From: a virus
Taxonomy: Duplodnaviria; Heunggongvirae; Uroviricota; Caudoviricetes
Direction: 5' to 3' (one strand)
Virus record (IMG/VR): IMGVR_UViG_2706794668_000007
DNA length: 4,719 bases
Part shown: piece by piece, positions 1-4,719 of the stretch
Position numbering within the stretch: the stretch's first letter is position 1
Layout of the letters: the number at the start of each line of letters is the position of its first letter
Translations under genes and position numbers: made by a program
The notes under the pieces: generated by a model
The model's database searches: none
Told to the model about the DNA's origin: nothing
What the model saw: only the letters and a program-made list of their open reading frames with translations

Positions 1-760
1 GGGGAATATCTCCCCGGCAGCCTTCAGGGAAAAATATCATCAGATGGCTGCTTAAAAAAAGAACAAATGGTAGTGTCCGCTATTGCCAGTACACCTCAGG
101 ATAGCGGTCATGTGATGCCGGTTTCCCGGTAACTCAGCACCGGTATCTGAGTCAACGTTTTCTCTACTGGGTCATTTCCGATACGCCCTGCCTGCTGACA
201 GGCTTTCATCACATCTGAAAATATAGCACCCTGACTGATACTGTAGTACCTAAGGTTCCAGAAACTGTGATGTATCCGGNNNNNNNNNNNNNNNNNNNNN
301 NNNNNNNNNNNNNNNNNNNNNNNNNNNNNNNNNNNNNNNNNNNNNNNNNNNNNNNNNNNNNNNNNNNNNNNNNNNNNNNNNNNNNNNNNNNNNNNNNNNN
401 NNNNNNNNNNNNNNNNNNNNNNNNNNNNNNNNNNNNNNNNNNNNNNNNNNNNNNNNNNNNNNNNNNNNNNNNNNNNNNNNNNNNNNNNNNNNNNNNCCAT
501 GGTTCTTTCCACCATCTGAAAAATAATTCTTTAAAATACCTGACATGTAATACAGAAAAAACACAAAACCATACCTTAAATAAAAACCTGATTATCAAGC
601 AGATATGCATGGATAAACTACAAGACGAGATATAAACCACCCTGCATTTAAATAAACAATAAACAACATCAGAAAAATAATTCTGCTCTATGGTTTACAT
701 TCAAAAATATCATTTATACTTTTCAGAACATCACCAGCAAGGCATAAACAAGGAAACTAA

Positions 761-1096
761 ATGAAGTGGATTGTGATTGATACAGTTATCCAGCCATCAT
801 GCGGAATATCTTTTTCAGTCATATGGAGTAAAATAAAATTAATAATCTGGTATCAATCGGATGCTTTCTTACCTCCTGAAAGTATATTTACACTGACTCA
901 CACAGGCATCATGCTCAATAACAAAGTGCTACCTGTAACCATTTACAACGTAGTACCATTCAATAAAACATTCTGGAATTCAATCAAAAATAGCCAGGAA
1001 TGCCCTACAAATACAGATAACGTATTGAATGAATGCTTTAATAACCGTTGCACTCTGCAAATATGTCCTTATGGACTAAAACAACAAAGTCCATAA
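761..1096 (+). CDS. Hypothetical 111-aa protein encoded in the AT-rich island; unknown function
   Basis: ATG at 761 is preceded by AAGGA (751-755) at 5-nt spacing. Open frame runs to TAA at 1094-1096. The protein has a hydrophobic N-terminal stretch and five Cys, four of them in the last 31 residues (ECPT, NECF, NRCT, ICPY). Six of the Ile codons are ATA. I recognise no homolog. The orientation is opposite to the phage late operon. Caveat: in AT-rich DNA open frames arise easily, and the last 10 codons lie inside a 12-bp inverted repeat. Confidence 0.4.
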
Positions 1097-1099
1097 GGA
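1066..1099. repeat. Perfect 12-bp inverted repeat (tccttatggact / agtccataagga) with a 10-nt loop; overlaps the stop codon of ORF 761..1096
   Basis: Arms at 1066-1077 and 1088-1099 are exact reverse complements. No clean U-tract follows on either strand. Confidence 0.6.
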
Positions 1100-1115
1100 G
1101 TTTACTCACATCTGA

Positions 1116-1152
1116 CAAAATCAATATAAACAGCCCCTCCGGAGAGGGGCTG
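1116..1152 (-). terminator. Intrinsic terminator-like hairpin closing the tRNA-distal segment
   Basis: 9-bp GC-rich stem (1131-1139 cagcccctc / 1144-1152 gaggggctg) with a 4-nt loop. On the minus-strand transcript it is followed by TTTATATTGATTTTG (1116-1130). On the plus strand no T-tract follows, so the orientation is minus. Confidence 0.5.
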
Positions 1153-1347
1153 GAGAGTGGCGCTATGTGCCATTGCATGGTGCCGGGTGCCTCCCGGTGA
1201 ATTCAGTACCAGCACCTGAATCCGCGATTATCCCATATACCTACTCGCTGATTGCCCCTCCGCACAGGGGGATTCACCATGCCAGTTTCTTTTAACAAAC
1301 TCCCCGCAAAACAGACAACTGTCAACCGTCTGAATTGTGAGACATTT

Positions 1348-1373
1348 AAAAAAAAGGCCCGCAAAAGCGAGCC
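1348..1373 (-). terminator. Rho-independent terminator 15 nt downstream of the tRNA-Arg 3' end
   Basis: Minus-strand RNA reads GGCUCGC-UUUU-GCGGGCC (7-bp stem, six Watson-Crick pairs and one G-U) followed by eight U (plus-strand A-run 1348-1355). Confidence 0.65.
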
Positions 1374-1387
1374 AGGGAAAATAAGTG

Positions 1388-1464
1388 TGGCGCGTTGTAC
1401 TGGATTCGAACCAGTGACCGATTGCTTAGAAGGCAATTGCTCTGTCCGGCTGAGCTAACAACGC
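1388..1464 (-). tRNA. tRNA-Arg (anticodon UCU), 77 nt with encoded CCA
   Basis: Reverse complement of 1388-1464 is GCGTTGT TA GCTC AGCCGGACA GAGC A ATTGC CTTCTAA GCAAT CGGTC ACTGG TTCGAAT CCAGT ACAACGC G CCA. It folds into a full cloverleaf: 7-bp acceptor, 4-bp D stem, 5-bp anticodon stem, loop CU-UCU-AA, 5-bp T stem, T-loop TTCGAAT. Its position downstream of Q matches the rare-codon tRNA clusters (ileZ-argN-argO type) of Stx-like lambdoid phages. Confidence 0.85.
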
Positions 1465-1477
1465 ATGATGCAGATAA

Positions 1478-1512
1478 TGGACCGCCATCGGGGACTTGAA
1501 CCCCGCGCAGCC
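1478..1512 (-). tRNA. Second tRNA, 3' half only (T-arm, acceptor 3' strand, discriminator, CCA); 5' half lies in the N-mask; isotype undetermined
   Basis: Reverse complement of 1478-1505 reads CGGGG TTCAAGT CCCCG ATGGCGG T CCA, a canonical 5-bp T stem with a 7-nt T-loop, then a 7-nt acceptor strand, discriminator and CCA. It ends 13 nt upstream of the tRNA-Arg 5' end. The anticodon is masked. Confidence 0.5.
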
Positions 1513-1750
1513 NNNNNNNNNNNNNNNNNNNNNNNNNNNNNNNNNNNNNNNNNNNNNNNNNNNNNNNNNNNNNNNNNNNNNNNNNNNNNNNNNNNNNNNN
1601 NNNNNNNNNNNNNNNNNNNNNNNNNNNNNNNNNNNNNNNNNNNNNNNNNNNNNNNNNNNNNNNNNNNNNNNNNNNNNNNNNNNNNNNNNNNNNNNNNNNN
1701 NNNNNNNNNNNNNNNNNNNNNNNNNNNNNNNNNNNNNNNNNNNNNNNNNN

Positions 1751-2328
1751 GCCCGAGCGCCAGTGCCGCTTTCACTGTCGAACCCAACCCCATGAAAAAA
1801 TCTGCAATCAGGTCACCCGGACGACTGCTAGCGCTGATTATCTGCTGCAGCATTTCTGCCGGTTTTTCGCACGGATGTTTCCCGGGATAGAACTGCACCG
1901 GTTTATGCGTCCACACATCGGTATACGGCACCTGCACCGTCACGCCAAAATACCGCCGCAGATGTTTATATTCACTCAGCAGCTCCGCATACTGCCGGTT
2001 CAGTGAGGTATACGTATCCACCAGCTGGTGGTGGAGCTTTTCCAGTTCACCACGCCGATGCTTCTCTTCTGCCACCCGGGCAAACAGCGCCTGTAATTTC
2101 AGATAATCGCTTTCATTCGGCAACTGCCACTGACCGGCACTGAACCAGTGCGACACCATGTTTTTCTTTCCTGTGGCATCTGCAATCTGTTTTGCCGTTA
2201 TCCCCAGGGCAGCTCGCGCATCACGAAAGTAAGAAATCAGCGGGGCCATCACATGCTGTTTCAGTGCACTGCCCTTCGCCGCATACCCGGCATCTTTCGG
2301 ACGATACGGCCCCTGATAATGTTCCGCG
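1751..2328 (-). CDS. DNA methyltransferase, beta-class N6-adenine/N4-cytosine family (N6_N4_Mtase-like); internal fragment with both ends N-masked
   Basis: The visible 192 aa contain HPCEKPAEMLQQIISASSRPGDLIADFFMGLGSTVKAALALG, which matches the HP-x-x-KP ... GD-x-V/I-x-D-x-F-x-G-x-G-S/T-T AdoMet-binding block of this family. In beta-class enzymes that block is C-terminal, so the catalytic DPPY-type motif should lie upstream in the masked block 2329-2578. The 409-aa frame in the ORF track (1455..2684) is an artefact of reading through N and through the tRNA. Confidence 0.85.
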
Positions 2329-2602
2329 NNNNNNNNNNNNNNNNNNNNNNNNNNNNNNNNNNNNNNNNNNNNNNNNNNNNNNNNNNNNNNNNNNNNNNNN
2401 NNNNNNNNNNNNNNNNNNNNNNNNNNNNNNNNNNNNNNNNNNNNNNNNNNNNNNNNNNNNNNNNNNNNNNNNNNNNNNNNNNNNNNNNNNNNNNNNNNNN
2501 NNNNNNNNNNNNNNNNNNNNNNNNNNNNNNNNNNNNNNNNNNNNNNNNNNNNNNNNNNNNNNNNNNNNNNNNNNNNNNGTGAACCCAACGCATGAGCAGA
2601 TG

Positions 2603-2631
2603 GCTGGTGGGTGCCCCTAACACCCACCAGC
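2603..2631. repeat. Perfect 11-bp GC-rich inverted repeat (gctggtgggtg / cacccaccagc), 7-nt loop; function unknown
   Basis: Arms are exact reverse complements and extend to 12 bp with g2602/c2632. It lies just downstream (minus sense) of the 2646-2673 terminator and upstream of the methyltransferase. No U-tract follows on either strand. Confidence 0.6.
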
Positions 2632-2645
2632 CGCCCATTTACCAC

Positions 2646-2673
2646 AAATAAAAAAGCCTTCACTGCGGAAGGC
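2646..2673 (-). terminator. Rho-independent terminator overlapping the 3' end of the 65-aa ORF
   Basis: Minus-strand RNA reads GCCUUC-CGCAGU-GAAGGC (6-bp stem) followed by UUUUUUAUUU (plus-strand 2646-2655). Confidence 0.6.
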
Positions 2674-2857
2674 GTCTGTAACAACCGAACTGATAGTCTG
2701 CCAGACCCGCCATAACCAGCTGGGTCAGTATTAACTGGCAGCGTTCGCGTGAAAGGTAAGTATTCTGCGCTATCTCCCCGACTGTCGCCGGTTCGGTAAC
2801 GCTTAATTCATTAAACACCACTCTGGCGGTTTCTGTCATATCCTGCTGTTTTAGCAT
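2660..2857 (-). CDS. Hypothetical 65-aa protein with a winged-helix/HTH-like segment
   Basis: ATG at 2857-2855 is preceded by AAGGAAAAG on the minus strand. The segment PATVGEIAQNTYLSRERCQLILTQLVMAGL has the hydrophobic/Gly/Ser pattern typical of winged-helix DNA-binding domains. It sits between two intrinsic terminators inside the Q-dependent late transcription unit, directly upstream of the methyltransferase. Confidence 0.5.
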   Translation of the reverse strand: MLKQQDMTETARVVFNELSVTEPATVGEIAQNTYLSRERCQLILTQLVMAGLADYQFGCYRRLPQ

Positions 2858-2977
2858 GTCTTTTCCTTTTCCGGTTAACGTGACACACCAATAACTCTTG
2901 TCGAAAAAGCCAGCAAGCTGAAAGACAGGTATTCACCGCCACCAGCGCGTTTACTGTACTGACGCGATTTCAGTCAT

Positions 2978-3001
2978 AAAAAACCCGCTCGGCGGCGGGT
3001 T
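2978..3001 (-). terminator. Rho-independent terminator about 40-60 nt downstream of the pR' start (tR'-like)
   Basis: Minus-strand RNA reads AACCCGC-CGCCGA-GCGGGUU followed by a U-run (plus-strand A-run 2978-2983). Its position shortly after the late promoter matches the short terminated pR' transcript of lambdoid phages. Confidence 0.6.
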
Positions 3002-3036
3002 GTAGAAACTCTTCTAACGTCAGGCATAAAACGCCC

Positions 3037-3076
3037 ATCGTTATGACGAATTTACCACAGATTCCGGAAAAATCAA
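3037..3076 (-). promoter_or_regulatory. Late promoter pR' with lambda-type pause element (qut region)
   Basis: On the minus strand: -35 TTGATT (3076-3071), 16-bp spacer, extended -10 TGgTAAATT (3057-3049), then 6 nt and AACGAT (3042-3037). The run GGTAAATT-N6-AACGATGGG is nearly identical in sequence and spacing to the lambda pR' -10 and sigma70-dependent pause element as I recall it. It lies immediately downstream of the Q stop codon. Confidence 0.6.
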
Positions 3077-3081
3077 CCTTG

Positions 3082-3703
3082 TTACCTAGTTACCTTTTTT
3101 AACTGCCGCTCAGCCCATGCTTCTTCAATATCAAACCGGGTCACCAGCGCATCATAAAATTTCTTAACTGTTTTTTCCCATGACGCGCGTGTTATCTGGT
3201 TTGTCACCTCGCATATAGCATTAAATGCCTCCGTTGATGGTAGTCTTTCATAGCCACGACCACCACAACGCTGGCAGTCTCTGATAACAGGCATACCACG
3301 TTTTACCGACTCTTCACGATGAATGGCGACACCACGCCCACGGCAATCCTTACAGGCGGTGGAAACCTCACCCTTTCCGCCACACTCCGGACAGGCAACT
3401 TTTACCACCTCCCTGACTTTTTTCCATTCTTCCCAGTAAGACGGATACACACCTTTCGTACACTTTGCCCATACCGGCGGCTTACCATCCGGATACTGGA
3501 CCTTGTTTGTAAAAACTACGCTTTCAATAAATTTTTCCCCATAGCAACAAGGGCACTGCTTTTTACTCGCTGCGCTGCGGGCATAATCCTCAAAAGCGTA
3601 CGAAGCCATAATGCGCATCACTACCGGTTTTATTTCTGCCGGAAGTTTTCTCAACGCCGCCACACGATCGCACCGACTGAGTGCATAATCTGCCAGTAAT
3701 TCT
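3082..3703 (-). CDS. Q: Late antiterminator Q (lambda Q family), C-terminal 206 aa visible; N-terminus in N-mask
   Basis: The C-terminal region aligns with lambda Q as I recall it: AFEDYARSAA, CKDCRGRGV...DCQRCGGRGYERLP (Cys4 zinc-binding module), and ...FYDALV...KKVTR ending. An extra Cys-rich segment (CPCCYG ... CPECGGKG) is present upstream of the conserved finger. Stop TAA at 3084-3082; last codon is AGG. The N-terminal 19 aa of the track ORF (3954-4011) overlap rusA and are a read-through artefact. Confidence 0.85.
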
Positions 3704-3953
3704 NNNNNNNNNNNNNNNNNNNNNNNNNNNNNNNNNNNNNNNNNNNNNNNNNNNNNNNNNNNNNNNNNNNNNNNNNNNNNNNNNNNNNNNNNNNNNNNNN
3801 NNNNNNNNNNNNNNNNNNNNNNNNNNNNNNNNNNNNNNNNNNNNNNNNNNNNNNNNNNNNNNNNNNNNNNNNNNNNNNNNNNNNNNNNNNNNNNNNNNNN
3901 NNNNNNNNNNNNNNNNNNNNNNNNNNNNNNNNNNNNNNNNNNNNNNNNNNNNN

Positions 3954-4279
3954 AGACGTCCACCAGATACTGGCTGACCACGAACGATATTGATTTCATC
4001 AAACTGCTCATCGTCCATTAACACTCCCGCATGTGTCAGTGCATCCAGTGGTGCTTTCAGGATATTGTCCAGGTCACGACGGCGCTTATCCGGTGGCTCT
4101 GCAATAATCTTTATCGCCAGTCTTCCGGACAGGCTTAATTTCAGTCGCTGCTGACGGACAATAAGCGCCACATCCCGGCGATAACGCTCACCGGCTTTTG
4201 ATACAAAATATGTGTTGTCACGACGTCGCCAGTAAGTATTCACCGTCGGCGGATAAGGTAAAATAAACTCATGGCGCAT
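3954..4279 (-). CDS. rusA: RusA-family Holliday-junction resolvase, N-terminal 108 aa visible; about 12 C-terminal codons masked
   Basis: PPTVNTYW...DKRRRDLDNILKAPLDALTHAGVLMDDEQFDEINIVRGQPVSGGR matches E. coli RusA (PPSNNRYY...[30 protein letters not shown]...VTKGGR) as I recall it, including the catalytic acidic cluster. ATG at 4279-4277 overlaps the upstream stop by one nucleotide (TGATG). The 229-aa track ORF is rusA plus read-through across N. Confidence 0.8.
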
Positions 4280-4536
4280 CAGCGCAGCACCTCCTGCACC
4301 AGTTTTTCAAACTTTCCGACTCTGGTTTCCAGCTCTGCCACACAGTCCACCAGCTCATCTACTGCTTTCTGTGCGCGATGCTTCGCCTGCATCAGTTCCC
4401 GAAGCGCGGGTACCATATCTTTACGGATAGCGTCTTTTGTTATGCCCGTTTTTTCGAGTTGTTCAGCATGACGCAGCATTTCCTGCGCGTGTTTACGCAA
4501 TTGTTCAGGGGTAAAAGTCATTGTCTGGTTGTTCAA
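4279..4536 (-). CDS. Hypothetical nin-region protein, 80-85 aa, charged, predicted helical/coiled-coil; start ambiguous (TTG at 4536 or ATG at 4521)
   Basis: Open frame ends one nucleotide into the rusA start, which suggests translational coupling. GGAG lies 8 nt upstream of the TTG at 4536. The first ATG (4521) has no obvious Shine-Dalgarno. No family recognised. Confidence 0.55.
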   Translation of the reverse strand: MNNQTMTFTPEQLRKHAQEMLRHAEQLEKTGITKDAIRKDMVPALRELMQAKHRAQKAVDELVDCVAELETRVGKFEKLVQEVLR

Positions 4537-4688
4537 AAGAAACGCTCCATCTTACTGCTGTCAGTTCGTTTATTACTGTATCTGCGCGGATTGCCGGGCT
4601 TCATGGGAGTGGAAAGCACCCGTGCACTTTCCTGGTCCACAGGCAGAAAATGTCCGTAGACTGGCCCCCTGAATCTCCAGACAACCAG

Positions 4689-4708
4689 TATCACTTAAAT
4701 AAGTGATA
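4689..4708. repeat. 20-bp palindrome TATCACTT-AAAT-AAGTGATA (8-bp perfect arms); possible protein-binding site
   Basis: Arms at 4689-4696 and 4701-4708 are exact reverse complements. The TATCAC half-site resembles lambdoid operator half-sites. It is upstream (minus sense) of the nin-region ORF at the window edge. Confidence 0.5.
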
Positions 4709-4719
4709 GTCTTAATACT

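Follow-up and report, generated by a model that had tools for sequence, protein, structure and literature searches.

The closest described counterpart of the locus examined here is iraL of uropathogenic Escherichia coli CFT073 and Shigella sonnei, whose product is an experimentally characterised RssB anti-adaptor (Hryckowian et al. 2014, mBio, PMC4045071). In that study, deletion of iraL lowered log-phase RpoS in both CFT073 and S. sonnei and halved the half-life of RpoS in CFT073 from ~5 min to ~2.5 min, and iraL placed under its native promoter raised RpoS in K-12. [quoted passage not shown] IraL raises RpoS in growing uropathogenic E. coli and Shigella and is thought to pre-arm the cells against stress. 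The K-12 homolog IraM (YcgW/ElbA), which has been crystallised bound to RssB (PDB 8TWD; Brugger et al. 2023, PMC10844676), differs in that it also contacts the C-terminal domain of RssB. Further, the literature describes K-12 iraM as induced by Mg2+ starvation whereas IraL acts in unstressed log phase. The core fold of IraM, composed of a β-barrel, a β-hairpin and a helix, resembles only that of PmrD (4HN7), and both proteins bind the receiver domain of a response regulator (PMC10844676). However, the target of PmrD is PmrA rather than RssB and the outcome of binding differs as well. A third member of the family is found in Stx2c and Stx2a phages (for example phage 2851 and Stx2_EH2201), which carry a 107-aa paralog with 74% amino acid identity to IraL in the same position and orientation as iraL.

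The stretch of DNA analysed here (the window; 4,719 nucleotides, IMG/VR record IMGVR_UViG_2706794668_000007) is the late-regulatory region of a lambdoid prophage, read on the minus strand. In minus-strand order it contains an 85-aa ORF (4536-4279), RusA and a Q-type antiterminator (Q stop at 3082), a tR'-like terminator (3001-2982), a 65-aa ORF (2857-2660), a DNA methyltransferase and a tRNA cluster. The only tRNA of this cluster left unmasked, and the last one visible, is a tRNA-Arg (TCT) at 1388-1464 on the minus strand. Four runs of N interrupt the window (280-496, 1513-1750, 2329-2578 and 3704-3953), and the remaining tRNA cluster lies within the masked stretch 1513-1750, at the corresponding place of which relatives have Ile/Met, Arg and Arg. 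Past the tRNA cluster, a terminator scan found a terminator-like hairpin followed by T8 (1356-1373, minus strand). The prophage is IS-disrupted, with the end of an IS600 at window 1-103. An earlier note made from the letters of this DNA had singled out the AT-rich region beyond the tRNAs and its plus-strand ORF at 761-1096, for which no homolog was recognised, as a likely place for an undescribed function.

Our comparisons indicate that this ORF is very probably iraL, a functional, lysogen-expressed 'moron' of the lambdoid prophage. The CDS (761..1096, plus strand, ATG start, 111 aa and a stop codon) is predicted to encode a protein identical to CFT073 IraL at 110 of 111 residues, the sole difference being S74 in the window at a position where CFT073 IraL, K-12 IraM and the Stx-phage paralog all have L74. 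Hryckowian et al. (PMC4045071) distinguished iraL from iraM by a nucleotide identity of at least 95% over 100% of the CFT073 iraL CDS together with a promoter/upstream region that is at least 96% identical; here, 334 of 336 nt of the CDS and 131 of 133 nt of the region from -100 to +33 are identical to CFT073. No base differs between window 497-1310 and S. sonnei 53G, and at least 999 contigs carry precisely this protein, recorded as Shigella IraM. Considered with the IS600 end at 1-103, these matches suggest that the prophage most likely comes from a Shigella genome. The NCBIfam model NF007393 ('anti-adapter protein IraM') matches residues 1-110 of 111 with 162 bits, above its curated cutoff of 121 (E = 4.7e-48), which places the protein in the IraM/IraL/RssC family. 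PHROG phrog_4407 matches the ORF end to end (E = 3e-72), and PDB chain 8twd_A, the RssB-bound residues 1-78 of IraM, is matched with 57% identity over 78 residues (E = 6.3e-31). A DNA search recovered the 784-bp stretch 517-1300 at a coverage of at least 80% from 1429 of 5426 complete E. coli genomes, whose annotation there reads 'anti-adapter protein IraM', and also located it in four sequenced Escherichia phages.

A local Pfam-A scan of the ORF, two homologs and the 78-aa core did not return PF11183 and gave only a sub-threshold match to Nairovirus NSm, unlike the precomputed Pfam tables, which list PF11183:PmrD for family members. We treat the missing match as a library or threshold discrepancy and not as an argument against family membership, and nothing that we found contradicts the identification as iraL. 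The statement that the ORF has no recognisable homolog therefore falls away, as does the proposal of an undescribed function, since the ORF is, by these matches, the IraL of the IraM/IraL/RssC family. The gene, the target of its product, its promoter and its distribution are already known from work that appeared in 2014, and annotation pipelines assign the gene a name; a false candidate for unknown cargo is removed.

The surroundings of the gene also resemble those in CFT073, where iraL occupies the same position, antisense between an STnc100 module and a truncated DUF1737/esterase gene and downstream of Q and the tRNAs. The prophage backbones are nevertheless mosaic with respect to each other, with the window harboring a DNA methyltransferase between Q and the tRNAs and, in its left flank, an IS600 where CFT073 has an IS200. 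The S. sonnei loci match window 1-103, 497-1352 and 2976-4719; the methylase segment is missing from them, and their sequence departs from the window at 104-496.

The -35 hexamer TTTACA (694..699) and the -10 hexamer TATACT (715..720) on the plus strand, both read from the sequence and separated by a 15-nt spacer, are identical in CFT073. TATACT ends 7 nt upstream of window position 728 (plus strand), where the published 5' RACE sequence ACATCACCAGCAAGGCATAAACAAGGAAAC begins and which therefore corresponds to the transcription start. Because the two hexamers lie exactly upstream of this published start, from which their assignment is drawn, they are in all likelihood the real iraL promoter, and the weak sigma70 promoter that had been proposed as possible is supported in sequence, in spacing and in its fit to the RACE start. 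The pair escaped a consensus promoter scan because this accepts spacers of 16-18 nt only; the sites that it did report, at 653-681 and 812-839, are no more numerous than in shuffled sequences. The canonical Shine-Dalgarno sequence AAGGA that had been noted before the ORF is present at 750..754 (plus strand), 6 nt before the ATG. The complementing fragment described as '-100 to +33' in PMC4045071 ends at window 760, directly before the ATG that starts at 761, and the two nucleotides that differ from CFT073 within it are A727G (at -1) and T758C (between the Shine-Dalgarno sequence and the ATG), neither of which falls in a hexamer. The regions upstream of iraL and K-12 iraM could not be meaningfully aligned, and in this comparison no shared PhoP-type or other regulatory region was identified.

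An IraM-type fold is near-certain for the predicted protein given its identity to 8twd_A over the 78-residue core. An AlphaFold2 model from a 16-sequence alignment has seven strands followed by a helix at residues 69-76, with low confidence (pLDDT 59.9; below 50 in the tail). When this low-confidence model was searched with Foldseek, 8twd_A was the sole significant PDB match (E = 7e-6, TM 0.37/0.46), and PmrD was absent from the matches. Overall, the window protein shares 61% amino acid identity with K-12 IraM and belongs to the same length class, with four extra residues (QQSP) at the C-terminus. Most of the residues listed as RssB contacts for IraM in 8TWD (PMC10844676) are conserved here. 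Cluster I, which in IraM docks on the alpha4-beta5-alpha5 face of the receiver domain (PMC10844676), is identical at five of five positions (I4, I6, W22, K26 and I42). Cluster II is identical at three of five (C14, F18 and W30, with T13S and L75I differing) and cluster III at two of four (I61 and Y62, with H63N and I64V differing), and P66 is identical. The substitutions in clusters II and III, which lie on the surfaces facing the C-terminal domain and linker, are consistent with the reported binding of IraL to the N-terminal domain only.

By homology to these systems, iraL in the window would be transcribed from its own sigma70-type promoter, starting at 728 (+1) and running antisense to the late operon of the phage. 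The 111-aa cytoplasmic product would bind the response-regulator-like adaptor RssB; the homology with 8TWD suggests that its barrel sits against the 4-5-5 face of the receiver domain and so prevents RssB from engaging RpoS. RssB bound by IraL would no longer hand RpoS (sigma-S) to ClpXP, and because this delivery would be stopped, RpoS would be stabilised even in exponential growth. RssB binding, the effect on RpoS half-life and the RACE start are taken from the literature on the near-identical CFT073 IraL. For the copy in the window, we infer expression and activity in the host from the promoter, transcription start, Shine-Dalgarno sequence and reading frame, all of which are intact and identical.

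The AT-rich character of the region noted earlier is confirmed. The GC content is 32.2% in 517-1100 and 50.2% in the rest of the unmasked window, with individual 60-nt windows of the island ranging from 25% to 42%. The absence of a minus-strand ORF of 60 aa or more over about 460 nt also holds, as the longest stop-to-stop frame lying wholly between 695 and 1040 on that strand has 41 codons. Two minus-strand ORFs that reach into the island, 108..515(-) and 209..640(-), were rejected as genes because they are open only through translation of masked N as X. Comparison of the slot across related prophages, as the earlier note had recommended, identified the island as exchangeable. Using an iraL-bearing prophage (L006) and the prophage of ATCC 11775 (L008), we placed the cassette boundaries at 502..1128, with the start of the NanS-type esterase/DUF1737 gene on one side and, on the other, the STnc100 module that begins at window 1129. 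Between the same two junctions, the ATCC 11775 prophage has a different segment of 716 bp without iraL. The GC content of the refined cassette is likewise 32.2%. The island is therefore a self-contained cargo cassette that is exchanged horizontally and lies in the Q-to-lysis region of a lambdoid prophage.

The earlier note had also described the island as the place where Stx-type phages carry their toxin. This is right insofar as a cargo cassette sits in the Q-to-lysis region, but the stx slot itself lies elsewhere. Window 647-1344 aligns to positions 5887-6579 of the Stx2a phage Stx2_EH2201 with 70% identity, and window 1347-1512 aligns to 7912-8076 with 92% identity. In that phage, stx2A and stx2B are annotated at 6621-7861, within the ~1.33 kb between the two aligned blocks. 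The stx insertion point therefore corresponds to 1345/1346, and the slot is empty here, at the junction where Stx2 phages have ~1.33 kb with stx2AB. Stx-type cargo, defined by a tRNA-proximal insertion point, location on the late strand and co-transcription from pR' under Q antitermination, is not what we find at 502-1128. Unlike stx, the iraL ORF is on the strand opposite to the late operon and has its own promoter and transcription start.

In phage 2851 and Stx2_EH2201, the 107-aa paralog lies beside stx2B. Since the iraL-like gene adjoins stx2B in these phages, the alignments indicate that stx2 and iraL-type cargo are neighbours rather than alternatives, with the iraL-type gene further down the late strand. 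This corrects the map of the slot: the cassette for an RpoS stabiliser is a constant neighbour of the stx point and coexists with stx2 in some phages. The paralog is convergent with STnc100, lies upstream of the nanS-p/yjhS esterase gene and has its promoter in the same place. Its DNA is ~30% diverged, and because it directly follows stx2B it is carried along with the toxin; in phage 2851 it occupies 24239-24562 of NC_049943 (complementary strand). Of 5426 complete genomes, 236 contain the paralog, named IraM by PGAP, and most phage records leave it without annotation; the literature searched yielded no experiments on it. In the 2014 survey, which did not cover the paralog, matches to iraL and to iraM were reported not to overlap (PMC4045071). 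The same survey identified STEC strains with high log-phase RpoS that do not have iraL (PMC4045071), and the paralog that travels with stx2 could explain these strains.

We also considered whether the island might be non-coding, either a decayed minus-strand late gene or a spacer in which the plus-strand ORF arose by chance. AT-rich DNA, poor in GC-rich codons, can hold chance ORFs, and the GC content by codon position is flat (35/36/33%). However, the reading frame is uninterrupted even in versions whose proteins have diverged by 26% and 39%, and dN/dS is 0.10-0.17 at dS of 1.1-2.0 against the Stx-phage paralog (74% amino acid identity) and K-12 iraM (61%). These ratios point unambiguously to purifying selection on the plus-strand frame, the synonymous-biased conservation that had been suggested as a check. 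Across 17 family sequences 28 columns are invariant, four Cys among them, stop codons interrupt the minus-strand frames at intervals of at most 41 codons, and IraL has been detected functionally and co-purified (PMC4045071). A chance ORF or a decayed minus-strand remnant is ruled out by this codon-level conservation, and we give the non-coding reading virtually no weight. Only slightly less improbable is a small toxin, an anti-phage defence or superinfection-exclusion factor, or a secreted effector in the stx slot, the kinds of undescribed function that the earlier note had in mind. A small Cys-containing protein with its own promoter in an AT-rich, moron-rich Q-to-lysis region would suit such a role, but a near-identical, characterised homolog has a different, demonstrated function and the ORF lies outside the stx slot itself. 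A search of the PADLOC-DB v2 defence models gave no family at E up to 1. Kyte-Doolittle analysis and inspection of the 111-aa sequence revealed neither a TM-strength segment nor signal-peptide features. The N-terminus is hydrophobic in composition, as had been observed, but not to TM strength: no 19-residue mean exceeds 1.44, and D7, K24 and K26 interrupt the stretch. Moreover, residues 1-78 correspond to the strands of a soluble β-barrel that was crystallised on cytoplasmic RssB. On these grounds a toxin, defence factor or secreted effector is highly improbable.

A third reading accepts the gene and questions its relevance: iraL could be intact but silent or irrelevant in its host, a recent hitch-hiker on a decaying, IS-riddled prophage. 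Such a state could result from silencing by H-NS of DNA with 28-32% GC, from S74, or from a defect in rpoS or rssB of the host. The prophage is indeed degraded, as seen from its IS600 end and from related Shigella loci, in which the esterase/DUF1737 gene is truncated and IS21, IS600 and IS1 elements are close by. The island is also very AT-rich, and S74 adjoins the cluster II contact residue 75. Against this, none of the promoter hexamers, the transcription start, the Shine-Dalgarno sequence or the reading frame is damaged, and the contigs that carry this allele show it without decay. Further, deletion of iraL in S. sonnei lowers log-phase RpoS (PMC4045071) and S. sonnei 53G has the exact sequence found here, and the low dN/dS is family-wide. 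We therefore regard a silent or irrelevant iraL as quite unlikely, although less so than the two preceding readings.

If the ORF is a functional iraL, as we favor, its transcript would run toward a convergent prophage sRNA gene. STnc100 was identified at 1122..1311 on the minus strand as a full-length match to Rfam RF02076 (133.6 bits against a gathering score of 47). Terminator scanning and folding of both strands located its intrinsic terminator, a 9-bp GC-rich hairpin followed by a T-run, at 1131..1152 (minus strand). This is the sole strong hairpin past the iraL stop codon, from which it is separated by 35 nt; its plus strand has no U-tract, and it may terminate iraL as well. STnc100 is also present in loci L003, L006 and L008. 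The convergent pair of STnc100 and an iraL-type gene recurs in L006 and, ~30% diverged, in phage 2851, where the order is stx2cB, STnc100 and the paralog. The two have been kept together as a module, placed just past the stx insertion point, through ~30% DNA divergence in the window, phage 2851 and Stx2_EH2201. In ATCC 11775, STnc100 is present in two copies, and the segment flanked by them matches window 98-279 with 100% identity. STnc100 beside esterase genes is discussed in a 2026 preprint on Pas sRNAs, in which neither iraL nor iraM is mentioned. The iraL-type gene and STnc100 share one hairpin, around which their 3' ends are separated by only 10-25 nt. Transcription of iraL may therefore extend into STnc100 in antisense, or late and sRNA transcription may interfere with iraL. 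If true, this interplay would couple the stabilisation of RpoS to the state of the prophage.

The Cys-containing C-terminal region described in the earlier note is also confirmed. The protein has Cys at positions 14, 81, 92, 97 and 102, the last four of which form a C-x10-C-x4-C-x4-C-P-Y-G motif common to IraM and the window IraL. The C-terminal tail of IraM was removed for crystallography and has been called less conserved (PMC10844676), yet C81, C92, C97, C102 and the CPYG motif are invariant in 17 of 17 family sequences. Given this invariance, the Cys4 tail could be a metal- or redox-sensing switch. We consider it doubtful that the stx2-linked third paralog, the Cys4 tail and the iraL/STnc100 module jointly hide something of moderate interest. 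All three could nevertheless seed modest work on the tuning of the stress response by prophages. As a side observation, the convergent iraL/STnc100 module, the stx2-linked paralog and the Cys tail are possibly under-described.

The window contains an empty stx insertion point at positions 1345-1346, the flanks of which match Stx2 phages; in those phages, the two flanking sequences are separated by precisely the segment of approximately 1.33 kb that holds stx2AB. Stx2c- and Stx2a-converting phages were also found to harbor a third IraL/IraM paralog of 107 aa that has no counterpart in the window. This gene occupies 6001-6324 in the loci of both phage 2851 (L003, Stx2c) and Stx2_EH2201 (L004, Stx2a), lies in antisense orientation directly downstream of stx2B and the sRNA STnc100, and shares 74% identity with IraL at a dN/dS of 0.12. 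Our search of complete E. coli genomes identified the third paralog in 236 out of 5426, O157:H7 among them, and most phage records carry it without annotation. High log-phase RpoS has been reported in STEC strains that do not have iraL (Hryckowian et al. 2014, PMC4045071), and the stx2-linked third paralog is an obvious candidate for this phenotype.

STnc100 is likewise present in the window, where a full-length match to Rfam RF02076 (133.6 bits vs a gathering score of 47) spans 1122-1311 on the minus strand. This prophage sRNA and iraL are convergent, with approximately 25 nt between their 3' ends around a single hairpin at 1131-1152. In relatives, RefSeq annotates a pseudogene for a 42-aa "hypothetical protein" over STnc100, at window positions 1167-1295, which is probably a spurious call on top of the sRNA.

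The IraL C-terminus ends in a tail with four cysteines (Cys81, Cys92, Cys97 and Cys102; codons 81-105, window 1001-1075) that are invariant in 17 of 17 aligned family sequences and form the motif C-x10-C-x4-C-x4-C followed by P-Y/H-G. The C-terminal tail was taken out of the published IraM structure and described as flexible and less conserved (PMC10844676), and in the AF2 model the four-Cys tail has a pLDDT below 50. This tail could bind a metal or have a redox role. Domain assignments for the family disagree: precomputed tables give PF11183:PmrD for IraL-family proteins (P0001-P0020; loci L012-L019), whereas hmmscan of four family sequences against a local Pfam-A did not find PF11183 at E-values up to 10.

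The literature places K-12 iraM "on e14". In the RefSeq record of E. coli K-12 MG1655 (L010, 5414-6004) the gene lies just beyond the annotated e14 boundary, in the order e14 end (1211412), icdC pseudogene and iraM (1211680-1212003), with ymgK, ymgL and then the DUF1398 gene ycgX downstream.

At the left end of the window, positions 1-103 are the 3' end of IS600 (IS3 family). Matches with identities reaching 100% occur in 2887 of the 5426 complete E. coli genomes, with as many as 43 places in a single genome, and in 790 plasmids. The same IS600 end adjoins a truncated DUF1737/esterase gene in S. sonnei loci. The segment at 98-279, which carries a minus-strand ORF of 55 aa (stop at 108), is 100% identical to 3001-3182 of the ATCC 11775 prophage (L008). 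There, as in prophages of that type, two STnc100 copies bracket it on the right-hand side of an esterase remnant, whereas in the window its place is left of iraL, adjoining IS600, which implies a rearrangement; a masked run (280-496) obscures the junction.

Downstream of Q, a terminator-like hairpin with a T-run (2982-3001, minus strand) lies just beyond the Q stop at 3082, in the position expected of tR' for the short leader transcript of the late promoter. The sole Rfam result there was a sub-threshold Trp_leader-like match (2975-3081). A second terminator-like site (2673-2656) follows a 65-aa ORF.

Follow-up and report, generated by a model that had tools for sequence, protein, structure and literature searches.

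Identification of an STnc100-family small RNA gene

The intergenic segment that follows the tRNA cluster in the window (the whole stretch of 4,719 nt analysed here, from the virus IMGVR_UViG_2706794668_000007) is a complete gene of a small RNA (sRNA), and its membership of the STnc100 family is virtually certain. The whole window was scanned with Rfam, with matches reported up to E 10, and one strong match other than tRNA was returned: RF02076 (STnc100) on the minus strand at 1311..1122, with 133.6 bits (E 2.6e-30) over model positions 1-206 of 206. The curated gathering score of RF02076 is 47 bits. No riboswitch or ribozyme family matched the region at E up to 10. The initial annotation had read this segment either as a small structured RNA or as a decayed third tRNA of an ileZ-argN-argO-type cluster and had suggested an Rfam search; the match over the full model bears out the first of these readings. 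Moreover, the qPCR primers published for STnc_100 of Shiga-toxin-producing E. coli (PMC12370729) match exactly at window positions 1281..1262 and 1189..1208, and the amplicon is 93 bp, as published.

The best explanation, which we consider quite probable, is a promoter-to-terminator STnc100 gene whose product has a pseudoknotted 5′ domain and a tail for Hfq and target pairing. The predicted RNA occupies 1122..1282 on the minus strand (about 161 nt), with a putative 5′ end and with its 3′ end at the U-tract. Lambda-like prophages of E. coli and Salmonella carry this self-contained sRNA module in an insertion-tolerant region that extends from the Q antiterminator to the lysis genes. A sigma-70-type promoter of its own would start the RNA at 1282, and the hairpin at 1152..1131 would stop it at about 160 nt. 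The first ~108 nt would fold into a closed multi-helix junction (P1, P2, P4 and P5) locked by a pseudoknot, and the remaining ~50 nt would form a short variable tail and the terminator. By analogy with tested relatives, Hfq would be bound via the 3′ part and the tail would base-pair with host or prophage mRNAs, and the conserved 5′ domain would be a stable scaffold or the bearer of a second function.

Since STnc100 is a curated Rfam family whose members have been reported repeatedly in EHEC, EPEC and Salmonella, the element is already known. The covarying pseudoknot, the measured positions of promoters and the evidence of exchanged tails given below refine the description of the family and do not define a new kind of element. 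For genome annotation, an unexplained intergenic segment becomes a named RNA gene. The locus itself is not new; the pseudoknot, the constant 5′ domain with exchangeable tails and the promoters placed at P1 provide experimental handles for a widespread family.

Genomic context and the tRNA cluster

Read on the minus strand, the window represents the late-regulatory region of a lambda-like prophage; four of its stretches are masked with N. On this strand, the sRNA is preceded in order by a RusA-type ORF, a Q-like antiterminator ORF (3082-4011), a short ORF, a DNA methyltransferase and the tRNAs. In near-identical genomes the order is Q-like ORF, methyltransferase, three tRNAs, sRNA, and then esterase, holin and lysozyme, and the location typical of STnc100 in lambdoid phages, between the Q antiterminator and the lysis genes, is found here as well. 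Just downstream of the Q-like ORF, a weak Trp_leader match (21.8 bits) on the minus strand at 2975-3081 corresponds to a strong terminator hairpin, ACCCGCCGCCGAGCGGGU, with a U-run; this is probably the late terminator tR', which is annotated at the corresponding position in phage Nil3.

The last gene of the Ile-Arg-Arg cluster is tRNA-Arg (anticodon TCT) at 1388..1464 on the minus strand, found by ARAGORN and scoring 70.1 bits on the Rfam tRNA model. The second tRNA can be recognised by its 3′ half at 1478-1512, beyond which the sequence is masked. Most of the second tRNA-Arg and the tRNA-Ile should lie in this masked stretch (1513-1750); it falls 13 nt short of the homologous stretch of L001 and L320, so that these tRNAs are only presumed to be intact in the window.

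A decayed tRNA gene, or a tRNA-like element processed by tRNA enzymes, would suit the position of the segment directly after the cluster and the T-arm-like motif GGTGAATCC pointed out in the initial annotation. It would also suit the architecture of the junction, which is closed by a helix of 7-8 bp and in which a 5-bp hairpin abuts the 3′ strand without a linker, like T-arm and acceptor stem. However, ARAGORN finds only tRNA-Arg(TCT) at 1388-1464 in the window, and a relaxed search with the Rfam tRNA model, as had been suggested, is empty in 1122-1347 at E up to 10. The motif GGTGAATCC is indeed present on the minus strand at 1277..1269, but it consists of the end of a P1 strand plus the junction and forms no hairpin. 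Likewise, the P5 loop AGGCA is no T-loop (UUCRANY, 7 nt), and GGUGAAUCC spans the P1 end and the junction rather than a hairpin. The identical kind of RNA is found downstream of stx2B or of protein genes (e.g. DUF3927) with no adjoining tRNA, and the element has its own promoter and terminator.

The comparison with related phages points the same way. Near-identical genomes match window 497-1509 or 1128-1509 at 97-99%. In L001, L002 (phage Nil3) and L320, tRNA-Ile, tRNA-Arg and tRNA-Arg all lie upstream of the segment. Because these genomes carry all three tRNAs upstream (two of them masked in the window), no third tRNA position is vacant. With ARAGORN and the Rfam tRNA model empty and the Ile-Arg-Arg cluster complete in near-identical genomes, a tRNA pseudogene was rejected, as was the proposed third tRNA of an ileZ-argN-argO cluster, and we regard an origin from a tRNA as hardly conceivable.

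Promoter, transcription start and terminators

Judged from its sequence, the STnc100 segment is most likely a separate gene with its own promoter-like element and terminator. A sigma-70-like element can be read at 1289..1318 on the minus strand, with a -35 box TTGTCT (1318..1313), an 18-nt spacer ending in TG (1297..1296) and a -10 box TAAAAG (1294..1289). It scores 8 of 12 plus the TG, which is below the cut-off of the simple promoter scan, and hence is unlisted there. A perfect TTGACA at 1325..1320 was rejected as the -35 box, being 25 nt from the only plausible -10 box (1294..1289). The promoter block is kept upstream of E. coli-type STnc100 copies, and a sigma-70 match of at least 9 of 12, placed to start at P1, is found in 36% of 94 distinct family members versus 0.8% of control positions. 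In Salmonella LT2, RpoD ChIP-exo signal has been reported at STnc100 promoters (PMC10794520). In an alignment with the window, the RNA-seq 5′ ends of PasD1 and PasD2 fall on the homologous G of GCAUGGUG, and because of this the transcription start is most likely 1282, giving an RNA of ~161 nt. Homology across phage contexts runs from about 50 nt upstream of P1 to the terminator stem, and similarity to other contexts stops directly 3′ of that stem.

Both terminators described in the initial annotation are present. The one after tRNA-Arg (1348..1373, minus strand) has a 7-bp G+C-rich stem at 1373..1356 followed by T8 at 1355..1348, and is an upstream neighbour outside the sRNA. The second has its stem at 1152..1131 on the minus strand, followed by TTTATATTG at 1130..1122; since the STnc100 gene has its own terminator at 1152..1131, this is the 3′ end of the sRNA. 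The Rho-independent terminator that is a feature of STnc100 is thus found at 1122..1152, with a 9-bp stem (CAGCCCCUC/GAGGGGCUG), the loop UCCG and then UUUAUAUUG; it was detected by the terminator scan and is covered by Rfam model positions 175-206. Its U-tract, UUUAUAUUG, is weak, being short and interrupted, and is poor both for Hfq binding and for efficient termination. The boundaries of the originally described segment (1156-1347) need to be moved: the functional unit runs from about 1318 to 1122 (minus strand), with the downstream terminator inside the RNA, and 1347..1283 (~65 nt) is spacer and promoter.

Because a strong terminator separates tRNA-Arg from the sRNA promoter, routine co-transcription with the tRNAs, which had been proposed initially, is argued against and is not the best reading; the RNA also moves with its own promoter-like element into unrelated contexts. 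The initial interpretation is partly supported in that the segment encodes a structured RNA; it is no decayed tRNA, and co-transcription is unlikely as the main route. In lytic growth, Q-modified polymerase would read through both terminators, as is established for lambda, and on general lambda biology read-through from the late promoter into the sRNA is likely.

Such read-through could also be the only source of the segment, which would then be a cis-acting piece of the late transcript, for instance a signal for processing or stability of the downstream lysis genes, or the trailer at the 3′ end of the tRNA operon. The orientation shared with Q, the tRNAs and the late operon would allow this, as would a Q-modified polymerase that passes both terminators, and the northern bands of EcOnc27 (235 and 247 nt; PMC4104026) exceed the size predicted from the promoter to the first terminator. 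We nevertheless consider a purely cis-acting element improbable: a strong terminator (7-bp G+C-rich stem and T8) precedes the sRNA, promoters are positioned at P1 family-wide, relatives give discrete RNAs of the expected size under non-inducing growth, and the next downstream gene in the window is on the opposite strand.

This downstream gene is a 111-aa ORF at 761-1096 on the plus strand, which matches the anti-adapter IraM family (NF007393) with 162 bits versus a cut-off of 121. IraM is a regulator of RpoS stability in E. coli. The iraM-like ORF is prophage-borne and convergent with the sRNA, and its stop codon lies about 35 nt from the sRNA terminator stem.

Covariation of the 5′ domain and its pseudoknot

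The conserved structured 5′ domain occupies 1175..1282 on the minus strand (~108 nt). Homologues were gathered from IMG/VR by two patterns and a covariance model of the 5′ domain (R1) was built, on which the window scores 121.7 bits; 108 hits were aligned, of which 94 are distinct. A scan of genome contigs with a 15-base pattern, GCATGGTGAATCCNCC, gave chance matches only, in unrelated phyla. The domain is closed by P1 (1282..1275 with 1182..1175, GCAUGGUG/CACCAUGC), which encloses P2 (1270..1266 with 1259..1255), P4 (1223..1216 with 1206..1199) and P5 (1197..1193 with 1187..1183), all on the minus strand, and contains a variable insert at 1245..1224. This closing helix around P2, P4 and P5 is characteristic of STnc100 and is supported here by compensatory changes. 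Two of the helices had been recognised as hairpins in the initial annotation: ccggg-tgcct-cccgg at 1183-1197 is P5, and cccct-ccgcac-agggg, located at 1255-1270 and within one base of the position given there, is P2.

The folding energy is -69.5 kcal/mol, compared with -57.1 +/- 4.2 for shuffled sequences (z = -2.96), and 0 of 200 shuffles were as good. The minimum-energy fold of the transcript reproduces the covariation-supported helices. Among the 94 distinct homologues, 94.7% of cells are paired versus 79.0% after shuffling and about 44% with slid partners, and double-sided changes were observed in 380 cells versus 117.5 expected; 0 of 500 shuffles match the observed percentage paired, the number of double-change cells or the covariation score. 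P1 shows compensatory changes at 6 of its 7 pairs, P4 at all 8 and P2 at 3 of 5, so these three helices are supported by strong covariation. P5 is invariant among the homologues, which carries little weight as the search patterns fixed part or all of it. The junction and loop sequences GUGAAU and CACCGGGAGGCACCCGGCAC are nearly fixed across diverged members while the helices covary.

A pseudoknot (1208..1252, minus strand) is formed by AUCAGCG at 1252..1246, just 3′ of P2, and UGCUGGU at 1214..1208 in the P4 loop. A contiguous helix of at least 6 bp is present in 60 of 79 distinct junction/loop combinations, whereas shuffled loops reach 13% and non-cognate pairings 20%. The test was register-free, as the register of the MAFFT alignment shifts by one base between subtypes. 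These counts come from mutually related sequences and are not independent events, and the variety of the helix is the stronger argument: 49 different helix sequences were found, for example CUGGUG/CACCAG, UAAUGAC/GUCAUUG, CCAGUCA/UGACUGG and AAGGUUG/CAACCUU. The pseudoknot is absent from the structure line of the Rfam STnc100 consensus, and the word 'pseudoknot' is absent from the 2026 Pas preprint that compares PasD with STnc100.

The same alignment bears on coding potential. The segment had been described as holding no convincing ORF, and no conserved ORF was found in it. Two short reading frames might be considered, a 42-codon ORF at 1167-1295 on the plus strand and a 25-codon ORF from the AUG at 1280 on the minus strand. 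The NCBI pipeline places a 'hypothetical protein' pseudo-CDS at the equivalent of 1167-1292, and ribosome footprints were reported on some STnc100 copies of EDL933, with a ribosomal coverage value of up to 3.2 (PMC5331693). However, the domain lengths of the homologues (102, 106, 107, 108, 111, 115, 118 and 120-128 nt) differ by numbers that are not multiples of three, and the substitutions seen are of the kind that preserves helix pairing, not synonymous ones. No family match was obtained for the 25-aa product, ribosome coverage is low on most EDL933 copies (PMC5331693), and the annotation itself marks the 42-codon ORF as a partial pseudogene. From indel phase, covariation and the missing family match, coding potential was rejected, and a protein-coding gene is highly improbable. 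The NCBI feature (partial 'hypothetical protein' pseudogene, plus strand 1167-1292; 5068-5193 in L001) lies antisense to the sRNA and wholly within it, most likely as an artefact of the automatic annotation.

Variable 3′ tails and Hfq

Between the 5′ domain and the terminator lies a variable tail of 22 nt (AAUGGCACAUAGCGCCACUCUC; 1153..1174, minus strand), composed of a small hairpin and a C/U-rich single strand, which is the candidate target-pairing region. At other loci, the exact 107-nt core of the window's 5′ domain is joined to four unrelated tail types and, in addition, to a tail that differs from that of the window by one base. Each tail on the identical core brings its own terminator, and one of these is a PasD-type terminator. 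The northern probe for EcOnc27 of O157:H7 Sakai is the reverse complement of another tail type. In EcOnc27, the Hfq-CRAC peak is an 80-nt stretch in the tail (PMC4104026), and the RIL-seq chimeras of PasD map to the last ~50 nt, with a predicted seed UGUGAG just before the terminator. Because identical cores carry unrelated tails, and because the Hfq and target contacts of relatives lie in the tail, the STnc100 family looks like a constant 5′ fold combined with an exchangeable 3′ working end. A preprint by Zhu, Shabalina and Storz describes a common structure and ancestry of PasD and STnc100, with different seeds. By analogy with these relatives, we infer that the window's tail may act as a target-pairing seed; its predicted single-stranded part in the minimum-energy fold is only ~5 nt and the seed is not obvious.

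Relatives of this RNA are expressed. Eleven STnc100 copies are listed for EDL933; RNA-seq reads number in the hundreds to thousands for most of them, and a northern blot was positive for one (PMC5331693). Relatives detected by northern blot include EcOnc27/sRNA103, STnc100_4 (EDL933) and PasD1/2 (EPEC), and Hfq binding has been found for some of them. One is EcOnc27/sRNA103, whose 247-nt form loses stability when Hfq is missing; overexpression of sRNA103 raised fimZ and espA transcripts. The northern-positive PasD sRNAs have Hfq-dependent RIL-seq interactions. The levels of PasD1 and PasD2 are not lower in an hfq deletion strain (PasD transcriptome table S2), and for this reason Hfq dependence across the STnc100-type family is uneven. 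In published work, a direct target has been validated for no STnc100 member. On the strength of these analogies, the window copy is somewhat more probably than otherwise an Hfq-associated, trans-acting sRNA that pairs via its tail; its weak U-tract and short single-stranded tail are mild counter-indications to this class.

Divergent copies and the role of the 5′ domain

A second, divergent STnc100-type 5′ domain was found at 111..214 on the minus strand, with 35.2 bits on R1 (E 6e-5) and no Rfam report at E up to 10. Read from 214 to 111, it has P1 AUGUGAUG/CAUCACAU, P2 GCCUG-UCAG-CAGGC, P4 ACUCAG/CUGAGU, P5 CCGG-GAAA-CCGG (loop GAAA) and a pseudoknot AUCGG/CCGGU. In some genomes, the region of this second copy directly follows the STnc100 terminator. 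With window 1-279 as the query, the best match has at least 99% identity in 1,882 of 3,572 matching E. coli records and covers 97/98-279, which is unannotated. The best genome matches start at 97/98 and leave window 1-96 unaligned; the 1-279 query also matched 905 plasmid places, which points to a mosaic junction here or to the terminus of a mobile element.

Some viral contigs contain three to five STnc100 copies: L257 (342-1038), L267 (1726-2340) and L292 (4349-5513 and 8357-8555). In all three, the first three copies are arranged head to tail with a spacing of 253 nt, and their P1, P4 and pseudoknot sequences differ. The arrays adjoin a tRNA gene (L257) or an isrI-family match (L292). A more distant group (L245, L247, L251, L254, L260, L263, L271, L275, L288, L289, L297, L301 and L309) starts with GUGGUGAAUGCGGC or GCAGUGAAUGCGGC and retains P1, P4 and P5 and, in most cases, the pseudoknot; its scores on R1 are 32-45 bits, and a promoter match is mostly missing. 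An Rfam scan at the gathering threshold that included three of these members (L245, L247 and L260) gave no STnc100 match in them. Copies of the distant group may be embedded in longer transcripts.

A 108-nt pseudoknotted junction with near-invariant loops exceeds the needs of a simple stabilising scaffold, which raises the question of a function for the 5′ domain itself. One tentative and rather unlikely reading, though the most probable of the alternatives, is a dual-function or non-base-pairing RNA, in which the 5′ domain would be the effector (a protein site or decoy, or a small-molecule sensor) and the tail and terminator would be accessory. The 5′ domain is conserved far better than the tail, its helices covary around near-fixed junction and loop sequences, the 49 pseudoknot helix sequences indicate selection for a precise three-dimensional fold, and some viral contigs hold the tandem arrays of 3-5 copies. 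P2 and P5 are GGA-containing stem-loops, which we take to resemble CsrA-type sites and count in favour of this reading. On the other side, no partner is known, the Hfq contacts of EcOnc27 and the target contacts of PasD lie in the tail, the invariance of P5 is partly imposed by the search patterns, and the Rfam scan up to E 10 gave no riboswitch or ribozyme family in the region.

In the same vein, the pseudoknotted ~108-nt module of STnc100 and PasD RNAs might be a protein- or ligand-binding fold that stays constant in phages as the 3′ tail is replaced, although we give this proposal a low probability. The idea of a functional 5′ module fits because of the pseudoknot, the near-invariant junction and loops, the arrays of up to five copies and the divergent copy in the window. 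If it holds, STnc100 and PasD would be two-part RNAs and not ordinary Hfq sRNAs. The promoter-to-terminator sRNA with a pairing tail remains the preferred explanation for the window copy.

Comparison with known small RNAs and neighbouring elements

Several prophage RNAs resemble the window RNA in location. IpeX is an RNA of the DLP12 prophage in the Q-to-lysis interval of K-12; identity with IpeX was rejected, as neither R1 (filters off) nor Rfam matches anything in this K-12 interval. The ileZ-argN-argO tRNAs of Stx and related lambdoid phages are immediate neighbours on the same strand and in the same insertion-tolerant region, whereas no tRNA features were detected in the segment, which is not needed to complete the cluster of three. 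AsxR and AgvB (RF02703 and RF02702) are likewise modular prophage sRNAs between the late promoter and the lysis genes, but they are 51-60 nt long and encoded on the opposite strand, and their layout is reversed, with the variable part at the 5′ end and the constant part at the 3′ end. An AsxR/AgvB partner on the opposite strand of the window was rejected, as RF02702 and RF02703 have no match in the window at E up to 10.

EcOnc27/sRNA103 of O157:H7 (Sakai, EDL933) is located ~75 nt downstream of stx2B and shares its family and its Q/lysis placement with the window RNA. The identity between the two is about 70% and limited to the 5′ domain, and the EcOnc27 tail, AGUAUACAGAGAUUAGGCAUAUACCAAGGCC, is unrelated. 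EcOnc27/sRNA103 is paired with the convergent anti-sRNA AsxR, while the window has no AsxR. STnc100-type RNAs adjoin Shiga toxin genes, and in a machine-learning study of 2025, variants in the stx2-linked STnc100 copy were tied to severe disease.

PasD1 and PasD2 (EPEC E2348/69 prophages PP4 and PP2; EcOnc13 in Sakai) also lie between Q and the esterase or lysis genes. They are like the window RNA in promoter layout, in the 5′ start GCAUGGUGAAUCC, in the order of helices and in length (172-173 nt for PasD), and both are pseudoknotted, PasD with AAUGAUC/GAUCAUU. PasD scores 37.7-41.4 bits on the STnc100 model, which is below 47, compared with 133.6 bits for the window; it differs in P5 and in the closing of P1, and the window RNA has neither its tail nor its predicted seed UGUGAG. 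Identity with PasD was rejected, as PasD1/2 of E2348/69 are similar only in the promoter and the 5′ domain and have unrelated tails.

The closest known system is STnc100 itself (RF02076, 'Gammaproteobacterial sRNA STnc100'), first listed in Salmonella and present in multiple prophage copies in LT2 and O157:H7 EDL933. Its helices, its terminator position and its location in the prophage late region are all like those of the window RNA. The Rfam model takes in the promoter block, since it begins about 30 nt before the likely 5′ end. Compared with other STnc100 copies, the window copy is placed after a tRNA cluster and faces an iraM-like gene, differences of setting that are compatible with its membership of the family.

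Follow-up and report, generated by a model that had tools for sequence, protein, structure and literature searches.

Sets of phage-encoded tRNAs that supplement host decoding are known from T4 and T5, and for some tRNAs of virulent phages of this type an anti-defence role has now been shown. In SfI, Sf6, ST64T, and phage 21, tRNA-Asn and tRNA-Thr lie just downstream of the antiterminator gene Q, and a codon-bias role has been proposed for them (PMC3636060). The closest described system is the ileZ-argN-argO cluster of phage 933W, whose record (AF125520) lists, past Q, pR', qut, terminators, pT, ileZ (AUA), argN, argO, a terminator, and stxA2/stxB2, and annotates pT as a putative tRNA promoter. 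Our literature search on ileZ/argN/argO and the 933W tRNA genes returned nothing relevant, and the tRNAs are not discussed in PMC3430580 or PMC10462455.

We analysed a stretch of 4,719 nucleotides from the viral genome IMGVR_UViG_2706794668_000007, referred to here as the window, in whose coordinates positions are given unless another contig is named. Very probably, it carries the 3' two-thirds of a tRNA operon of the ileZ-argN-argO type that belongs to an stx-less lambda-like E. coli prophage. The window itself shows two tRNAs with their order and spacing, the terminator behind them, and their place downstream of Q; the near-identity of one gene to 933W argO, together with the match of the second tRNA, makes the cluster a member of the ileZ-argN-argO type.

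The locus shares with 933W the order and strand of the tRNAs relative to Q, the 13-nt argN-argO spacer, and the terminator after argO, and pT and ileZ are also found in relatives whose flanks equal those of the window. It differs in that the terminator is followed by stx2AB in 933W and by an empty slot here, in the antiterminator (a 144-aa Q in 933W, a 273-aa Q of family PF03589 here), and in the DNA methylase, which is full length between tR' and the tRNAs here but apparently reduced to a 3' remnant in 933W. SfI, Sf6, ST64T, and phage 21 resemble it in the position of their tRNAs and in the role proposed for them, but the tRNA species are others and the sequences unrelated. T4 and T5 are lytic and carry many more tRNAs, whereas the present phage is temperate, with probably three tRNAs and a lysogeny-active promoter.

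Gene Order and the Empty Cargo Slot

By its ORFs and domain matches, the window is the late-regulatory region of a lambda-like prophage, on the minus strand. Read in that direction, the order is rusA (ending near 3950), Q, pR', tR', a 65-aa ORF, a DNA methylase, the tRNA operon, an empty slot, and STnc100; beyond STnc100 come iraM, in the opposite direction, and then the lysis genes. E. coli TOE17 and other annotated relatives have the same order and continue into esterase, holin, and lysozyme. Window order and the annotation of relatives thus place the cluster on the late strand between Q/pR'/tR' and the lysis genes. This gene order, with the match to 933W, bears out the original prediction of a rare-codon tRNA cluster of Stx-phage type between Q and the cargo slot.

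Antiterminator Q is visible as its C-terminal part (3082..3703, minus; ORF list, PF03589). In relatives it is a protein of 273 aa with a DnaJ-like zinc motif, and the orthologue in a contig of 99.5% DNA identity (L002) scores 180.8 bits against the Pfam model. Its stop codon occupies 3082-3084 and its last codons are GTA ACT AGG TAA, ending, as had been noted, in AGG. Directly after tR' lies a conserved 65-aa ORF (2660-2857, minus; phrog_331, 129 bits), which contains two AGA and two ATA codons, has its own terminator at 2656-2673, and shows a weak match to a TrmB-type winged helix (18 bits, below threshold). An N6/N4 DNA methyltransferase follows between tR' and the tRNA operon; its visible part spans 1751..2328 (minus), and PF01555 matches the L002 orthologue with 152 bits. 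Positions 1500-1580 of the 933W contig (L023), upstream of pT, align to the methylase 3' end of L015, L002, and L003 with a mean column identity of 94%, and 933W therefore seems to be left with a remnant of the gene that is full length in the window lineage.

No stx gene occurs in the window, as had been stated. The cargo slot was located at 1345..1346 by blastn of window 1100-1512 against 933W and Stx2_14040 (L003): in 933W and the Stx2a phage, an stx2AB insert of ~1.33 kb lies between matches to window 1347-1512 and ~1132-1344, the latter match being roughly 70% identical. Since the sequences that flank stx2AB in the Stx2 phages are adjacent in the window (1344/1347), the slot is empty. What follows argO varies among relatives: nothing in the window and L015, stx2AB in 933W and L003, and a 117-aa ORF in L019 and L010. 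This ORF (phrog_2873, 234 bits; L019 2441-2794) sits in an insert of ~640 nt between argO and STnc100 and is another cargo for the stx2AB slot.

The sRNA STnc100 (RF02076; 1122-1311, minus) is present at full length and scores 133.6 bits (gathering score 47). It starts ~45 nt past the tRNA terminator, immediately behind the empty stx slot, and has its own terminator at 1131-1152; in 933W a ~70% related sequence stands just downstream of stx2B. STnc100 has been linked to PasD sRNAs (2026 preprint).

On the other side of STnc100, an AT-rich island (497-1127; 32.5% GC against ~53% around it) carries an IraM paralogue oriented towards the late genes. The iraM ORF (761-1096, plus) matches the NCBIfam anti-adapter IraM model with 162 bits against a cut-off of 121. 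The island ORF had been described as rich in ATA, and 6 of its 13 Ile codons are indeed ATA; its 111 codons include no rare Arg codon, and its GC content is 34.5%. The gene is on the opposite strand and outside the late transcript. L015, 100% identical in all other parts, lacks window 280-1127; in it, 279 is joined to 1128, just past the STnc100 terminator.

The tRNA Genes and the Masked Stretch

A tRNA-Arg(UCU) of argO type at 1388..1464 (minus) is the sole ARAGORN gene call in the window, with its anticodon at position 35 of 77 nt. The Rfam RF00005 covariance model finds the same gene at 1391-1464 (minus; 70.1 bits, E = 2e-14, gathering score 29), so that the complete tRNA-Arg(UCU) named in the original prediction stands. 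Its layout (7/2/4/9/4/1/5/7/5/5/5/7/5/7/1/3) is that of a normal 77-nt tRNA with an encoded CCA. Weak Rfam matches to AaHKsRNA20, Trp_leader, mir-2024, and Yar_3 were discarded; each of them stays under its gathering score and does no more than overlap the tRNA or a terminator.

In E. coli, the identity set by which ArgRS recognizes tRNA-Arg comprises A20, C35, U36 or G36, and a purine at 73. The gene encodes A20, U34-C35-U36, A37, G73, and the CCA end, and thus has each of the Arg identity elements checked (A20, C35, U36, and G73). A20 is present both in the UCU tRNA (D loop AGCCGGACA) and in the UCG homologue of its neighbour (AUCAGGAAA), as the A after G18-G19, and C35 with U36 or G36 is given by the anticodons UCU (window) and UCG (homologues).

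Comparison with the phage and chromosomal genes gave 77/77 identical positions for L015 and for a copy from an Stx2a phage, 76/77 for 933W argO, and, among K-12 chromosomal genes, 56/77 for argU and 41/77 for argW (tRNA-Arg CCU). The lone difference from 933W argO is position 38 in the anticodon loop (window 1427), A38 here and G38 in 933W; L015 and an Stx2a phage also have A38. K-12 argU has the same anticodon, loop (CUUCUAA), A20, G73, and length, but differs by paired changes in the acceptor and anticodon stems. The low identity to argU and argW, with these paired changes, indicates that the window tRNA-Arg(UCU) belongs to a separate lineage and is no recent copy of a host gene.

The second tRNA, an argN-type tRNA-Arg(UCG), is visible as its 3' 35 nt (1478..1512, minus), separated from tRNA-Arg(UCU) by a spacer of 13 nt (1465-1477); its 5' 42 nt are under the mask. 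The visible segments, GGCUGCG, CGGGG, UUCAAGU, CCCCG, AUGGCGG, U, and CCA, correspond to tRNA positions 42-76 and run from the last part of the anticodon stem through variable loop, T arm, and 3' acceptor strand to the discriminator and CCA. By itself the 35-nt fragment gave no ARAGORN call and no Infernal tRNA match, and the call therefore rests on homologues. Infernal hits of the 47-nt visible piece to mascRNA and tmRNA were set aside as sub-threshold matches to the T arm. The fragment is identical (35/35) to the 3' end of a 77-nt tRNA-Arg(UCG) in L015 (3595-3629 for the matching part) and matches 933W argN at 33/35 positions, both differences being in the T arm and one of them making a G-U pair. 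The full-length L015 homologue scores 58 bits against the Rfam tRNA model, its minimum-free-energy structure is a clean cloverleaf, and ARAGORN calls the full-length homologues Arg(tcg); a second, half-masked tRNA had thus been correctly recognized.

The original prediction had derived an unusual C1:G72 start for this tRNA from its 3' strand. Since the full-length homologue begins CCGCCAU, the pair is real. The discriminator is U73, visible in the window as ...AUGGCGG-U-CCA, whereas tRNA-Arg(UCU) has G73. A purine at 73 is a minor element in tRNA-Arg identity, and to our knowledge all E. coli tRNA-Arg species carry one, which leaves the charging efficiency of the argN-type tRNA uncertain. We know of no UCG species of tRNA-Arg in E. 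coli K-12.

Two contigs (L010 4362-4461; L021 1815-1914) have at the middle position a variant with the argN acceptor ends (CCGCCAU...AUGGCGGUCCA), a scrambled interior, and 3 nt of additional length, in which ARAGORN makes no call; it may be either a decayed tRNA or something else that uses tRNA ends. We rejected this variant as the identity of the second element in the window, where the visible variable loop and T arm fit the canonical type and not the scrambled one.

The atypical acceptor end of the UCG species is one of the features that bring to mind a role in counter-defence. Phage T5 uses its tRNAs to make up for host tRNAs that anticodon nucleases have destroyed, and colicin D cleaves tRNA-Arg; by analogy, the tRNAs of this cluster could replace cut host tRNAs, with C1:G72, U73, or loop variants conferring resistance. 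Another is the single difference between the window copy and 933W argO, at loop position 38, which we take to be next to the colicin D cut site. The loop of the window gene, CUUCUAA, is however that of host argU and thus shows no change that would permit escape; a nuclease gene was not seen in the window, and the anticodon set is already explained by the codon-usage signal described below. Such a role is accordingly extremely unlikely. We consider it highly unlikely, too, that the argN-type tRNA is a specialised molecule that escapes nucleases directed at tRNA-Arg, be they from the host or from competitors, or is handled differently by ArgRS and RNase P. If it were, it would be made constitutively from pT and could serve lysogen protection or a translational programme of its own, including the ATA-rich iraM.

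The window contains four N-masked runs (280-496, 1513-1750, 2329-2578, and 3704-3953), the second of which covers the upstream part of the cluster. Relatives were sought with a pattern of both flanks of this run; 19 viral contigs matched exactly, and no exact match was found among the genome contigs scanned. Several of these viral contigs are 99-100% identical to the window across the visible flanking segments. ARAGORN, applied to 7 of the 19, found tRNA(CAU), tRNA-Arg(UCG), and tRNA-Arg(UCU) in that order in 7/7, and the same three-tRNA order in E. coli and Stx-phage relatives. Relatives that share the gene order of the window have tRNA-Ile, tRNA-Arg, and tRNA-Arg in succession. On this basis the stretch 1513..1750 (minus) is predicted to hold the 5' part of argN, a 7-nt spacer, a tRNA(CAU) of ileZ/tRNA-Ile2 type, pT, and the 3' end of the DNA methylase. 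The two tRNAs of the original prediction are confirmed, but relatives have three, and the third (ileZ type, CAU, reading AUA) most likely lies under the mask.

The flanks are 251 nt apart in 19/19 of the exact-flank contigs, whereas the N run in the window is 238. Comparison with loci 99.9-100% identical on both sides gave 238 against 251, 250 against 464, and 250 against 245 for three of the runs. Run lengths are therefore unreliable, and frames and distances across the masks are not to be trusted; for this reason we dropped the length of the run as a gauge of the room for a third tRNA. A 13-nt deletion in the source at 1513-1750 is possible.

Conservation was assessed over 14 distinct variants of the module. 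Variable positions number 9/230 in the tRNAs and 22/60 in the spacers, and the -10 hexamer of pT is invariant; in argN, the stem changes C5 to U and C63 to U give G-U pairs, so that pairing is kept. That the tRNA bodies vary about tenfold less than the spacers and retain stem pairing indicates selection on the RNA product and not merely DNA homology. The differing cargo found right after argO across relatives would also fit a cluster that is mainly a homology anchor for swaps of stx and other ORFs, its tRNAs having no role; the bias of variation towards the spacers and the preserved pairing speak against such a passive passenger, which we regard as exceedingly improbable.

Transcription of the Cluster

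A candidate late promoter pR' was read from the sequence at 3049..3076 (minus). It has a -35 hexamer TTGATT (3076-3071) beginning 6 bases past the Q stop codon, a 16-nt spacer with a TG, and a -10 hexamer TAAATT (3054-3049), the -10 hexamer and the spacing being those of lambda pR'. An element AACGATGGG at 3034..3042 (minus) is identical to the one at the same distance from the lambda pR' -10; compared by eye, TAAATT-N6-AACGATGGG is common to both promoters with the same spacing. In lambda this element is presumably the sigma-dependent pause site where Q loads. The candidate has 8/12 hexamer matches, which is under the threshold of a consensus scan. A MAFFT alignment of the post-Q region with lambda misaligned the promoters and was abandoned in favour of reading the shared motif directly from the sequences.

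A terminator scan found a tR'-like intrinsic terminator (2982..3001, minus) a short way past the candidate pR', and a pR'/tR' pair after Q is plausible. In window 2975-3076 (minus) the terminator is just ~35-60 nt past the candidate promoter. The RNA made from pR' in the lysogen should thus be very short and terminated, far below the lambda 6S RNA or the 258-nt StxS precursor. With the candidate pR' and tR' between Q and the tRNAs, the latter are downstream of the late promoter.

The cluster also has signals of its own. An intrinsic terminator at 1356..1373 (minus), identified by scan and folding and annotated at the same place after argO in 933W, consists of GGCUCGC-UUUU-GCGGGCC followed by U8 (fold -13.8 kcal/mol, z = -3.7). 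In all relatives examined, the sigma-70 promoter pT has a -35 TTGAAG or TTGCAG, 17 nt, and a -10 TATTAT, and stands 9 nt upstream of the first tRNA (ileZ); from the relatives with identical flanks we infer that it is also present under the mask of the window. By dRNA-seq, Sy et al. (2020; PMC7547250) found that an Stx2a lysogen has a primary transcription start located between tR' and stx2AB, and this start appears to drive the tRNAs. With pT upstream and a terminator behind the last tRNA, the cluster forms an operon of its own inside the late operon.

The original prediction had placed the tRNAs under Q-dependent late control. This part of it stands insofar as they lie downstream of Q, the candidate pR', and tR', but it leaves out the promoter present in relatives and the terminator at 1356-1373. 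In its strict form, late control would mean that the cluster lacks a promoter of its own, is silent in the lysogen, and yields tRNAs solely from the Q-antiterminated transcript. The strand and position of the tRNAs suit such an arrangement, and the region just upstream is masked in the window, so that pT is not directly visible. Nevertheless, pT with its invariant -10 stands before ileZ in every relative examined, those with 100% identical flanks included, and is annotated in 933W; the primary start site maps to pT during lysogeny (PMC7547250), and a dedicated terminator closes the unit past argO. We therefore judge purely late expression to be very unlikely.

The preferred reading, an ileZ-argN-argO type operon with its own promoter, would work as follows. 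In the lysogen, pT would transcribe the three tRNAs, and transcription would stop at the terminator past argO. After induction, Q-modified polymerase starting from pR' would pass tR' and the later terminators, and the late transcript would then also carry the tRNAs, to be cut out by host tRNA-processing enzymes. The operon would thus be active in the lysogen, and under Q its output would be boosted by read-through; the boost is what we infer from the order of these signals.

Codon Demand, Distribution, and Possible Beneficiaries

The three tRNAs would read AUA, CGA/CGG, and AGA/AGG. Codon use was compared, per 1000 codons and by Fisher tests, between 22 intact CDS of the 97.6%-identical TOE17 prophage and 19 neighbouring host CDS. 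In this comparison, in which the prophage is a related, defective stand-in for the source genome, the host sample is small, and the result is a correlation only, AGA (8.3 in the prophage, 1.9 in the host), AGG (5.4 and 0.6), CGG (13.3 and 3.4), and ATA (11.2 and 2.4) are 4-8 times commoner in the prophage genes, each with p at or below 2e-6. CGA, the codon best read by a UCG anticodon, is not significantly enriched (4.7 and 2.9). The count of AGA, AGG, and ATA codons suggested with the original prediction, run here on the TOE17 proxy, thus finds all three enriched over the host CDS, which fits the classical idea of codon supplementation. As E. coli core genes use these codons rarely and prophage genes several-fold more often, the cluster would ease translation of phage and cargo genes; we found no experiment in the literature showing that its tRNAs raise phage or cargo expression.

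The module extends well beyond phages that carry stx. Of 5426 complete E. coli genomes, 2963 (55%) contain a 413-nt stretch that spans the sRNA, argO, and a part of argN, with a median of 2 and a maximum of 20 copies per genome. Carriers of the cluster include UTI89, S88, IHE3034, NU14, and APEC O1, which we take to be extraintestinal (ExPEC), non-STEC strains without stx. The cluster is indeed of the Stx-phage type, but given this distribution it is no hallmark of Stx phages alone, and the original prediction was too narrow on this point.

So wide a distribution, with a median of 2 copies, could also mean that the host is the main beneficiary, constitutively supplied decoders of AUA, AGA/AGG, and CGA/CGG aiding the translation of AT-rich acquired genes, iraM among them, by lysogenic conversion. 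Such a benefit would account for the retention of the cluster in defective prophages, as in the degraded TOE17 prophage with its many pseudogenes, where it is intact, and it agrees with the activity of pT in lysogeny (PMC7547250) and with the ATA content and low GC of iraM and its island. Against it, iraM lacks rare Arg codons, and L015 has the cluster without iraM. Host benefit as the main role seems unlikely to us, although it is compatible with, and not exclusive of, the preferred reading of an operon that serves phage and cargo translation.

The module itself is already known and very widespread, and its occurrence without stx is common and ordinary. The value of the present finding lies mainly in annotation, as it identifies a textbook module of lambda-like E. 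coli prophages with an empty toxin slot. For models of these phages, it means that the tRNAs, having a lysogeny-active promoter and a terminator, are not purely late genes, and that the module reaches far past the Shiga-toxin producers, to over half of the complete E. coli genomes.

Follow-up and report, generated by a model that had tools for sequence, protein, structure and literature searches.

A Predicted Winged-Helix Gene and a Conserved Structured Leader Accompany an M.EcoGII-Family Methyltransferase in a Lambdoid Late Operon

Introduction

The stretch of viral DNA analyzed here (4,719 nt; IMG/VR record IMGVR_UViG_2706794668_000007; hereafter the window) carries a 65-aa open reading frame (ORF) directly ahead of a DNA methyltransferase gene. 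An earlier note compared this pair with the controller-protein/methyltransferase layout of restriction-modification modules. Is the small protein a controller of this kind, and if not, how is it connected to the methyltransferase? C proteins are dimers of the Xre-type helix-turn-helix (HTH) class; they bind C-boxes in the promoter of their own gene, which is transcribed together with that of the nuclease. The window resembles the C.PvuII, C.AhdI and C.Esp1396I systems in that a small protein with a DNA-binding fold is encoded just upstream of, and in the same orientation as, the gene of a restriction-modification type enzyme. Unlike those systems, it has a predicted winged helix, no C-box, no nuclease, and transcription that would come from the late promoter pR'.

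Organization of the Late Region

On the minus strand, the Q antiterminator gene is followed by the tR' terminator, the 65-aa ORF and the methyltransferase (Table 1). The same gene order is found in the closest annotated relatives, so the layout first described for the window is correct. In Escherichia coli TOE17 (L001) the order is RusA, antitermination protein, hypothetical protein, DNA-methyltransferase, tRNA-Ile/Arg/Arg and IraM. The Stx2a phage Stx2_EH1910 (L002) has the same order with stx2AB after the tRNAs. The N-terminus of Q lies under a mask (3704-3953); its homologue in L001 is 273 aa and is annotated as an antitermination protein, and that of L002 as quuQ. The tRNA-Arg (tct) is the last of an Ile/Arg/Arg tRNA cluster after the methyltransferase and marks the downstream boundary, outside the module. 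Among 5426 complete E. coli genomes, 3162 match parts of the region, the closest at ~97% identity to the window; 45 phage records, mostly of Stx2-converting phages, do so as well. The cassette is located between Q and the tRNAs/stx in Stx2a/2c/2d-converting phages. It also occurs behind several unrelated Q types and, in hosts other than E. coli, directly before holin and lysis genes.

Table 1. Features of the window in minus-strand order.
Feature	Position	Strand	Basis or remarks
85-aa ORF	4536..4279	-	First in minus-strand gene order
RusA	Between 85-aa ORF and Q	-	PF05866
Q antiterminator, C-terminal part visible	3082..3703	-	PF03589 Antiterm, E=6e-37
Candidate late promoter pR'	3049..3076	-	TTGATT, 16-nt spacer, TGG-TAAATT; read by eye, inferred
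Intrinsic terminator tR'	2982..3001	-	AACCCGCCGCCGAGCGGGTT then TTTTAT; terminator scan
65-aa stand-alone winged-helix protein gene (predicted)	2660..2857	-	PHROG 331; RefSeq WP_000917767.1, "hypothetical protein"
Second terminator-like hairpin	2656..2673	-	GCCTTC-CGCAGT-GAAGGC + TTTTTT; terminator scan
Leader RNA, visible 5' 62 nt	2579..2640	-	Starts with invariant AAAUGGGCGG; last 69 nt masked
Palindrome, apical hairpin P1 of leader	2602..2632	-	Perfect 12-nt arms
Mask	2329-2578		250 N
Methyltransferase, middle part	1751..2328	-	192 codons, residues 133-324; N-terminus (DPPY) and C-terminus masked
Second mask	Between methyltransferase (1751) and tRNA-Arg (1464)		
tRNA-Arg (tct)	1388..1464	-	ARAGORN and L001 annotation
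iraM	Beyond tRNA-Arg	Opposite to minus-strand genes	

The mask between the two genes was resolved by comparison. Its flanks are 464 nt apart in L001 and L002, and the distance is again 464 nt in two IMG/VR contigs (L082 and L085) whose sequence on either side of the mask equals that of the window (100% identity). Since relatives and contigs agree on this length, the 250-N mask must be a shortened one. The mask does hide the methyltransferase N-terminus, as the earlier note had it, but its true length is ~464 nt and not 250. We used L082 and L085 as proxies for the masked DNA; their identity to the window applies only to the visible flanks, and both diverge from it further downstream of the cassette. 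According to the proxies, the mask covers 69 nt of spacer and the first 131 methyltransferase codons, and the small-ORF stop codon is 150 nt from the methyltransferase ATG. As the true intergenic gap is only 150 nt, neither a nuclease nor any other gene is hidden there.

Placement of a promoter between the end of Q and tR' is the lambdoid phage arrangement. The candidate pR' of the window occupies this interval; it scores 8/12, below the threshold of the consensus scan. Both called hairpins (3001-2982 and 2673-2656) have the GC-rich stem-loop and U-run of intrinsic terminators. The small-ORF stop codon is located in the loop and 3' arm of the second hairpin, and the arms of this hairpin covary across loci (GCCTTC/GAAGGC, GCCTCC/GGAGGC, CTGCC/GGCAG). 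The hairpin at 2602-2632 has no U-run and was not called by the terminator scan, and the promoter scan found no promoter-like site in the spacer between the two genes. The regulatory architecture is the same as the lambdoid pR'-tR'-Q arrangement upstream of stx in Stx phages (PMC7547250). Unlike the late region described there, the window has no stx, and the second terminator and the leader RNA are layers that the methyltransferase cassette has in addition to pR'-tR'-Q.

The Methyltransferase

The visible methyltransferase fragment is 89.5% identical to M.EcoGII (171/191 aligned residues) and the L001 enzyme 94.8%; the reference was machine-read from the supplement of PMC11551740, and a few of the mismatches may be reading errors. 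Full-length proxies match PF01555 (L001, 349 aa, E=2e-44; L085, 352 aa, E=8e-42). The masked sequence could be recovered by proxy, the contigs identical on both flanks encoding an intact 352-aa enzyme with DPPY (residues 35-38 in L085), and we infer that the N-terminus of the window enzyme is as in these contigs. [quoted passage not shown] FFMGLGST and an HPCEKP motif are visible in the window fragment itself. On the strength of the PF01555 matches and the two identities to published M.EcoGII, the enzyme is classified by sequence as a beta-class N6-adenine methyltransferase of the M.EcoGII/M.EcoGI family, and is non-specific by family. It had been suggested that the enzyme be typed by its target-recognition domain. 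A non-specific family has no recognition motif to classify, and for the same family assignment a Dam-like orphan was rejected. In PADLOC, generic MTase_II models alone match the enzyme. Its start codon is not preceded by a Shine-Dalgarno (SD) sequence.

M.EcoGII and M.EcoGI are non-specific DNA/RNA adenine methyltransferases from prophages of E. coli O104:H4 C227-11 (Murray et al., 2018, PMC5778455). M.EcoGII is a 349-aa prophage enzyme that methylates adenine in any context. Lysogens do not express it, cells that are made to express it grow more slowly, and its presumed role is to overcome restriction by the host (PMC5778455). Phage 1720a-02, named in the same paper as carrying a very similar enzyme, matches our DNA at 94% identity (H29/L003). 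Homologues of this kind were listed as "nonspecific" and were inactive in culture in a methylome study of STEC (PMC6602927). The enzymes of the window family are likewise 349-352 aa, beta-class (PF01555), prophage-borne and orphan, and a TRD region with an HTH (residues 160-237) fits the description in PMC11551740. At the x position of motif I (FMGLG), the window copy has Leu where M.EcoGII has Ser. The earlier note was right to connect the position behind pR' with methylation upon induction and with protection of progeny DNA. The M.EcoGII papers report or propose the same (silent, toxic, presumed anti-restriction; PMC5778455), and for M.EcoGII this view had thus been published before. Neither the upstream winged-helix gene nor a conserved leader is described in PMC5778455, PMC7544214 or PMC11551740.

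The Small Winged-Helix Protein

The 65-aa protein matches PHROG 331, a family of unknown function (E=1e-37). Its AlphaFold2 (AF2) model is a confident and compact winged helix, made up of three helices and a C-terminal beta-hairpin wing. In Pfam it falls below the threshold for all winged-helix families (TrmB, PF01978, 18 bits against a cut-off of 25.6), and nothing in PADLOC matches it. Homologues form 334 clusters at E up to 1e-3. Among the 120 clusters listed, the hosts include Escherichia, Shigella, Salmonella, Klebsiella, Citrobacter and Buttiauxella, and the names are often "TrmB family transcriptional regulator" or "hypothetical protein". With 84 clusters (50% identity) in a set of 1.84 billion proteins, the family is tiny. 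Of these clusters, 82 are stand-alone proteins 22-114 aa in length; the other two are long and repetitive and look spurious, and no fusion of the winged-helix domain to a methyltransferase was found among the 84. A literature search for the peptide motif returned no paper. Family members have a median pI of about 5.2-5.6; such an acidic to neutral character is unusual in nucleic-acid binders.

In comparisons of E. coli with other genera, the small ORF differs by 0.08-0.15 at non-synonymous and by 0.65-0.88 at synonymous sites, the latter being saturated. An SD-like AAGG/GGGT is located 8-11 nt 5' of the ATG in all loci. Because non-synonymous change is far below saturated synonymous change, an SD is present and AF2 predicts a winged helix, we conclude from these comparisons that the small ORF is a real gene of the translated type under purifying selection.

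The overlap of this gene with the second terminator allows for another interpretation, namely that the small ORF acts mainly in cis: ribosomes at its stop codon would melt the terminator and so gate transcription, and the product would be of little importance. The stop codon is inside the covarying hairpin in all enterobacterial loci that contain the winged-helix gene, and loci without the small ORF have a terminator at the same place. We regard this as highly improbable, since the strong purifying selection on amino acids and the confident compact predicted fold show that the protein itself is selected. Moreover, Q-modified polymerase is expected to pass intrinsic terminators and should ignore this one anyway.

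Linkage of the Two Genes

Scanning species-representative genomes with the small protein gave 24 loci in about 12 genera. An M.EcoGII homologue (59-100% identity) lies downstream of the small ORF in 23/24, with 147-154 nt between the two genes. The remaining locus (L021) has decayed: its small ORF is truncated, its leader is present and its methylase is deleted. Close viral loci found with the methylase carry the small ORF in 78/80 cases, and in 78/78 of those that can be assessed, as one of the remaining two starts at a contig end and the other has N at a rearrangement junction. The order of a small winged-helix ORF and then a methyltransferase behind Q/pR' is real and strongly conserved, as these counts show. 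A divergent viral set comprised 80 loci with methylases 63-86% identical to the Plesiomonas enzyme. In this set an iterated HMM detected a small-protein homologue in 49/80, and ~12 more have a different winged-helix-like small ORF at the same place (helix 3 xxFI[IV]EQLxxxG), so that a winged-helix-like small ORF is found in about 61/79 (about 77%). Roughly 18 divergent loci keep the terminator, leader and methyltransferase without a small ORF. As far as these loci tell, the association of the small gene with the methylase is strong but not obligatory.

Co-inheritance could also be a matter of neighborhood: the winged-helix gene may be an independent late gene (a moron) that is functionally unconnected to the methyltransferase. 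This would be consistent with the ~18 divergent loci lacking the gene, with the absence of any domain fusion, and with its possession of an SD and a terminator of its own. We consider it unlikely, given how far the adjacency extends. It holds across ~12 genera, unrelated Q types and different downstream genes, at 41% protein identity with the spacer still at 147-154 nt, and in loci where the leader is shortened and the gaps are 79-102 nt. In methyltransferase lineages further away, this place is taken by small ORFs that are winged-helix-like but distinct. The family is also tiny, and it adjoins this methyltransferase or a remnant of it in every locus recovered (the neighborhoods of the 84 clusters lie outside that set).

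We favor a functional connection, for which the synteny is the evidence. The loci lacking the gene, the acidity of the protein and the lack of fusions argue for an accessory role. In this view the winged-helix protein is a conserved accessory component of the methylase module, dispensable in some lineages. Our best guess is that it modulates the output or activity of the methylase, e.g., by binding the leader RNA or the enzyme.

A Conserved Structured Leader

The leader is ~130 nt and runs to the methyltransferase AUG. The spacer that contains it is constant in length (147-154 nt in 26 loci), and its nucleotide identity to E. coli is 74-83%, compared with 63-78% for the small ORF and 66-78% for the methylase, neutral sites being saturated. 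Folding of the spacer gave an MFE z of -4.1. A covariance model built from 25 leaders placed the leader directly upstream of the methylase ATG in 56/80 divergent loci. Over 56 distinct leaders, compensatory changes were found at 11/12 pairs of P1 (93% paired), at 5/5 pairs of the small hairpin P4 and at 5/6 pairs of the helix Palt (UUCGCU:AGCGAA), which reaches 9 bp in distant loci (UUCGCCCGU:ACGGGCGAA). In these 56 leaders, 87.5-87.8% of cells are paired; sliding the partners lowers this to 41% or less. For all leader alignments the values are 87.5-94.9% and at most 47%, with compensatory changes at 27-32 pairs. Only the sense strand has frequent G-U pairs in the stems, as expected of an RNA that belongs to the operon transcript. 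Where the small ORF is missing, UGUGGAAUGGGCGG is still directly preceded by a terminator hairpin with a U-run. Since terminator and leader persist there, the constant core of the cassette is the terminator, the leader and the methylase.

Rfam 15 has no family for the leader; the best match was P26 at 24 bits against a threshold of 36, on the opposite strand, and Rfam gave nothing for the leader in six divergent loci. In the pR'-tR' region, matches to Trp_leader, isrK and STnc370 were far below threshold. No literature was found that links a structured RNA motif with prophage methyltransferases. By its covariation the leader is a conserved structured RNA element, and an apparently undescribed one.

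Some of the pairings are alternatives to one another. The invariant 5' AUGGGC is able to pair with GCUCAU or GCCCA, and AAGC(G) with UUCGCU or with GCUU beside the start codon. In the Enterobacteriaceae both sets are well paired (94.9% and 92.7%), and only there do the base of P1 plus P2 and Palt have near-equal energies. The pairing that would close the start is not conserved in the divergent loci, so alternative pairings are only a possibility, and we do not claim a bistable closed/open switch.

A constant spacer could instead reflect a DNA-level site, such as a promoter or a recombination boundary, or a small coding sequence. In E. coli there is indeed an in-frame 32-codon ORF from the invariant AUG of AAAUGGGCGG. 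This ORF is stopped after 3-8 codons in Salmonella, Klebsiella, Buttiauxella and Plesiomonas. The compensatory substitutions in the stems, the sense-strand G-U pairs and the lack of a promoter-like site in the scan argue further against such readings, which we consider extremely unlikely compared with a structured RNA. A spacer peptide with tandem Trp codons (MGGWWV...) was rejected, as its frame is not conserved.

Comparison With Controller Proteins

The first reading of the locus would have the small protein act as a C protein, binding the palindrome or another operator and setting methyltransferase transcription as in restriction-modification systems. A small HTH-class protein is indeed encoded immediately upstream of the methyltransferase and conserved with it, and many homologues are called "TrmB family transcriptional regulator" by NCBI. 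We find this reading very unlikely, as each defining feature of a controller system that was checked is missing. The predicted fold is a winged helix and not Xre, with all Pfam matches below threshold. About 180 related loci, annotated or ORF-scanned, all lack a nuclease gene, and none is hidden under the mask, in line with what had been noted for the visible sequence. Conservation is poor (60-70%) in the 200 nt ahead of the small ORF, where no conserved operator is found, and the interval 2858-3100 has no C-box-like inverted or direct repeat. The palindrome (2603-2631), which had been proposed as the binding site of the small protein, has arms that differ by lineage (GGCUGGUGGGUG, GGCAGAAGAGUG, GGCGUACAUGAUG, GCGCUGCAGCAUG or GCGCGGGACGAG). 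These arms vary freely and with compensation, as expected of an RNA stem rather than a sequence-specific DNA operator. The spacer has no promoter-like site, the leader and methyltransferase occur without the small protein, and the small protein itself is acidic to neutral. The analogy with controller proteins and restriction-modification modules (no Xre fold, no nuclease, no C-box) therefore fails.

Proposed Mechanism

In place of a controller system, we think it likely that the window holds the first late-operon cassette of a lambdoid prophage, consisting of Q, pR'/tR', the winged-helix gene, a terminator, the leader and an orphan methylase of the M.EcoGII family, and that it works as follows. 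In the lysogen, transcripts from pR' would stop at tR', and leakage would stop at the second terminator. Upon induction, Q-modified polymerase would read through both terminators. The leader would then set, limit or gate translation of the toxic methylase, a role suggested by the lack of an SD at the methylase start. Methylase made at this stage would hypermethylate replicating phage DNA before packaging, and the progeny would escape restriction.

The place of the winged-helix protein in this scheme may be considered by analogy with phage Mu. In Mu, a 62-aa protein from the gene just upstream binds a leader hairpin, and a toxic late DNA-modification gene is then translated. This protein, Com, is a zinc-finger protein that binds RNA, and the product of mom is not a methyltransferase. 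Winged-helix domains are capable of RNA recognition in SelB, where they bind SECIS RNA. The window resembles com-mom in having a toxic late modification gene preceded by the gene of a protein of about that size (~62 aa) and by a leader hairpin, which in Mu controls the start site of the modification gene, and in an expression that would be confined to late lytic growth. The differences are that Com is a zinc finger whereas the window protein is a predicted winged helix, that the window enzyme is a methyltransferase, and that some loci do not have the small gene. A three-part post-transcriptional module after the manner of com-mom, in which the protein would bind the leader and switch its pairings for late-only translation of the methylase, is a reading that we rate as quite unlikely. 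The leader itself may be a new ligand-sensing or self-regulating riboregulator.

Significance

For the original finding the outcome is largely sobering: both the methylase and the logic of its induction were known before, and the controller analogy does not survive. What seems to be new, from searches of Rfam 15 and the literature, are two components of a cassette whose enzyme and late-operon logic were already described, i.e., the winged-helix partner and the leader. As a reagent, M.EcoGII is in wide use, e.g., in MadID, chromatin accessibility mapping and RNA m6A tools. It is also a striking case of a methylase that is carried by a phage and is dangerous to the phage's own host. In the literature that we consulted on the enzyme, we found no explanation of how the phage silences and then deploys it. 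A dedicated winged-helix protein and a more constant leader RNA are concrete, testable candidates for this control. Any effect that they have on late transcripts, or on the escape of Stx phages from restriction, would be of practical relevance.

Leader RNA and Terminator Hairpin

The M.EcoGII-family methylase genes carry a leader RNA of approximately 130 nt directly upstream. The leader is more highly conserved than the genes flanking it, and compensatory base changes, seen in three or more of its helices, support the structure. We did not find a family for this leader in Rfam 15. It is a candidate for a new cis-regulatory RNA motif.

The stop codon of the small winged-helix ORF lies in or beside the loop of a terminator hairpin, both in the window and in the related loci L006-L027. 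In most relatives the stop codon is placed in the loop itself; in the window it spans the loop and the 3′ arm. The arms of this hairpin covary between genera. A ribosome terminating at the small-ORF stop would be expected to melt the hairpin, and such melting could couple read-through with translation. A direct repeat of 17 nt spans the beginning of the pR′ transcript and the tR′ region. An sRNA, StxS, is known from Stx phages (PMC7547250).

Coordinates of the features discussed
Feature	Location	Strand	Remarks
17-nt direct repeat	window 2970-2986 and 3020-3036		TCAGTCATAAAAAACCC / TCAGGCATAAAACGCCC, 82%
Terminator hairpin overlapping small-ORF stop	window 2656-2673	minus	same place in L006-L027
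Leader RNA, visible part	window 2579-2640	minus	rest under mask 2329-2578
Leader RNA, full element	L085 (IMG/VR contig):491-622		complete copy
Leader RNA, full element	L001 (E. coli TOE17):3974-4104	minus	complete copy
Segment with iraM (anti-adapter protein; name from L001)	window 761-1096 (+ strand) and 497-760		AT-rich segment
Decayed cassette copy	L021:4001-4400		Enterobacteriaceae MAG

Masked Sequence, Methylase and Downstream Segment

The N-runs of the window do not preserve the length of the sequence that they hide. Mask 2329-2578 holds 250 N, versus 464 nt in the contigs that are identical on both flanks, and masks 1513-1750 and 3704-3953 differ in length from L001 by 13 and 5 nt, respectively. 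Distances in the window that span any of these three masks are unreliable.

Motif I of the methylase (window 1751-1790) reads FFMGLGST, versus FFMGSGST in M.EcoGII. The x position of FxGxG is Leu rather than Ser in the window copy and in L082, L085, and L086, with both glycines retained. Farther downstream, iraM is encoded on the strand opposite to the cassette. In Stx phages, by contrast, stx2AB occupies the position taken by the iraM segment. The window is a non-Stx version of the late-region scaffold common to Stx phages.

Decayed and Divergent Loci

L021 is a decayed copy in which the small ORF is truncated N-terminally and the methylase gene is deleted immediately after the still recognizable leader. 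In more distant M.EcoGII-like methylase loci (L115, L119, L128-L130, L168, L172, L173, L179, L181, L184), the corresponding position, approximately 160-190 nt upstream of the methylase, is occupied by different small ORFs of 63-113 aa. These share a similar helix-3 motif (FIVEQLKVLG, AFVLEQLAQ), and the leader as modeled is absent from their loci. The winged-helix partner may predate the leader and be the more general of the two.

Follow-up and report, generated by a model that had tools for sequence, protein, structure and literature searches.

The DNA analysed here, a stretch of 4,719 bp referred to below as the window, carries on its minus strand, within a lambdoid prophage of E. coli, a Q antiterminator gene of the phi80/QuuQ type, the product of which would act in the manner of lambda Q and contains an extra segment of 68 residues, most likely a separate hairpin with a second Zn(Cys)4 site. 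We put the probability of this reading at about 75%; lambda-like action is expected because of the homology to lambda Q. The 68-residue segment is the normal form of the Q family, and the shorter Q of lambda is the exception. The structural work on this family has all been done on lambda Q, which lacks the module that most relatives carry, phi80 Q and QuuQ of E. coli K-12 included, and no description of the structure or role of the module was found in the literature searched, the structural papers on lambda Q among it. The annotation of the gene is unchanged, namely a routine lambdoid prophage 'antitermination protein' identical to a RefSeq entry.

The Q gene and its four cysteine knuckles

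The visible part of the Q gene (Table 1) ends with a TAA stop codon at 3082–3084 on the minus strand, and its N-terminus is hidden in a masked run of N at 3704–3953. The first-pass annotation had placed the gene at 3082–3703; the interval up to 3702 is in frame, and base 3703 is one base out. The visible 206 residues were contained exactly in a 273-aa RefSeq protein (WP_000762866.1, 'antitermination protein') of strain FDAARGOS_944. By homology to this protein, the masked N-terminus could be recovered (MKLEDLPKYYSPKSP...), as the first-pass annotation had proposed, and the full gene is estimated at about 822 nt. Its start would fall in the masked run, close to position 3903, with an uncertainty of a few bases given 250 N in the window versus 245 nt in the homologue. 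An ORF of 309 aa (3082–4011) was rejected as an artefact of reading the frame through the masked run.

Against the Pfam family PF03589 ('Antitermination protein Q'; cutoff, 26.7 bits), the visible peptide scored 126.1 bits (E 6e-37) and the full-length proxy 182.9 bits. When PDB sequences were searched with phmmer, the best match was lambda Q (7ubm_Q, 207 aa), in two blocks: residues 1–113 matched lambda 1–113 and residues 182–273 matched lambda 116–207, while residues 114–181 were left unmatched and have no equivalent in lambda Q. The window protein thus has 68 residues in place of two, a net insertion of 66 aa, and outside the insert the two proteins are about 40% identical. The first block includes an aligned G39, the residue whose substitution in lambda Q abolished antitermination (PMC9388147), and the nozzle-forming segment (lambda 1–44), which is masked in the window, is conserved in WP_000762866.1 (identical over the visible part) and in the homologue P0002. 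Judged by its sequence, the protein is a lambda-family (PF03589) Q antiterminator, the putative late-gene switch of a lambdoid prophage.

Four knuckles with two cysteines each were located in the C-terminal part of the protein, two in the extra module and two in the lambda-type arm. In the arm, C184, C187, C210 and C213 align to lambda Q C118, C121, C144 and C147, with a spacing of 22 residues in both proteins. All eight cysteines (C117, C120, C171, C174, C184, C187, C210 and C213) were invariant among 107 full-length homologues of 54–92% identity, and at least four CxxC motifs appeared in 116 of 100,000 residue shuffles of the Q protein (0.12%). This rarity, together with the cysteine invariance, indicates that the four-knuckle pattern is real and not due to chance. 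The first-pass annotation had identified a Q antiterminator, had read CKDC...CQRC as the conserved finger and had seen an additional cysteine-rich segment of about 65 aa that is absent from lambda Q; all three observations agree with our results, the identity also with the structural matches described below. Of the motifs it had listed in the second segment, CPCCYG and CPECGGKG contribute invariant cysteines, whereas the cysteine of CTKG is replaced by V or A in the homologues P0010 and P0011, is missing from the invariant list and therefore lies outside the pattern.

The loop between knuckles 1 and 2 varied from 10 to 59 residues across the family, while the 2–3 and 3–4 spacings were essentially fixed. 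Conservation within the insert was confined to the strand segments adjoining the knuckles (GFIEAxVFTxK and V.E..rvlC), the hairpin tip being variable. Like the loop of the lambda-type arm, the hairpin is slightly basic (mean net charge about +2). Searched alone against Pfam, the insert matched no family above threshold. Three variants of the same Q were also noted, 1) P0004, with 16 member sequences, in which a frameshift destroys knuckle 1, 2) P0008, with a frameshift inside the hairpin, and 3) P0001 (337 aa), which contains a partial internal repeat; any of them may be a pseudogene or an artefact of assembly.

Table 1 Features located in the window, with coordinates counted from its first base
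Feature	Position	Strand	Details
85-aa ORF	4279–4536	-	coiled-coil-like; precedes RusA
RusA Holliday-junction resolvase gene	3904–4279	-	PF05866; directly upstream of Q
Q antiterminator gene, visible part	3082–3702	-	C-terminal 206 codons and stop; ORF and translation
Extra module of Q, residues 114–181	3361–3564	-	knuckle 1, predicted long beta-hairpin, knuckle 2, 7-residue linker
Knuckle 1	3532–3555	-	CPCCYGEK (C117, C120); family consensus CxCCxGxGF
Knuckle 2	3370–3393	-	CPECGGKG (C171, C174)
Lambda-type zinc-ribbon arm, residues 182–220	3244–3360	-	gapless alignment to lambda Q 116–154
Knuckle 3	3331–3354	-	CKDCRGRG (C184, C187)
Knuckle 4	3253–3276	-	CQRCGGRG (C210, C213)
PR'-like late promoter	3049–3076	-	alignment with lambda PR' and conservation
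-35 element	3071–3076	-	TTGATT
Spacer, putative Q-binding element	3055–3070	-	16 nt, TTTCCGGAATCTGTGG
-10 element	3049–3054	-	TAAATT, same as lambda PR'
Sigma-dependent pause element	3034–3042	-	AACGATGGG, identical to lambda's; six bases after -10
Intrinsic terminator, tR' analogue	2976–3001	-	terminator scan: 7-pair stem, 5 G-C, then TTTTTT
65-aa ORF	2660–2857	-	weak sub-threshold TrmB-like winged-helix match; between Q terminator and tRNA
Terminator-like hairpin	2656–2673		overlaps end of 65-aa ORF
DNA methylase fragment	~1790–2330	-	PF01555, E 2e-16; between Q terminator and tRNA
tRNA-Arg	1388–1464	-	anticodon TCT; downstream of Q
sRNA STnc100	1122–1311	-	Rfam RF02076, full-length, 133.6 bits vs gathering 47; just downstream of tRNA
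111-aa IraM-like ORF	761–1096	+	position of anti-adapter protein IraM in related prophages

Predicted fold of the insert and proposed pairing of the knuckles

A structure was predicted with AlphaFold2 for P0002, which shares 98% identity (BLASTP) with the query, using the 107-sequence alignment (mean pLDDT 82, pTM 0.64). In a Foldseek search of the PDB with this model, significant matches were obtained only to lambda Q structures (7ubn_Q, E 4.4e-13; 7ubm_Q, E 3e-10), and the predicted fold consisted of a helical body and a zinc-ribbon arm, with a target-normalised TM score of 0.68 against 7ubn_Q. Between knuckles 3 and 4 the model had the strand-helix-strand arrangement of lambda Q. The insert was modelled as two 12-residue strands (125–136 and 159–170; block pLDDT 79–86) that begin five residues past C120 and end immediately ahead of C171, and short helices were placed at the tip. 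When only the arms were modelled, from the sequence of the window (3226–3582), the same strand pattern was obtained. Modelling, the check suggested in the first-pass annotation, predicts that the insert is a long beta-hairpin flanked by the two additional CxxC knuckles, and from it we infer how the zincs would pair. We favour two tandem Zn(Cys)4 sites, one formed by knuckles 1 and 2 and the other by knuckles 3 and 4, because the predicted strands adjoin knuckles 1 and 2, the loop between these two is the variable one and the natural deletion described below is clean.

It is also conceivable, and in our view unlikely, that the four CxxCxGxG motifs form one DnaJ-like domain with nested zincs, the first bound by knuckles 1 and 4 and the second, an Anti-TRAP-like site, by knuckles 2 and 3, in which case the lambda-type arm would have been remodelled and not preceded by a separate module. 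The knuckle motif CxxCxGxG is indeed shared with the DnaJ cysteine-rich domain (PF00684; PDB 1EXK) and with Anti-TRAP (PDB 2BX9), sub-threshold matches to both were obtained, and hhalign paired motif 1 with motif 4 and motif 2 with motif 3. However, these sequence and structure matches were weak, with scores all below the family thresholds. For PF00684, the gathering score was not reached and the four repeats do not have the DnaJ spacing, and the window Q has no J domain; for the Anti-TRAP models PF15777 and NF058604, the scores were 12.3 bits (cutoff 32) and 21 bits (cutoff 65), respectively. Since the single ribbon of lambda Q gives the same kind of match, we take the weak DnaJ match to reflect a shared motif and not membership of that family, and the indirect evidence on pairing leans to knuckles 1 with 2 and 3 with 4. 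A literature search combining Q, zinc, DnaJ and CXXCXGXG found the DnaJ-like CXXCXGXG of Q-like proteins mentioned only in passing, in an Acinetobacter phage annotation.

Much less probable is that the extra segment is a dispensable decoration with cysteines that bind no zinc, or that the copy in the window is a decaying gene of a cryptic prophage. The module can be lost, as the short forms of Q indicate, the hairpin tip is variable, and frameshifted variants without knuckle 1 exist, as in P0004 and its 16 member sequences, P0008 being a further frameshifted case. Against this, the eight cysteines were invariant in the 107 homologues and kept in distant representatives, the visible frame is unbroken and encodes a sequence 100% identical to that of a widespread protein, and an intact cassette of promoter, pause element and terminator follows the gene.

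Distribution, origin and possible role of the module

By megablast, the visible Q DNA was found in 2487 of 5426 complete E. coli genomes, with 1168 records at 99% identity or more, and the matches were always annotated as 'antitermination protein'; a lambda-type Q gene was present in 1361 of the 5426, about half as many. In phage genomes searched with tblastn, full-length matches of 238–277 aa were found in phi80, ES18, SE1, Stx2c-converting phages, mEp021 and PHB10 and likewise in Klebsiella and Erwinia phages, and the 207-aa form in lambda, P22, HK620 and HK544. The module itself occurs in phi80 Q, in K-12 QuuQ and in prophages of Salmonella, Klebsiella, Erwinia and Pantoea. When 1.84 billion representatives at 50% identity were searched exhaustively with HMMER, only 235 relatives were returned; among 34 aligned full-length representatives, about 29 had an insert of 28–77 aa with two extra cysteine pairs and three were lambda-like, a proportion that may be biased toward the long form, with which the search was seeded. 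All four motifs were kept in distant representatives, in which knuckle 3 was often CxC and knuckle 1 occasionally Cx4C, the two cysteines always being retained.

Two known proteins were close to the window Q in architecture. The Q of phi80 (gp17, AFV29194.1, 269 aa), which Guo and Roberts (J Bacteriol 2004) reportedly examined in experiments together with lambda Q, has the same four knuckles and the same insert length, and its insert is recognisably similar (VFTNKV.YP.GKPP.W.K; CDCCDGGGFTEAQVFTNKVSYPWGKPPYWSK...VRVKCKPCNGKG), but overall identity is only 41% and its knuckle 3 is CxC (CRC) where the window has CxxC. QuuQ (YdfT) of the Qin cryptic prophage of E. coli K-12 (250 aa) is 44% identical and has four cysteine pairs in the same order, with a hairpin between knuckles 1 and 2 about 20 residues shorter than that of the window Q. 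A 'putative zinc-binding protein YnfU' is encoded near quuQ (locus L065, K-12 Qin prophage, 4806–4976), and the Pfam YnfU model gave a weak, non-significant match (E 0.07) to the second knuckle of the insert, probably just a shared CxxC motif.

From these comparisons the extra module is a standard feature of phi80/QuuQ-type Q, already known and very common. The first-pass annotation had regarded the segment as an unusual addition that looked like an internal duplication or insertion of a zinc-ribbon module, and had named an alignment with known Q families as the check; the alignment placed the segment as a standard part of the subfamily of phi80 Q and QuuQ/YdfT, and its frequency in the representatives and in E. 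coli genomes given above speaks against its being unusual. As for duplication, hhalign comparison of the insert profile with the profile of the lambda-type arm gave only motif matches of 14–15 columns (probabilities of 23% and 7%), and internal duplication is therefore not demonstrated.

A neighbour-joining tree was computed with the insert columns of the alignment removed, and in it the short forms (lambda with P0220; P0178; P0164) fell at three separate places among the long forms. One of them, P0164 (200 aa), is 82% identical outside the insert to a long form, P0132 (269 aa). When the two sequences were compared by hand, the segment missing from P0164 ran exactly from knuckle 1 to the end of the linker that follows knuckle 2, and knuckle 3 (CRCNGTGK) was intact; the BLASTP alignment of the pair was ambiguous over the insert region and was placed differently from this reading. 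Because the short forms are scattered in the tree and the excision in P0164 is clean, repeated loss of a separable module is suggested as the simplest reading, with lambda Q as a presumed deletion derivative. Alternatively, the module may have been gained by recombination. That a new Q specificity arose through an internal duplication or insertion that is recent and confined to this prophage is extremely improbable. It is true that lambda Q lacks the segment and that the promoter spacer, the putative Q-binding element, differs from that of lambda. However, phi80 Q, K-12 QuuQ, the Salmonella, Klebsiella, Erwinia and Pantoea prophages and most representatives have the module, the same protein sequence is found in RefSeq, the evidence for duplication stays at the level of short motifs and the long forms are not a single young clade in the tree.

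The helical body with its helix-turn-helix and the Cys4 zinc-ribbon arm are common to this protein and to lambda Q (PDB 4MO1, 7UBJ–7UBN), and so, presumably, is the nozzle-forming segment at the N-terminus. One Zn2+ is present in the solved structures of lambda Q. In lambda Q, the body comprises residues 61–113 and 153–207 and the arm residues 114–152, a swing of about 75 degrees brings the arm to positions 11–13 of the 13-bp Q-binding element, and residues 110–112, 117 and 122–126 contact the zinc-binding domain of the RNA polymerase beta' subunit (PMC9388147). The insertion point, between lambda residues 113 and 116, is thus at the hinge of body and arm and amid the residues of the polymerase-docking patch, and the probable second zinc module sits at a mechanistically sensitive hinge and at the edge that docks on RNA polymerase.

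By analogy with lambda, the helix-turn-helix body and zinc-ribbon arm of the window Q would recognise a Q-binding element lying within the downstream late promoter, between its -35 and its -10. Loading would take place on RNA polymerase that has paused at the sigma-dependent pause element. At the RNA exit channel, the conserved N-terminal segment of Q would form a 'nozzle', and the polymerase would then read through the terminator at 2976–3001 into the downstream genes. The 68-residue segment would most likely stand as a separate beta-hairpin, its base stapled by the second Zn(Cys)4 site of C117/C120 and C171/C174, with C184/C187 and C210/C213 retaining the lambda-type zinc site. Because the insert neighbours residues that in lambda touch the beta' zinc-binding domain, we speculate that the module might be a brace for the hinge or an auxiliary contact near this domain or the upstream DNA. 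Going further, it is possible, if rather doubtful, that the two-zinc form is ancestral as well as prevailing, that lambda Q is a stripped-down form, and that the hairpin at the hinge adds a contact to RNA polymerase or upstream DNA or pre-sets the angle of the arm. If this were true, most natural members of the Q-lambda family would load by a mechanism unlike that of the solved lambda complexes, with a different geometry, for instance, or a different dependence on NusA.

Late promoter and neighbouring genes

On the minus strand, the stop codon of the window Q is immediately followed by the elements of a PR'-like late promoter. The position of the Q gene, the -10 and the pause element are shared with lambda; the spacer is 16 nt versus 17 nt in lambda and differs in sequence. 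By eye, the spacer could also be read as a bipartite (G/T)GAA...TGG element, more closely spaced than that of lambda. The first-pass annotation had suggested that the extra module could alter qut or RNA polymerase specificity, which is conceivable; the putative Q-binding spacer is not that of lambda, but the pause element is identical. In a consensus promoter scan, this promoter matched 8 of 12 bases with a threshold of 9 and was consequently not called. The role of the sigma-dependent pause element has been described (PMC9388147). By analogy, we infer that transcription starts at 3042, and a transcript ending at the terminator would be about 66 nt long, analogous to the short terminated PR' transcript of lambda, which is longer. 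Folding of the 66-nt RNA gave a hairpin at the 3' end (-21.4 kcal/mol overall).

A scan of one genome per species yielded 60 related loci, 56 of which had near-full-length matches and were examined. The layout of promoter, pause element and terminator was present in about 40 of the 56, with a hairpin and T-run at the same place in most. A spacer consensus, TTTCC(C/G)GAATCTGTG, was kept in many loci from several genera with Q proteins only 50–60% identical, and a second clade of loci had A(A/C)GTGGCGGAA in the spacer. The cassette of phi80 is laid out as in the window (-35, Q site, -10, AACG(A/C)TGGG, terminator). A heptamer, TTCCGGA, located one base past the -35 of the window, matched the annotated 'protein_bind gp17 (Q)' site of phi80 (TCGCGGA) at five of seven bases and at the same offset. 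In relatives outside E. coli (L005–L034), an inverted repeat (AAATAGCTCAC...GTGAGCTATTT) was conserved about 10–45 nt upstream of the -35 and overlaps the -35 region TTTACT. No inverted repeat of this type was found in the window or at the loci of E. coli and E. albertii, in which only a few bases separate the Q stop codon from the -35.

The gene context fits the late-control region of a lambdoid prophage. In FDAARGOS_944, RusA also lies upstream of Q and overlaps its start by 4 nt, and relative to this strain the window seemingly has five extra bases in the masked RusA/Q junction. An ORF of 409 aa (1455–2684) was discarded as inflated by reading through runs of N. The 111-aa ORF had no match in Pfam. 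At the position of the tRNA of the window, related loci had tRNA-Ile alone or together with tRNA-Arg, and another tRNA may be hidden in the masked run at 1513–1750. According to a 2026 preprint (10.64898/2026.05.13.724894), more than 98% of the matches to PasD1 and PasD2, which it relates to STnc100, lie less than 10 kb from a PF03589 Q gene.
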